A stretch of DNA of 64,000 bases from an uncultured Armatimonadetes bacterium (GTDB lineage Bacteria > Armatimonadota > UBA5829): positions 1,923,298 to 1,987,297 of the forward strand of contig CAVQDB010000005.1 in the NCBI GenBank assembly GCA_963711155.1, given 5' to 3'. Below are positions 1 to 64,000 of the stretch, piece by piece; within the stretch, counting starts at the first letter, position 1; each line of letters starts with the position of its first letter. The translations under genes and the position numbers were made by a program. The notes under the pieces were generated by a model. The model worked only from the letters and a program-made list of their open reading frames with translations, searched no databases and had not been told where the DNA came from.

Positions 1-1573
1 GAAGCCCTCGGCGATGCGCGCGGCGAAGAAGGCGTTCTTGGTGACGAGGGTCGGCGACGTCGGGTTCCTGGCGGGCATGATATTGCTGTTCCTGTATACC
101 AAGTCGTTCGATCTGTTCGGGACACACGGCGTATTCGAGAACCTGAACAAGCTCCAGGGCTTTGTGCACTTCGGGCCGTGGATGATACCGATGGCCGCGA
201 TGGCGGGCCTGCTGCTTTTCTGCGGGGCGGTGGGAAAGAGCGCGCAGTTCCCGCTGCACGTCTGGCTGCCGGACGCGATGGAGGGCCCCACCCCGGTGTC
301 AGCCCTGATCCACGCTGCTACGATGGTCGCGGCGGGCGTGTATCTGGTAGCGAGGATGTATCCGGTCTATCTCGCCGACACCAGCCACATCGCGCTGCAC
401 GTCGTGGCTTATGTGGGCGCGTTCACGGCGTTGTTCGCGGCGACGATAGGCATCGCGCAGAACGATATCAAGCGCGTGCTGGCATACTCGACCGTCAGCC
501 AGCTCGGATACATGATTATGTCGCTGGGCGTGTTCGGCTACGCGGCGGCGATGTTCCACCTGATGACGCACGCATTCTTCAAGTCGCAGCTCTTCCTGGG
601 GTCGGGCAGCGTCATTCACGGGACGGGCACGCAGGACATCCGCGAGATGGGCGGCCTGAAGCGCAAGATGCCGTGGACGTATTGGACGTTCCTGATCTCC
701 ACGCTCTCACTGTGCGGCATTCCGTTCATCACTGCCGGCGGATGGAGCAAAGAGGAGATTCTCGGCGTCGCGTTCCACACCAACCCGATCGTGTTCTGGG
801 CGGGCGCGGTGGGAGCGTTCATAACCAGTTTCTACATGTTCCGATTGGTCTACAAGACCTTTCACGGCGAGCCGCGCAAACCTGAGATTCACGCGCATGA
901 ATCGCCGAGGGTGATGCTGGCGCCGCTCGTGATTCTATCCACGCTCGCGGTCGTGGCAGGGTTCGTGGGAACGCCGTTCAAGAACCTGTTCGAGCACGGC
1001 ATGGCGCCGGTGCTGGGCAGTTTCGAGAAGATGCTGCCCGAACTGCCGCACGGCTTCTCGATTGTGACGTTCGCCATCGGCACGACCGCGGCGCTGGGCG
1101 GGATCGGGCTTGCGACGATCATCTGGTATAAGCCCATACTCAAGATAGAGAAGCTGGAGCCGGCGTTCGGCTGGCTGGCGAAGATAGTGGAGAACAAGTA
1201 TTATATCGACGAGATCTACAACGCCACGATCATCCGTGGGATGATGCTTGCAGCGGCGATGATGTACTGGTTCGACAGGTGGGTGATCGACTACACGATC
1301 GTGAACGGCGTCGCTTATCTGACGGTGCTTGCGTCGAGCGCGTGGGGCTGGTTCGACAGGACGATCATAGACGGCGTCGTGAACCTGGTGGGTTGGGTGA
1401 CCGGGTTCGCGGGGCGGTGCGTGAGGCATCTCCAGACCGGCGTCGCGCAGCAGTATGTGTTCCTGCTGGTGGCGGCGCTGGTGTTCATCAGCCTGGCGGT
1501 GCTGGGCGTGACGTATGTAACGGGCAATAATCCGGAGGCAGCATGGGTTCCGCATATATCCTTCCGATTCTAA
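1..1573 (+). CDS. nuoL: NADH-quinone oxidoreductase subunit L (5' end cut by window edge)
   Basis: Frame of ORF 14..1573 stays open to base 2 (KPSAMRAAKKAFLVTRVGDVGF). Antiporter-like motifs HAATMVAAGVYL and AYSTVSQLGYM. Followed by nuoM and nuoN. Confidence 0.9.
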   Translation, partial: KPSAMRAAKKAFLVTRVGDVGFLAGMILLFLYTKSFDLFGTHGVFENLNKLQGFVHFGPWMIPMAAMAGLLLFCGAVGKSAQFPLHVWLPDAMEGPTPVSALIHAATMVAAGVYLVARMYPVYLADTSHIALHVVAYVGAFTALFAATIGIAQNDIKRVLAYSTVSQLGYMIMSLGVFGYAAAMFHLMTHAFFKSQLFLGSGSVIHGTGTQDIREMGGLKRKMPWTYWTFLISTLSLCGIPFITAGGWSKEEILGVAFHTNPIVFWAGAVGAFITSFYMFRLVYKTFHGEPRKPEIHAHESPRVMLAPLVILSTLAVVAGFVGTPFKNLFEHGMAPVLGSFEKMLPELPHGFSIVTFAIGTTAALGGIGLATIIWYKPILKIEKLEPAFGWLAKIVENKYYIDEIYNATIIRGMMLAAAMMYWFDRWVIDYTIVNGVAYLTVLASSAWGWFDRTIIDGVVNLVGWVTGFAGRCVRHLQTGVAQQYVFLLVAALVFISLAVLGVTYVTGNNPEAAWVPHISFRF

Positions 1574-3088
1574 CGTTTTTTCCGCTTCTCGGTGCGGCGG
1601 CAATAATGTTCATCCCAAAGGAGAAGCCGGCGGCGATCAAGGCGGCGGCGATCGCGATCAGCCTGGTGCCGCTCGCGATGTCGGTCTGGCTGTGGTTCGC
1701 GTACAGCGCATCCGGCGGGCAGTTTCCCAAGGGCACGCAGTTCGAGAGCATCGCGCAGTGGATACCGGCGCTCGGCGTGACGTTCCACATGGGGGTGGAC
1801 GGCCTGTCCGTGCCGCTGGTGTTTCTCACGACGCTGCTGACCACGCTCAGCTTGATCTACTCGGTGTTCATCGAGACGCGGCCCAAGGAATACTTCTGGA
1901 TGTTTCTGCGTGCTCGAGACGGGGATGCTCGGGGTGTTCACGGCGCTGGACTTCGTGCTGTTCTTCGTGTTCTGGGAGGTGTCGCTGGTGCCGATGTATT
2001 TCCTGATCGGCATCTGGGGCGGCCCGCGCAGGGAATACGCGGCGATCAAGTTCTTCCTGTACACCATGGTCGCGAGTATGGCGATGCTGCTTGCGATCCT
2101 GGCGATGTACTTCTCGCCGGAGGTCCTGCGAATCACCGGCGGCCACCGCACGTTCGATATGATGGTCATCGCGCAGGCGCTGCCTTATGCAAAGAACGTG
2201 ATCGTGGGCGCGCTGGTGTTCTGGGGACTGTTCTTCGGGTTTGCGGTCAAGGTGCCGATGTTCCCGTTCCATACATGGCTGCCCGACGCCCACGTCGAGG
2301 CGCCGACGGCCGGCTCCGTGATACTTGCCGGCGTCTTGCTGAAGATGGGGACCTACGGGTTCATGCGAGTCCTGATGCCGATGATGCCGGTGCAGTTCGC
2401 GAGGTACTGGTTGATCATCGCCATCGTCTCGATTATCGCGATCATCTACGGCGCGTTCGTTGCGATGGCGCAGACCGACCTCAAGAAGCTGATCGCATAC
2501 TCGTCCGTGAACCACATGGGCTACGTGACGCTGGGCTGCGCGGTGGCGGGAGCGGCGGGCTATGGCATCCACATGAGCCATTCCGCGCGGACGCTTGCGC
2601 TGAACGGCGCGCAGATGCAGGTATTCAGCCACGGGCTTATCACGGGCGCATTGTTCTTCCTTGTGGGCGTTGTATATGAGCGCGCTCACACGCGCAATCT
2701 CGCCGATTTCGGCGGGCTTGGCGCGAGGGTGCCGGTATACGCGGGGATGCTGGCGTTTTGCAGCTTCGGCTCGCTGGGGCTGCCGGGTATGACGGGGTTC
2801 ATCGCGGAGCTTTCCGTGCTGACGGGCACATATAACGCGAGCGCGCTGCTTACAGGGCTGGCGTTGATAGGGATCGTGGTGACGGCGGCGTATATGCTTT
2901 GGATGCTGCAGCGGGTGCTGCTCGGCCCGCTGAACCCGAAATGGGACAAGATGCCGGACGCCAACGGCCGCGAGATCCTGAGCCTCGCGCCGCTGATGAC
3001 GCTGATGCTGCTGTTCGGCGTCTACCCCGGCCCGGTGTGGACGTTCTTTACGAACGCGTCGAATGCTATACTAGGAGTGATCCACTGA
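1543..3088 (+). CDS. nuoM: NADH-quinone oxidoreductase subunit M, split by one frameshift as assembled
   Basis: The first ~120 aa (MGSAYILPILTFFPLLGA...KEYFWMFL) lie in the ORF 1543 frame. The rest (LETGMLGVFTALDFVLFFVFWEVSLVPMYFLIGIWGG...) lies in the ORF 1910..3088 frame. One extra base near 1909. The start overlaps the nuoL stop. Confidence 0.85.
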
Positions 3089-3114
3089 TGATTTACGCCG
3101 TTCAACTTGCACAG

Positions 3115-3177
3115 CACGTCGTGCTGAACTTGATTCAGCATCCACGCCTGGGCCCTGAATCAAGTTCAGGGTGACGT
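3115..3177. repeat. REP-like double hairpin (CTGAAC..GTTCAG family), copy 1
   Basis: cacgtc-gTGCTGAActtgatTCAGCAtccacgcctgggcCCTGAAtcaagtTCAGGgt-gacgtg. Two hairpins are bracketed by inverted cacgtc/gacgtg. The architecture matches 27640..27701. Confidence 0.7.
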
Positions 3178-3228
3178 GATACAACTCACTGAGCGCAAAT
3201 CACTTAGCCTACGAAGCGGAGGCAGATC

Positions 3229-3531
3229 ATGAGGCGATTTCATCTGGATATATCGCTCGATAGTGTTGCAGAGATCGCAAAGAGATATCCTGTGAAGGAG
3301 CTTGCTCTGTTCGGATCCGTGCTGCGCGACGATTTCACGCCGGATAGCGACGTAGATGTATTGGTCGAGTTCGAGCCGGATGCTACGATCGGCTTTCTTG
3401 GCATGGCCGCATTGGCGCGCGAACTCTCCGCCGTCACCGGACGACAGGTCGATCTAGTTCCCAAAGCGGGGCTGAAACCCAGGATCAGGAAGCCGATACT
3501 CGACAGCGCACAGGTGATCTATGCGAGATGA
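3229..3531 (+). CDS. mntA: MNT-type nucleotidyltransferase antitoxin
   Basis: LFGSVLRDDFTPDSDVDVLVEF is the minimal pol-beta NTase signature. About 100 aa. It overlaps the downstream HEPN gene by 11 nt. Confidence 0.8.
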   Translation: MRRFHLDISLDSVAEIAKRYPVKELALFGSVLRDDFTPDSDVDVLVEFEPDATIGFLGMAALARELSAVTGRQVDLVPKAGLKPRIRKPILDSAQVIYAR

Positions 3532-3879
3532 GGCCCTGTATCTACAGACATCGTTGACGCGGCCGACCAGATCGCTGAGATCCTGAAGGACAGCGGCAAG
3601 GACGACTATGACGCGTCAGATACCGTCCGCAGCGCTGTTCTGCTCAAACTGCTATTCATCGGCGAGGCGGCGGCGAATCTATCGAGCGATTTTCGGTCGA
3701 GACATCCAGAGATCGAGTGGTCGGATGTCGTGGCGTTCAGGAACTACACCATCCACGCGTACTTCTCTGTGGACTGGAGGAGAGTCTGGGACGCGGCAAC
3801 GCAAGATGCTCCACTGCTGCGAGAGAAGGTCTCGGATATCATGTTCTGGGAGTTCCCAGAGACGCAGACCAACGACTGA
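3521..3879 (+). CDS. hepT: HEPN/DUF86 toxin (HepT-like), one frameshift near its 5' end as assembled
   Basis: ATG at 3521 (MRDEALYLQ). After a -1 shift at ~3546 it reads DIVDAADQIAEILK...LLFIGEAAANLS...VVAFRNYTIHAYFSVDW (RX4H HEPN motif). Stop at 3877-3879. Confidence 0.65.
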
Positions 3880-3891
3880 TAACTAACGACT

Positions 3892-5541
3892 ATGCACATA
3901 GGCAATCTTATACTCATATCACCGGCTATCTACCTCATCGTCGCGGCGGTGGTGGTGCTGATCGTGGGGGTCATTGCGTCGCGCAAGCCCGAGGGTAGGC
4001 TGGAGCACTTCTTCTCGGCGCACTATCTCGCGCCCGCGCTGACGGTCCCGGCGCTTGCCATGGCCGGTGCGCTCATAGCAGCGTGGCTCAAGTATGATAT
4101 TCAGCCCGAGAACGTGCGCTTGTTCGTCACGCCTGGCGGCTATGCCCAGCTCACCGTCGATCCGTTTGCGATGATGCTGTCGTTCATCGCGATAGCAGGG
4201 ACCCTGATCGTGATGCTGCTCTCCATCGACCACTTCGGCGAGTTCCAGATCCACAAGGCCGAGTACTACGCGCTGCTGATGCTCGCGACCGCGGCGGCAT
4301 CGCTTGCGGCGGCGGCATCGGACCTGATCGCGATCTACCTCTGCATCGAATTCCTGAGCCTGGTGAGCTATGTGCTGGCGGCCTACGCGAAGAATGACAG
4401 GCGGTCGGGTGAGGCTGGGCTGAAGTATTTCCTCTACGGCGCGGCGTGCTCGGCGATAATGCTCTACGGCATGTCGATCCTGTTTGGCGTAACGGGCGGC
4501 AACACGTCGCTCGCGGCAATCGCGCGGGGGTTCGCCGTAACGTCGCCTGATCTGGGCTTCGGCGCGGCCGCGACCGGCGCGGGCTGGGTCGGGATCATGT
4601 TCGTGCTGGTGGGGCTTGGGTTCAAGCTCGCGCTGGTGCCGTTCCAGTTCTGGGCGCCCGATGTCTACGAGGGCGCGCCGACGCCGATCACCGCGTTTCT
4701 GTCGATTGTGAGCAAGGCGGCGGGGCTGGCGGTGCTGGTGCGGTTCGTGATGGTCGTTGCGGACCCGGCGGCGAGCCCGGCGTCACTGAGCTGGTATTGG
4801 ATACTGGTCGTGATGAGCGCGCTGAGCATGCTGTGGGGCAATCTCGTTGCGATTTCCCAGACCAACATCAAGCGAATGCTGGCGTATTCGAGCATCGCGC
4901 AGGTCGGGTATATGATGGTCGGCGTGCTTGCGGAGATGCATCTGTTCGCGGCGCCCCTCCGGCAAACTCACGACGCGGCGGTTCGGGCGAGCGTGCCGAC
5001 CGGCACTCCGCTGCCGTGGGGTCTGCAGGGCGTGCTGATATTCCTGGCGGCGTATCTGCTGATGAACCTGGGCGCGTTCGCGGTCGTGGTGGCGGTCGGG
5101 AAGCGGCAGGGCTCCGACAAGATCGAGTGCTACGCGGGCCTGATGCGGCGGGCGCCGTTTTATGCGGCATCGCTGACCATCTTTTTCGCATCGCTTGCGG
5201 GAATACCGCCGACGGCCGGCTTCCTGGGCAAGTTCTTCGTGTTCGGAAGCGCGATCAAGGTGGGAATCGCCGGACATCCGGAGCTTATCGCGCTTGCGGC
5301 GCTGGGTGTGGCGAACAGCGTCATATCGGTGTATTATTACTTCAACGTCGTTCGACTGATGTTCTTTGCGCCGGGAAAAACGAAGCCGGCGATCCATGGC
5401 ACACTGGCCGTCAGGACGGCGGTGGTCGTTACGCTGGTGCTGACCTTGGGGCTGCTCGTGCTCGCGAGCCCTGCGTCGAGGATTGCATCGGATGCGGTAT
5501 ACGCGGCCGGCCCGACTATGGTTCATACGGTGGGGAGATAA
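3892..5541 (+). CDS. nuoN: NADH-quinone oxidoreductase subunit N
   Basis: 549-aa polytopic protein with PFQFWAPDVYEGAPTPITAFL and KRMLAYSSIAQVGYM motifs. Last gene of the nuo cluster. Confidence 0.9.
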   Translation: MHIGNLILISPAIYLIVAAVVVLIVGVIASRKPEGRLEHFFSAHYLAPALTVPALAMAGALIAAWLKYDIQPENVRLFVTPGGYAQLTVDPFAMMLSFIAIAGTLIVMLLSIDHFGEFQIHKAEYYALLMLATAAASLAAAASDLIAIYLCIEFLSLVSYVLAAYAKNDRRSGEAGLKYFLYGAACSAIMLYGMSILFGVTGGNTSLAAIARGFAVTSPDLGFGAAATGAGWVGIMFVLVGLGFKLALVPFQFWAPDVYEGAPTPITAFLSIVSKAAGLAVLVRFVMVVADPAASPASLSWYWILVVMSALSMLWGNLVAISQTNIKRMLAYSSIAQVGYMMVGVLAEMHLFAAPLRQTHDAAVRASVPTGTPLPWGLQGVLIFLAAYLLMNLGAFAVVVAVGKRQGSDKIECYAGLMRRAPFYAASLTIFFASLAGIPPTAGFLGKFFVFGSAIKVGIAGHPELIALAALGVANSVISVYYYFNVVRLMFFAPGKTKPAIHGTLAVRTAVVVTLVLTLGLLVLASPASRIASDAVYAAGPTMVHTVGR

Positions 5542-5544
5542 CCA

Positions 5545-6186
5545 TTGAGTGAGATAACACCCAAACAGGCTCATCAGATATGGATGCAGGCGGCGGAGAA
5601 GGTCAAGGACCGCGTCATCGCGCCGACGCTCTACCGCGCCGTGGAACTGGCAGTGGGAATCACGGTTGACGGCGACGAGTTCATCCTCGGCTTCGCCAAT
5701 CCGGACCTTCCAATGGCCGGCCACCTTCGTTCCGCGCAGCACCACGCGATCATCGACCAGTGCGTCAGCGAGGTTCTCAAGCACAAAGTGCGCGTGCGGA
5801 TCATCGAGGGGACGACACCCGAGGACTACGAGCACTACAAGCAGCAGGTGCAGGCGCGCGCGGCAGTGCAGACGACCGTCAGCGCCAAGCGCGAAAAGGA
5901 ACGGCAGGTCATCGCGGCGTGGGACGAGGTCGGCGAGCAGATAACGCGCCTCTACGCGCGGCTCCACCTGCGCAATCTACCCCAGATGCGCGCGGAGTTC
6001 ATGTGGGCCGCGTTCAAGATCATCAGCGATGCCGTGGACGCGATGGACTACAGCGAAGACGCCGACGAGATCCAGAAGCGGGCGCTCGCCAGGGTGTTCG
6101 AGAAGTTCGCCACCGTGGTCGAGATCCCTTCAACGATGCTCGCGTTCGAGTTTTTCAGGCTGCGCAAGGAAGGAAAGCTGCAGTAG
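5545..6186 (+). CDS. hypothetical protein with DnaA domain-I-like N-terminus
   Basis: TTG start 4 nt after the nuoN stop. The N-terminal ~85 aa (IWMQAAEKVKDRVIAPTLYRAVELAVGITVDGDEFILGFANPDL...) follow the DnaA_N pattern. No AAA+ motifs. Confidence 0.45.
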   Translation: MSEITPKQAHQIWMQAAEKVKDRVIAPTLYRAVELAVGITVDGDEFILGFANPDLPMAGHLRSAQHHAIIDQCVSEVLKHKVRVRIIEGTTPEDYEHYKQQVQARAAVQTTVSAKREKERQVIAAWDEVGEQITRLYARLHLRNLPQMRAEFMWAAFKIISDAVDAMDYSEDADEIQKRALARVFEKFATVVEIPSTMLAFEFFRLRKEGKLQ

Positions 6187-6273
6187 AAGGGAATCGGGAA
6201 AGGAAGAAAGATAGAAAGCGGAAAACTCGCTTTCTCCGTTTCTGGTTTTCTCCCTTTGCCGAGAATTCCCTTC
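6186..6273. repeat. purine-rich ~90-bp imperfect palindrome (GAAGGGAGAATCGG family), copy A
   Basis: gaagggaatcgggaaaggaagaaagatagaaagcggaaaa / ctttctccgtttctggttttctccctttgccgagaattcccttc. It starts at the stop codon of 5545..6186. Related copies at 11335 and 57894. Confidence 0.6.
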
Positions 6274-6302
6274 TCCGATCAGTTCCCAAGGAGGGTTTGC
6301 AG

Positions 6303-7078
6303 GTGCGATATGGGCGGGGGAGAGGCTTCACGCTTGTGGAGCTGCTTGTTGTGATAGCTGTTATCGCGATACTGGCGTCGATTCTGTTTCCGGTGTTGGT
6401 CAACGCTAAGCAGGCGGCGCAGCGGGCACGGTGCCAGTCGAACCTCTCGCAGATCGGCAAGGCGTTCGAGTCTTACACCAGCGACTACAACGGCTGCTAT
6501 CCGAACCTCGGACAATCCGAGTGCACTCTGTGGATGGGGCGGTATTGGCGTGACCTGAAGCGCGAACCGGTGCACAAGTACGTGGTAGCGCTCGCAGTGC
6601 GGCGCGAATCAGACACGCGGGGATCAGATTCTGCGTGCCCCGCCGATCCTACGCCGCCCGGCATCTACTCGGGGACGTCCTACGCATATTCCGACGTGTT
6701 TCTATCATGACACCAGATCAGATCAATGCGATCAGCGACAGCAACTGCATCCGCAGCAAGTATGCGGCTACCAATCCCAAACTGCCGTGCGCGACGATCA
6801 GGACCTCCGACGCCAGGCATACGACGAAGAAGGCGCTGGTGACGGAGTACTGGACGCTGCACAGCGCGAAGCCCACGGTCGGCTGGTACGACGATCCAGC
6901 CGAGACCGGAAACGATCCCTGGAGCGGATCGCGGAACTATCTGTTCGCTGACGGGCACGTTGTGAATCTGCCCACGCGCAGGATCCATCCGGCGAGCAGC
7001 CCCGTCGTTTCGAGATCCCGGCTGCTGCCCGATATCAACCTGACCACCGACGGCATCGAGGGCAAGGACATCGACTGA
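6303..7078 (+). CDS. prepilin-type N-terminal cleavage/methylation domain protein (DUF1559-like), one frameshift as assembled
   Basis: RBS aaggagg, then GTG. GFTLVELLVVIAVIAILASILFPV class III signal. The C-terminal part in the ORF 6635 frame ends ...NYLFADGHVVNL (H-X9-DG-like). Shift near 6690. Confidence 0.7.
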
Positions 7079-7079
7079 A

Positions 7080-7923
7080 ATGCGCGACATACAGGCCGAG
7101 AAGATCACCGAAGGCGTCAAGCAGGCGTGCATCGATGCATGCCGCAACCTGCCTGATGACGTGCTCGACGCGCTGAAGCGGTCTCTTGAGATCGAGGACT
7201 CGCCCGCGGGCCGCGATGTGCTTGAACAGCTCATCGAAAACGCTCGCATAGCGCGCGAGGAGCAGATCCCGCTCTGTCAGGACACGGGCATCGCGGTCGT
7301 GTTCGTCGAGATCGGCCAGGACGCACACATCGCCGACGGCGATCTGCGCGAGGCCATCAATGAGGGCGTGCGCCGCGGCTACGTCGAGGGCTACCTGCGC
7401 AAGTCCGTCGTACCGGCATCCCCTGGACCGCGTCAACACCGAGGATAACACCCCCGCCGTCATCTACACCGAGATCGTGCCGGGAGACGGCCTCAAGATC
7501 GACGTCTGCCCGAAGGGCGGCGGATGCGAGAATATGAGCGCGCTGAAGATGCTTACTCCGGCGCACGGTCGCGAGGGCGTGAAGCGGTTCGTCGTGGATA
7601 CCGTGCGCGAAGCCGGGCCGAACCCCTGCCCTCCGACTATCGTGGGCGTGGGCCTCGGCGGCACGCTCGAAAAGGCCGCGCTCCTATCGAAGAAGGCAAT
7701 CCTGAGGCGCGTGGGTGAACCCAGCGCGAACCCGATCGACGCCGAGTTGGAGCGCGAGCTTCTCGAGGCGATAAACGAGACCGGCGTCGGGCCCGCAGGC
7801 TACGGTGGCCGCGTGACGTCGCTGGCGGTGCACGTCGAGTCATACCCGTGCCACATCGCCAGCCTGCCGGTGGCGATTACGATCCAGTGCCACGCGGCGA
7901 GACACAAGACATTCGAGATTTGA
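7080..7923 (+). CDS. class I Fe-S fumarate hydratase / tartrate dehydratase alpha subunit, one frameshift as assembled
   Basis: IPLCQDTGIAVVFVEIG and GYLRKSVV in the ORF 7080 frame. DPLDRVNTEDNTPAVIYTEIVPG...KGGGCENMS in the ORF 7360 frame. Extra c at ~7417. Confidence 0.8.
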
Positions 7924-7974
7924 GATTGCCAATTGTCGATTGACAATTGGCAATTGGCCGTCGATTCGAGGCTG

Positions 7975-8511
7975 ATGATCAAGCTTACGACACCACTGGC
8001 TGATTCGGATACCGAGCCGCTGCGCGCGGGGGACAGCGTGCTGCTGTCGGGCGTCGTGTATACGGCGCGGGATGCCGCCCACGCACGGCTGGTGCGATTG
8101 CTGGAGGAAGGCGAACCGCTGCCGATTGACCTCGCGGGCCAGGTGATCTACTACGTCGGGCCGACCCCCGCGCCGCCCGGACATGTCATCGGCGCGGCAG
8201 GACCGACCACGGCCGGCAGGATGGACTCGTTCACGCCCGCACTGCTCGAAGCGGGACTCAAGGGCATGATCGGCAAGGGCCTGCGCTCGCAGGAAGTCAG
8301 AGACGCCATCGTCAAGCACAAGGCCGTCTACTTCGCCGCGACCGGCGGCGCCGCCGCGCTGCTCGCCAAGCGCATCGTCTCCTGCGAGGTCGTCGCCTAC
8401 GAAGACCTCGGCTGCGAGGCAATCCACCGCCTCGAAGTCCGCGACCTGCCGCTCGTAGTCATCAATGATTGCATGGGTGGGGATTTCTATCGGAGAGAGT
8501 TTGAAGGTTAG
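7975..8511 (+). CDS. class I Fe-S fumarate hydratase beta subunit
   Basis: GVVYTARDAAHARL...YYVGPTPAPPGHVIGAAGPTTAGRMD...AVYFAATGGAAAL is the typical hydro-lyase beta type. ATG at 7975 lies inside ORF 7933..8511. Confidence 0.8.
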   Translation: MIKLTTPLADSDTEPLRAGDSVLLSGVVYTARDAAHARLVRLLEEGEPLPIDLAGQVIYYVGPTPAPPGHVIGAAGPTTAGRMDSFTPALLEAGLKGMIGKGLRSQEVRDAIVKHKAVYFAATGGAAALLAKRIVSCEVVAYEDLGCEAIHRLEVRDLPLVVINDCMGGDFYRREFEG

Positions 8512-8551
8512 AAGGTTGCAGGGTTAGAAGGTTTCCCGCGACTCTGTGCAC

Positions 8552-8579
8552 TTGACAGACGGGCAAACATGTATACAAT
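8552..8579 (+). promoter_or_regulatory. sigma70-like promoter candidate upstream of the TcmP cassette
   Basis: TTGACA (8552-8557), 16-nt spacer, TACAAT (8574-8579), in an AT-richer patch. Confidence 0.4.
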
Positions 8580-8614
8580 AGTCTGTATATACCTCATGCG
8601 GAAAGGGCCTGGGC

Positions 8615-9499
8615 TTGGCAGACACGAAGAGACCGTTGGGGTTTGGTGGTGACTGGACGGCGGAGAAGTTGGGGCGAGTGCGCAAGTACCTGAGCGCATA
8701 CGCGACTGCACTGAAGAACCAGCCGTTTAGGCTTACCTATATCGACGCGTTCGCAGGAACCGGATATTGCGGCAGAGGTCCCGAGGTAGCTCTTGATGCT
8801 CAACCGATTCCGGAACTGGCAGACAGCGAAACGCAAGCATTCCTCAAGGGTTCCGCCAGGATTGCTCTTGAGGTCGATCCGCCATTCCACGAGTTCATCT
8901 TCATTGACCGCGACCCCGCGAACTGCGCCGAACTTGGCAGCTTGAGTGACGAGTACCCAACCCTCAAGGACCGCATATCAGTCGTGAAGGCTGATGCCAA
9001 CGCTTACCTACAGAACCTGGCCGCGCACGACTGGATAGCGCGGCGGGAGCGTGCCGTGCTATTCCTAGACCCTTATGCCATGCAGGTTGACTGGGCTACG
9101 ATCCAAGCGGTCGCAAGGACCCGCGCGATCGATATGTGGTATCTGTTTCCTCTTGCCGCCGTGAACCGGCTACTGCGCAGGGACGCCAAGATAGACGAGG
9201 CATGGAGAGATCGCCTGAATCGCATCTTCGGAACCAGCGATTGGGAGGCGGCGTTCTATCAGCGCAGGGAAATGCAGACGCTGTTCGAGCAAGTCGAGTC
9301 GGTGGAGAAAGTTGCCACATTCGGGCGCATCAAAGAGTTCCTGCTGGAACGCCTGAGAGACGAGTTCGCTGATGTGGCTCAGAACCCGCTCGTACTGGAG
9401 AACAGCCGCGCGCCGCTCTTTCTCCTCTGCTTCGCCGTTGGCAACGAGAGAGGCGCAGCGCTGGCAGTGAAGATCGCTCAGCACATCCTGCGGAGATAG
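8615..9499 (+). CDS. tcmP: three-Cys-motif partner protein TcmP-like (Rossmann methyltransferase-like motifs)
   Basis: The N-terminus [24 protein letters not shown] matches my recollection of the TcmP family. [10 protein letters not shown] resembles SAM motif I and FLDPY a DPPY-like motif. It sits directly upstream of a DUF5131 gene, the family's usual partner. Confidence 0.6.
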
Positions 9500-9503
9500 A
9501 GCA

Positions 9504-10223
9504 ATGGCAACCAACACCTTGATAGAATGGACCGAATCGACATGGAACCCTGTAACGGGCTGCACCAAGGTCAGCGCGGGCTGTGCAAACTGCTACGCCG
9601 AGCGCATGGCAATGCGCCTGCAGGCAATGGGGCAGGCGAACTACCGCAACGGGTTCGCTGTCACGATGCACGAGCACGCGCTTGACCTGCCGCTGCGGTG
9701 GCGGAAGCCTCAGATGATCTTTGTGAACTCCATGAGCGATCTGTTCCACGAGGACGTGCCGGTCGAGTTCATTCTGCGAGTGTTTGAAGTAATGAGGCAA
9801 GCACACTGGCATCGATTTCAGATTCTGACAAAGCGATCCGCCCGGCTCGCCGAACTCGATCCGATACTGCCCTGGGCAGCAAACATCTGGATGGGCGTCA
9901 CCGTCGAGAACCAGGACTGCATGGCCCGCATCGGCGAACTCAAGAAATGCGGCGCTGCGGTCAAGTTCCTTTCACTTGAGCCGCTCCTCGGGCCGCTGCC
10001 GGACCTGCCCCTCGACGGCATCGATTGGGTGATAGTGGGCGGCGAGTCCGGCGTGGGCGCGCGGCCGATCTTGTCTGAATGGGTGACGGATATCCGGGAC
10101 CAGTGCATCGAATCCGACACGCCGTTCTTCTTTAAGCAGTGGGGCGGGGTCAACAAGAAGGCCGCCGGGCGCAAGCTCGACGACCGCGAATGGGACGAGA
10201 TGCCGGACCTCGCCGCCGGCTGA
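9504..10223 (+). CDS. DUF5131 (phage Gp37/Gp68) family protein
   Basis: [30 protein letters not shown] is the hallmark N-terminus. WIWMGVTVE and WVIVGGESG motifs. 4-nt gap to tcmP. Confidence 0.75.
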
Positions 10224-10227
10224 GCAC

Positions 10228-11328
10228 ATGAACACGATAGAAGGCACTGCCAAACAGCCTGGAATCGCGATCGCGGTGGCGGCGGTGGTTGATGCGAGAA
10301 GAGGCATCAACGCGGTGTCTCCCGCCCTGCTGCAGGAGGGCATATCGGCGCTGATGCGGGCGGCCAAGCCTGCCGACTACCCCGAGGCGATAATCGCGTG
10401 CGACAGCCTCGCCGTTGGCACAATCACGAGAATTCCGGGGATCAGCACGGCCGGCATCGCGGCGGAATCCGACACGGACGTGCCGGGAATCGACATCGAA
10501 ACGCCGTGCGTGATCGGCCTGACGGACCTGCTGAGATCGATCTCCGAGGGCGACATTCTGATCGTGGACGGTTACAGAGGCGAGGTTCACATCGACCCCG
10601 ACCCTCAAACGGTAATGCACTACCAGCAGGCGCAGGAGCGCCGCAACATGCGCGAGAAGGTCTTCATCACCTCCGAGCACATTCCCGCGCGCACGCAGTC
10701 TGGGGAGACGGTGCTGGTCTACGCTCAGCTATCCAAAAAAGGTGACAGACACCTTTTAGATTCGTGCTCAGAAAAGGTGTCTGTCACCTTTTTGGAGACG
10801 GCGCTTGAGGCGGGCGCGGACGGGCTGCTGGTGGATGCGCGCGGAATGGCGGACGTGGGCGGCGTTTCGGGTGAGATCCTGCGCGAGGCGGCCGGGAAGC
10901 CGGTGGTGTTGGTGGTGGATATGCACGTTATGGACGTGCTGCGCGCGGCGATGGCGTACTGCGCGCCGGGACAGGTGACGCTCGTCGGCGATGACTCTGA
11001 GCATCTGGCATCGCAGGTCGAGTCGGCGATGGACATTATCGTGCTCGAAGCACTGCAGCTGGACATCGAAGCGCCCGATGTCAAAGTCGGCGGCATCGCG
11101 CACGCGGGCATGTGCGATCCCAACGACCCGTCGCTGATCGCGATCGACGCGGCCGACTGCGGCATTGAGGACTTGCCCCAAATGCGTGAGGAAAGAATAG
11201 TCATAATCGGCGGCCGGCTCAAGGCAATCGAGCCGCTGGTGAAGGCCGGCGTCAGGCGGATCGCGGTCGAGCCCGAACTCGTAGGCGACGCCAAGTACGC
11301 GATACGTTCGATAGCACCCGAGGGCTGA
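10228..11328 (+). CDS. PEP-utilising enzyme (PtsI)-like protein lacking an obvious phospho-His motif
   Basis: Swivel-domain-like CVIGLTDLLRSISEGDILIVDGYRGEVHIDPDP. No GGxTSH motif seen. 4-nt gap to the DUF5131 gene. Carries the 63-nt palindrome at 10733..10795. Confidence 0.45.
   Translation: MNTIEGTAKQPGIAIAVAAVVDARRGINAVSPALLQEGISALMRAAKPADYPEAIIACDSLAVGTITRIPGISTAGIAAESDTDVPGIDIETPCVIGLTDLLRSISEGDILIVDGYRGEVHIDPDPQTVMHYQQAQERRNMREKVFITSEHIPARTQSGETVLVYAQLSKKGDRHLLDSCSEKVSVTFLETALEAGADGLLVDARGMADVGGVSGEILREAAGKPVVLVVDMHVMDVLRAAMAYCAPGQVTLVGDDSEHLASQVESAMDIIVLEALQLDIEAPDVKVGGIAHAGMCDPNDPSLIAIDAADCGIEDLPQMREERIVIIGGRLKAIEPLVKAGVRRIAVEPELVGDAKYAIRSIAPEG
10733..10795. repeat. 63-nt AT-rich palindrome inserted in-frame in the PtsI-like CDS
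   Basis: CCAAAAAAGGTGACAGACACCTTTT, 14-nt loop, AAAAGGTGTCTGTCACCTTTTTGG. Exactly 21 codons (SKKGDRHLLDSCSEKVSVTFL). Confidence 0.8.
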
Positions 11329-11334
11329 TCACGA

Positions 11335-11412
11335 AGGGAGAATCGGGAAAGGGAGAAAATCAGAAATGGAGAAAGGGCTTTCTCCCTTTCTAGTTTTCCC
11401 CTTTTTCCGATG
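11335..11412. repeat. purine-rich imperfect palindrome (GAAGGGAGAATCGG family), copy B
   Basis: gaagggagaatcgggaaagggagaaaatcagaaatggagaaaggg / ctttctccctttctagttttcccctttttccgatg, 7 nt after the stop of 10228..11328. Confidence 0.55.
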
Positions 11413-11434
11413 AAAGAGAACCGGAGGACCGAAC

Positions 11435-12409
11435 TTGAAGTTTGCTGCGTGGATGGCGTATCACATGGAATCGCGGGAGATCGTGGACGACTACATCAGG
11501 CGGGCCGCGGTCGCCCTGCGCGGGCACGAGTTCGTGATATGCGAGAATGAGGAGTCGATCAAGCGCGAGATCGCCGACGCCGATGCGGTCATCTGCTGGA
11601 AGATGACGCCGGAGGTGTTCGCGTGCGCGCGGAAGCTGAAGTGGATTCAGTTCGGCAGCGCCGGCATCGACCACACGATCTTCCCCGAGCTGCTCGCCAG
11701 CGACGTGATCCTCACAACAATGAGCGGCATCCACGCCATTCCCGTCTCCGAGCACGTGCTTGCGCTGATGCTCGCGATGACCCGCCGTCTCGATCTCGCG
11801 CACAGGCTTCAACTCGAACACCGCTTCGAGCGCACGGAGTTGGCATGGACCGCGGGGGAATTGGCCGGCAAGACCCTCGGCATCATCGGCCTGGGCAATA
11901 TCGGCCTGGCAATCGCGCACCTGGCGCGGGCGTTCGGGATGCGGGTGGTCGGCACGAAGCGGACCGCTGATGGTGACCTGCCCGGCGTGGATCGCGTCTA
12001 CGCGCCCGACGAGCTCGACGACATGCTGCCGGAAGTGGACTGCCTGGTGATGGTCGTGCCCCTGACGGAGGCCACCCGCGCGCTGATCGGGAGGCGCGAA
12101 ATCGAGCTGATGAAGCCGGGCTCGTATCTGGTAAACGTCGCGCGCGGCGCGATGCTCGACCACGATGCGCTCGGTGACGCCATTCGATCGGGCCAACTCG
12201 CCGGCGCGGCACTCGACGTCTTCCCGGAGGAGCCGCTGCCGCCCGACAGCCCGATCTACGACCTGCCCAACCTCATTATGACCCCACACACCGGCAGCTC
12301 CGGCAGGCGCTACGGCGAGCGCGCCGCGCAGGTCTTCGAGCGCAACCTCTCCTCGTTTGCCGCCGGCCACGAGATGATGAACGTGTACGACAGGGGAAGG
12401 GGATATTAG
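11435..12409 (+). CDS. D-isomer-specific 2-hydroxyacid dehydrogenase (NAD-binding)
   Basis: GKTLGIIGLGNIGLAIAHLARAFGMRVVG dinucleotide fold. VNVARGAMLD and PNLIMTPH motifs. Start uncertain (TTG 11435 or ATG 11450). Confidence 0.8.
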   Translation: MKFAAWMAYHMESREIVDDYIRRAAVALRGHEFVICENEESIKREIADADAVICWKMTPEVFACARKLKWIQFGSAGIDHTIFPELLASDVILTTMSGIHAIPVSEHVLALMLAMTRRLDLAHRLQLEHRFERTELAWTAGELAGKTLGIIGLGNIGLAIAHLARAFGMRVVGTKRTADGDLPGVDRVYAPDELDDMLPEVDCLVMVVPLTEATRALIGRREIELMKPGSYLVNVARGAMLDHDALGDAIRSGQLAGAALDVFPEEPLPPDSPIYDLPNLIMTPHTGSSGRRYGERAAQVFERNLSSFAAGHEMMNVYDRGRGY

Positions 12410-12492
12410 TTACGAGTTACGAAATACGGAAATACGAATCCGGGAGACGGTTGCAGCAACCTTGTTTCGTATTTCGTAATTCGTAATTCGTC
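12409..12492. terminator. TACGAAW heptamer-word hairpin between convergent stop codons
   Basis: gttacgagttacgaaatacggaaatacgaa, 26-nt loop, tttcgtatttcgtaattcgtaattcgt. It fills the gap between the stops at 12407-09 (+) and 12491-93 (-) exactly. Confidence 0.6.
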
Positions 12493-13634
12493 ATTGCTCT
12501 TCCGCCCACGCGTGCGCCGCCCGCCGCTCCTCCCACGGCGGCGGTTCGGGGATGCCGAAGGTCTCGCGCTTGCGCTTGAGGTAGTAGAGGTAGTTCTCGT
12601 AGGTTACGTCCGGCGGGACGCGGTGGTCCACGTGCGGGACGCAGCCGCCCTGCTCCACCAGCGGCCTTATCCGCTCGATCTCTCTGTCGATCGCGTCCTT
12701 TCCGGCGATGAGCTGGGTCTTGTCCACGCCACCGGCAAGCAGCACCCTCCGGCCGAACTGCTCCCGCATCCAGTAGGGGTCCGTGCCGCCGCGAATCTCC
12801 AGCGGGAACATGATGTTGACACCTCCGTCCAGCCAGCAATCGACCACGCAGTTGATGTTGCCGTCGCAATCGACTATCGCGAACTCGCAGCCGTTCGCGC
12901 GAAAGAGGTCGGTAAGCCTCTTGTAGTGCGGGGTCAGCCACCTGCGGAACATCGACGGCGATATGATCGGGCCGTGGTTGAACGCCATGTCCTCCCAGAA
13001 GGTCAGCAGATCGAACTGCACCTCGGTCGCGGCGCGCTTGAGAAGCTGGTATTGGAACTCGGTGAGATAGTCGATCATCTCCTCGACCCACGCCGGGGTC
13101 GTCCATGCACGCGATTGCTATGTTCTCGAACCCCATCCAGTCGCGAATCCAGCCGAACAGGCTGCCCGCGCCTATGCACAACGACGCGCTCCGGATTGCG
13201 TACCCGCTGCTTCCACGCCTCCCAGTCCGCGTCACTGGGATAGCGGCTGGGATCGGCGGGATCGAACTTCGTCTTGAACTCGTCCCAATCCTGGCGGGTC
13301 TCGATCGGGAACTTGAGGTAGAGCGGGATCGAGGAGGAGCCGTCCGTGTAGATCATCTTGGTGGCGCCGTCGTGGTCGATGATCTTGCGGTAGCGGTCGC
13401 CTTCCTCAAGGACCTTGTACTCGAATCCGGGAATGGCGCCGTTGCGCACCGGCGCGCCCATCTTGCCCTCAAACCGAAGAAGACGTCGGCCCTGCCGTTG
13501 TTGTTGACGTATTCCGGCAGGCCCTGTTTGTGCCACTCGGGGAAGGTCTCGTTCCAGTAGCCGAACTCCTCGTCCGGCACGTGGTCCACGGGCTGGAAGC
13601 GCATGCACGCCAGCCACCGTTCTCTGCTGTTCAT
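12491..13634 (-). CDS. uroporphyrinogen decarboxylase (URO-D) family protein, three frameshifts as assembled
   Basis: Pieces in four frames join into MNSRERWLACMRFQPVDHVPDEEFGYW... FEGKMGAP...KIIDHDG... SLFGWIRDWMGFENIAIACMDDPG... MIDYLTEF...GGCVPHVDHRVPPDV. Shifts at ~13470, ~13185 and ~13093. Confidence 0.65.
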
Positions 13635-13712
13635 CGATCGCCCTCAATTCCGAGAGTTGGTTATAGAGAACAGCTTAGAGGCGAGGTTGGGGATTCCTTC
13701 CGCCGAGTCGCG

Positions 13713-13748
13713 ACCCCTCCCCAACCCACCCCGCCGCAGGGAGGGGGT
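13713..13748 (-). terminator. G/C-run hairpin just downstream of the PP2C gene stop
   Basis: cccctccc (13714-21) pairs with gggagggg (13739-46). It lies immediately 3' of the minus-strand stop at 13748-50. Confidence 0.4.
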
Positions 13749-15445
13749 TACAGCGCGCGGATTGCGAGCAGGGCGGCATCGTCGGCGAGCACGCCGCCAG
13801 CGAACTGCTGGGCCTCGCGCACGATCACATTGACCAGATCGACGAGCGGGACGTCGGCGTGTGACCTCAGCAGATCCATCAATCGGTCCTGTCCGAGGCG
13901 GTCTGCGCCCGATCCGGCGTCGGTGATGCCGTCGGTGTAGAGCACGACCACATCGCCCGCCGCAAGCTCGACAGACTGAGTGGTGTATTCCGAGCCCTCC
14001 ATCAGCGCGAGCGCGCGACCGGTCACCTCCAGCATGCAGACGTCTCCCTTGCACGCGCTTCGCAGGAGAGGGTGTTCATGTCCGGCATTGGAATAGGTGA
14101 ACACCCGCTTGCTTGTGTCCAAGGTGCCGTAGGCCAGCGTGACGAACACCTCACTGGGCGTGCATGCGGATAGCGCGTCGTTAAGGCGGGCCAGGACCTT
14201 GCATGGATCGCTCTCTTCGAGCGCGTAGGCGCGGAGTATGTATTTGGTCATCGCCGTGTAGACGGCGGACTTGAGGCCCTTGCCGGCAACGTCTGCCATC
14301 ACGATCGCGAACTCGTCCTTGCCGACGCGGAAGATGTCGCAGAAATCGCCGCCGACCATGGACGCGTCCTTCGCGGGATGATACGCCTGCTCGTATTCGA
14401 AGCCGTCCATCTGGGGCAGGTCGAACGCGAGAAACGTCTCCTGCAGTTTGACGGCGATGGCGTGTTCGCGCTCATAGCTTTCCTGGATCTGCTCCTGCGC
14501 ACGCATCTCCTGAGTGATATCCGAAAGGGCGGCGACAACGCCCATGATGTCTCCGTTGGCGTCAGTAAGTGGCGCCGAGTCTACACGAAGCGTAATCCTC
14601 ATCCCCTGCTGCAAGCAGCACACGTCCAGGACTTCATTTCTGCAGGTTTCGCCTTTGAGCGACCGCGGCACGGGCAGTCGGTCGACGGGTATCGCGCGAT
14701 CCTCGGCGTCGCGCAGCCGGACGGTCGGCGGCAGCGACCCTACCGTCGGGCTCGCGCCGAGCCAGTCCGGCAAGCCTGCCGAACCGAAGAGCTGCTGCGC
14801 CGCGGAGTTGAATGCGGTAACCGTGCGGTTCGCGTCGAATACCAGCAGAGGCACGGGAACAGCCTCGATAACGGCATTGAGTTTGGACCTTTCCAATTCC
14901 GTTTCCGCCGCGCGGCGCTCGGCAAGCACGGCGAAGTTGGCAAGCTGCTCGCGAGCCAGCACTTCATCGGTCACCTCAAGCGCGACCATCGCGACGGCGT
15001 CGTGAGGGCCATCGCCGGACGACAGCCTTACGGGGATCGCTGAACCGCTCCAGTAAGTTACGCCCTTTGAGAACCCATCGTAGCGGAAGTTCTTGACGCG
15101 GACAGCCCTGCCCTTATCGAGCGCGCGGCGCAGGATCGGGGCTATACCGCACTCATCGGCGTTTGGGAGAAGCTCGTGGACAGGGGTGCCGAGCGAGAAC
15201 TCGATGGCGGCATCGAAGAACTCCTTATAGGCCCTGTTTGCCCCAAGAAGACGCAGATCGGCGTCCAAAAGCAGGACACCGAACGGCACGTTGTGCATCA
15301 GCAGCTCGAGCGCCGGATGCCGCTGTTTTATGTCCGAAAGTCGGGTGAGCGATTCGACTACGGCGTCGAGTCCTTCGACTTCCAGCCCAACACGATCCTC
15401 AACGCGCAACGCCTGTCTTCTTGCTCGCGTCTTTCCGATACTCAT
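13748..15445 (-). CDS. PAS-sensor PP2C (SpoIIE/RsbU-type) serine phosphatase
   Basis: C-terminal GGDFCDIF...DVAGKGLKSA...LYTDGITDA PP2C motifs, with two PAS-like regions upstream. ATG 15445 is preceded by GGAGG. Confidence 0.8.
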   Translation of the reverse strand: MSIGKTRARRQALRVEDRVGLEVEGLDAVVESLTRLSDIKQRHPALELLMHNVPFGVLLLDADLRLLGANRAYKEFFDAAIEFSLGTPVHELLPNADECGIAPILRRALDKGRAVRVKNFRYDGFSKGVTYWSGSAIPVRLSSGDGPHDAVAMVALEVTDEVLAREQLANFAVLAERRAAETELERSKLNAVIEAVPVPLLVFDANRTVTAFNSAAQQLFGSAGLPDWLGASPTVGSLPPTVRLRDAEDRAIPVDRLPVPRSLKGETCRNEVLDVCCLQQGMRITLRVDSAPLTDANGDIMGVVAALSDITQEMRAQEQIQESYEREHAIAVKLQETFLAFDLPQMDGFEYEQAYHPAKDASMVGGDFCDIFRVGKDEFAIVMADVAGKGLKSAVYTAMTKYILRAYALEESDPCKVLARLNDALSACTPSEVFVTLAYGTLDTSKRVFTYSNAGHEHPLLRSACKGDVCMLEVTGRALALMEGSEYTTQSVELAAGDVVVLYTDGITDAGSGADRLGQDRLMDLLRSHADVPLVDLVNVIVREAQQFAGGVLADDAALLAIRAL

Positions 15446-15811
15446 CTTCTTCACATACCTCCAACCTGGAGAGTGATAAGGCCAGACTATCGGCAGACCA
15501 AAGCGGCGGAACCACCCTAGAGCAAGCCACCGCCCAGAGTTGCAGAATGGCAATATAGCACATCAAGATTTCGTTGTCAAGAGTCACCAAAAAGAAAGTT
15601 TGTGTTACATGCGACAAACTAGCCCATCGTGTCACCCGATGGGCTGTCGGCGCGTGGCGCGGAGATGTCCTCGACAAATACCGCTCCGCAAAGGTGAAAA
15701 AACGGCAGAGTAATGCAGCCTTGACCATGCAGCATCGAGGTGCGGCGCCGCCTTGACCGGGCGGTGCAGGATATGATAGACTTCCACCTGTAATCGAGCG
15801 TGGAGGTGCGT

Positions 15812-16408
15812 ATGGCTGTCGATTCCGGCGCCCAGGTCGGTCTGGAAGAGAAAGTGCGACGAGCGGTGACGTGGTGGCGCGTGCCGCTGATGGCTGTCGC
15901 TGCGGCTGCGCTGGTCGCGTTCATGCACGACGCGCGGGCGTTCTGGTATGGGGCGCCGGTGGCTGTGCTGGGCGAGCTCATCCAGATGTGGGCCGGCTCG
16001 CAGCTTCACAAGGACAAGCACCTCACCATTTCCGGCCCGTATTCCCACGTCCGCAATCCCATGTATATCGGACGGTTCGTGCTCGGCATGGGGTTCTTCA
16101 TAATGACCCTCAATCCTTATCTGATAGCCGGCTACGTCGTGCTTTTCGCGGCCTACGCCCACATGCGGGTCAATCGCGAGGAAAGCCGGCTGAGGGTAAT
16201 ATTCGAGCCGGACTATCAGCACTACTGCTCCGAAATCCGCCGCTGGCTGCCCCGGCTTCGTCCGTATTCGCGGTCGGAGGCCAAGAACGCGAGCTGGGCG
16301 CAGGTGTGCGCCAACCACGAGAACATCAACATGCTGGGCTTGCTCGCCGTGCTCGCGGCGGTCTACGCCCGCATCATTGCCTGGCCGCACTGGTTTCCTC
16401 GCTTCTAG
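15812..16408 (+). CDS. isoprenylcysteine carboxyl / phospholipid methyltransferase family membrane protein
   Basis: LTISGPYSHVRNPMYIGRFVLGMGF...REESRLRVIFEPDYQHY is the ICMT/PEMT signature. GGAGG lies 6 nt before ATG 15812. Confidence 0.7.
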   Translation: MAVDSGAQVGLEEKVRRAVTWWRVPLMAVAAAALVAFMHDARAFWYGAPVAVLGELIQMWAGSQLHKDKHLTISGPYSHVRNPMYIGRFVLGMGFFIMTLNPYLIAGYVVLFAAYAHMRVNREESRLRVIFEPDYQHYCSEIRRWLPRLRPYSRSEAKNASWAQVCANHENINMLGLLAVLAAVYARIIAWPHWFPRF

Positions 16409-16482
16409 GTCCGTGGGTCCGTCCACCGCTGGTTTAGACTGCCGCTTAAGCTGGTATAGCGTACGCTAGAGGGCCAAAGACC

Positions 16483-16854
16483 GTGATGACCAGTGCGAAC
16501 GAAGAGATCTTCACCACATGGACAAAGGAACTCGGCGACTCTGTGTCAGTCGCGTATCTCTGTGGCGAACTGGACGCGTCGAGCGTTCCACTGCTGCTGG
16601 ACTACCTGCATCCGCTGATGAGCGGGAACGGTAACATTGTCGTGGACGCCCATCTGCTCTCGTACATCGACAGCACCGGCCTGAGCGCGTTGCTGTCGAT
16701 CAAGCAGGCGTTGGAACGTTCCGGCCGCAGCCTGTGTATCGTGGGAGCGCACGGATTGCTGACCAAGATCCTTCAGCTGACGCGCGCTGATCACGAGTTC
16801 CAGTGTTACGAGACGATGGATGAGGCGTTGGCCGAGGTCGGTCAGCCTTCGTGA
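16483..16854 (+). CDS. STAS-domain anti-sigma-factor antagonist
   Basis: LSYIDSTGLSALLSIKQALERSGRSLCIVGAHGLLTKILQLTRAD is typical of SpoIIAA/RsbV. Confidence 0.8.
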   Translation: MMTSANEEIFTTWTKELGDSVSVAYLCGELDASSVPLLLDYLHPLMSGNGNIVVDAHLLSYIDSTGLSALLSIKQALERSGRSLCIVGAHGLLTKILQLTRADHEFQCYETMDEALAEVGQPS

Positions 16855-16864
16855 TCGCGGCCGA

Positions 16865-17290
16865 CTACGCCGGCCCGGCGGACGCTTTCTGCTTGATCAT
16901 CCTGACCTTTATGCCCTGATCGGTGCGGCAGTCCTCGCATTCGTCCATAAGCGCGCGCATCATCAGAACGCCCCGCCCGCGTTCCTCGTGCGCCGATGGC
17001 TCGCGGCCCTCCGGGATCGATTCGGCTGGGCTCTCGCCTTCGACTTCGACGACGAGCAGGTCGTCGAATCCGCGGCACTTGACCACAACCGCCGGCTCCC
17101 CATCCAGCGCCGACCCGTGCTCGACGGAGTTCGTGACAGCCTCGGAGACGGCCAACTCGACGTCGGCCACGTCCTCGCGCGCGAAGCCCATCGATTCCGC
17201 CAGGTTCCTGACGCCGCGCCGAACGACGGACAGATAGCGCGTATCCGCCGGTATGTGCATCTCCAAGGCTCTGAAGCGACCTTCGTTCAT
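16865..17290 (-). CDS. anti-sigma regulatory factor, serine kinase (RsbW/SpoIIAB-like HATPase)
   Basis: ELAVSEAVTNSVEHG (N-box) and ERGRGVLMMRALMDE (G-box). ATG 17290 chosen inside ORF 16865..17608. Confidence 0.7.
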   Translation of the reverse strand: MNEGRFRALEMHIPADTRYLSVVRRGVRNLAESMGFAREDVADVELAVSEAVTNSVEHGSALDGEPAVVVKCRGFDDLLVVEVEGESPAESIPEGREPSAHEERGRGVLMMRALMDECEDCRTDQGIKVRMIKQKASAGPA

Positions 17291-17337
17291 CCCCGCACCC
17301 GTCCCCATGATGTAGCAGGCAGGCGGTATGATGGACA

Positions 17338-18760
17338 TTACCCCATCCGAAGGGCAGTCAAACTCACCCGCGCGACGTAGTCCTGCCAGTGCGTCTTGCG
17401 CTTCGTGGACCCGGTCGTCATGCAGCGGACCTTGCCGAACACGGGCCGCTCGGCGAACGGCCGGTCGTGCTTGCCGAGGATGCACCAGGCGATGTTGGTA
17501 TAGCCGTTGGGGTCGCGGCCATCGAGGGCGTATTTGTCGTTGAGGTAGATCGCGCGATAGAGAGCCTCCTCGGGCGTGGGCGACCATTCCAGGAGCTTCT
17601 TCGCCCACACCATCCGCATGTATGGGTGGATCTTGCCCGAGGACACAAGCTCCGCCTGCGCGGCGTTCCAGAGGTCGTCGTGCGTGGAGGCCGACTCCAG
17701 CTCGTCGAGTGCGTAGAGCTCGGGGCGCGGGTCAGAGGCGTGTTTGGCGAGCGTGTCGGCGGCCCAGTTGGGCGCGGCGGCGAGGGTATCGTAGAGCGGA
17801 TTATGCAGGCAGAAGTTGATCGCCAGCTCTCGGCGGACGATCAGTTGCTCGATAAAGGCGTCCATGCAGTCGTCGGGCGCATCCGATTCGCGGACGATCA
17901 GCGCGATCCGCTCCGACGCGATCTGGCCGAAGTGCAGATACGGGCTGAGTTCGCTTGAGACCGAGACGCCGATATCGTTGCGCTCGGCGGCGTATCTCGG
18001 GAGGCCGGTCTCGATGAAGCGCGACAGCCGCTCGTAAGCCTGCGAGGCGCCGCCGACGAAATGAGGCGTGGGCGGGACGTCCTGATCCACGCGCAGGCCC
18101 AACGCCATCTTCGGTGGATCGAGATCCGCCATGTCGATGCAATCCGGCGCGCCTGCGGTCCACTTGCGCCTAAGTTCGACCTCGGGTGCATCGCCCAGGC
18201 ATTCGTCAAGGACCCTCAGTATCTTCGGCCGCAGGGTGTATGCGCCCCACTCTTCGTGGTCGGAGATGCGCGCCGGCACGACGGTTCTCCGAGTCCACCT
18301 GCACGAAGCACACCTCGAGCGTTCGCGCAGCATCCGCGCGCCATGACCGGCCCACATTGAGATAGTCCTCGTCTACGACCACCGCGCACGCCCCAAACTC
18401 CTTCGCCGCACGCGCGATTCCCTCCCAGGGTCGTTCCCGCCTCATGGCAAACCCGATTCCGCGCTCCTCCAACGCCCGCGCGGTTTCCTTGAGCCCCTCC
18501 AGCATGAACTTGAACGCTCTCACGCTCGCCATTGTATACTCATCATAGAGTCCGAAGTAGGCCAGAAGCGGCTTCGACAGATCGTTGGCCAGGCCGGCGG
18601 CAAAGCTGAGCGCGGGGTTGTCGAACGCGCGCTGAGACCGCTGCATCCAGTAGATGACACAATCGCCCGACGGGTCCGCAAGACGCGTGTTGAGTTCGAC
18701 GACTCTCTTTTCGAGCATGGCGTTCATATACCCGGTTCTTGACAGATCGGCCTCAACCAC
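17338..18760 (-). CDS. phr: deoxyribodipyrimidine photolyase (class II-like), one frameshift as assembled
   Basis: The N-terminal alpha/beta domain is in ORF 18206..18760. The FAD domain (LSPYLHFGQIS, ELAINFC, IHPYMRMVWAKK, GYTNIAWC) is in ORF 17338..18357. Shift at ~18283. Confidence 0.8.
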
Positions 18761-18805
18761 CGATAATGTGACTGGAATACTGATCTGGTCATTAGTACAC
18801 GCGCC

Positions 18806-19409
18806 ATGCGAACGGAAACCGCAAAGATCGACATCAAAGACGCCATACTCGACGCCGCCGAGCGGCTGCTAGGACTCTACGGCTACGCCAAGACGACCGT
18901 GGACGACATCGCGCACGAGGCCGGCATCGGTAAGGGCACGATCTACCTGCACTTCCACAGCAAGGAGGAGATCGCGGTCTCGTGGATCGGCCGTATTAAC
19001 GAGCGGGTGCGCGCGCGGCTGTCGCAGATCGCCGAGTCGGATGGATCGCCCGCCCAGCGCCTGCGCGAGATGCTCGTGGCGCGCGTGATGGTCCGGTTCG
19101 ACAACGCGCGCAATCATGACGAAGAGCATCGACGATCTGCTGGCGGCGGTCCGCCCGATCATCGAGGCCGCCCGCGAGCGGTGGCGCGAGGCGGAAGCCG
19201 AGGTATTCGCGCGGGTGCTGGAGGACGGAAAGCGGACAGGCGTATTCGGAGATGAAGACAGCATGCAGACAGCACAGATACTGCTGCTGGCTACGAATTC
19301 GATGCTGCCCTATAACCTGTGCCCGAGGCAGCTCGGCGAACGCGACGAGATCGCCGCTACGGCGGACCGTGTGGCCCGCCTGCTTGTCAATGGAGTATTA
19401 GCGAGGTAG
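18806..19409 (+). CDS. TetR family transcriptional regulator, one frameshift as assembled
   Basis: YAKTTVDDIAHEAGIGKGTIYLHFHSKEE is the HTH. The C-terminal half is in the ORF 19116 frame. Extra c at ~19115. Divergent from phr and upstream of emrAB-like genes. Confidence 0.8.
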
Positions 19410-19412
19410 ACC

Positions 19413-20876
19413 GTGAGTGTAGAAGAAGCTGAGAAGACGAAGCTGGATTCGAACGGCGGTGCGCCGCCCAATGGCGCAGATGGTATCAATGGCCGGCCCG
19501 GTGTGAAGATCGCGCTGAGGGTGATTCTTGCGGTGGCGGTCGTCGTCGGGCTGGTGATCGGAATACGCTATCTGGCCTGGGCGCGCGGCCACGCCTCCAC
19601 GGACGACGCCTACATAACGAGCAACGTGATTCAGATATCGCCGCAAGTGACCGGTACCGTGCAGGCCGTGCCCGTAAAGGACAACCGCCTCGTTAAGAAG
19701 GGCCAGTTGCTTGTCTCGCTCGACGATGCGACCTACCGCGCCGAAGTCGCGAAGGCGCGCGCGGATCTGGCAGTGGCCACCGCGCAGGCTCAGGGGGCCG
19801 GCGTTAGCGTCAATCTCGCCCAGCAGACGGGCAGTGCGCAGATCACGCAGGCTCAGGGCGGGCTTGGACAGGCCCAGAGCGGCATCGGGACCGCAAAGGC
19901 GTCGGTGAGCCAGGCCCAGGCGGCTGTCTCATCCGCAACAGCGAATCACCAGCGCTCCAAAGCAGCCGTGAGCTCGGCGCAGGCGGCCATTGCGACGGCC
20001 AACGCGAACGTGCAGGCGGCGAAGGCGGCCGTCGTCGCGGCCCAGGCGAACTACGATAACGCCGCGCGCGACGCCCGCCGATATGACAATCTTGCCAAGC
20101 AGGGCGCGGGCAGCAGACAGGCGGCGGACAACGCCGAAACCGCCGCCGACTCGGCCAAGGCAGGCCTCGACAGCGCCAAAGAACAGGTCGCGGCCGCACA
20201 GGCCGTCGTTGAGGCCAGAAAGGCGGACCTCAACGCGGCGCGCGAGCAGGTTCGGGCCGCGGAAGCCGCCGTCGGACAGGCCAAGGCCCAGCTCGGTGCG
20301 GCCCAACAGGGCGTGGGTCAGGCCGTCGCTCGCCAGCAGCAGGCGCAGGGCCAACTCAGCCAGGCAAACACCGCCCCGGCTCAGGTCGCGGTAAGCAGGA
20401 CGGCCGAAGCACAAGCCGAGGCCAAAGTCGAGCAGGCCAGGGCCGCGCTGCAAGCTGCCTTGCTTCAGCTCAGCTACTGCCGCATCTACGCGCCGTGCGA
20501 TGGCCGCGTGAGCGCGAAATCGGTGCAGGTCGGGGAGTTCGTGCAGCCGGGAACCCCGCTGATGGCGCTGATCCCGTCATTTGACGCGTGGGTTGTTGCG
20601 AACTTCAAGGAGACGCAACTGAGGGGCGTGAAACCGGGCCGCAAGGCTCAGATCTACGTGGACGCGGTCCCCGGACACAGCCTGCGCGGGCGCGTTGACA
20701 GCATTTCCGCGGGCACCGGCTCAACGTTCGCGCTGCTGCCCCCTGAAAACGCTACCGGCAACTTCGTCAAGGTCGTTCAGCGCGTGCCGGTCAAGATATC
20801 CTTCGACGCCGGGCAGCCCGGTCTCGACAAGCTGCGCGCGGGGATGTCCGTGGTGGCAGTCGTCGAGACAAGGTAA
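19413..20876 (+). CDS. HlyD/EmrA-family membrane fusion protein with expanded Ala/Gln coiled coil
   Basis: TM anchor, STDDAYITSNVIQISPQVTGTV lipoyl-like start, ~250 aa of A/Q-rich heptads, then C-terminal NFVKVVQRVPVKI. Confidence 0.8.
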   Translation: MSVEEAEKTKLDSNGGAPPNGADGINGRPGVKIALRVILAVAVVVGLVIGIRYLAWARGHASTDDAYITSNVIQISPQVTGTVQAVPVKDNRLVKKGQLLVSLDDATYRAEVAKARADLAVATAQAQGAGVSVNLAQQTGSAQITQAQGGLGQAQSGIGTAKASVSQAQAAVSSATANHQRSKAAVSSAQAAIATANANVQAAKAAVVAAQANYDNAARDARRYDNLAKQGAGSRQAADNAETAADSAKAGLDSAKEQVAAAQAVVEARKADLNAAREQVRAAEAAVGQAKAQLGAAQQGVGQAVARQQQAQGQLSQANTAPAQVAVSRTAEAQAEAKVEQARAALQAALLQLSYCRIYAPCDGRVSAKSVQVGEFVQPGTPLMALIPSFDAWVVANFKETQLRGVKPGRKAQIYVDAVPGHSLRGRVDSISAGTGSTFALLPPENATGNFVKVVQRVPVKISFDAGQPGLDKLRAGMSVVAVVETR

Positions 20877-20918
20877 CAGCTTTGGCAACGCAATCCCCAA
20901 CCCCCGGAACAGCCGAAT

Positions 20919-22472
20919 ATGCCGAGTACAGCCAGTACCACGCGTTGGATCATCCTTATCGCGGTGATGCTGGGCACGCTGATGCAGGTGATCGACACCA
21001 GCATCGTCAACGTGGCGATCCCGCAGATGATGGGCAACCTCGGCGCGACTCTGGACCAGATCGGCTGGGTTTCAACCGGCTACATCATCGCAAACGTGAT
21101 CGTTCTGCCGCTGACCGGCTGGCTTTCGTCTACGTTCGGCCGTAAGCGCTACCTGGCCGCGTCGATGATGATCTTCACGGCAGCTTCATTCCTGTGCGGC
21201 ACATCCCACAGTCTGACCGAGCTTATCGTCTATCGCATCCTGCAGGGCGCAGGCGGCGCGGCGCTGCTCTCGACCGCACAGGCCACGATGATGGAGATAT
21301 TCCCGCCGCAGTTGCTGGGGATGGTGCAGGCGATCTACGGCATCGGCATAATGGTGGGGCCGACTGTCGGCCCGACGCTGGGCGGCTGGATAACCGACAA
21401 CTACTCCTGGCCGTGGATATTCTTCATCAACGTCCCCATAGGCATTCTGGCGTCCGTGATGACGTGGGTCTACGTCCACGATTCGCGGCATGAGCGGGCA
21501 AGGGCGGGCATAGATGCTATCGGCATCGGCTTCCTCGCGCTAGGTCTGGGATCGCTGCAGACGGTGCTGGAGAAGGGCAACCGCGAGGACTGGTTCCACT
21601 CGAACTTCATCGCAACGCTGGCGTTCTTGGCTGTTGCCGGCCTGATCGCGTTCGTCACATGGGAACTGCGGATCAAACACCCAGCGGTAAACCTGCGCAT
21701 TCTCAAGGATCGAGGGTTCGCGGCGGGCACAATCATCGCCACCGTCGTGGGGTTCGGCTTGTATGGCGGCATATTCATCCTCCCGGTATATCTGCAGCAG
21801 CTCAGGGGTTACTCGGCCTGGCAAACCGGGTGGATCGTCTTCCCAGGCGCGGCAGCTACCGCCGTAGTCATGCCGTTCATAGGGCACATCGTAAGCAGGT
21901 TCTCGCCGAGGAGGCTGGTGGGAGTGGGCGTGATCGCGTTCATCGTGTCAATGTACTGGCTCAGGACGCTGACTCTGAGCACCGGCCCGGAGCACATGTT
22001 CTGGCCGCTGGTGGTTCGCGGCGCCGCGATGGGATTCCTGTTCGTGCCGCTCACACTGGCCACCCTGCTCAGCATATCCCCAAAGAACATGGCCGATGGA
22101 ACAGGGCTTTTCAACCTCTTCCGGCAGCTTGGCGGCAGCGCGGGGATAGCGTTTCTGGCGACTTTTGTCGATCACCGCGCCGATATGCATCGCACCACCC
22201 TTGTCGAGCATATCAGCGCCTACAATCCGGTCGCGATGCAGCGGCTGAGCAGCGCGCAGCACTGGTTGATGACCAAGGGGTATACCGCGCCAATGGCAAA
22301 GCAGAAGGCGCTCGGGCTGTTCGACCGAATGGTCCAGGGGCAGGCAATGGTGATGTCGTTTGGGGACGCGTTCCTCATGACCGGGATCATTTTCGCGTGC
22401 GTGCTCCCGCTGCTTCTGCTGTTCAAGAAGGGCCGTATCAAAGCGATGTCCGGCCCCCCGGCCGCGGAGTAA
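20919..22472 (+). CDS. MFS DHA2 (EmrB/QacA) drug:H+ antiporter, 14 TM
   Basis: LDTSIVNVAIPQM, GWLSSTFGRKR and WPWIFFINVPIG motifs. 517 aa. Confidence 0.85.
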   Translation: MPSTASTTRWIILIAVMLGTLMQVIDTSIVNVAIPQMMGNLGATLDQIGWVSTGYIIANVIVLPLTGWLSSTFGRKRYLAASMMIFTAASFLCGTSHSLTELIVYRILQGAGGAALLSTAQATMMEIFPPQLLGMVQAIYGIGIMVGPTVGPTLGGWITDNYSWPWIFFINVPIGILASVMTWVYVHDSRHERARAGIDAIGIGFLALGLGSLQTVLEKGNREDWFHSNFIATLAFLAVAGLIAFVTWELRIKHPAVNLRILKDRGFAAGTIIATVVGFGLYGGIFILPVYLQQLRGYSAWQTGWIVFPGAAATAVVMPFIGHIVSRFSPRRLVGVGVIAFIVSMYWLRTLTLSTGPEHMFWPLVVRGAAMGFLFVPLTLATLLSISPKNMADGTGLFNLFRQLGGSAGIAFLATFVDHRADMHRTTLVEHISAYNPVAMQRLSSAQHWLMTKGYTAPMAKQKALGLFDRMVQGQAMVMSFGDAFLMTGIIFACVLPLLLLFKKGRIKAMSGPPAAE

Positions 22473-22551
22473 CGCATTGACAATTTCCGATTGACGATCT
22501 ACGATTTACCAAGCCAACCACGGGTCACAAGTCGTCAATCGTCAATAGCAA

Positions 22552-24717
22552 ATGAGCAAACCTGCTGCCGACAAGCCCGCATCCGTTCCGCGTCCGCGTT
22601 CGCTGGACACTGAGGTCCAGTATGTGAAGGGCGTCGGGCCGCGGATCGCCGGCATGCTCGTCAAGCTCAACATTGGCACCGCCGGCGACCTGCTCCACCA
22701 CTTCCCCCGCCGCTACGAGGATCGCACCCACTTCGCCAGGGTCGCAAGCCTCCAGCACGGCGAGACCGCAACCGTTCGCGGCACCGTACTTGGCGCCGAC
22801 AACGTCTCCACCCGAGGGCGACTCGTTCTCACGAAGGTGGTCATCGATGACGGAACCGGCTCGCTTGTGCTAACGTGGTTCAACCAGAAGTTCCGCAAGG
22901 AGCAGTTCACCAAGCTGCGCGGACGCGAGATCGTCGCGTATGGGACCGTGCAGGCGGGTAGGTGGGGCGTGGAGATGCCCTCGCCTGAGGTCGAGATCTT
23001 CTCAGAACAGGGCGACCCGCTGTCAACGGGGCGCGTGGTACCGGTCTATCCGCTCACGGAAGGCCTTTTCCAGATCACGCTGCGCAAGGTCATCTACGGC
23101 ATGCTGGACGCGTATCTCCCGCTCATCGAGGAGACGCTGCCGGAGGACCTGCGCAACCGGCTCGACCTGATGGACGCGCAGGAGGCGATCCGCAACATAC
23201 ATTTCCCCGAGAGCGATGAGGCTCGTCTGGCGGCGCGGAAGCGATTGGTGTTCGAAGAGCTGTTCCTGCTGCAGCTTGCGCTCGCGATGAGAAAGCGCGG
23301 GATCGAGGCGCCCGGGCAGGGGATTGCGTTCAACATCCCGCCCGATCTCAAGGATCAACTGCGAAAGATACTGCCGTTCGAGCTCACGAACGCGCAGAAG
23401 AAGGTGATCAAGGAGATCGCCAACGATATGGCGCGGCCGGTGTGCATGAACCGGCTCCTGCAGGGCGACGTCGGCTCGGGCAAGACCGCGGTCGCGCTGG
23501 CGGCGATGCTGATCGCCGCGGCGAACGGCTACCAGTCCGCGCTGATGGCCCCGACCGAGATCCTCGCCGAGCAGCATTATATGGGCATTTCGCGATTGCT
23601 GGCACGCGCGGAAAATGGGGACAGTCCACCCGCTCCGCTTGGGACAGTCCCCATTTTCCCGAGCATTCGCGTCGATCTGCTTACCGGCAGCCTGCGCAGC
23701 GCGCACCGGCGGCAGGTCAACGAACGCATCGCGTCCGGCCAGACGCAGATCGTCATAGGCACGCACGCGCTGATTCAGGAGGGCGTGGAGTTCCACAAGC
23801 TGGGGCTGGTGATCGTTGACGAGCAGCACCGCTTCGGCGTGATGCAGCGGGCGGCGCTCATGGAAAAGGGCCTGATGCCCGACATGCTGGTCATGACCGC
23901 CACGCCGATCCCGCGCACGCTCACATTGACCGTCTACGGCGACCTCGACGTCTCGGTCATCGACGAGCTTCCGCCCGGCCGAAAGCCGATCAAGACCCAC
24001 TGGAAGCAGATCGGCGAGCGGCGAAAGGTCTACGCGGCGCTGCGGACGCTGATCGACCAGGGCAGGCAGGCCTACGTCGTCTGCCCGCTGATCGAGGAGA
24101 GCGACAAGCTGCAGGTGCAGGCCGCAACCGAGCTTGCCGAATTCCTGCAGACCGAGGTCTTCCCCGACATCAAGATCGGCCTGCTGCACGGCGGCATGAA
24201 GTCGGATGAGAAGGACGCCGTGATGACCGCGTTCAGAAGCGGCGAGGTGAATATCCTCGTCTCGACCACGGTGATCGAGGTGGGCGTTGACGTAGCGAAC
24301 GCCACAGTGATGGTGATCGAGGACGCCGACAGATTCGGGCTCGCTCAATTGCATCAACTCAGAGGAAGAGTCGGGCGCGGTGACGAACAGTCATATTGCG
24401 TGATGATCTGCGAGGGCAACAGCCAGGACTCGATCAAGCGCATGACGACGATGGCGCAGACCAACGACGGGTTCGTCATCGCCGAGAAGGATCTCGAACT
24501 GCGTGGCCCCGGCGAGTTCTACGGGACCAAGCAGAGCGGAATGCCCGAGCTGACGCTGGCGGACATCTTACACGACATACCGATACTCGAACTCGCCCGC
24601 AAAGAGGCGTTCGCGATAATCGACAAGGACCCGAATCTTTCGGCGGAGGCGTTCGGCAGGCTCCGCCGCGATCTGATCAAGAAGTACGAGGCGTTTGAGC
24701 TGGTGACGGTGAGCTGA
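22552..24717 (+). CDS. recG: ATP-dependent DNA helicase RecG
   Basis: Wedge domain, LLQGDVGSGKTAVA, VIVDEQHRFGV, MTATPIPRTL and QLHQLRGRVGRG motifs. 721 aa. Confidence 0.9.
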   Translation: MSKPAADKPASVPRPRSLDTEVQYVKGVGPRIAGMLVKLNIGTAGDLLHHFPRRYEDRTHFARVASLQHGETATVRGTVLGADNVSTRGRLVLTKVVIDDGTGSLVLTWFNQKFRKEQFTKLRGREIVAYGTVQAGRWGVEMPSPEVEIFSEQGDPLSTGRVVPVYPLTEGLFQITLRKVIYGMLDAYLPLIEETLPEDLRNRLDLMDAQEAIRNIHFPESDEARLAARKRLVFEELFLLQLALAMRKRGIEAPGQGIAFNIPPDLKDQLRKILPFELTNAQKKVIKEIANDMARPVCMNRLLQGDVGSGKTAVALAAMLIAAANGYQSALMAPTEILAEQHYMGISRLLARAENGDSPPAPLGTVPIFPSIRVDLLTGSLRSAHRRQVNERIASGQTQIVIGTHALIQEGVEFHKLGLVIVDEQHRFGVMQRAALMEKGLMPDMLVMTATPIPRTLTLTVYGDLDVSVIDELPPGRKPIKTHWKQIGERRKVYAALRTLIDQGRQAYVVCPLIEESDKLQVQAATELAEFLQTEVFPDIKIGLLHGGMKSDEKDAVMTAFRSGEVNILVSTTVIEVGVDVANATVMVIEDADRFGLAQLHQLRGRVGRGDEQSYCVMICEGNSQDSIKRMTTMAQTNDGFVIAEKDLELRGPGEFYGTKQSGMPELTLADILHDIPILELARKEAFAIIDKDPNLSAEAFGRLRRDLIKKYEAFELVTVS
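23611..23658. repeat. 48-nt palindrome inserted in-frame in recG
   Basis: GAAAATGGGGACAGTCC, 14-nt loop, GGACAGTCCCCATTTTC (one mismatch). Exactly 16 codons within ARAENGDSPPAPLGTVPIFPS. Confidence 0.8.
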
Positions 24718-24746
24718 GCCTCAGAACATGCGCAGGAGAAGCGAGA

Positions 24747-25745
24747 TTGAAGAACAACCCACTCCCGCGGTTGGATATTGATAGCGAGACAAGGGACAAG
24801 TTGCTGCCGTTGTGCAGGCTAGAGCCAGGCGATATCTGGACGGATCCAGAAGAACGCCACAAGGTAGCCTGCGTGGACGCGGGTGACTCCGAAGCGATTC
24901 TGCGGTTGATGCAAGGTGATCTCGCGCAACTCGCCGTACAGGATCCACCCTACAACCTTGTGGCATTCGAGGAGAGACACATCCGCGAGTTCATCAACTG
25001 GTGTGAGACGTGGGTACGTAACTCATCCCGTGTTCTTGCACTAGACTCATCATTCTATGTGTGGCTAGGCGCGGATCAGAACAATGCTTTCCAGCCGCTG
25101 CCTGACTTCATGATTATGATGCGGGACTTCGATGAGTTTTCTTCTCGATCGTTCATGACCATGCGTAACCAAAGGGGATATGGAACACAGCGCAACTGGA
25201 TGGCTGTGCGCCAAGAGCTCCTGTATTACACAAAAGGGAACCCCCCTTTCGAGGTCCAGTATACAGACATACCAAAGATACTGCGCGGTTACTACAAGGA
25301 TGTAAACGGAAACACCACGGAGAATCTCGAGCGCAGCAAGTCGGAGAATATACGCGCCGGAAACGTCTGGGTCGATATACAGCAGGTCTTCTACCGCCTG
25401 GAGGAAAACGTATCAGGCTGCTACGCGCAGAAGCCGCTCAAAGCCATTGAGCGAGTTGTTCTTGCGAGTTCCAGCCCCGGTGATCTCGTTGTCGATTTCT
25501 TCGCGCATTCCGGCACGACGCTGCTGGCTTGCGAGAGGCTGAAGCGGCGCTGCTATACCGGAGACATTGATCCTGTCTATTGCGAGATCGCGATACGGCG
25601 GCTTGAACGCTATCGACACTTCGGCCGTACGGGATGGCAGAATGGCCACCCGTTCGAAGATGAGTTCACTAGCATATTGGGGCGTGAAGCGTCGAGCCTG
25701 GATCCCGTTGGCAGAGACGTGAGTCCTCAGACAGCACTATTCTAG
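24747..25745 (+). CDS. beta-class N6-adenine/N4-cytosine DNA methyltransferase
   Basis: VQDPPYNL (motif IV) precedes VVDFFAHSGTTLLACERL (motif I). Visibly lower GC than the flanking genes. Confidence 0.8.
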   Translation: MKNNPLPRLDIDSETRDKLLPLCRLEPGDIWTDPEERHKVACVDAGDSEAILRLMQGDLAQLAVQDPPYNLVAFEERHIREFINWCETWVRNSSRVLALDSSFYVWLGADQNNAFQPLPDFMIMMRDFDEFSSRSFMTMRNQRGYGTQRNWMAVRQELLYYTKGNPPFEVQYTDIPKILRGYYKDVNGNTTENLERSKSENIRAGNVWVDIQQVFYRLEENVSGCYAQKPLKAIERVVLASSSPGDLVVDFFAHSGTTLLACERLKRRCYTGDIDPVYCEIAIRRLERYRHFGRTGWQNGHPFEDEFTSILGREASSLDPVGRDVSPQTALF

Positions 25746-25752
25746 GAGCGAG

Positions 25753-26496
25753 ATGGAGAAGCTACGCGCTAAGCTCAACGACCTGATATCCGAGCTGGAG
25801 GATGCCAACGACATCTTGGAACGGCTTGCCGAGTTGACATCCGTCTACCCGTTCAACGAGTACGAGTATATGATCTCCACTCTCCTGGGTAGGGGCAAGC
25901 TCTGCCTTGACGACTACTATGAACTGAGAGATGACTATATTGCTCGCAACCTGTACCTCTATGTATTTGAGATTAGCGCGCCTCGCGGTTTCGGGGAGGC
26001 GTGGGCACAGGGGCATCTCAAGGAACTAGTGCCCGAACTCGTAAAGCCCTCGAAGAAGCTCGATCCCGACTATTCCGGTGACTATGATTTCTACCTCGAC
26101 AATCACATACGGATTGAAGTGAAGGCATCGCGGGCCGTGGCGTTCAGAACGGACGAGCCGCTGTACGTCAAGGCGTTGGCCTCTGACTCAGGTGAGCAGT
26201 TCGACATGAACTTCCAGCAGGTGAAGTGCCGCTGTTGCGATGTGTTCGTGTGGATCGCCGTGTGGCGCGATCTGATTCGATACTGGGTACTGAACTGCCG
26301 AGAGCTGGAATCCAACCGCTACTTCTCCAACGGTCAGCACCGTGGCAATGTAGGCGAGGGCCAGCTCCATCTGAACCGCGATAATATCGATCACTTCTCG
26401 GAATACGAGGCTCGCCCGCGGGATCTACTAGACGCGATAAGAGCGGCCCATGGACGTTTGAACGCAAATGAAAGCAATCTATCCCGGCAGCTTTGA
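25753..26496 (+). CDS. hypothetical protein, candidate PD-(D/E)XK restriction endonuclease partner
   Basis: DFYLDNHIRIEVKASRA fits the D...(D/E)XK pattern. 8 nt after the MTase stop and lower in GC. Overlaps the coaD start by 29 nt. Confidence 0.4.
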   Translation: MEKLRAKLNDLISELEDANDILERLAELTSVYPFNEYEYMISTLLGRGKLCLDDYYELRDDYIARNLYLYVFEISAPRGFGEAWAQGHLKELVPELVKPSKKLDPDYSGDYDFYLDNHIRIEVKASRAVAFRTDEPLYVKALASDSGEQFDMNFQQVKCRCCDVFVWIAVWRDLIRYWVLNCRELESNRYFSNGQHRGNVGEGQLHLNRDNIDHFSEYEARPRDLLDAIRAAHGRLNANESNLSRQL

Positions 26497-26947
26497 CCCC
26501 GTTACCAACGGGCACATGGACATAATCGAGCGCGCGGCCAAGGTCTTCGACGAGGTCGTAGTGGCGGTTGCCGTCAACCTCGAAAAGGAGCCGATGTTTT
26601 CGGCCGAAGAAAGAGTCGAACTTCTCCAAAAAGCATGTAGACACTTAGCCAATGTTAGAGTAGACTATTTCCACGGCCTGACAGTCAGTTACGCCCGCAA
26701 GGAAGGGGCGGATATTGTCATCAAGGGCCTGAGGGCGGTTTCGGACTTCGAGATCGAGCTTCAGCAGGCGCTCATGAACAAGCGCCTCGACGGCAGCGTG
26801 GAGACGATGTTCATGATGACCAGCGCGGAGCACCTGTTCCTGAGCTCCAGCATGGTCAAGCAGCTTGCGGAGTTCCGCGCATCGATAACCGGCCTGGTCC
26901 CGCCCGTGGTGGAAGAAAGCTTACTCGCAAAGATCAAAGGGAGTTGA
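26468..26947 (+). CDS. coaD: phosphopantetheine adenylyltransferase
   Basis: MKAIYPGSFDPVTNGHMDIIERA...SSSMVKQ is canonical CoaD. Confidence 0.9.
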   Translation: MKAIYPGSFDPVTNGHMDIIERAAKVFDEVVVAVAVNLEKEPMFSAEERVELLQKACRHLANVRVDYFHGLTVSYARKEGADIVIKGLRAVSDFEIELQQALMNKRLDGSVETMFMMTSAEHLFLSSSMVKQLAEFRASITGLVPPVVEESLLAKIKGS

Positions 26948-27006
26948 TGGTATGGGGTCCCTCAACCCTAGACCATCAACCCTCAACCAGCAGGGAGAGC
27001 ACGAAA

Positions 27007-27597
27007 ATGAGTGACGAACGGATTGTGGTGCAGAGACCATCTTTCATGAGCGGCAGGGGTTCTCAGGAGGACATCCTGAAACTGCTTGACGGTCTGGAAG
27101 AACTGGCGGAAAACGCATACTCGTTCTTCGGCAAAGCGTGGGGCATCGACCTCGAAGAGTTCCACATGCACACCAACAAGATTCGCGCGTCCCTGCCGGA
27201 TGAAGTGCGCAGGGCCAGTCGCGTCGCAAACGACAGCGACAAGATCGTCTCCGCCGCAAAGGAAGAGGCGGCGGTGATCACCGAGCGCGCCAGCGAGGAG
27301 GCGAACCGCGTCGTCGAAGAAGCCCGTCAGATGGCGGCAAAGCTGATAGATACGAGCGAGATCAATAAGCTTGCAAAGACCCAGGCGCAGGACATTCTCT
27401 CCCATGCCGACGCCTCCGCCCGCGAAGTCCGCCGTGGCGCGGACGAGTATGCCCGCGAAGTCCTTGCCACCATCGAGAATCATCTGGCCACCGTTATGGG
27501 TACCCTGCAGAAGGGCCGCGAGAAGCTGGAAGTGCGAATAACCACGCAGCAGACGGCCGAACCCGTCATTCCGACCGGACGCGGCGTCAGAAGGTAA
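27007..27597 (+). CDS. hypothetical coiled-coil protein (weak ATP-synthase-b/V-ATPase-G-like flavour)
   Basis: ATG at 27007 (MSDERIVV) inside ORF 26944..27597. Charged A/E/R-rich helices. No confident family. Confidence 0.4.
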   Translation: MSDERIVVQRPSFMSGRGSQEDILKLLDGLEELAENAYSFFGKAWGIDLEEFHMHTNKIRASLPDEVRRASRVANDSDKIVSAAKEEAAVITERASEEANRVVEEARQMAAKLIDTSEINKLAKTQAQDILSHADASAREVRRGADEYAREVLATIENHLATVMGTLQKGREKLEVRITTQQTAEPVIPTGRGVRR

Positions 27598-27718
27598 TTG
27601 CGAATTACGAATTACTAGTTGCGAGTTACGAATCGCCTAGTGTCATGCTGAACTTGATTCAGCATCCAGGCCTGGATCCCGAAACCAGTTCAGGATGACA
27701 CGATTCGTAACTCGTAAC
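27598..27718. repeat. composite element: TACGAAT-word inverted arms enclosing a REP-like double hairpin
   Basis: Left arm ttgcgaattacgaattactagttgcgagttacgaatcg. Cargo 27640..27701 is gtgtcaTGCTGAActtgatTCAGCA...CCCGAAaccagTTCAGGatgacac. Right arm cgattcgtaactcgtaac. Confidence 0.7.
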
Positions 27719-27740
27719 TGTGAGTACAGGGGGAAGTGAT

Positions 27741-28739
27741 ATGCCGAATGTGATGGAGACGATCTACGCCAAGGCCAGGGCCGCCACAAAGCGCGTTGTG
27801 CTGCCGGAGGCTGATGATGTGAGGACCGTCGCCGCGGCCCAGAAGATAGTTGAGCGCGGTCTGGCCCAGGTGGTACTGGTCAGCGAGGAGGACAAGATCG
27901 CGGCTGCGTGCAAGGCGTCCGGCGCGGACGTGTCCGGCTGCAGAATCGTCGATCCGGTCAAGTCGCCACTGCGAGACGAATACGCTAAGGCGTTCTACGA
28001 ACTTCGAAAGGCAAAGGGCATCACAGAGCAGCAGGCGCACGAGATCGTCGCCGACCCGCTCTATTTCGGCTGCATGATGGTCTACTCCGACGAGGCCGAC
28101 GGGCAGGTCTCCGGCGCGACGCACGCGACCTCCGACACGGTCCGCCCCGCGCTGCAGATCCTCAAGACCGCGCCGGGGTGCAAGATCGCGTCGAGCTTCT
28201 TCGTAATGATCGTCCCGGACTGCGAATACGGCGAGAACGGCGTCTTCATCTACGCGGACTCCGGCCTCGTCATCAACCCCAACGCCGACGAACTCGCCGA
28301 GATCGCCATCCAGAGCGCGAAGACGATGCGCACACTGCTCGGCTTCGAGCCGCGAGTGGCGATGCTGTGCTTCTCGACCAAGGGCAGCGCGTCCGATCCG
28401 ATCGCGGACAAGGTGATCGAGGCCACCAGGATCGCCAAGGAGCGCGCGCCGGAGCTGCTCATCGACGGCGAGCTTCAGGGCGACGCGGCCCTGGTCGATT
28501 GGATCGGCAAGAAGAAGGCGCCCGGAAGTCCTGTCGCGGGCAGAGCGAACGTTCTGATTTTCCCTGACCTCAATGCAGGTAATATATGCTACAAGCTGAC
28601 GGAGAGGCTGGCGAAGGCCGAGGCCTACGGCCCGGTCCTTCAGGGCATCCGCAGGCCCGTCAATGACCTCTCCAGAGGCTGCGATGTGGAAGACATAGTC
28701 AACGTCGCCGCGATTACCGCGGTGCAAGCGATAGAATGA
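27741..28739 (+). CDS. pta: phosphate acetyltransferase
   Basis: VVLPEADDVRTV...SGATHATSDTVRPALQI...IFPDLNAGNICYKL. ATG 27741 inside ORF 27720..28739. Confidence 0.9.
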   Translation: MPNVMETIYAKARAATKRVVLPEADDVRTVAAAQKIVERGLAQVVLVSEEDKIAAACKASGADVSGCRIVDPVKSPLRDEYAKAFYELRKAKGITEQQAHEIVADPLYFGCMMVYSDEADGQVSGATHATSDTVRPALQILKTAPGCKIASSFFVMIVPDCEYGENGVFIYADSGLVINPNADELAEIAIQSAKTMRTLLGFEPRVAMLCFSTKGSASDPIADKVIEATRIAKERAPELLIDGELQGDAALVDWIGKKKAPGSPVAGRANVLIFPDLNAGNICYKLTERLAKAEAYGPVLQGIRRPVNDLSRGCDVEDIVNVAAITAVQAIE

Positions 28740-28817
28740 GTTACGAAATACGAACTACGAAATACGAATTGGGAAGCGTGCGTCCTCATTCGTATTTCGT
28801 ATTTCGTAACTCGTAAC
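28740..28817. terminator. TACGAAW heptamer-word hairpin after pta
   Basis: gttacgaaatacgaactacgaaatacgaat, 18-nt loop, attcgtatttcgtatttcgtaactcgtaac. It begins 1 nt after the pta stop. Confidence 0.65.
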
Positions 28818-28841
28818 TGGAAACACCAGGTAACCCAGTCG

Positions 28842-30050
28842 ATGAAGATTCTTGTATTGAACAGTGGTAGTTCGTCTCTCAAGTATCAATTGATCGACTC
28901 CGAGACCGAGGAGGTGCTGGCCAAAGGCCTTGCCGAACGGATCGGGGTCGTGGGCGGTGGAGGCAAGATCAAGCACGAGGGGAAGTGCACCAAAGAAGTC
29001 GATGTGGACATGCCCGACCACGATAAGGCGATGGACCACGTCTTCGCGCTTCTTACCGACCCCGAATGCGGCGCGATATCGAGCGTTGATGAGATCGCGG
29101 CGGTCGGACACCGCGTGGTGCACGGCGGCGAGAAGTTCGTTCAGCCGACGCTGATGACCGAAGAAACCGTCGATGAGATCGACAAGCTCAGCGAGCTCGC
29201 GCCCCTGCACAATCCGCCGAACCTCAAGGGCATCCGGGCCTGTATGCGGTTGATGCCGAATGTGCCGCAGGTCGCCGTTTTCGACACGGCGTTCCACGCG
29301 ACCATCCCCGACTACGCCTACACCTACGCCCTGCCCTATAAGTCCTACACCGACTACGGCGTGCGGCGCTACGGCTTCCACGGCACCTCGCACAAATACG
29401 TCACCGGTCAGGCCCAGAAGATGCTCGCGGCCGTCGGGCACGACCCGGCCTCCACGAAGATCATCACCTGCCACCTCGGCAACGGCTGCAGCATGGCGGC
29501 GGTCGTGGGCGGCAAGGTGATCGACACGAGCATGGGCATGACGCCCGCCGAAGGGCTCGTGATGGGCACGCGCGGGGGCGACATGGACCCGGCTATTCTC
29601 GTCTACCTCGCCAAGGAGCTTCACGCACGCGCCGACGAGATCGACAACATCATCAACAAGAAAAGCGGATTGCTCGGGGTGTCGGGCGTGTCGAGCGATA
29701 TGCGCGACGTCGAACAGGCCGCCAACGACGGCAATAACCGCGCCAGGCTGGCGCTCGAGATATTCTGCTATCGCATAAAGAAATACATCGGCGCCTACGC
29801 GGCGGCGATGGGTGGCCTGGACGCGATTGTCTTTACCGGCGGGATCGGAGAGAACAGCGCGCCGGTGCGCTCGCGGGTGTGCAAGGGGCTGGGGTTCCTG
29901 GGCGTCGATCTCGATGAAGCCAGGAATGACTCCCTGCGCGGCCCGGCCGATATCAGCAAACCGTCGGGCTCCGTGCGAATCCTGCTCGTTCCGACCAACG
30001 AGGAGCGCATGATCGCACGCGAGACGGCGGAATTGATCGGGAAGAGCTGA
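28842..30050 (+). CDS. ackA: acetate kinase
   Basis: MKILVLNSGSSSLKYQL, VGHRVVHGG, FDTAFH and GFHGTSH motifs. Confidence 0.9.
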   Translation: MKILVLNSGSSSLKYQLIDSETEEVLAKGLAERIGVVGGGGKIKHEGKCTKEVDVDMPDHDKAMDHVFALLTDPECGAISSVDEIAAVGHRVVHGGEKFVQPTLMTEETVDEIDKLSELAPLHNPPNLKGIRACMRLMPNVPQVAVFDTAFHATIPDYAYTYALPYKSYTDYGVRRYGFHGTSHKYVTGQAQKMLAAVGHDPASTKIITCHLGNGCSMAAVVGGKVIDTSMGMTPAEGLVMGTRGGDMDPAILVYLAKELHARADEIDNIINKKSGLLGVSGVSSDMRDVEQAANDGNNRARLALEIFCYRIKKYIGAYAAAMGGLDAIVFTGGIGENSAPVRSRVCKGLGFLGVDLDEARNDSLRGPADISKPSGSVRILLVPTNEERMIARETAELIGKS

Positions 30051-30073
30051 TCCCTGTCATAGCGGCATCCCTT

Positions 30074-30108
30074 GATGCTTCGGTGCTCGTTTTTCGCACC
30101 GAAGCATC
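30074..30108 (+). terminator. 13-bp perfect stem-loop after ackA
   Basis: gatgcttcggtgc, tcgtttttc, gcaccgaagcatc. There is no clear trailing T-tract. Confidence 0.45.
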
Positions 30109-30206
30109 GTCGTGTATGAGCCTGTTCGGCGGCTTTTACGAATGTGCCGGGATTGTGGTAACATGGGTGGGCGTTTGTCGCCACGAGCCTGGAGTGGGAG
30201 GGCACT

Positions 30207-30753
30207 ATGAAGCTGGACCTAAGCGAGATCGCTGCCCACCTGGGCAAGCGCATCAAGTACCGAGATAGACGAAGAACCGATCGAGGATGACGCCGGCGGC
30301 CTAAAGTGCGTCGAGCGGGTCACGGGCAGCCTGGCGTTCTCCAACACCGGCCGCACTGTCGACGTTCGCGGCAAGTGCCGGACGGTGGTCGAGCTGGAAT
30401 GCGCGAGGTGTCTGAGGACCTATCGGCTGCCCGTCGAGCTCAACATCGAGGAGGAGCTTCCGCTCGAGGGGCATCCCTGGGCGCCGGAGAGCGACGAAGA
30501 GGAAGAGGAACTGCCGGAAGAGGAACGCGACCCTCTGTTCGTGGACAACGTCTTCGATCTGGAGGAGTATCTGCGGCAGGCGATACTGGTGAACGTGCCG
30601 ATCAAGCCGCTGTGCGAGGAGGCCTGCAAGGGCCTCTGCCCGCACTGCGGCGCTAACTTGAATGATGGACAGTGCGATTGCCGGCCGGATTCGACCGAAT
30701 CACCATTCGGCGCGCTGGCATCGCTGATCGAAGAAGGGGAGTTGGAAAGTTAG
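30207..30753 (+). CDS. yceD: DUF177 (YceD) family protein, one frameshift as assembled
   Basis: MKLDLSEIAAHLGKRIKY, then after an extra c at ~30261, EIDEEPIEDDAGGLKCVE...CARCLRTYRLPVE...CKGLCPHCGANLNDGQCDC. Upstream of rpmF as usual. Confidence 0.75.
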
Positions 30754-30833
30754 AAAGTTGAAAGTCCAAAGTTCAGGAGACCCTTTGCTGAGGACGACTC
30801 CCAACTTTCAACTTGCAGCTTTCGACTTTCAAC
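30741..30833. repeat. GAAAGTT heptamer-word hairpin overlapping the yceD stop
   Basis: gttggaaagttagaaagttgaaagtccaaagtt ... aactttcaacttgcagctttcgactttcaac. Confidence 0.6.
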
Positions 30834-30846
30834 TAGGAGAATACGA

Positions 30847-31047
30847 ATGCCTTTACCAAAAAGACGACATTCCAACCAGAGGACGCGGCTTCGCAGAACG
30901 CACTATAAGCTGGCCATGCCGGGCATCTCCGAGTGCCCGCGCTGTCACGCGCCCGCGCTTTCCCATCACGCATGCCCTTCATGCGGCTACTACAAAGGAC
31001 GACTTGTGGTTACGATCAAGGAGAAGCAGAAGAAGGGCGAGGACTAA
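30847..31047 (+). CDS. rpmF: 50S ribosomal protein L32
   Basis: MPLPKRRHSNQRTRLRRTHYKL...CPRCHAPALSHHACPSCGYYKGR. Confidence 0.9.
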   Translation: MPLPKRRHSNQRTRLRRTHYKLAMPGISECPRCHAPALSHHACPSCGYYKGRLVVTIKEKQKKGED

Positions 31048-31081
31048 CATTGCAGAGTGACGGCGCGAGAAGGATGCGCGC

Positions 31082-32089
31082 ATGATAATAGCCGTCGATG
31101 CAATGGGGGGCGACTTCGCGCCGGGCGAGATTGTTAGGGGCGCGGCTCAGGGCGGCAAACTCCACGGAGCAGACGTGATACTGGTCGGAGACGAGGCCAG
31201 AATCAAGCCCTGTCTGCCGCCTGAGTTCGCCAGGTCCGGCCACGTGACCATTCGCCACGCCGCCGACACCATAGCGATGGACGAGCACGCCGCGGCCGTC
31301 CGCACCAAGAAGGACGCGTCGGTGGTGGTCGCCGCGTCGCTCGTCAAGGAAGGCGAGGCGGACGCGATGGTCAGCGTCGGCAATACGGCCGCCGCGATGG
31401 CCGTAGCCACGCTTCGCCTCGGACGCATCCCAGGCATCGACCGCCCCGCCATAGCTGCCGTAATGCCCAGCGCGAGCGGCGCGAGTGTTCTGCTCGACGC
31501 GGGCGCGGTAGTCGATTGCTCGGTCGAGAATCTCAAGCAGTTCGCGGTGATGGGAAGCGTCTACGCCGAGAACGCGCTTGGAATCGCACGGCCTCGCGTA
31601 GGATTGCTCTCCGTCGGCGAGGAACGCAGCAAGGGCAGCGATCTGATAAAGGCCGCGCACGAGGAGCTGGTCGCGATGCCGATCAACTTCATCGGCAACG
31701 TCGAGGGCCGCGATCTTTTCTCCGGCGCGGCGGATGTGATCGTGGCGGATGGGTTCGCGGGGAATGTGGCGCTGAAGGCCGCCGAGGGGCTCGCGGAGTT
31801 CATCACAGACATCCTTCAAGGAGCAGGTCTATTCCCATCCGCTGGCTAAGATTCCGCTGGCGCTGCTTCTGCCCTATCTGCTGAAGTTCAAGAGGAAACT
31901 CGACTACAGCGAATACGGCGGCGCGCCGCTGCTGGGCCTCAATGGCGTGTGCATAATAGGCCACGGGCGTAGTAAGGCCCGTGCGGTGGCAAGCGCGGTG
32001 AGGGCGGCCAAAGAGGCCGTCAACGGCGGCGTCGTAGCAGCGATCCGCGATCGTCTCGCGGAGCCCGCAGCCGCTGAGAAACAGGCATA
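31082..32089 (+). CDS. plsX: phosphate acyltransferase PlsX, one frameshift as assembled
   Basis: IAVDAMGGDFAP...ADGFAGNVALKAAEG in the ORF 31082 frame. After ~31816 it reads KEQVYSHPLAKIPLALLLPYLLKFKRKLDYSEYGGAPLLGLNGVCIIGHGRS, ending at TAG 32087-89. Confidence 0.85.
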
Positions 32090-32105
32090 GAGGTTGGTTG
32101 ATACG

Positions 32106-33101
32106 ATGGGTGAGTTGAAAAACGCAGGAATCATAAGCATGGGCTCGGCAGTGCCCGAGAAGGTGCTGACGAACGCCGATCTGGAGAAGATTGTCGATAC
32201 ATCAGACGAGTGGATTCGCAACATGACCGGCATATCCGAGCGCCGGATTGCCGCTGACGGCGAAGCATGTTCGGACTACGCTGTGAAGGCGGCGAGAGTT
32301 GCGCTCGAAAGAGCGGGGCTGGAGCCCAAAGATATCGATCTTATCATAGTGGCGACGTTCACCGGGGACCAGCCGTTGCCATCTACTGCCTGCCTCGTAC
32401 AGCAGGAGCTTGGGTGTGTAGGTACGCCGGCATTCGATCTTGCAGCCGCCTGCTCTGGCTTCGTATACTCGCTTGCCTCGGCCGACGCGTTTATCCGAAG
32501 CGGCATGTATGAGCGCATTCTAGTCATTGGGGCCGACCTGCTCACTAGGGTCACCAACTGGACCGACCGCGGCACGTGCGTGGTGTTTGGCGACGGCGCG
32601 GGCGCGGCCGTAGTGGCGCCGGTCGAGCAGGGTCAGGGACTGTTGGCGTTCGACCTCGGCGCCGACGGCACCGGGTCGCAGTATCTCAGGATCGAGGCGG
32701 GCGGCAGCCGCATGCCTTGCACCCCTGAAAATCTGGCGGAGCACAGGGACAAGATAAGCATGGAGGGGCGGGAGGTCTTCAAGTTCGCGGTCAAGATCCA
32801 GGGCGAGGCAACCGAACGGGTGCTTGCGAAGTGCGGGATGACGACGGCAGACGTGGATATGGTGATCCCACACCAGGCAAACATTCGCATCATCGACTCA
32901 GCCGTGAACCGATTGGGACTCCCGCCGGAGAAGCTGTTCGTGAACATACACAAATACGGCAATACCTCGGCTGCGTCGATACCACTCGCCCTTAACGAGG
33001 CGATCGCCGAGGGCAAGGTCAAGAAGGACGACGTGGTCGTGATGGTCGGGTTCGGAGGCGGACTGACCTGGGCTGCGGGAGCGATGAAGTGGGCCTACTA
33101 G
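32106..33101 (+). CDS. fabH: 3-oxoacyl-ACP synthase III
   Basis: DTSDEWIRNMTGISERR, AACSGFVY, IPHQANIRI and GFGGGLTW motifs. Confidence 0.9.
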   Translation: MGELKNAGIISMGSAVPEKVLTNADLEKIVDTSDEWIRNMTGISERRIAADGEACSDYAVKAARVALERAGLEPKDIDLIIVATFTGDQPLPSTACLVQQELGCVGTPAFDLAAACSGFVYSLASADAFIRSGMYERILVIGADLLTRVTNWTDRGTCVVFGDGAGAAVVAPVEQGQGLLAFDLGADGTGSQYLRIEAGGSRMPCTPENLAEHRDKISMEGREVFKFAVKIQGEATERVLAKCGMTTADVDMVIPHQANIRIIDSAVNRLGLPPEKLFVNIHKYGNTSAASIPLALNEAIAEGKVKKDDVVVMVGFGGGLTWAAGAMKWAY

Positions 33102-33123
33102 ATACGGGAATGGGGAATGCGCA

Positions 33124-34020
33124 ATGGGGAGTAGGAAGGTTGCGTTCGTATTCCCCGGCCAGGGGTCGCAGTGCGTCGGGATGGGCAAGGAGCTTGCGGA
33201 GAACTATGCCGTGGCGGCGGACGTGTTCAAGCGCGCCGACGCTGCACTGGGCTACTCGATCTCGGAGCTGTGCTTCAACGGCCCTGAAGACGAGCTGAAG
33301 CAGACCATCAACGCGCAGCCCGCGCTCTTTGTGACCAGCGCGGCGGCGTATGAAGTCGCGCTTGAGAATGGCCTCCTGCCGGCGTTTGCCGCGGGTCACA
33401 GCATCGGCGAATACGCGGCGCTCTATGCGGCGGGCACATACACGCTCGAAGAGGGATTGAGGCTGGTTCGGACCCGCGCGCGGTTGATGCAGGACGCTGC
33501 CGAAGCCAATCCGGGCACGATGGCCGCGATTCTCGGCCTGTCGCCCGAACAGGCCACCGAAGCGGTCGAGAAATCGGCCGACGCCGGGATCGTCACCGCG
33601 GCCAACTTCAACAGCCCGATCCAGACGGTGATATCGGGCGAGGCGGCGGCGGTCGCGAAGGCGTCCGAGATCGCTTCCGAGATGGGCGCGAAGCGCGTCG
33701 TGCCGCTCAACGTCAGTGGCGCGTTTCACTCGCCTCTTATGCAGTCGGCGGCGGAAGCGCTCTATGAAGCGCTGAAGGGTGCTGAGATGTGCGATCCCAT
33801 GACGCCCGTGGTCGCGAACTATACCGCCGACTTCGAAACTACCGCCGCCGAAGTGCGCGCCAATCTAGCCAAACAGCTCACCGGCAGCGTGCGGTGGGTC
33901 GAGTCCGTACGCAGGATGCTTGACGCGGGGGCCGAAGCTTTCATAGAATTGGGGTCGGGTAACGTGCTGGCGGGGCTGATCAAGCGGATCGCGCCGGAAG
34001 CAGAGATCATTGAGTATTGA
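33124..34020 (+). CDS. fabD: malonyl CoA-ACP transacylase
   Basis: FVFPGQGSQ, AGHSIGEYAAL and VSGAFHSPLM motifs. Confidence 0.9.
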   Translation: MGSRKVAFVFPGQGSQCVGMGKELAENYAVAADVFKRADAALGYSISELCFNGPEDELKQTINAQPALFVTSAAAYEVALENGLLPAFAAGHSIGEYAALYAAGTYTLEEGLRLVRTRARLMQDAAEANPGTMAAILGLSPEQATEAVEKSADAGIVTAANFNSPIQTVISGEAAAVAKASEIASEMGAKRVVPLNVSGAFHSPLMQSAAEALYEALKGAEMCDPMTPVVANYTADFETTAAEVRANLAKQLTGSVRWVESVRRMLDAGAEAFIELGSGNVLAGLIKRIAPEAEIIEY

Positions 34021-34095
34021 TTATTGAGTATTGAGTATTTCCACCGAGTCCACGACTGCGTGGGCAATACTCAATACTCAATACGAAATACTCAG
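34009..34095. repeat. GAGTATT heptamer-word hairpin overlapping the fabD stop
   Basis: attgagtattgattattgagtattgagtatt, 25-nt loop, caatactcaatactcaatacgaaatactcag. Confidence 0.65.
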
Positions 34096-34110
34096 TCCGG
34101 AGGATTGAGG

Positions 34111-34860
34111 TTGCTACTTCAAGATCAGATAGCATTGGTGACCGGCGCAGGCCGGGCGGGAAAGGGCATCGGAAGATCGATCGCGCTGCGGCTCGCCAAA
34201 GAAGGCGCGAAGATCGCTATTGCCGACTTCGTCGCCGAGGCGGCGGACGCGGTCGCAAAAGAGGTCGCCGATATGGGGGGAGAGGCGCTGGCGGTCTACG
34301 GCAGCGTCGCCAACACCGAAGACGTCGAGAAGATGGTGCAGGCAACTGTTGACAGGTTCGGCAGAATCGATATACTAGTCAACAATGCCGGCATCACTCG
34401 CGATAACCTGATCGTGCGTATGAGCGAGCAGGAATGGGACATGGTGCTGGACACGAACCTCAAGGGCGTGTTCAACTGCACCAGGACCGTTGCCAGGTTG
34501 ATGATGCGCGAGCGCAAGGGCAAAATCGTCAACATGGCATCGGTGATGGGCATGATGGGAAACGCGGGGCAGGCCAATTACTCTGCCTCAAAGGGCGGCG
34601 TGATCGCGCTAACGAAGACTACCGCCAAGGAGCTTGGCTCGCGCGGGGTCAACGTCAACGCGGTCGCTCCGGGGTTCATCCAGACCGTGATGACCGAAGA
34701 AATGCCCGAGGACGCGAAGGCGGGTATCGCTCAACAGATACCCCTGAAGCGGCTTGGGACACCGGAGGATGTGGCGGAGGTCGTGCTGTTTTTGTGCAGC
34801 GAGGCGTCCAGCTACGTCACCGGACAAGTTATCGCCGTGGACGGCGGAATGGTTATGTAG
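34111..34860 (+). CDS. fabG: 3-oxoacyl-ACP reductase
   Basis: [23 protein letters not shown] and [13 protein letters not shown] motifs. TTG 34111 follows GGAGGA. The upstream part of ORF 34024 is repeat sequence. Confidence 0.85.
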
Positions 34861-34886
34861 GACGGAATTGCACAGGAGGATATGGG

Positions 34887-35120
34887 ATGTCTACTCTGGA
34901 CAGAGTCAAGAAAGTTGTTGTTGACAGGCTGAAAGTGAGCGCGGATGAGGTTACCGAGTCGGCGTCGTTCGTGGACGATCTGGGCGCGGATTCGCTGGAC
35001 GTGGTCGATCTGGTGATCGGCTTCGAGGACGAGTTCGAGGTTCAGATTCCCGACGAGGACGCGGAGAAGATCACCACCGTCAAGCAGGCCGTCGAATACA
35101 TCGACGCCAAGGCCGGCTAA
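34887..35120 (+). CDS. acpP: acyl carrier protein
   Basis: [15 protein letters not shown]...[13 protein letters not shown] (DSL phosphopantetheine site). ATG 34887 after GGAGGA. It is embedded in the spurious long ORF 34434..35120. Confidence 0.9.
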
Positions 35121-35263
35121 GCCGTCCCGAGCACGGAAGCCCGAAACATAGAGAGCCAGAAACGGAAGTACCCTTTCTGCTTTTCTGGTTTTTGGGGATT
35201 CCATGCTCAGGCGATGCCGCCAACCAGCACAGTGTAGGCGGGGTACGATTCGCCATTTGCAGA

Positions 35264-35293
35264 GGTTCAAAGGCCTCAAGAGGCCTTTGAACC
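35264..35293 (+). terminator. 12-bp perfect stem-loop between acpP and fabF (terminator/attenuator candidate)
   Basis: GGTTCAAAGGCC, tcaaga, GGCCTTTGAACC, followed by ttt, about 20 nt before the fabF start. Confidence 0.45.
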
Positions 35294-35314
35294 TTTGGGC
35301 ATAGGTAGGGGTTA

Positions 35315-36553
35315 ATGCAGGAAAGAAGAGTTGTAGTAACCGGCCTTGGGGCGATCACTCCCCTGGGCAACACCGTTGATGAGTTCTGGGCGTCGGTAAA
35401 GGCGGGCAAGAACGGTATCGGACCGATAACGCATTTCGACGCCTCCCAGCACGCCACGCAGATAGCGGCGGAGGTTAAGGGCTTCGATCCGACCGAGTTC
35501 GTCGATGCAAAGTCCGCGCGGCAGATGGACACGTTCGTCCAATACGCGACCGCGGCGGCGCTCACCGCGATGAAGGACAGCGGACTCGAAGTCACCGAGG
35601 AAAACGGCCCTCGCGTCGGCGTGCTGATCGGATCGGGCATCGGCGGGGTCGAGACCTGGGAAGTGCAGCATATCAATTTGCTCAACAACGGCCCGAGGCG
35701 CGTCAGCCCGTTCTTTGTCCCGATGCTGATCGCGAATATGGCCAGCGGGATGGTGGCGATCCTTACCGGCGCCAAGGGACCGAACATGGCCGTGGTGACC
35801 GCGTGCGCGACCGCCAGCCACTCCACCGGCGAGGCCTGGCACATGATCCGGCGCGGCGATGCCGACGCGATGATCGTCGGCGGCGCCGAGGCAGCGATTC
35901 GACCGCTGAGTTGCGCCGGTTTCTGCACCATGAAGGCGATGACCACCCGCAACGACGATCCCGAGCACGCCAGCCGGCCGTTCGACAAAGATAGAGATGG
36001 GTTCGTAATGGGCGAGGGCGCGGGCGTTCTCATCATCGAAGAACTCGAGCACGCCAAGGCCCGCGGCGCGCACATCTACGCCGAGATCGTCGGCTACGGC
36101 TGCTCGGCGGACGCGTATCACATGGTCGTTATCGACCATCACGGCGCGGCGCGAAGCATGCAGAACTCGCTCGATAGCGCCGGCATTACCGCCGACAAGA
36201 TCGACTACATCAACGCGCACGGCACATCGACGCCGGTCGGCGATCCCGAGGAGTGCAAGGCGATCAAGCTGACGTTTGGCGACGCCGCGAAGAACGTGAT
36301 GGTCAGCTCGACGAAGTCCATGCACGGCCACCTGCTCGGCGCGGCGGGTGCGGTCGAGAGCATCGTGTGCATCAAGGCGATCAACGAGGGCATTGTCCCG
36401 CCGACCCGCAACCTGGTCGAGCCCGATACCGAGTGCACTCTCGATCTCATTCCGAACGAGGCGCGCGAAGCGAAGGTAGAATATGCGATGAACAACTCCT
36501 TCGGCTTCGGCGGCCAGAACGCGACGCTGATTTTCAGAAGGTTTGATGGTTAG
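35315..36553 (+). CDS. fabF: 3-oxoacyl-ACP synthase II
   Basis: [34 protein letters not shown] and NSFGFGGQN motifs. Confidence 0.9.
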
Positions 36554-36628
36554 TGGAAAGCTGAGAGTGGAAAGTGGAAAGCGGCCGGGCCGCTCGCAGC
36601 TTTCCACTTTCCGCTTTCCACTTTCCAC
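36553..36628. repeat. GGAAAGT heptamer-word hairpin after fabF
   Basis: gtggaaagctgagagtggaaagtggaaagcgg, loop, agctttccactttccgctttccactttccac. It starts at the fabF stop. Confidence 0.65.
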
Positions 36629-36640
36629 CCGGAGGTCTGC

Positions 36641-37837
36641 ATGTCACTCATATCCCGAAGAGCACGTAATGTAAGCCCGTCCGCCACCCTCGCCATCACT
36701 GCGAAGGCCAAGGCGATGCAGGCGGAAGGCATCGACGTCGTCAACTTCGGCGCCGGCGAGCCCGATTTCGACACGCCCCAGCACATCAAGGACGCGGCGG
36801 CGAAGTCGATGCAGTCCGGGTTCACGAAATACACGCCCACCTCCGGCACGCCCGACCTCAGAAAGGCGATCTGCGAGAAGCTCGCGCGCGACAACGGCCT
36901 CGAATACAAGCCCGGCGAGATCATCGTGTCGCTCGGCGCGAAGCATTCGATCTACAACGCGGCGTTGGCCGTGGTCGATCCCGGCGATGAGGTCATCATT
37001 CCCGCGCCGTATTGGGTCAGCTACCCGGAGATCGTGGGCCTCGCGGACGGCAAGCCGGTCTGCGTCGAGACCGACGAATCCACCGGCTTCACCGCGCCCA
37101 TCGACAAGCTGCGCGCGGCAGTCACGCCCAAAACGCGAATGCTGATCCTCAACAGCCCAGCAAACCCAACCGGCGCCATCTATAGTGGCAAGCAGATCGA
37201 GCAGATCGCGGAGCTGGCGGTCGAAAAGGGCTTCTACGTGCTCAGCGACGAGATCTACGAGAAGATCATCTACGACGGCAACGAGCACGTGAGCATCGCC
37301 TCGCTCGGCGACGAGATCAAGAAGCTCACGATCACCGTCAACGGCTTCTCCAAGGCGTTTTCCATGACCGGCTGGCGGCTGGGCTACGCCGCCGCCGAAC
37401 GCGACATCGTTGACGCGATGTCGGCGATCCAGAGCCACAGCGCGTCGAATTTGGTCTCGTTCACGCAGCCCGCGGCGGTCGCGGCGCTAGACGGCCCGCA
37501 GGAAACGGTCGATGACATGGTTGCGGAGTTCGACAAGCGGAGGCGTTACATCGTCGGCCGCCTCAACGCGATCGACGGAATCACGTGCACGATGCCCGGC
37601 GGCGCGTTTTACGTGTTCCCGAACGTGGGCAAGCTGTACGGCGGGGCATTCGACGGCAAGAAGATCGCCAACTCAGATGAGTTCGCCGACTTCTTGCTCG
37701 CCGAGGCGAAGGTGGCCGTCGTCGCCGGCAGCGGGTTCGGCGCGGACAACTACGTCCGGCTCTCCTATGCCACATCGATGGCAAACATAGAAAAGGGCCT
37801 GGACAGGATAGACGAGGCGGTGGCGAAGCTGGGATAG
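36641..37837 (+). CDS. class I PLP-dependent (aspartate) aminotransferase
   Basis: NFGAGEPDF, PANPTG and NGFSKAFSMTGWRLGY (Lys site), SYATS. Confidence 0.85.
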   Translation: MSLISRRARNVSPSATLAITAKAKAMQAEGIDVVNFGAGEPDFDTPQHIKDAAAKSMQSGFTKYTPTSGTPDLRKAICEKLARDNGLEYKPGEIIVSLGAKHSIYNAALAVVDPGDEVIIPAPYWVSYPEIVGLADGKPVCVETDESTGFTAPIDKLRAAVTPKTRMLILNSPANPTGAIYSGKQIEQIAELAVEKGFYVLSDEIYEKIIYDGNEHVSIASLGDEIKKLTITVNGFSKAFSMTGWRLGYAAAERDIVDAMSAIQSHSASNLVSFTQPAAVAALDGPQETVDDMVAEFDKRRRYIVGRLNAIDGITCTMPGGAFYVFPNVGKLYGGAFDGKKIANSDEFADFLLAEAKVAVVAGSGFGADNYVRLSYATSMANIEKGLDRIDEAVAKLG

Positions 37838-37878
37838 CCGTCAGTCATCGGTCGTCGGTCAAGAATCGCGGTTAGCAG

Positions 37879-38589
37879 ATGGCAAGCATCGAAGAACTCA
37901 GAGCACGCCTTAGCAGGGCGGCGGGCATGAGCGATCCAGTGGAGCGCCGGCTCTGGGTTCTCGCCGTCATCACTGAATGCCTGAGTCCGACCGGCATCCA
38001 GCCCGTGCTCGTGGGCGGAGCGGCTGTCGAGTTCTACACGTCGGGTGGGTACACGACGCTGGATGTGGATGTCGTCTGTGACAGCCAGGTGCTGGACGGC
38101 CCGATGTCCGATCTCGGCTTCGTCAAGGAGGGGCGCCACTGGATTCGCGAGGATCTTTCAATGGCGATAGAGGCCCCGTCGAGCAGCCTTCCGGTCGTTG
38201 AGCGTGAACGTGTGCTCGCCGTGCGCGTGGATGGCATGACGGCCTACGTGCTCGGCGTCGAGGACCTCATAATCGACCGCCTCAACGCGTTCGTGCACTG
38301 GCAGTCGAAGGAAGACGGGCGTTGGGCGGCCCACCTAATCGCGGAGAACCGTGATCAGATCGATTGGGACTACCTCAAGCGGCGCGCGGTCGAAGAGAAG
38401 TGCGACGCCGCGTTGAATGACATCCTCAAGGACTTGCAGCCAGTGAAAAGCGTGGACTATCAGGACTGGAAAAAGCAGCGACGAAGCAAGTTTGCCACCG
38501 CTGTCCGGGTTGAGAATTCGCTGGACAAGCAAAGGTCGGGCGGACGGCCGCGCGACCCGGAGAAAGAAACGCGTGCTCATCCGCCTTGA
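37879..38589 (+). CDS. hypothetical protein, minimal nucleotidyltransferase-fold-like (DUF6036/AbiEii-like flavour)
   Basis: VLVGGAAVEFYTSGGYTTLDVDVV and VLGVEDLIIDRLNAF. The 3' end is uncertain because ORF 38492..38686 overlaps it. Flanked by inverted GACTGAN heptamer arrays. Confidence 0.35.
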   Translation: MASIEELRARLSRAAGMSDPVERRLWVLAVITECLSPTGIQPVLVGGAAVEFYTSGGYTTLDVDVVCDSQVLDGPMSDLGFVKEGRHWIREDLSMAIEAPSSSLPVVERERVLAVRVDGMTAYVLGVEDLIIDRLNAFVHWQSKEDGRWAAHLIAENRDQIDWDYLKRRAVEEKCDAALNDILKDLQPVKSVDYQDWKKQRRSKFATAVRVENSLDKQRSGGRPRDPEKETRAHPP

Positions 38590-38713
38590 GAAAGCCCGCC
38601 GCCAGCGTCTGATCGAGTCGGGGAAGCTGACAATCCTCGGCCCGAGACTCTGGCAATGGCGCATCGACTTCCCGACTGAAGACTGACGACTGAGAACTGA
38701 TGACTAACAACTG

Positions 38714-39442
38714 ATGACTCCCTTCGACACCAAGACACTTAAGAAGATCGCTCGCAAGCTGCAGGTGGACATAACCGACTTCGCCCTGCTGCAGCAGTCG
38801 CTGACGCACAGGTCGTATCTGGGCGAGGCGGGCGAGGCGATGTCCAACGAGCGGCTGGAGTTCATGGGCGACTCGGTTCTCGGAATGGTCGTGGCCGAGT
38901 ATCTCTATGCGCAGTTCCCTGAGCGATCCGAGGGCGATCTTGCCAAAGCCAAGGCGGTCGCGGTGAGCGAGCCGGTGCTGGCCGAGAGCGCGAAGCTCCT
39001 GGGCCTGGCCGATATGATCCTGATGAGCACCGGCGAGGAAGCCAGCGGCGGCAGGAGGCGGCTGTCGATCCTTTCGGACTCGTTCGAGGCGCTGGTAGCG
39101 GTGGTCTACCTCGACTGCGGCATGGACGCGGCGCGGCAGTTCGTGCTGCGAGCGCTGGAGTCGATACTGCTCGATATCGAGCGAAAAGAGCATATTCGCG
39201 ATTACAAATCACTGCTCCAGGAGCACACCCAGGGGCTGTATAAAGAAGCGCCCAAGTACATCGTCATCGCTGAAGAGGGAGCGGACCATGACAAGACCTT
39301 CACGATCGAGGTGACGCTCAGAGACGCCCCGATGGGACGGGGAACGGGCAAGAGCAAGAAACAGGCCGAGCAAGCGGCGGCGCTCCAGGCGCTGGAGTTC
39401 GTTGAGAAAGCTATGCCAAGCATTCGGGAGGGCGATGAATGA
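38714..39442 (+). CDS. rnc: ribonuclease III
   Basis: NERLEFMGDSVLG signature and a C-terminal dsRBD (GKSKKQAEQAAA). Confidence 0.9.
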   Translation: MTPFDTKTLKKIARKLQVDITDFALLQQSLTHRSYLGEAGEAMSNERLEFMGDSVLGMVVAEYLYAQFPERSEGDLAKAKAVAVSEPVLAESAKLLGLADMILMSTGEEASGGRRRLSILSDSFEALVAVVYLDCGMDAARQFVLRALESILLDIERKEHIRDYKSLLQEHTQGLYKEAPKYIVIAEEGADHDKTFTIEVTLRDAPMGRGTGKSKKQAEQAAALQALEFVEKAMPSIREGDE

Positions 39443-40247
39443 GCCAGTATAAGGCTGAGATCGGGGTATTCGGAGGCTCCGGGTTCTATTCACTGATGGA
39501 CTCGTTCGAGGAGATCAAGGTCGAGACGCCCTATGGCGCGCCCAGCGATATGGTCACCATCGGCGCCATCGGCGGCCGCAAGGTCGCGTTTCTGCCCCGG
39601 CATGGCAAGCACCACCAACTCCCGCCGCACATGATCCCCTACCGCGCCAACATCGCCGCAATGAAACAGCTCGGCGTGACGCGCATCATCGGGCCCAACT
39701 GCGTCGGCAGCCTGCAGGCCGAGATCAAGCCCGGCGATTTCGTGGTGTGCGATCAGTTCATCGACCGCACCACCGGCCGCAAGGACACATTCTACGACGG
39801 CCCGGTCGCCACGCACGTCTCCTCCGCCGAGCCCTACTGCCCCACCCTGCGCAAGCTCGCCGTGCAAGATCGGCCGCGAGCAGGGCATCACGATGCACGA
39901 CGGCGGCACGACGGTCGTCATCCAGGGCCCGCGATTCTCCACGCGCGCCGAGAGCCTGTGGTTCACCAAAATGGGCTGGGCGACGGTCGAACATGACCCA
40001 GTATCCCGAGTGCATCCTCGCGCTCGAACAGGAGATCTGCTACGTCAACATCGCGCTGATCACGGACTACGACGTCGGCATAGTCGCCGAAGGCGGCGCG
40101 GAACCCGTGAACGCCAGCGAGGTTATCAAGGTCCTGCACTCCAACAACGAGCGCGTGAAATCGCTGATCCTCGAGATGATCAAGCGCATCCCCGACACCC
40201 GCGACTGCCCCTGCGCGAGCGCGCTGAAGTTCGCGAGGCTGGGATAG
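39439..40247 (+). CDS. mtnP: S-methyl-5'-thioadenosine phosphorylase, two frameshifts as assembled
   Basis: IGVFGGSGFY...FLPRHGKHHQLPPHMIPYRANI, then GITMHDGGTTVVIQGPRFSTRAESLWF, then NMTQYPECILALEQEICYVNIALITDYD. Shifts at ~39868 and ~39989. Confidence 0.85.
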
Positions 40248-40266
40248 CAGGCTATCAGGAGTGACA

Positions 40267-40722
40267 ATGGGCATCGGGGAGGATCTCTCAATGAATGATG
40301 GGGGCATTCTGAAATGGCAGGTGGGGGCCGTAACCGCCCCCGTGTTCTTGATGATCGGCTTCGGCGGTCCGATTGCCAGCCTAATCGCCAAGATCAGCGG
40401 ATCGAGTCGCGACTGTGCCGACATTGCCCTCTTGGGTTTGACGTTTGTCGGTATCGCCGCAGGGGTCAGCACTTGGCGCGTCAGAGTCTCACCCGTGAGG
40501 CGCGCGGCCCTTGTCTTGCTGTGGCTGCTTCCGCTTTTCGTTCTTCAGTGTACCCTGCTGGTATACGGATTGAGGTGGAGCGAGTTTGCCGCAAATCTGG
40601 TACAACAGGGTCGCAGTATATCCGCCATCTTCTTCGCGTTCTCCTTCCTGCTAGGCGCCGTGCCTGTCTACATAGCGCGACCCCGCGAAGCAGACGACAG
40701 CAAGTCTGGGGAATCCGATTAG
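40267..40722 (+). CDS. hypothetical membrane protein (about 4 TM)
   Basis: Hydrophobic segments only. ATG 40267 lies 6 nt after caggag. Confidence 0.4.
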   Translation: MGIGEDLSMNDGGILKWQVGAVTAPVFLMIGFGGPIASLIAKISGSSRDCADIALLGLTFVGIAAGVSTWRVRVSPVRRAALVLLWLLPLFVLQCTLLVYGLRWSEFAANLVQQGRSISAIFFAFSFLLGAVPVYIARPREADDSKSGESD

Positions 40723-40774
40723 CAGTGCGTTGTGTTGTGTTATGTGGTATACTGATATTTAGAGGTGTACTGCG

Positions 40775-41179
40775 ATGGCGCATATTCTTACCGTAGAACA
40801 AGCTGCCAAGATGCTCCAGCTCAATCCGCAAGTCGTCAGGCAATACCTGCGCAAGCGTAAGCTCCCAGGCTGCAAAATAGGCAGACATTGGCGCGTGAGC
40901 GAGGAAGAGGTTGATAGGTTCGTGCGCGAGGGCAGATGGAACGCGCGGACCGAGCAGGAGGTCCAGAATGCCCGCGTCGCGGAGTGGCGCAGTTTGTCGT
41001 CGGAGGAGAGGCAAAAACGCTTGGACGCCGTAGCAGGCAAGTTTCCGAGCAGTGGTCACGCCGTGAATGATTTCCTGCGAGAAAAGCACGCAGAGACTGC
41101 GGAGGAGAACGCAAACTCATGCGCCGCCAATGGCGCTACCTGGACAGAGACGAGAAACGCAGGCGTATTCGTTCTGTGA
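40775..41179 (+). CDS. excisionase-family HTH protein with antitoxin-like C-terminal tail
   Basis: LTVEQAAKMLQLNPQVVRQYLRKRKLPGCKIGRHWRVSEEEVDRF. The C-terminal WRSLSSEERQKRLDAVAGKFPSSG...DFLREKHAE is paralogous to the small ORF 41119..41286. Confidence 0.6.
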   Translation: MAHILTVEQAAKMLQLNPQVVRQYLRKRKLPGCKIGRHWRVSEEEVDRFVREGRWNARTEQEVQNARVAEWRSLSSEERQKRLDAVAGKFPSSGHAVNDFLREKHAETAEENANSCAANGATWTETRNAGVFVL

Positions 41180-41286
41180 TGGGCAAGTTCGCCGATGTGC
41201 CGTTCTCGAGTGAAGACCTGATCCGCGAGCGGCGGGAGGAAGTCGAGCGCGAAGAGCAGCGCTGGCAGGAGCGCGATAGGGAATGA
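41119..41286 (+). CDS. small antitoxin-like protein (55 aa) translationally coupled to the PIN toxin
   Basis: MRRQWRYLDRDEKRRRIRSVMGKFADVPFSSEDLIRERREEVEREEQRWQERDRE. Its TGA overlaps the vapC ATG (ATGA). Too short for the supplied ORF track. Confidence 0.45.
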   Translation: MRRQWRYLDRDEKRRRIRSVMGKFADVPFSSEDLIRERREEVEREEQRWQERDRE

Positions 41287-41681
41287 GGCTGGTTATGGAC
41301 TCCAGTGCCATGTTGGCGCTTCTGCGGCTGGAAGAGGGAGCGAGCAACGTCGAGGCACTGCTTACCGATAACGAATGCTCTGTGCATGCCGTGAATCTGT
41401 GCGAAGTCTACTACGGGTTCCGTCGCGAGAAGGGGCATGAAGCAGCGGAGGCTGCCCTAGATGCCTTTGCCCTCACAGGCCTTGAAACCCGCGAGGACTT
41501 GGACCCGGCTTTCTGGCAACTGGCCGCTATCTACAAGTGCGATCACCGTCGCGTTTCACTTGCCGATTGCTTCGGTCTGGCGCTGGCGAACAGAATGAAC
41601 GCGGAGTTCGTTACCACAGACCACCACGAGATTGACGCGCTGGTGGAACTCGGCCTCTGCCGCGTTCGATTCATCCGCTGA
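41283..41681 (+). CDS. vapC: PIN-domain ribonuclease toxin VapC
   Basis: MRLVMDSSAML...NLCEVYY...SLADCFGLALA...FVTTDHHE. The four acidic PIN positions are recognisable. Confidence 0.8.
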   Translation: MRLVMDSSAMLALLRLEEGASNVEALLTDNECSVHAVNLCEVYYGFRREKGHEAAEAALDAFALTGLETREDLDPAFWQLAAIYKCDHRRVSLADCFGLALANRMNAEFVTTDHHEIDALVELGLCRVRFIR

Positions 41682-41703
41682 CAACCAAGGACTGACAACT
41701 CCT

Positions 41704-42732
41704 ATGCAGCGAACAGTAGACTACTCAAACGGCAAAGTGACAATGATCGACCAGACCCGCATTCCGGCGGAGTTGGTCAGTATCGAGCTGACGACCCCCG
41801 AGCAGGTCGCGGACGCGATCACAACTATGAGGGTCCGTGGCGCGCCAGCGATCGGCGTGGCGGCGGCGGTCGGAGTGGCGCTCGCGGCGCGAAACGCGTC
41901 GGCCGACGGCAAGGACGAATTCCTCGGCGAGGTCGAGCGCGCCGCGCACCTGCTCCGCAACACCCGCCCCACCGCGGTCAATCTCTTCTGGGGCATCGAG
42001 CGAATGCTGTGCACCGCCAGGGCCGCGCTCGCGGACGGCCTATCCGTCGATGAAGCGAAGCACGTCGTTGACGAATGCGCCATCTCGATGGTCCAGGAGG
42101 ACGAGGACGTATGCCGCGCGATCGGCGCGCACGGCGCTGAGCTGATGCCCGACGAGGGCCACGTGCTCACCCATTGCAACGCCGGCGCGCTCGCGTGCGT
42201 CTCTTACGGCACCGCGCTCGGCGTGATCCGCGCGGCTATCGAGACCGGCAAGCGAATCCACGTCTACTCCGACGAGACCCGCCCGCGCCTCCAGGGCATG
42301 AAACTGACCTGCTTCGAGCTGTTGGCCGACAACATCCCCGTAACGGTGATCTCGGACAGCATGGCCGGCTCGCTGATGCGCAAGGGACATATCGACTGCG
42401 TCGTCGTGGGCGCGGACCGCATCGCCGCGAGCGGCGACGTCGCGAACAAGATCGGCACGTATTCGGTCGCGGTGCTGGCGCACCACCACGGAATCCCGTT
42501 CTACGTTGCCGCGCCGACCTCGACCATCGACCATTCCCTGCACTCCGGCGACGACATCCCCATCGAGGAGCGTTCCCACGAGGAAGTCACCCACATCGAC
42601 GGTCACCGCATCGCGCCAATCGGAGTCGATGTCATCAACCCCAGCTTCGACGTCACTCCCGCGGCGCTCGTGACCGCGATCATCACCGAGAAGGGCATCG
42701 CACACCCGCCGTATAAGCAGTCGTTGAAGTGA
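41704..42732 (+). CDS. mtnA: S-methyl-5-thioribose-1-phosphate isomerase
   Basis: MRVRGAPAIGVAAA, TRPTAVNLFW, THCNAGALA, ETRPRLQG and VGADRIAASGDVANKIGTY motifs. Confidence 0.85.
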   Translation: MQRTVDYSNGKVTMIDQTRIPAELVSIELTTPEQVADAITTMRVRGAPAIGVAAAVGVALAARNASADGKDEFLGEVERAAHLLRNTRPTAVNLFWGIERMLCTARAALADGLSVDEAKHVVDECAISMVQEDEDVCRAIGAHGAELMPDEGHVLTHCNAGALACVSYGTALGVIRAAIETGKRIHVYSDETRPRLQGMKLTCFELLADNIPVTVISDSMAGSLMRKGHIDCVVVGADRIAASGDVANKIGTYSVAVLAHHHGIPFYVAAPTSTIDHSLHSGDDIPIEERSHEEVTHIDGHRIAPIGVDVINPSFDVTPAALVTAIITEKGIAHPPYKQSLK

Positions 42733-42766
42733 TCAGTTGACAACTGATGACTGTTGGAGGGTCGCT

Positions 42767-43480
42767 ATGCTCAGTGAAGCCTTGATGAAGCAGCTCATCC
42801 GCGACGTGCCCGACTTCCCCGCGCCGGGCGTGATGTTTCGCGACATAACCCCCGTCCTACAGGACGCGAAGGCGTTCAAGGAAGTGATCGACTCGATGGT
42901 CGAGTGCGTCGCGCCCATGAAACCAGACGTCATCGTCGGCATCGAGAGCCGCGGATTCATCCTGGGAACGCCCATCGCGCTCCAACTCGGCGTCGGGTTC
43001 GTGCCGGTGCGCAAGGCAGGCAAGCTGCCCGCCGACACGATCAAGGCCGAATATGCGCTCGAATACGGCACCAACGCGGTCGAGATACATCGCGACGCGC
43101 TCGAACCGGGCATGCGGGTGGCCATAGTTGATGATCTCCTCGCCACCGGCGGCACCGCCAGAGCGGCGATTCAGCTCGTGGAGGAACTCGGCGCCAAGAT
43201 CGTCGGCCTGACATTCCTGATCGAGCTCGACTTCCTGCACGGCAGAAACGTGCTCGAAGGCTACGAGGTCTGTACGCTTGTAAGGTACTCAGGAGACTCC
43301 AGAGTGATGCTGAACCGCATCTTCAAGCTCAAGGAGAACAAGACAACCGCATTGACGGAGGCCCTGGCCGGCCTGATCGCCTACACAACAATCAAGCTCT
43401 TCCGCGGCAAGTTCAGGCAGATCCACCCGCTGATGGCCATCGTCAGCATTCTCTTCGCCGTCAGCTTCGCCCTGAGCTGA
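42767..43480 (+). CDS. apt: adenine phosphoribosyltransferase reading through into a permease remnant
   Basis: IRDVPDFPAPGVMFRDITP...VAIVDDLLATGGTA. The normal APT length ends near ...TLVRY (~43288), but the frame stays open for 64 more codons. Confidence 0.8.
   Translation: MLSEALMKQLIRDVPDFPAPGVMFRDITPVLQDAKAFKEVIDSMVECVAPMKPDVIVGIESRGFILGTPIALQLGVGFVPVRKAGKLPADTIKAEYALEYGTNAVEIHRDALEPGMRVAIVDDLLATGGTARAAIQLVEELGAKIVGLTFLIELDFLHGRNVLEGYEVCTLVRYSGDSRVMLNRIFKLKENKTTALTEALAGLIAYTTIKLFRGKFRQIHPLMAIVSILFAVSFALS
43307..43480 (+). pseudogene. remnant of an AzgA/PbuG-type purine permease (N-terminal ~28 aa joined to C-terminal ~29 aa)
   Basis: Own RBS aggaga, 8 nt, ATG 43307. MLNRIFKLKENKTTALTEALAGLIAYTT fits the NCS2/AzgA N-terminal pattern FKLxExxTTxxTExxAGxTTF. 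The tail GKFRQIHPLMAIVSILFAVSFAL looks like the family C-terminus. Confidence 0.5.
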
Positions 43481-43541
43481 CTTCGAACCTCGAACTTCGG
43501 ACCCCGAACCTCGTGTCACCAAATGTTAAGCTCCATTTCTC

Positions 43542-43570
43542 TTGACATCAAACCAGCCCGCCGATATTAT
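43542..43570 (+). promoter_or_regulatory. sigma70-like promoter upstream of the AbrB-ABC operon
   Basis: TTGACA (43542-47), 17-nt spacer, TATTAT (43565-70). Followed by the attagt...actaat inverted repeat. Confidence 0.5.
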
Positions 43571-43624
43571 GTATTAGTATGATTTGTATGACTGCGCGCA
43601 CTAATAGAAAAGAGGTGACTGGCC

Positions 43625-43879
43625 TTGAAGAAGCCATCCCTTGAGGAGAATTTCTTCGGCTCTGCTACTGTCGGCGAACGCGGACAGATCGTTATCCCCG
43701 CGGAAGCGAGGAAACGTTACAACATCAACCCCGGCGACAAGGTGCTCGTGATCGGGCACCCGACCGCCAGCGGTGTGTGGGTGTGCAAGATCGATGCGAT
43801 GCGGCAGGTCTTCTCCAGCATGCTCTCCGAGATCGAGAGGCTCGAGTCGAAGATTGCCGAATCACCAGAGGAAGAATAG
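43625..43879 (+). CDS. AbrB/MazE/SpoVT family DNA-binding protein
   Basis: VGERGQIVIPAEARKRYNINPGDKVLV is the swapped-hairpin barrel signature. Confidence 0.7.
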   Translation: MKKPSLEENFFGSATVGERGQIVIPAEARKRYNINPGDKVLVIGHPTASGVWVCKIDAMRQVFSSMLSEIERLESKIAESPEEE

Positions 43880-43885
43880 ATCGCC

Positions 43886-44791
43886 TTGGCGCCAATCATC
43901 GCTGCTTCCAACCTGACCAAACGGTTCCGGCGCGTACTCGCCGTGGACGGGCTTGATCTCCAAGTCGAGCGCGGGGAGGTGTTCGGCTTCCTCGGGCCCA
44001 ACGGCGCGGGCAAGTCCACCACCCTGCGGATGATGGTCGGATTGATCCGGCCCACCCGCGGGACCGTGCGCCTGTTTGGGCATGATGCCTGGCGGGAACA
44101 CTGCGCGGCGCTGCGAAACGTGGGCGCGATGATCGAGGCGCCGGCGTTCTACAAGTATCTGAGCGGGCGCGACAACCTGCGGGTGCTCTACAACACCGGC
44201 GGCAACTGCACTCGCAAGCAGATCGACGAGGCCCTGGACATCGTCGGCCTGCTTGGGCGTGCAGAGGACAAGGTGAAATCGTACTCGCAGGGAATGCGGC
44301 AGAGGCTGGGGATCGCGCTTGCCATACTGGGCAAGCCGGACCTGGTGCTCATGGACGAGCCGACCAACGGCCTCGACCCGCAGGGCATGAAAGAGGTCCG
44401 CGACCTGATCTCGCGTCTCTCGAGCGAACTTGGCCTGACGGTGTTTCTTTCGAGCCATCTGTTGCACGAAGTCGAGCAGATATGCACACGGATCGCCGTC
44501 GTCAACAAGGGCCGCGTCATCGAGACCGGCAAGGTCAGCGACCTGCTGAGGCAATCGGAGACTTATGACGTTCACGCTCACCCGGCCGACGCCGCCGCGC
44601 AGGCGATTGAGCGGCTGGGATGGGCGTCGATCCAGGCGACGCTGGACGGCATGATCAACGTAAAGCTTACCGGCGGCAGCGCGGCGGAGCTCAACAAGGC
44701 GCTTGTGGAACAGGGAGTCGCGGTATCGGCGCTGATCCCCCGCCAACCGTCACTCGAAGAGCTCTACTTGAGATTGATGCAGGAACAATGA
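43886..44791 (+). CDS. ABC transporter ATP-binding protein (ABC-2 type)
   Basis: GFLGPNGAGKSTT, YSQGMRQRLGIA and LVLMDEPTNGLDP motifs. Confidence 0.85.
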   Translation: MAPIIAASNLTKRFRRVLAVDGLDLQVERGEVFGFLGPNGAGKSTTLRMMVGLIRPTRGTVRLFGHDAWREHCAALRNVGAMIEAPAFYKYLSGRDNLRVLYNTGGNCTRKQIDEALDIVGLLGRAEDKVKSYSQGMRQRLGIALAILGKPDLVLMDEPTNGLDPQGMKEVRDLISRLSSELGLTVFLSSHLLHEVEQICTRIAVVNKGRVIETGKVSDLLRQSETYDVHAHPADAAAQAIERLGWASIQATLDGMINVKLTGGSAAELNKALVEQGVAVSALIPRQPSLEELYLRLMQEQ

Positions 44792-44806
44792 ACTGGGGGC
44801 TATACC

Positions 44807-44906
44807 CCGTTAGCCCTGAGTAGCGAGGAACGAGCGTATCGAAGGGCGGTGGCGGAAGCACGTGCTTCGATAAGGCCCACAAACCGGGCCTACTCAGCAC
44901 TAACGG
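44807..44906. repeat. ~100-bp nested imperfect palindrome between the ABC ATPase and permease genes
   Basis: Outer arms ccgttagccctgagtag / ctactcagcactaacgg. Inner arms gtatcgaag / cttcgatac-like. Confidence 0.6.
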
Positions 44907-44939
44907 TGTTGGAAAACGAGACGCCGCCAGAGCAACGAT

Positions 44940-45794
44940 ATGATCAGACAGATCGGTTTTGAGCTATACAAGATGTCACAGCGGCCGAGGACCTACCTCG
45001 GCTTCGCGGCGTTCCTGCTCATCAACTTCTTCGTGATGATCGGTCTCAAATACGGCCACCTGGCATGGGGAACCCACCGGGCTATCCACTCCGGCTACGC
45101 CGTGACCGGGTCACCCGCGAACGCGGAGTTCATGGCGTGGCTGGCCGTCGGCTCGCCGCTCTCGGGCATGATTCTGATCATGTTCATGCCGTTCTTCGTG
45201 TGCCTGGTGTTCGGCGAGATAGTGAGCGGAGAGGTGGCGGAGGGGACGCTGCGGACGGTGCTCTGCAGGCCGATCCGCAGGAGCAGTTTCTTCACCGCCA
45301 AGGTCGTGGCGAGCGCGATCTACTCGATATGTCTGGTATTGTTTCTCGGAATCTCGGCGTATATTCTCGGCTGGGTGTTCTTCGGGCGCGGCGGGCTGCT
45401 GGCAAGCGGCACGTTCGAGCACCCGATGGTGGCTTGGTATGCGCACGGTCCGGCGTTGGCGCGGCTGTGTTTGTCGTATATACTGGTGTGCGCGGGCGCG
45501 GTCACGGTCGGTATGATCGCGTTTTTCATCAGCAACTGGCTGCACAACTCATTGGGCGCGATCGGCGGAGCGATAATGCTGCTCTTTACGGCGCTGGTTA
45601 TCGGCGAGATACCGTATTTCAAGCCGATCAAGGACTATCTCTTCAGCACGCATTTGCTGATGGGCCAGAAGGCGTTTGCCGACCCGATACCGTGGCAGGA
45701 GATCGCGTTCTCCCTGAAGTGCCTGGCGCTCTACATCGCGGCGCTGTTCGCCGTGTCGCTGGCCATATTCCGAAGAAAGGATGTGCTGGCATGA
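44940..45794 (+). CDS. ABC-2 family transporter permease
   Basis: Six hydrophobic segments. Immediately downstream of the ATPase. Confidence 0.7.
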   Translation: MIRQIGFELYKMSQRPRTYLGFAAFLLINFFVMIGLKYGHLAWGTHRAIHSGYAVTGSPANAEFMAWLAVGSPLSGMILIMFMPFFVCLVFGEIVSGEVAEGTLRTVLCRPIRRSSFFTAKVVASAIYSICLVLFLGISAYILGWVFFGRGGLLASGTFEHPMVAWYAHGPALARLCLSYILVCAGAVTVGMIAFFISNWLHNSLGAIGGAIMLLFTALVIGEIPYFKPIKDYLFSTHLLMGQKAFADPIPWQEIAFSLKCLALYIAALFAVSLAIFRRKDVLA

Positions 45795-46488
45795 GGCTGC
45801 GGCTTGGCTTCATTGTTGCGTTGACCGCGATTCTTGCGCTTGCCGCGGTCGCGGCGACAACCGAGAAACCCTCGGGGAAGCGATCCTTGCCGCCTTGAAG
45901 AAGGGCTTCGCGGGCGTCAACGACTGCACCGCCACCGTCTCGCTCACCGTGAAGGGCCCGCAGATGAGCATCAACGGCATGCGAATGACGCTCTACTACA
46001 AGAAGCCCAACAAGATACACGTAGAAGCTGAACAGGGGATGGCAATGTTCCCGCGCGGTGACTTCTTCGGAAACCCCATACAGGAACTCGCCAACGGCGC
46101 CCGCGCGGTCTACGTGAAGTCCGAACGCAAGCTCGGCGTGGATTGCCACGTGCTCAAGCTGACCCGGACCAACGCGGGGCCGGATGCGCCCGCGATGACC
46201 GTCTGGGTGGACAAGAAGCACATGGTGGCAGTGGCCGTGGAGAGCACGGGAACGGCCGCGTTGAAGAGCTCGTGGCGCTACGAGACTATCGGCGGCAAGT
46301 ATTACCTTCCGGTTGAGATGATAGCCGAATTGCGGCCCCCCGGCGGGCCCAATGCCGGCAAGCCGGTCAAGTCCACGATCAAGTTCAGCAACTACAAGGT
46401 GAACAAAGGGATAAGCGACAAGATATTCGAGTCGAAACCCCCAGCCAAGGACAGCGGTTGGCACCCGCGACGGAGGTATCGAAAGTGA
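45791..46488 (+). CDS. LolA-like / outer-membrane lipoprotein-sorting family protein, one frameshift as assembled
   Basis: The signal peptide MRLRLGFIVALTAILALAAVA lies in the ORF 45065 frame. The mature part LGEAILAALKKGFAGVNDCTATVSLTVKG...YYKKPNKIHVE lies in the ORF 45781 frame. C-run deletion at ~45872. Confidence 0.5.
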
Positions 46489-47872
46489 AGCTGCTCTCTC
46501 GCTTAACTGCCCTGGCGGCGGCTCTGGCCATAGCGTCCGCCTCGTGGGCACAGACTACGGCTCCCGCAACAACGAACCAGGCACTGACGATCGACCAGGC
46601 GCTCGAAATCGCGTTCTGCAACAACCCCGGCCTGCGCATCGCCACGGACGCGGTGAACAAGTCCAGGGGAGTGGTGGAGGAGGCGCGTGCCAGGTTCAAC
46701 CCCGCGTTCAACTCGCAGATGGTGCAGTTGTATCAGGGGCCGGCGGTCGAGTTCATCGAATCCGACCACCAACACGTCTGTCCCGATCATCCCGCCCTCG
46801 CAGAACTCGGCGCAGATCAGCATTTTCCTGCCGCTGGACATATTCGGCAAACTGCGTTACGGCCACGACATCGCAACCGATCAGTTCCAGATCAGCTATC
46901 TCGAGCCTGCTGACCACGTCCGAGCAGTTGATCTCACAGGTCAAGCGCGACTACTACGAGCTTCTCCGCGCCTGCGGACAGGCGGACACGGCGCAGGCGG
47001 CGGTTGACGTCGCGGCGGTCCGCCTCAAGAACACCCAGGCGCGCTACACGGAGGGGACCGTGCCGAAGTTCGACCTGACCACGGCCCAGGTGGATCTCGC
47101 AAACCTCGATCAGAACCTGATCGCCGCCCAGAGCAGGGTGAATATCGCCCAGGCTAACCTCAACAACGTGTTGGGAATCCCCGCCGACACGCCCACGCAG
47201 GCAGCCAAGAGCCCGATTCCGGTGGAAACGTTTGAGGTGAATATCCCCAAGGCCACCGAGACGGCCAAGGAGCAGCGGCCCGAGATCAAGGTGCAGAAGA
47301 CGAGCGTGGCGTTGAACAAGACCAATATCGCCCTGCAGCGCACCGGCGCGAAGCCGACGCTCGGCATCTCCGGCCACTACGACTACGTTTCAGCCCAGTC
47401 GTTCTCCACGAGCAATTTCTCTTACACAGCCGCGGCGACCCTGTCGATCCCGATCTGGGACGGCGGCGTCACCAAGGCCAGAGTGGACCAGGCCTATGCC
47501 GATCTCTACTCCGCCAAGGACACGCTGCAGCAGACCGAGCTGCGCGTCAGCCAGGAGGTCAGCAACGCCGCGCTGGTCCTGGTGGAGGCGGCCAAACGAA
47601 CGAAGACGACCGCCGAGAGCGTCAAGCTGGCCGAGGAAGCCCTTCGGCTGGCGAACGTTCGCTACGACGCGGGGATCGCGGTCCTGGTCGAGGTAACCAA
47701 TGCCGAGTCCCAGTTGACCCAGGCGCGGTTCAACGAGGTCAACGCTCTATACGACTACGCAATCGCGCTGGCCGAGTTGCAGCGCGTCACGGCAACGCAG
47801 CCCGAGATCGCCAAGCTCTGCCTGCTCGACTACAAACCAACGCTGAATCTATCCGCGCCGCCGACACAATGA
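46485..47872 (+). CDS. TolC-family outer membrane efflux protein, two frameshifts as assembled
   Basis: GTG 46485 after ggaggt. The signal peptide and LTIDQALEIAFCNNPGL come first. The rest lies in the ORF 46687 and ORF 46544 frames (RYTEGTVPKFDL..., RYDAGIAVLVEVTNAE). Shifts at ~46760 and ~46906. Confidence 0.75.
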
Positions 47873-47964
47873 CAGGGGGGGTCGGTTTGCGATCTGCGTG
47901 CCGCGCCGAGGCCGCTCCAAATCGAAACCCAGAATCGTGAATCGCGGATGCTGGAGGTAGCATT

Positions 47965-49423
47965 GTGAGAAAAAGCCTGACAATTGTCTTGATAATAGTG
48001 ATCGTGGTCGGCGGGCTTTTCGCCGCGATGATAGCGCGCGCTCCGAAGAAGGCCCAGCCAACGACCGCGCAGCGGTGGGCAACGGAGGGCATACCCGTGG
48101 AGACGGCGGTGCTCTCGCGCGGCGACATGGAGCAGCACCGTCGAGGTCACTGGCGACATCAACGCCCTCGACAAGGTCACTCTATCGGCCAAGGTCCCCG
48201 GGCGCGTGGTGAGTGTCACGGCTCGCGAGGGCGATAGGGTCACGTGCGGCGAAGCGATGATCGTGCTGGATCAGGCGGATATGAGAAGCCATCTCCTCTC
48301 AGCACAGGGCGGTCTCCAGACGGCTGTGGCGCGGCTCTCGCAGGCAAAGACCAACCAGGCCGTCACGAAGATACAGACCGACTCCGCAATCGAGCAGGCT
48401 CAGGCACAACTGGACGCCGCAAGGGCCAGGCTCGCGGTCGCAAAGAAGCCGAGTCGCTCTCAGGAGCGAATGGTGGCCGAGAACGCCGTCGCCGAGGCCA
48501 AGGCCAACCTCGACCGCGCCGCCGCCGACTACAAGCGCAACAAGAACCTGCTTGCCCAGGGCGCCATCTCGCAGTCGGCGTTCGACGTTGCCGACACGGC
48601 GTACAAGGTCACGCAGGCGCAGTATAAGTCCGCAACCGATCGGCTCTCGATGATAAAGGAAGGCGGACGAACCGAAGAGATTGCGCAAGCGGAGGCGCAG
48701 GTTCAAGTCGCGCAGGAAGCCCTGCGCACGGCCAGGGCCAACGCGTCGCAGAACATGCTCCGCAAGGAGGACGTCAGGCAGGCCCAGGCGGCGCTGGAAC
48801 AGGCGAAGGCCGCCGTCGCGATCGCCCAGCAGCAGCTATCATACTGCTACGTCAACGCGCCTCTATCCGGCGTGCTATCGGCAAGGCAGACCGAGCCCGG
48901 CCAGGTGGTCTCGGCGGGCCAGCCGCTGGGTGAGGTCGTGAACCTCGGCTCGATCTACTTCAAGGGCGACGTGTCCGAGAAGGAGATCGTCAACGTCCAC
49001 GCCGGCCAGCATGTGCGCGTGAAGGTGGACGCGATTCGTGGACGGACGTTTGCCGGACACGTTGACAAGGTCTTCCCTGCCGGCTCGACGACGAGCAGGA
49101 ACTTCTCCGTGCGCGTCAGAATCGACGACCCCGGCCACAAGATCAGGCCGGGCATGTTCGCGCGAGGCCGGATCGTGACCGGAATCGAGCACGACGTGAT
49201 CCTGATTCCCAAGGACGCCATCGACGAACGCAAAGGCACGGATTCGGTGTTCACCATCGGCGCGAAAAGCAAAGTCGCACGGCATATCGTCACCGTTCTG
49301 CGGGAAAACCCGGACTACGTGCAGATTGACCTGCCCACGGACCTCAAACCAGGCGATGTCGTGGTCACGACAGGCCGTCAGAGCCTGCAGCCAGGCTCCA
49401 AGGTCCTGGTCGAGAAGAGGTAG
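47965..49423 (+). CDS. RND efflux membrane fusion protein (HlyD/AcrA family), one frameshift as assembled
   Basis: TM anchor in the ORF 47965 frame. TVEVTGDINALDKVTLSAKVPGRVVSV and the rest in the ORF 48206 frame. Extra base at ~48136. Confidence 0.8.
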
Positions 49424-49449
49424 TTACGAATTACGAATTACGAATTGCG
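49424..49449. repeat. single TACGAAT-word arm after the MFP stop
   Basis: ttacgaattacgaattacgaattgcg. No complementary arm follows. Confidence 0.6.
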
Positions 49450-49455
49450 GGCAGC

Positions 49456-49601
49456 GTGTCATGCTGAACTTGTTTCAGCATCCAGGCGCCAACCTGTCAT
49501 GCTGAACTTGTTTCAGCATCCAGGCGCTAACGGGTCATGCTGAACTTGTTTCAGCATCCAGGCGGGCTGTCGTGGATCCTGAATCAAGTTCAGGATGACA
49601 T
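49456..49601. repeat. REP-like cluster: three tandem left-type hairpins plus one inverted right-type hairpin
   Basis: (g/c/g)tgtcaTGCTGAActtgttTCAGCAtccaggcg three times at a 38-nt period, then ggatCCTGAAtcaagtTCAGGatgacat. Confidence 0.8.
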
Positions 49602-49606
49602 GCCAT

Positions 49607-49713
49607 TGACTGACGACCGATGACTGACAACTGATGACTGACGACCGATGACTGATGACTGACAACTGATGACTGACGACTGATGACTGATGACTGACAA
49701 CTGACAACCGACG
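49607..49713. repeat. TGACTGA 7/14-nt tandem array directly upstream of the RND gene
   Basis: TGACTGACRACYGA units interspersed with TGACTGA half units. TGA occurs in all three + frames. It ends 17 nt before ATG 49731. Confidence 0.8.
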
Positions 49714-49730
49714 GCTTCTGGAGCGTTTCT

Positions 49731-52700
49731 ATGTGGTTAACTAGTGTATCCATACGGCGGCCGATCTTCATCATAATGTTCGTGCTCGCTCTGGTCGTGC
49801 TGGGTCTGGTATCGAGATCCAAGATGCCGCGCGAACTCGAACCCAAGATCGACATCCCGTATGTGACTGTAATGACGACGTATGCCGGCGCCGGGCCGAA
49901 CGAGATGGAGACGCTCATAAGCAAGCCCATCGAGAAGGCCGTCACGTCGGCCGGCAACCTCAAGAACGTGACGTCCAGCTCGCAGGACGGCGTCTCCACG
50001 GTCGTGCTGGAGTTCGAGTTGGGAACCGACCTCGAAGCAGCGGCAGCCGACGTGAGGGACAAGGTCTCCGCCATCCGCCAGCAGCTTCCGAAGGACGCCG
50101 ACGAGCCCAAGATACTCAAGCTCGACATCGCCTCCATGCCCATCATGACCGTCGCCCTCGAAGGTCCGCTCTCGCCCAAGGAGATGCGGATTCTCGCCGA
50201 CGACATCGTGTCCGAGAGGCTGTCCAAGGTCGGAGGCGTGGCTGGCGTCAACCCATCGGGCGGCGACGAGCGCGAGATATCCGTAGCGGTCGATAAGGAC
50301 CGGCTCGACGCCTACGGCATAGGCATCGACAAGGTGCTGACCGCCGTCAGGAGCGCCAACCTCAACGTTCCGGCCGGCTCCATCAAAGAAGGCGCGCGCG
50401 ACTATTCCATCAGAACCGTGGGCGAATACAGCAGCGCCAAGCAGATCGCCGACACCCGGATCTACGTCGGCGCCAGCGGCGGCAAGCCCGCGTTCATGGC
50501 CCGCATCGGCGATATTGCCGACGTCAAGGACACCGTCGCCGAACCGGACGTGCTCACACGCCTCAACGGCAAGCCCGCGGTCGTGTTCAACATCCAGAAG
50601 CAGTCGGACGCCAACACGGTCGATGTCGCGGACGGGGTCAAGCGGGAACTCGCGGACATGCAGCCGATCCTGCCGGCGGGCGTGCATCCCGTGATCGCCA
50701 TCGACACCTCCAAGTTCGTCAAGGACGCCCTCAACGACGTGAACCATAGCCTGCTCGAAGGCGTGCTGCTGGTCGTTCTGATCGTTTTCCTGTTCCTGCA
50801 CACCGCCAGGGCAACGTTCATCGTCGCGCTTGCCATCCCGACCTCGCTGATGGCGACGTTCATCCCCATAAGCGGCTTCGGGTTCACCCAGAACGAGATG
50901 GTGCTGCTGGCATTATCCCTTGTCGTCGGAATTCTCGTGGACGACTCCATCGTTGTCCTCGAAAACATCGAACGGCACCTCCGCCTGCGCGAGCAGCCCA
51001 AAGAGGCCGCCGTCAACGGACGATCCGAGATCGGCCTGGCCGCGATTACGATCACTATGGTGGACGTGGTCGTGTTCCTGCCCATCGCGTTTATGGGCGG
51101 GATCGTGGGGCAGTTCTTCCGCCAGTTCGGCGTGACGGTGGCGGTCGCAACCGCATTCTCGCTGTTCGTATCGTTCACCCTGACTCCCATGCTGGCCTCC
51201 CGCTGGATGCGCAGCGAAGCCGCCAAGGAAGCCAACGAAGAGGAGATCCACAAGCGCTTCCGGGAAGGCCGCCCGCGGCTCAAGGACCGTGTAGACCTGC
51301 GCGCTGGATGGCTCTTCGACGTTCTGGAGCGGTTCCTGCGGGGCCTCGACCGCCGCTACAGAGGCGTGCTCGAATGGGCGCTGCACAACCGGTTCCTGAC
51401 CATCGTCATCGGGTTCGTGACGCTGCTGACGGTCTTCGTGATGGTAGTTCCGCATCCGCCGCCAGGAGCGGGACCCAAGGGCATGGCGCTGCTCGCTCCG
51501 CGCATCGTTGTTGCCCTGCTAGCCCTGATGCTGTGCGGGATCGCGGCCGCCGTGGATCGCAGGAGCAAGGGACTCGCGATCGGCTTCGGCGCTGGTGATG
51601 GCGTTCATCGCCATCGCCATCTACTTGCCGTTCGGCTTCGATTTCTTCCCGCAAGTCGATCAGGGCCAGATTCGGCATCACTATCAGGACCGCCCCCGGC
51701 ACGTCGCTCGTGCAGACGGACAGGGTCGTTCGAAAGGTGGAGGCGATTGTCGCGGGCCTGCCGGAGATAAAGCCGGTTCGGGTCCGCGAGGGCTTGTTCG
51801 GAGGCCACGAGACCCAGCACGGCTACTACATGACCCTCGTCGGCACCGGCTCCCAAAGCGTGCTCAGCGGCTCCGATAACGGCCCGCAATACGCGGTCAT
51901 CAGCGTCAAGGTGGTCGATAAGAAGTATCGCAAGCGCAGCGTCCAGCAGATCGTCCAGGAAATCGCCCGCAAAGCTGCGACGATACCTGGCGCCGGAGTT
52001 GATCAGCGTCGCCGTCACCCAGGGCATGGGCGGCGGACCGGGCAACAACATCCAGAAGGAAGTCCAGGGCCAGAACCTGGCCGACATTCTCAAGGAAGCC
52101 AATAGCCTCGCCGCGGTCATGCGCAAGGTGCCCGGCGCCGTCGATGTCGATATTTCCTACAAACCCAGCCGGCCCGAGCGCAGGGTCGCCGTGGACAGGT
52201 TGAAGGCAAGCCAGTTCGATCTGACAGTGCAGCAGGTGGCGATAGCGGCCAGGACTGCCATCGACGGCGATGATACGGTCAAGTTCCGCGACGCCGGCAC
52301 CGAATACCCCATCCGCGTCCACTATCTGCGGTCCGAGCGCGACAAGACATCAGACGTCGAGAGTCTGGTCGTCGGCACGAAGGACGGTGCGCCGATCTAC
52401 CTCGGCGATGTGGCGTCTGTCACCGACGACGCCGCTCCCACCAAGATCGACCGCAAAAACCAGCAGCGCGTCGTCTACGTCACCGCCAACCTCGCCCAGG
52501 GCGCGGCGATGGGCAACGTGAACACGGCGATCGAAGCCGCGGCGAAGAAGATGCATCACGTGCCGGGCACGACTATCGACACCGGCGGCTCGACGAGGAT
52601 GATGAACGAGAGCAACGCCTACATCGGCCAGTCGCTGATACTGGCGATCGTGCTCGTCTACATGCTGATGGGCGCGCTGTTCGAGAGCTTCCTGACGCCG

Positions 52701-53192
52701 TTCGTGATCATGTTCACCCTGCCCCAGGCGCTGGTCGGAGGGCTGCTTGCCCTGCTGGTCACCGGCAACACGATGAGCATCGTGGCGATGGTCGGCATCA
52801 TCATGCTCATGGGCCTCGTGACCAAGAACGCCATTCTGCTCATCGACTACACCAACACGCTCATGGGCCGCGGAAAGAACCGCCACGACGCGATCCTCGA
52901 AGCGGGTCCCACGCGACTCCGCCCCATCCTGATGACCACGTTCGCGATGATCGGCGGCATGCTGCCGACCGCGCTCGCCGTCACCGAGGGATCGGAGACC
53001 CGTTCGCCGATGGCGATCTGCGTGATCGGCGGTCTGATTCTCTCCACTATGCTTACTCTGATCATCATACCGGTCACATACACGATAGTCGACGACGCCT
53101 GGCAGTGGTTCAAGCGGCTGATCTTCCCGAAGGGTACCAAACCCGCCGCGCCTAATGAAGATGTATCCGTCGAGCCAGTGGAGGCGCAATGA
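49731..53192 (+). CDS. RND (HAE1/AcrB-like) efflux transporter, three frameshifts as assembled
   Basis: MWLTSVSIRRPIFIIMF..., VGILVDDSIVVLENI, and the C-terminal half in ORF 51999..53192 (GLVTKNAILLIDY). Shifts at ~51591, ~51676 and ~51995. Confidence 0.85.
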
Positions 53193-54568
53193 ACTTCATC
53201 TACATCAACTCGGACTCATTCAGGCGGGACAACCTCGGCTGTTATGGCAACAAGCACATCCAGACGCCCAACATAGACAGGTTCGCGGACCGCTCGCTCG
53301 TTTTCGACCGGGCATACACCGGCTCGTTCCCTACCGTGCCCAACCGCCGCGACCTGTTCACCGGCAAATACACGCTCACCTACACCGACTGGGCCGCGCT
53401 CTCCCCGCAGGAAGTCGTGCTCTCGGAAGTGCTCGGAAAGGCCGGCTACACGAGCTACATGGTGCTCGACACGCCCCACATCGTCGCCAAGGGATTCTAC
53501 TACGACCGCGGCTTTAGTGGCTGGAAGTGGATTCGCGGCCAGGAAGGCGACCCCTACAAGACCGATCCCACTGCAGGTCAAACTGCCCTGCGCGGTGGAA
53601 AAACTCCGGGGCGGCGCCCGCACTACGACGCAGTACCTCCGCAACGTCCACGACCGCAAGTCCGAGGCGGACTACTTCGCGCCCATGACCATGGCCGACG
53701 CATGCGACTGGCTCGACCGCAACCACGACGCGCGACAAGTTCTTCCTCTACGTGGACACGTTCGACCCACACGAGCCCTGGGACCCGCCGAAGAAGTATT
53801 CGGATCTCTACGACCCCAACTACGACGGCGAGGAAGTGATCTACCCGCTATACGCCCCGTCGCGCGTTCCTTTCCGACCCGGAGATGGCGCACATCAAGG
53901 CGCTGTATGCGGGCGAGGTCACGATGGTGGACGAGTGGGTCGGCAAGCTGCTGGAGAAGATCGAGGAGCTGGGGCTGTTCGAGAACACGCTGGTTATCTT
54001 TACCACCGACCACGGCTTCTACTTCGGCGAGCACGGCGTCGTCGGCAAGTTCGGCCAGCTCTACGACGAGATGAACCACATCCCGCTGATAATGCACATG
54101 CCCGGCGTCAAGCCCGGCCGCCGCTCGCAGTTCGTCCAGCCCTGCGACCACATGCCCACGTTCCTCGACCTGGCCGGAATCGAGCATCCCGAGCACATGC
54201 AGGGCAAGTCGCTGGTGGACATCATCACAAACGACGGCGCGCCCGTTCGCGACTACGCGCTGAACTCCTGGACCGTCATCTACCCACCCGCGACCGAGAC
54301 GCCCGTCACGCTCGACGCGTCGAACTGGGACCAGTATTGCCGCAAGCTCAAGCCCAGCACGGTGATCTTCGACAAATGGACGCTCGTCACCTCGGCAGGG
54401 GACATGTTCTCTGAGCTCTACAATAACGCCGACGACCCGCACCAGACGCGCAACGTCATCAAGCAGCACCCGGACGTAGCAAAGGAGCTTCACGCGAAGT
54501 ATATCGGCCTGCTGGAGTCGCTGGCCGTCGAAGAGAAGTTCATCGCGCCGAGGCGGAAGCTGGTGTAG
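53189..54568 (+). CDS. sulfatase-family (alkaline phosphatase superfamily) hydrolase, three frameshifts as assembled
   Basis: NSDSFRRDNLGCYG...GSFPTVPNRRDLFTGKY, FLYVDTFDPHEPWDPP and VIFTTDHGFYFGEHG motifs. Shifts at ~53575, ~53735 and ~53875. The ATG overlaps the RND stop. Confidence 0.75.
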
Positions 54569-54589
54569 GGGCGAAGGGATTGAGGGTCG

Positions 54590-54817
54590 TCATCCGGCAC
54601 GCTTGGCTGACTTGGCGGCCTTGATAAGCATACGCAGAGCTTCGTTCACCGCATCGGCGTCCGGGAACACCTCGGCAACGTCCGGGGCCAAGAGGACGAT
54701 GTTGGACCCTTCCTTGCAGCGTTCGGCGTACTTCCCACGAACGCCGCCCTCCATCTTGGACAGGTCGTATTCCTCTCGAAGCTCGTCTTCGATCTCTGGC
54801 TTAGCCGTTCTCTTCAT
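54590..54817 (-). CDS. BrnA-like antitoxin
   Basis: 75 aa with LREEYDLSKMEGGVRGKYAERCKEGSNIV and a C-terminal ribbon-helix-like tail. Downstream of a BrnT-like remnant. Confidence 0.5.
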   Translation of the reverse strand: MKRTAKPEIEDELREEYDLSKMEGGVRGKYAERCKEGSNIVLLAPDVAEVFPDADAVNEALRMLIKAAKSAKRAG

Positions 54818-54960
54818 AGTAGTGTCTTTCGCCGCGAGTCATCTCTCGGGCGCTGATCAGGCGGAGCCTATCTCCTCGGCGTGAGCAACAACCAGAAAGC
54901 GCCCCTCGTCGGAAACGCCAAACGTCAGAAGAACAGAGCCACAAGCAGTCTCCCGTATGC
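54814..54960 (-). pseudogene. BrnT (DUF497)-like toxin remnant, N-terminally truncated and frameshifted
   Basis: The minus strand reads ...VLLTFGVSDEGRFLVVAHAEEIGSA*. After a shift it reads RLISAREMTRGERHYYEE, overlapping the antitoxin start. No start codon. Confidence 0.35.
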
Positions 54961-55021
54961 TCAGTTTACCCCTCAGCGAAGGAAGTGTCAACGAGGGTGA
55001 TTCAGTCCGGCTACGGCAGCT

Positions 55022-55714
55022 CTACGTCAATACACGATCGGCATGGTACGGCACCCAGTAGTTGCCCCTCCTCTCCGCCAGGAGCTCCCTGTACGAATCC
55101 CACTTGGCGTGGTAGTCCTCGTAGAGGACTGTCGTGCCGTCATAGTGGATGTTGCTCGGCAGGTCGGTGCTCCACATCGAGTACTTCGCGTCGTTGATCG
55201 TATTGCGCCCCTCGTGGAGGAGCAGCATCATTCTCGACCTGTTCCTGACCTGGGTGGCATCAACGTTGATAAGGCTGAGATACGAGTTCATCGAATAGGA
55301 GAGCGCGTAGTCCTTGCCGTGGTAGGCGGTGGACGAGGTGGGGGCGATGTTGCGGTCGGTCGGGCACAGGTAGACCGCCTTATTCCTGACGTACGGCCAT
55401 ATCTGCCCATTCTCTGGATAACACTGGCTCGTGTAGACAGAGCCCGCCCAGTCGTCCCGAACGTAGATGACGGCGGGCAGCCCGGGCGTATTGGTTGACC
55501 GGGTTGCGGCGGGGAAGCGGCCGTGGTTCTCGTCCGCATAGAGCGAGAACGCGTTGCCAAGCTGCTTGAGATTGCTCACGCAGGAAATCATCCTGCCGTG
55601 CTCTCTGGCGTTCAGAAAGACGGGAAAGAGGATCGCCGCCAGTATGGCGATTATGGCGATCACTACGAGCAGTTCTATCAGCGTGAAGCCCGAACGGCAT
55701 CTCTTCATCGACAT
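55022..55714 (-). CDS. prepilin-type N-terminal cleavage/methylation domain protein (DUF1559-like)
   Basis: [36 protein letters not shown] 55714 lies inside ORF 55022..55804. Confidence 0.75.
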
Positions 55715-56048
55715 GCCAAATACCTCCGTGGTTTCTCCTTTGAAACCGATGTAGCGCGCTGTGCGCGTTACTTGCATTCTACCATGCTCCCGCGGTGTTG
55801 TCACGACCGTTTGAGCCGCAACCCTGCAATCTGGGTATAATCAACCAGGCGACCAGCCTGCGGTTTTTCGGGCTCAGGTCTATTGACCGGTGGCCAAACT
55901 GATGATAATGTACGATGGGTCTGCGCTGGGCACATCGACGTAACATGACTGCACAGACCGACTCCCAGCGAATTTGGCACTTGACAACAGGGCCAAGAAA
56001 ATGGTAAAAAGCGGGTAGAATACACTGTTACCCAGAGGGGGAATAACC

Positions 56049-56670
56049 ATGCCGCGTAGAACAAAGGGGTTCACGCTTATCGAGCTGCTCGTCGTGATCG
56101 CGATTATCGCGATACTGGCGGCCATTCTGCTGCCTGTCTTCCTGCGCGCCAAACAAGCCTCCAAACGCACGGTCTGTCTCGGCAACCAGCGCCAGCTCGG
56201 ACTCGCGTGCACGCTATATGCGGACGCAAACGGGGATCTTCCCGTTCCTGCAGCATTCCGGCAGGTCATCCGGGTTCAGCACGACCAGCAACGACGACAT
56301 TTCCGGTGAGTTGATCATCTTGCTGAGGCCGTATGTCAGCAACAGGAAGGTCTTCTATTGCCCTGTGGTGGACGTATACAATAAGTATCTCACTTACGAA
56401 TACCAGAGCGAAAAACAGAATCCGCGTTACACCTACATTGGCTACTACTACTACTGCTGTGACGACTGGAGCCATGTTCGCGTCAGCCAGAGCGGCAGCA
56501 CCAGGCGAATTCTGATGTCGTGCATCGGAGGCGGAGTGACTAACGGCAAGGGCTGGTGTGGGCACGGGTATAACGTAGGCATCTACACGTTCACCGATGG
56601 ACACTGCAAGTACATCCATCACTACAACTATCCCGACCGCGATCTGAATCCCACATTCCCTCTCGACTAA
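56049..56670 (+). CDS. prepilin-type N-terminal cleavage/methylation domain protein (DUF1559-like), one frameshift as assembled
   Basis: [31 protein letters not shown]...YADANG, then IFPFLQH...[15 protein letters not shown] in the ORF 56218 frame. G-run at 56232-35. Confidence 0.7.
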
Positions 56671-56690
56671 CAGGAACGAGTTCAGACCAG

Positions 56691-57996
<1,306 letters not shown>

Positions 57997-58010
57997 CGCG
58001 GAGCATCGAC

Positions 58011-58679
58011 ATGGAAGAGAATGTAGTCACGCTGGACACCGTTCGGCGGGACCCTAAGGTCAAGACATTCATAGAGGCGGCAAACGAGCAGATGGACGCG
58101 CTCGGTTACACTGAGCACGGCTTCCGCCACGCCAGCATCGTCGCCGAGACCGCCCACAGCATCATCGCGAGCATGGGCCAGGGCGCGCGCCAGGCCGAGC
58201 TTGCCTCGATATCGGGCTACCTGCATGACATCGGCAACGCCGTCAACCGCCTCGGTCACCCGGACACGTCGGCGATTATGGCGTTCACGCTGCTGAACGA
58301 GATCGGTATGCCCGCAAACGAGATCGCGCAGGTCATCGCCGCGATAGGCAATCATGAGGAGGAGCTCGGCGCGCCGGTCAGTGCGATTTCCGCCGCGCTG
58401 ATCATCGCCGACAAGTCCGACGTCCACCACTCCCGCGTCCAGAACCAGAACCCGCTCACATTCGACATCCACGACCGCGTCAACTTCTCCGTGCAGAAGT
58501 CCGCGCTGCGGGTGGATACCGACAACAAATCCATCAACCTGGAGCTGACCACCGACGAGCAGTCGGCGTCGGTGATGGAGTATTTCGAGATATTCCTGTC
58601 CCGAATGCTGATGTGCCGCCGCGCCGCCGACTTCTTCGGCTACAAGTTCAAGCTGATCATCAACGATGTGGAGATGTAG
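58011..58679 (+). CDS. HD-domain phosphohydrolase
   Basis: GFRHASIVAE...GYLHDIGNAVNRLGH...GNHEE...IIADKSDV. Confidence 0.75.
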   Translation: MEENVVTLDTVRRDPKVKTFIEAANEQMDALGYTEHGFRHASIVAETAHSIIASMGQGARQAELASISGYLHDIGNAVNRLGHPDTSAIMAFTLLNEIGMPANEIAQVIAAIGNHEEELGAPVSAISAALIIADKSDVHHSRVQNQNPLTFDIHDRVNFSVQKSALRVDTDNKSINLELTTDEQSASVMEYFEIFLSRMLMCRRAADFFGYKFKLIINDVEM

Positions 58680-58686
58680 TCGTTAT

Positions 58687-58774
58687 CCTGACAACGCAGT
58701 GGGGTCGTCATGACAACGCAGTCGTGTCATCATGACAACGCAGTCGTGTCGTAATGACAACGCAGTCGTGTCAT
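58687..58774. repeat. four tandem copies of a 22-nt mini-hairpin unit
   Basis: cATGACAacgcagtcgTGTCAt four times (58687, 58709, 58731, 58753; the first copy is diverged). Each unit carries an ATGACA/TGTCAT inverted repeat. Confidence 0.8.
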
Positions 58775-58795
58775 CCTGAACTCGTTTCAGGATCC
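58770..58795. repeat. REP-like hairpin (CTGAAC..GTTCAG family variant)
   Basis: gtcATCCTGAActcgtTTCAGGATcc, abutting the 22-nt array. Confidence 0.6.
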
Positions 58796-58983
58796 ATCTC
58801 AGGTTGATGGCCAATCGTTGGAAGACCCGCCAGCGCTGAGTAGCCGCGGCCTGGGCGACGTATGAAGGAAGGCCGCCGGAGCGCGCTGTTTCGGGATTTC
58901 GCACATGCACGGCGCCACTCTCACCACGAGCCTGCTGCGAAGCGCCTGGGTTGGGGACGCGTGCAGCCCAAATCCCGAAACCG

Positions 58984-59349
58984 TTACACGCTCGGCTCCA
59001 CATCGTGCTCCGACAGCGACTCCAACGCGGCTTCGACATTATCGGTAACGACCACACTCGGGAGCGACTGCAGCCCGATAAGCTCGAGCACCCGCCGCAC
59101 GGCCGGGGACGTCGGCCTGACTATGCCCAGCACCCCACCCACCTTGCTGATCCGCCGATACGCGGAGATCACGACAGCCACGCCCGCGCTGTCTATGTAG
59201 CTTATGTCGGTGAAGTCGACAATGAAGGCCTTGGGCGAGCGCGAGATCGCCGCGTCGAACGCCGATCGAAGCTCGTCGATATTGGACAGGTCGATCTCGC
59301 CGGCGGCCTTCACCACCGGCCACGCGCCCTCTATGGTCTCTACACTCAT
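58984..59349 (-). CDS. STAS-domain anti-sigma-factor antagonist
   Basis: VVKAAGEIDLSNIDELR...FTDISYIDSAGVAVVISAYRR...AVRRVLELIGL. ATG 59349 lies inside ORF 58984..59535. Confidence 0.75.
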   Translation of the reverse strand: MSVETIEGAWPVVKAAGEIDLSNIDELRSAFDAAISRSPKAFIVDFTDISYIDSAGVAVVISAYRRISKVGGVLGIVRPTSPAVRRVLELIGLQSLPSVVVTDNVEAALESLSEHDVEPSV

Positions 59350-59467
59350 CTTGACAGTTTCCCCGCTTCGCGTCCTACAAGCACTGAATCCTACCGATAT
59401 GCGGGGGCGGTTCAAACACCAAGTTCGCTTGGCTTTGCAGCAAATGATGGGGTATAATTCCAGTGTC

Positions 59468-59789
59468 ATGTTCTCTATGAGCAGTATACGACAGTTCAGC
59501 AGGCGCGTCGCAGCCGAGTTCAAGCCCGAGCGCATAGTACCTCTTTGGCTGGTCCGCGACGGGCAAGCCCACGCCTGACTCAGACGTGGATCTCTTGATC
59601 GTGATGCCGTTCGAGGGCAGGCCGGTCAACCAATCGGTACAGATGCGCCTGAAGCTGCGCCCGCCGTTCCCGGTCGATCTGATCGTGCGCACGCCCGAGT
59701 CCGTGCAGCAGCGCCTTGAGATGGGCGACACATTCATGCGAGACATCCTGCGAGAGGGGAAGGTCCTCTATGAAGCCCATCACGAGTGA
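59468..59789 (+). CDS. MNT-like nucleotidyltransferase domain protein, one frameshift as assembled
   Basis: ...AAEFKPERIV, then after an extra c at ~59540, LFGWSATGKPTPDSDVDLLIVMPF...DLIVRTPESVQQRL. No HEPN partner is seen next to it. Confidence 0.6.
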
Positions 59790-59794
59790 GTGGG

Positions 59795-60340
59795 TTACCT
59801 CTTCGCGCCCGCTTTCTTCAGCAGCCGGACGACTTCTCGTTGGTCATCTGCCTTGGCGGCCGCCAGCGCTGTGAGCCCATCATCAGCCTCTGCGTTGACA
59901 TCTGCCCCGTGCTCGATCAGCACTTGCACTATCTCGGTACGCCCAGCCGACGCAGCCAGGACGATGGCGGGATAGGCATCGACGGTCGCGTTTGGGCTTG
60001 CGCCGCGCGCCAGCAGAGACCTCACCTCACTGACATCGCCGTGGCTTGCTGCACGGGCCAACGGCTTGTCCAGAAACAGCTCCTTGCCCGTGGCGAGACC
60101 GAGAAACAGGGCCAGCGCCAGCCAGGCGGCAATCCCAAGGTTGCGCGCGATCCGCGCAGGGCGGCCCCACTTGCGCACAGCAAACCACCCGGCCACCAGC
60201 CACGCTGCCAGCGCCGCCGCCCAGAACACCGCCAGAGCCATCAGACCAAAGGGCACCATCCCGTCCATTCTCGATCCCTTTCTCTCGCGCTTTCGCCCTT
60301 TCGCGATCTCGCGAGTACAGCCCTTCACAAACTCCCTCAT
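59795..60340 (-). CDS. membrane-anchored ankyrin-repeat protein
   Basis: Two TM segments, then [18 protein letters not shown]...[18 protein letters not shown]...TALAAA. Its ATG overlaps the trmFO stop (ATGA). Confidence 0.7.
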
Positions 60341-60619
60341 CGCCTTCTCGCCCGCTCGATCTTGAGTTCCTTGCGCATCTTCTTCGGGTGCTTCCCGGCG
60401 ATCTCCGGCAGGATGCCGAAGTTGGAGTTCATCGGCTGGAAGTCCTTGATGGGGCAGTTCGCAACGTAGTCGCAGAGCGCACCGATCATGGTCTCCTTCG
60501 GCGGAACCACCGGCTCCTCCCCCATCGCCACCCGCGCCGCGTTGATCCCCGCGATGATCCCCGACGCCGCCGACTCCATGTAGCCCTCCACGCCCACAAG
60601 CTGCCCCGCGAAGAACAGC

Positions 60620-60846
60620 AAACTCCCCCCCGCTGCGCCGCCGGGCACATCACTACTCCCCCCCGAGGCGGGGGGCTGGGGGGGGTCGGAACATCCGGCC
60701 CCGTGCACAGCAAACTCCCCGCCGCGGGCTGGGGGGGGTCGGAACATCCGGCCCTGTGCACAGCAAACTCCCCCCCGCTGCGGGGGGGCTGGGGGGGTCG
60801 GCTAGGATTGTTCGGGCGGGATCTGCAATCCCGCCCGAACAACCAG
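60620..60846. repeat. G/C-homopolymer-rich tandem repeat plus 14-bp hairpin inserted in trmFO
   Basis: Units begin with cagcaaactcccc at 60616, 60708 and 60761 (92, 53 and a truncated ~45 nt). Core is ...ggggggtcggaacatccggccYgtgca. The hairpin is ttgttcgggcggga / tcccgcccgaacaa at 60808-60842. Confidence 0.75.
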
Positions 60847-61451
60847 CGCCGCCGTCAGCACATTCGGCGAATCGATATACGTATTGCGATGCACCGCCCC
60901 GTATCGCACGAACTCGGCCCGCTCCAGCCCCGGAATCATCCGAAACACCCGATCCTGCTCCGACGGCCTAAGCTGCGTCTGGAACCCGACCAGCCCGTAG
61001 ACGCTCCCCTCCGCATTCTCCTGCCGCAAGCTGCACGACCGCATAGGGCCGCCGCCCGTCCTCGGATCACTGAGTCCCACCGGCTTCATCGTGCCATACG
61101 CCAGCGTATCCCGCCCCCTTCGCGCGATCACCTCCACCGGCAGGCACCCCTCGAAATACCGCGCGTCGCGCTCCTCCTCCAGGTGCAGGTGCGCGATCTT
61201 CGCCTCCAGCAGCGCATCGACAAACGCCTCATACTCCTCGCGCGTCATCGGGCAGTTCAGATACGCCGGCTCACCCTTGTCATACCGCGACTGCCTGAAC
61301 ACCTTCCCCATATCGATCGACTCCGCCTCGACCGACGGCGCAATCGCATCGAAGAAGTGCAGATGCTTCGCCCCCGTCAGCTCAGCAATGGTCTCGCACA
61401 TCGCCCCCGAAGTCAGCGGCCCCGTCGCCACGACACACGGCCTATTGCCGA

Positions 61452-61500
61452 CATCTCCCTTCCCTTCATTCGTAGTTCGTAATTCGGTAATTGCGTAATG
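61452..61500. repeat. TACGAAT-word / GAAGGGA-type repeat arm inserted in trmFO
   Basis: Plus strand catctcccttcccttcattcgtagttcgtaattcggtaattgcgtaatg. On the coding strand it reads ITQLPNYELRMKGREM between EITRI and RPCVVATGPLTS. Confidence 0.7.
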
Positions 61501-61975
61501 CGGGTGATCTCGCCCCGCACCACCTCGATCATCGGATGTGACTCGATGCCCTCCGTCACAAGCCCCGCAAAGGCCTCTCTGTCCACGCACAGGGCGTCTC
61601 CGCCCGGCACCGCGGCTCCTTGGGCACACTCCAGCGTAATCGATCCCAGCGCGCGCATTTCCTCCTTGAGCAGCCCGTGCGCGGTCGATGGCGAATCAGA
61701 CTTGAGCGACGACGAGCACACAAGCTCGGCAAGCTTGCCCGTTCGATGCGCCGGCGTCATCACGGCCGGCCTCATCTCATACAGCCGCACGCGAACCCCG
61801 CGCCGCGCCACCTGCATCGCCGCCTCGCATCCCGCCAATCCGCCGCCTATCACAATCACTCCGTCCACCATCTCTCGCATTATATCAAAAAACCGCCGGT
61901 CCGCCGGAACAAACCCCACCGCTCAGTCGTATACTACATAAAGCACTTTATAGACCAAAGTTTTCGAGGTGGAAC

Positions 61976-62569
61976 ATGGACAGAGCATCTGCCGAGGAAA
62001 ACCTGCAGTTGATCCGCGAGATAATGGAGAAATCCGCCCGCTACACTCATTTCTCCGGGCTTTCCGGGGTATTGTCGGGCATTCTCGCCCTGATCGGCTG
62101 CGGCGTCACCTACTGGATCAACGACAAGGTGCCGGCGGCGTCCCAGGACACTTACTACATCGTCACCTGGTGCTCGGTGCTCGTGCTTGCGATCGTCGAG
62201 GACTTCGCGCTCGCGCAGCGCAAGGCGCGGGCGGCAGGCCAGACCATCTGGAACCCCGCCACTTACCAGGTCCTCAAGGCCGTGTTCCCGGGCGTCTTCG
62301 TCGCTGCGGTGATCTCGTTTGTCGCGCTCTACGAAGGCGCCATCGACGCGATCCCCGCCGTCTGGGCCCTGGGATTCGGGGCCGCGCTCTGCGCCGCCGG
62401 GCTGTTCACGACGAAGGAGGTCTGGCGCTACGGCATCCTCCAGCTCGCGACCGGCGCGGCCGGCATCTTTCTGATATCGAGGCCGCCATACAGCCTCTAT
62501 CTGCTGGCGCTGACATTCGGGCTCTACCAGATCGCGTTCGGTATCTGGATGAGCAGAAAGCATCAATAG
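61976..62569 (+). CDS. hypothetical membrane protein (about 5 TM)
   Basis: Hydrophobic profile only. 4-nt gap to the winged-helix regulator. Confidence 0.45.
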   Translation: MDRASAEENLQLIREIMEKSARYTHFSGLSGVLSGILALIGCGVTYWINDKVPAASQDTYYIVTWCSVLVLAIVEDFALAQRKARAAGQTIWNPATYQVLKAVFPGVFVAAVISFVALYEGAIDAIPAVWALGFGAALCAAGLFTTKEVWRYGILQLATGAAGIFLISRPPYSLYLLALTFGLYQIAFGIWMSRKHQ

Positions 62570-62573
62570 GCCC

Positions 62574-62861
62574 ATGCCCGCAGGAATAGACGAGACAATC
62601 CATCAGAAGACCCGGCTGGCGATAATGGCCCACCTGGCCGCGCGCGGCGAAAGCGACTTCCTGACCATCAGGAGCACGCTCGGCCTCACCGACGGCAACA
62701 TCGCAGTGCACACGAACATCCTGGCGGAGAAAGGCTACATCGAGACCGAGCGGTCGATTGTCGGCAAGAAGACGCGCACGGTATATCGCATCACCAACGA
62801 GGGCAGGAAGGCGTTCGAGCAATACGTGACCGATCTCGAGCACGTGCTGCGTGGATGCTGA
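62574..62861 (+). CDS. winged-helix (HTH_34/ArsR-like) transcriptional regulator
   Basis: IHQKTRLAIMAHLAARGESDFLTIRSTLGLTDGNIAVHTNILAEKGYIETERSIVGKKTRTVYRITNEGRKAF. Confidence 0.65.
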   Translation: MPAGIDETIHQKTRLAIMAHLAARGESDFLTIRSTLGLTDGNIAVHTNILAEKGYIETERSIVGKKTRTVYRITNEGRKAFEQYVTDLEHVLRGC

Positions 62862-62881
62862 ACTCGTTTCAGCATCCACGC
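62849..62881. terminator. REP-family perfect hairpin overlapping the regulator stop codon
   Basis: gCGTGGATGCTGAA, ctcgt, TTCAGCATCCACGc (14-bp stem). Confidence 0.6.
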
Positions 62882-62899
62882 GAGGCAAGGAGGAACGCC

Positions 62900-64000
62900 A
62901 TGAACGTCAAGATGATCCTGCCCGCCCTCACCGAAGCAAGAGGGCCGTACTGGCGATCTATCAAGTATTCCCTGTTCCCGCCGCTGGGCCTGGCCACTCT
63001 GGCAGGCTACCTGGACGCCGAGGACGACGTGGCCATCACCGATGAGCACGTCGAACCGGTCGAGACGAATGACGAGCCCGATCTGGTCGTCATTCAGGTC
63101 TACATCACCTCCGCCTATCGGGCCTACGAACTGGCTGACCATCTACCGCGCAAAGGGCGTCCACGTCGCGCTCGGCGGACTGCACGTGACCGCTCTGCCT
63201 GACGAAGCCGCCCGGCACGCCGACACGATCTTCCTCGGCCCCGGAGAGGACACCTGGCCGGAATTCCTCGCCGACTTCCGCTCCGGCAGACCCGGCAGGC
63301 TCTACCGCTCGACAAGACGCACCCTCGTCGGCCAGCCGCCCGTCCGCAGAGACCTGATAAAGCGGGAGCTCTACCTGACGCCCAACTCCATAGTCGTCTC
63401 CCGCGGCTGCCCTCACAACTGCGACTTCTGCTACAAGCGCAGCTTCTATGCCGGCGGCAAGTCCTACTACACGAAGCCCGTCGAAGACGCCCTCGCCGAG
63501 ATCGACCAACTCCCCGGCCGGCATCTCTTCTTCCTCGACGACCACCTCTTCGGCAATCCGGCCTTCGCCTCGGCCCTGTTCGACGGAATGCGCGGAATGA
63601 ACCGCGTATGGCAGGCCGCATCGACCGTGCAGGCCGTGATGCAGCCGGGCCTGTTGGAGAAGGCCGTGGGATCAGGCCTGCGGAGCCTGTTCATCGGCTT
63701 CGAGACGCTCAGCGAGCGCAACCTCCGCGACCAGGGCAAGCTGCACAACGTTGGCAGCGACTACGCCGCCGCGATCCGCCGGCTGCACGACCTCGGCGTC
63801 ATGATCAACGCCAGTTTTGTGTTCGGACTCGACGGCGATGACGGATCGGTATTCGACCGCACCGTCGAATGGTCTATAGCGCAGGGCATCGAGACCGCCA
63901 CATTCCACATCCTCACGCCCTACCCCGGCACGACCCTCCACGAGCGACTGGAAGCCCAGGGCCGCATCACAAGTTCCGACTGGAACCTCTACGACACCCG
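62900..64000 (+). CDS. B12-binding-domain radical SAM protein (3' end cut by window), one frameshift as assembled
   Basis: MNVKMILPAL...PPLGLATLAGYL, then after ~63140, YRAKGVHVALGGLHVT...SRGCPHNCDFCYK (CX3CX2C)...GFETLSE. Confidence 0.8.

Follow-up and report, generated by a model that had tools for sequence, protein, structure and literature searches.

We conclude that trmFO, the gene for the folate/FAD-dependent tRNA U54 methyltransferase, is real and most probably working, that its protein carries two repeat-derived loop insertions and that the defects in its reading frame are probably assembly errors. From the sequence comparisons below we put this reading at roughly three chances in four. 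The window is the whole stretch of DNA analysed (64,000 nucleotides); G000 denotes the genome that holds it, and G001, G002 and the P-numbers denote related genomes and homologous proteins. As assembled, trmFO lacks a single uninterrupted frame: it is divided among three ORFs, has one TAG in frame and shows both a compensated shift and a shifted tail (Table 1). The three minus-strand ORFs of the original prediction were recovered (61919-61413, 61629-60802 and 60747-60337) and proved collinear on the TrmFO model, and every TrmFO motif that it had quoted was located. The ORFs cover positions 4-128, 129-331 and 335-428 of NF003739, the NCBIfam TrmFO equivalog (441 positions); the match to NF003739 and TIGR00137 is collinear from end to end, and the middle ORF on its own scores 295 bits against the NF003739 cut-off of 262. 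Pfam GIDA is covered at positions 2-122, 142-350 and 357-390. The N-terminal FAD-binding GxGxxG motif reads GGGLAGCEAA and the C-terminal FAD-domain motif LFFAGQ..GVEGY is found. The two catalytic-cysteine motifs are ELVCSSSLKS and YFEGCLP; both cysteines (C52 and C246 of P0001) are invariant in the homologue alignment and are presumably Cys53 and Cys226 of the B. subtilis enzyme in the published mechanism. Identity to the open TrmFO genes of relatives is 78-85%.

Table 1. Features at the trmFO locus (positions are those of the window)
Feature	Position	Strand	Remarks
trmFO, folate/FAD-dependent tRNA U54 methyltransferase	60337..61871	-	three ORFs and a shifted C-terminal tail as assembled; basis NF003739, TIGR00137, Pfam GIDA
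Insertion 1, TACGAAT-type 7-nt array then GAAGGGAAGGGAG	61455..61499	-	genome array family; homologous in-frame arrays in P0002 and G002
Compensated double frame shift	61024..61059 (about)	-	conserved RRPYAVVQL of relatives becomes (G)GGPMRSCSL
Insertion 2, whole	60616..60844	-	hairpin, then three tandem C7/G7 units
Insertion 2, first part, REP-like GC-rich hairpin	60805..60844	-	peptide VVRAGLQIPPEQS
TAG in the trmFO frame	60802..60804	-	at the junction of hairpin and C/G-run array; sole stop of that frame inside insertion 2
Insertion 2, second part, three tandem units CCGAC(7-8) AG C(6-7) loop G(7) AGTT	60616..60801	-	locus-specific linkers
Frame change in the TrmFO C-terminal tail	60337..60350 (about)	-	relatives read on: ...ERARRAM(R/E)EFV...
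Ankyrin-repeat membrane protein gene	59795..60268	-	Pfam Ank families; probable start ATG 60268 (MDGMVPFGL), not 60340

Insertion 1 reads ATTACGCA ATTACCGA ATTACGA ACTACGA ATGAAGGGAAGGGAG. The assembly gives two of its units as 8 nt, and within the array the reading frame changes, in agreement with the earlier description of TACGAAT words accompanied by a frameshift. The words recur in the window (near 12466, 28742-28808 and 49425) and the genome holds about 100 arrays of this type, which differ in length and some of which terminate in GGGAAGGGAG. About 20% of the unit spacings in the assembly's heptamer arrays are irregular. At the same site P0002 has four regular ATTACGA units and ATGAAGGGAAGGGAG, in frame, giving the peptide NYELRITNEGKG; the number and regularity of units at this site vary among G000, P0002, G002 and P0020.

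Insertion 2 has the architecture that had been proposed for it, a hairpin and three G/C-run units with an in-frame TAG. By RNA folding the hairpin has an 18-bp stem, and the 251-nt region as a whole folds at -151 kcal/mol (z = -4.7). The tandem units have periods of 53 and 59 nt, not multiples of three; the trmFO frame is identical on either side of the insertion. The palindrome of the hairpin is translated in P0018, P0033 and P0037, and looser relatives of it are present in the G000 genome. Used as a metagenome probe, the hairpin returned a 29-nt identical copy in an unrelated activated-sludge contig and no second copy of the G000 species' trmFO. Rfam gave no significant family match and an intron or ribozyme was therefore dropped as a reading. 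An intein was also set aside; the insert is ~75 aa, of low complexity and modelled as a disordered loop.

Other copies of the G/C-run unit were sought in the G000 genome and found at about 11 loci, with about 20 strict hairpins. The unit is almost only intragenic, and sister species lack it entirely or almost entirely. It is open and in frame in alr, in a GAF-GGDEF gene, in a GH2 gene and in an AAA ATPase gene; it also lies within rdgB and a GT4 gene, where the surrounding ORFs are broken by assembly frame shifts. The alr insert adds 11 aa in G000 and the site is empty in G001. Tandem arrays in genes other than trmFO have periods of 39, 42 and 66 nt and expand with the frame kept. A CRISPR reading of the unit spacing on contig C2 was rejected: what would be ‘spacers’ are linkers identical to one another, and it is within ORFs that the arrays are found. 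Inspection by eye recognised no terminal inverted repeats or target-site duplication at trmFO or the other loci.

Relatives with clean open TrmFO genes have homologous insertions at the same two loops, as judged from aligned sequences. A trmFO match was found in 28 of 31 related genomes; in all except two it is one open frame, some 420-500 aa long. In G002 the gene is open (478 aa) with insertions at both sites and at a third. Site 1 is occupied in all four members of the clade G000, P0020, P0033 and P0037. Of 117 homologues, 29 have an enlarged site 2 (the HRNTY-LFFAGQ loop); no fewer than seven different repeat-derived peptides are responsible, and a 63-tip tree requires at least 13 changes to explain the enlargements. 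Most relatives have empty sites, with the canonical spacing of 35 residues at site 1 and 26 at site 2. The original prediction had named protein-level conservation of the inserts in relatives as evidence against its own view; this is in part what we see, YELR(I)TNEGKG at site 1 and VRAG(L/V)QIPP at site 2 being in frame in relatives. The closest TrmFO protein is 85% identical, with none nearer in a large protein collection, and a search for a same-species assembly for comparison found none. A contig scan with the G002 protein gave, among the matches listed, only homologues of about 50% identity.

Alignment with TrmFO structures, as had been suggested, places both sites in loops, and the inserts are of lower confidence in the predicted models. 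Conserved secondary-structure elements of the FAD domain flank the insertion loops. Measured against the solved Thermus enzyme, the gaps fall after about residues 128 (site 1), 327 (site 2) and 211 (G002). In the model of G002 TrmFO (overall pLDDT 88, pTM 0.91) the mean insert pLDDT is about 85 for site 1, 64-65 for site 2 and 51-58 for the third site. In a model of the C-terminal 369 residues of G000 TrmFO, residues 224-272 fall below 50 between confident flanks.

How noisy the assembly is (60.6% complete, 5 contigs) was estimated by comparing 73 orthologues with a complete genome of the same genus. Only 27 of the 73 are intact; the 65 frame changes amount to 0.71 per kb of coding sequence, and in-frame stops occur at 0.25 per kb. 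relA/spoT (86% identical) has five frame changes, secDF and priA three each, and mnmG is split into six frame pieces. The original prediction had offered two alternatives, a dead trmFO or miscalled G7-G8 runs in a gene with two loop insertions. We favour the second, including the two loop insertions, but not the specific role of the G7-G8 runs: junctions of frame changes lie mostly away from long homopolymers and the noise is assembly-wide, hence homopolymer miscalls are unsupported as the chief cause and general indel and stop noise is the better description.

A genuine and recently inactivated pseudogene would have arisen by repeat insertion and expansion, with later indels and a nonsense codon, in a cell that lacks m5U54. 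Model bacteria are known to tolerate losing the m5U54 enzymes. PMC11214086 is given here for comparison. The density of defects also counts for a pseudogene. Within 1.6 kb the frame of trmFO changes in the heptamer array and again in the tail, is shifted and restored by a compensated pair, and meets one stop; this makes about five indels if one counts net frame changes, which are all that can be counted. The assembly average predicts about 1.1 frame changes and 0.4 stops for such a length, and the gene thus exceeds it. Furthermore, the TAG is a clean stop codon exactly on the junction of hairpin and array, with no obvious indel, and the non-triplet periods at site 2 differ from those of the arrays in other genes. 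Against this stands the conservation test, based on 175 columns that are at least 95% conserved among 100 homologues. G000 differs at five, all within the compensated shift (homologue mean 2.7), and matches all 170 outside this 9-residue shifted stretch, including those past the TAG. Nor did we find a TrmA-type back-up gene in the G000 genome, where an alternative had been thought worth looking for. Because the assembly is noisy (more than half of the sampled genes, essential ones too, have the same type of defect), the conserved columns are intact, the frame is kept across insertion 2 and relatives tolerate homologous insertions in frame, we consider a dead gene unlikely.

The frame change at site 1 might instead be real and reversible, slippage of 7-nt units providing a phase-variation-like on/off switch or a mixed population. 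Seven is not a multiple of three and each unit shifts the frame by one base; unit number and regularity at the site differ between the species G000, P0002, G002 and P0020, array lengths vary genome-wide, and variation in unit number is reported for other bacterial heptamer repeats in PMC4692102. However, the irregularity in G000 consists of two 8-nt units, with no whole unit gained or lost, and the irregular spacings of the arrays fit the general noise of the assembly; we regard such a switch as highly improbable. Still less credit is due to the idea that the inserts are not translated as written, through ribosome bypass or TAG read-through as in phage T4 gene 60 and the GC-rich ‘byp’ elements of yeast mitochondria. 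The inserts are indeed GC-rich hairpins within coding sequence, and the stop codon follows immediately on a very stable one, but both in other genes and in relatives these elements stand open and in frame, the frame after insertion 2 equals that before it, the search for known RNA families gave no match and the assembly generates stops by error. An assembly chimera, with repeat sequence misspliced into trmFO, would suit an error-prone assembly and inserts drawn from repeat families; relatives whose genomes were assembled independently have homologous insertions at the very same codons, and the flanks on both sides are contiguous and collinear with trmFO, which leaves a chimera hardly any probability.

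The comparisons show that short genomic repeats landed within the trmFO coding sequence at two loops: site 1 received an array of 7-nt words, site 2 a REP-like hairpin and, after it, hairpin units of the C7/G7 type. The C7/G7 unit then multiplied locally to three tandem copies. Relatives retain homologous insertions in frame, and different repeat families have struck site 2 many times. The inserted segments would be translated, forming disordered loops on the surface to which the enzyme is tolerant. They are plausibly DNA of a selfish or neutral kind, of which selection has let pass what keeps the frame open and sits at a permissive position. An unpolished long-read-type assembly, and not mutation, would account for the frame shifts, for the TAG and for the apparent early stop. 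A bolder proposal, which we find doubtful although worth stating, is that the HRNTY-LFFAGQ loop is a targeted, not merely permissive, landing site for several unrelated hairpin repeat families and that the C7/G7 unit is an undescribed selfish element specialised for coding sequence.

REPs are extragenic by definition, whereas the trmFO hairpin lies inside a gene and would be translated. In other respects the hairpin of insertion 2 resembles the REP and REPIN hairpins reportedly described by Bertels and Rainey in 2011, being GC-rich, with its long stem, looser genomic relatives and a copy in another organism. In-frame intragenic repeats, among them the RPEs of Rickettsia, QMITE of Coxiella, ERIC and the MITEs of Anabaena, are reviewed in PMC10969869. 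By analogy, the trmFO locus resembles the Rickettsia RPEs. As with RPEs and in-frame MITEs, short palindromic families, multi-copy within one genome, lie inside unrelated housekeeping genes with the frame not destroyed; a peptide is added at fold-compatible positions and related genomes have empty sites. Unlike RPEs (about 100-150 bp), the C7/G7 core is about 35-40 nt and forms homopolymer hairpins that expand to tandem arrays; there is no conserved peptide frame in trmFO, where each unit is in a different frame, nor were terminal inverted repeats or target duplications identified here by eye. The host, moreover, is a free-living member of the Armatimonadota and not a reduced intracellular bacterium. 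The heptameric repeats of Rehm et al. 2015 (PMC4692102), GGGAATC in Xanthomonas and GGGGAYT in Nostoc, share with the TACGAAT arrays a genome-wide scatter of 7-nt units in variable number, mostly outside genes. They differ in that the trmFO copy is intragenic and in frame in several species and that TACGAAT has no G-tract, and thus no quadruplex is expected. TrmFO of Thermus thermophilus (PDB 3G5Q/3G5R/3G5S) belongs to the same family (phmmer E = 4e-122), is the best Foldseek match and shares the GxGxxG and both catalytic-cysteine motifs, but the solved enzyme is without any of the loop insertions.

For annotation, frame shifts alone are no ground for a pseudogene call, either for trmFO or for the over half of sampled genes in this assembly; conservation of invariant columns offers a quick discriminator between sequencing noise and decay. 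A free-living Armatimonadota lineage would join the few cases (Rickettsia, Coxiella, some cyanobacteria) of translated palindromic repeats in housekeeping genes. The repeatedly enlarged TrmFO loop provides a natural loop-insertion series, up to about 70 residues, on the tolerance of an FAD/folate tRNA methyltransferase, and allows one to ask whether an intragenic repeat chooses its landing sites or whether selection alone filters them.

The end of trmFO overlaps the downstream ankyrin ORF in the letters ATGA, as originally described, and translational coupling had been taken to argue that the locus is still expressed. The overlap stands, but the argument from coupling is unsupported, because this ATG encodes a Met that is conserved in the tail of TrmFO (...RAM(R/E)EFV) and the closest relative has a 58-nt gap; the apparent trmFO stop and the overlap both result from the frame change in the tail (~60350-60340). 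ATG 60268, an internal Met of the ankyrin ORF in G000, aligns with the start in the closest relative of the same gene order. In the orthologue at locus L130 the start, at the position aligned with 60268, lies 58 nt past the trmFO stop and a STAS gene comes next, as in the window. Neither the ankyrin gene nor the membrane gene upstream of trmFO occurs in the ~1.5-kb flanks on each side of trmFO at the loci of 19 relatives. Among relatives, the order trmFO-Ank-STAS is seen only in the contig of P0020.

The three open reading frames into which trmFO (61871-60337, minus strand) was predicted to fall together span the equivalog NF003739 collinearly, and their Pfam GIDA matches are likewise collinear. 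The ATG at 61871 (MVDGVIVIGGGLAG) is the likely start. The sequence has the FAD motif, the two motifs with the catalytic cysteines (ELVCSSS and YFEGC) and the C-terminal 13-residue motif. The two predicted repeat insertions were confirmed and further defects located: a compensated double frame shift at ~61059-61024, where trmFO reads GGPMRSCSL for the conserved RRPYAVVQL, and a frame change at ~60350-60340, which removes the conserved C-terminal part. Relatives read ...ERARRAM(R/E)EFV... here; in the source genome, G000, ...ERARRR is followed by a stop, with MREFVKG in the next frame. The frameshift expected to accompany insertion 1 lies inside the insertion itself. Insertion 2 is composite; the trmFO frame is identical on both sides of it and holds no stop there other than the predicted TAG. 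The region folds at -151 kcal/mol (z = -4.7 against shuffled sequence) and matched no Rfam family.

Features of trmFO and of the repeat families (positions are those of the window unless a contig is named)
Feature	Position	Strand	Description
trmFO ORF 1	61919-61413	minus	NF003739 positions 4-128 of 441
trmFO ORF 2	61629-60802	minus	NF003739 positions 129-331 of 441; alone above curated cut-off
trmFO ORF 3	60747-60337	minus	NF003739 positions 335-428 of 441
Insertion 1	61499-61455	minus	ATTACGCA ATTACCGA ATTACGA ACTACGA ATGAAGGGAAGGGAG
Insertion 2, hairpin	60844-60805	minus	18-bp stem (RNA fold); read as VVRAGLQIPPEQS
Insertion 2, TAG	60804-60802	minus	directly after hairpin
Insertion 2, three tandem units	60801-60616	minus	CCGAC(7-8)-AG-C(6-7)-loop-G(7)-AGTT plus linkers; periods 53, 59 nt
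TACGAAT-type copies	near 12466; 28742-28808; 49425
C7/G7 unit, alr	G000:C5:1359688-1359725		+11 aa in frame (PERGDGGVGTT), just before KxNxYGHG motif
C7/G7 unit, rdgB
C7/G7 array, GAF domain of HD-GAF-GGDEF protein	G000:C2:499150-499340		five units, period 39 nt, in frame
C7/G7 array, between two domains of GT4 glycosyltransferase	G000:C3:1636300-1636760		~ten units, period 42 nt, in frame
C7/G7 array, GH2 glycosidase	G000:C2:477047-477290		four units, period 66 nt, in frame
C7/G7 unit, AAA ATPase
mnmG (gidA), outside window	G000:C5:2008019-2009276		six frame pieces

Relatives' genes show that the insertions are real and indicate that they are probably translated. The TrmFO of the same-genus genome G002 is open (478 aa) and has insertions at both sites. 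Site 1, the loop holding insertion 1, is SYESLVTNEGEI, coded by ACGAGTTACGAATCACTAGTTACGAATGAAGGGGAG; site 2, the loop between HRNTY and LFFAGQ, is DPPVSPLRKGGRKG..., coded by a GAC-C6 ... C6-loop-G6 unit with the architecture seen in G000. Among 120 close homologues obtained by searching a large protein collection, the site 1 spacing is enlarged in 11, including P0002 (NYELRITNEGKGG), whose DNA has four regular ATTACGA units and ATGAAGGGAAGGGAG in frame, and P0020 (DYELRIMNEGKGE). G000 clusters with P0033, P0037 and P0020 (SH-aLRT 93-94), all three with a site 1 insertion, which may have a single origin. Of the 117 homologues measurable at site 2, 29 have an enlarged loop, longer by up to ~62 residues and with at least seven unrelated repeat-like peptides (PPxSPLRKGG / PPLSPPNKGG; VSGFERSGNPET; VRAGxQIPP; SPxxGEGRGEG; DVGAGLCAxPxAARRPR; PSAYASEGS...KKPP; QPETCNLQPET); at least 13 gains or losses are required on a 63-tip tree. 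Five homologues have extra length at a third site, after HLEEE. Protein-level conservation in relatives, which the original prediction had counted against itself, is found in part: the site 1 array is in frame, as is the insertion 2 hairpin, a translated palindrome also present in P0018, P0033 and P0037, but the array of C7/G7 units (hairpins of C-run, loop and G-run) is missing from the nearest relatives and is thus a later addition to trmFO. No papers on repeat insertions in TrmFO were found in the literature.

Aligned with the solved Thermus TrmFO, the insertions of G002 are simple gaps after approximately residues 128, 211 and 327. The AlphaFold model of the G002 enzyme is of high overall confidence (pLDDT 88, pTM 0.91; best PDB match 3G5R); its three inserts score lower (~85, 51-58 and 64-65) and are flanked by conserved elements. 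A model of the C-terminal 369 residues of the G000 protein, with the TAG treated as a residue, is structureless at residues 224-272 (pLDDT <50), with confident flanks.

The original prediction offered a dead gene, or miscalled G7-G8 runs with two loop insertions. Sequence comparison favours a gene that is probably intact in the cell (probability about 0.75), encoding a TrmFO with two repeat-derived loops. At 175 columns conserved at ≥95% in 100 homologues, the G000 protein deviates five times, each inside the compensated shift (homologue mean 2.7); the sequence shows no sign of decay. Across 170 constrained sites, on both sides of the TAG, no substitution accompanies the several indels, which points to sequencing error and not to a pseudogene. 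A recent pseudogene, which we regard as unlikely, would fit a defect density somewhat above the assembly's average, a count within the range of other genes (five frame changes in the 739-aa relA, three in a 267-aa ABC ATPase). Defects of the same kind, however, occur genome-wide. The assembly (five contigs, 5.64 Mb) has a marker completeness of just 60.6%, and the split mnmG is a clear marker of its indel noise. When 200 kb of the complete same-genus genome G003 (ORFs ≥250 aa) were compared with G000, only 27 of 73 orthologues were intact, with 65 frame changes (0.71 per kb coding sequence) and 0.25 in-frame stops per kb within alignments; broken genes include relA/spoT (86% identical, five frame changes), secDF (three) and priA (three). 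Because the junctions lie mostly away from long homopolymers, this is general indel noise and not specifically G-run miscalling. A trmFO match was found in 28 of 31 genomes searched, all but two matches being single open frames of ~420-500 aa. No TrmA-type methyltransferase, the suggested alternative, was found in the whole G000 genome.

TACGAAT-type words, 7-nt repeats, form ~100 clusters in G000, 45 with at least three words; several copies finish in GGGAAGGGAG, as does that in trmFO, and ~20% of unit spacings in this assembly differ from 7 nt. Perfect arrays of at least three identical 7-nt units, of many words (ACTCTCC, AATGGGG and AATTGAC among them), number 165 in the genome, against none in 200 kb of G003. 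G000 is nearly twice the size of same-genus genomes (5.6 Mb vs 1.9-4.1 Mb). The search for further G/C-run units gave ~11 loci (reversed-pattern control, 0 matches), and 0-6 matches in each of 30 related genomes with a strict pattern that passes over less similar units, that of G002 for example. At most loci the unit is inside a recognisable gene, and C7/G7 units are apparently confined to coding sequence. The alr of the same-genus genome G001 is an empty site, lacking the 11 residues. Periods of 39, 42 and 66 nt are multiples of three; those in trmFO are not, and the frame is kept by total length only. The GAF, GT4 and GH2 arrays together code ~150 residues.

Rickettsia palindromic elements, like other MITEs that lie inside genes, form in-frame fusions (PMC10969869), the pattern seen here; the G000 units differ from the Rickettsia elements in being much shorter homopolymer hairpins, tandemly amplified, in a free-living Armatimonadota host. 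The heptamer arrays are similar to those of Xanthomonas and Nostoc (PMC4692102) but without G-tracts. Of most interest are a TrmFO loop that many repeat families have repeatedly enlarged and the apparently coding-only C7/G7 units. The insertion 2 hairpin has looser relatives elsewhere in G000, and an identical 29-nt core (100%) is present, apparently intergenic, in an unrelated activated-sludge contig (L133:2554-2582). This suggests a hairpin family moving between, or common to, organisms of that habitat.

The argument from ATGA coupling of trmFO to the ankyrin-repeat gene proved wrong. Given the tail frame change, through which relatives read, its ATG is a Met of the TrmFO tail. On the contig of P0020, from the same clade as G000, with the same trmFO-ankyrin-STAS order, 58 nt separate trmFO from the ankyrin gene, and the ankyrin protein start aligns with the G000 Met at 60268. 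In the present assembly, the TrmFO tail in its shifted frame is open right into the ankyrin ORF. The ankyrin-repeat protein (59795-60340; L130:2951-3352 on the P0020 contig) has a membrane segment at its N-terminus.
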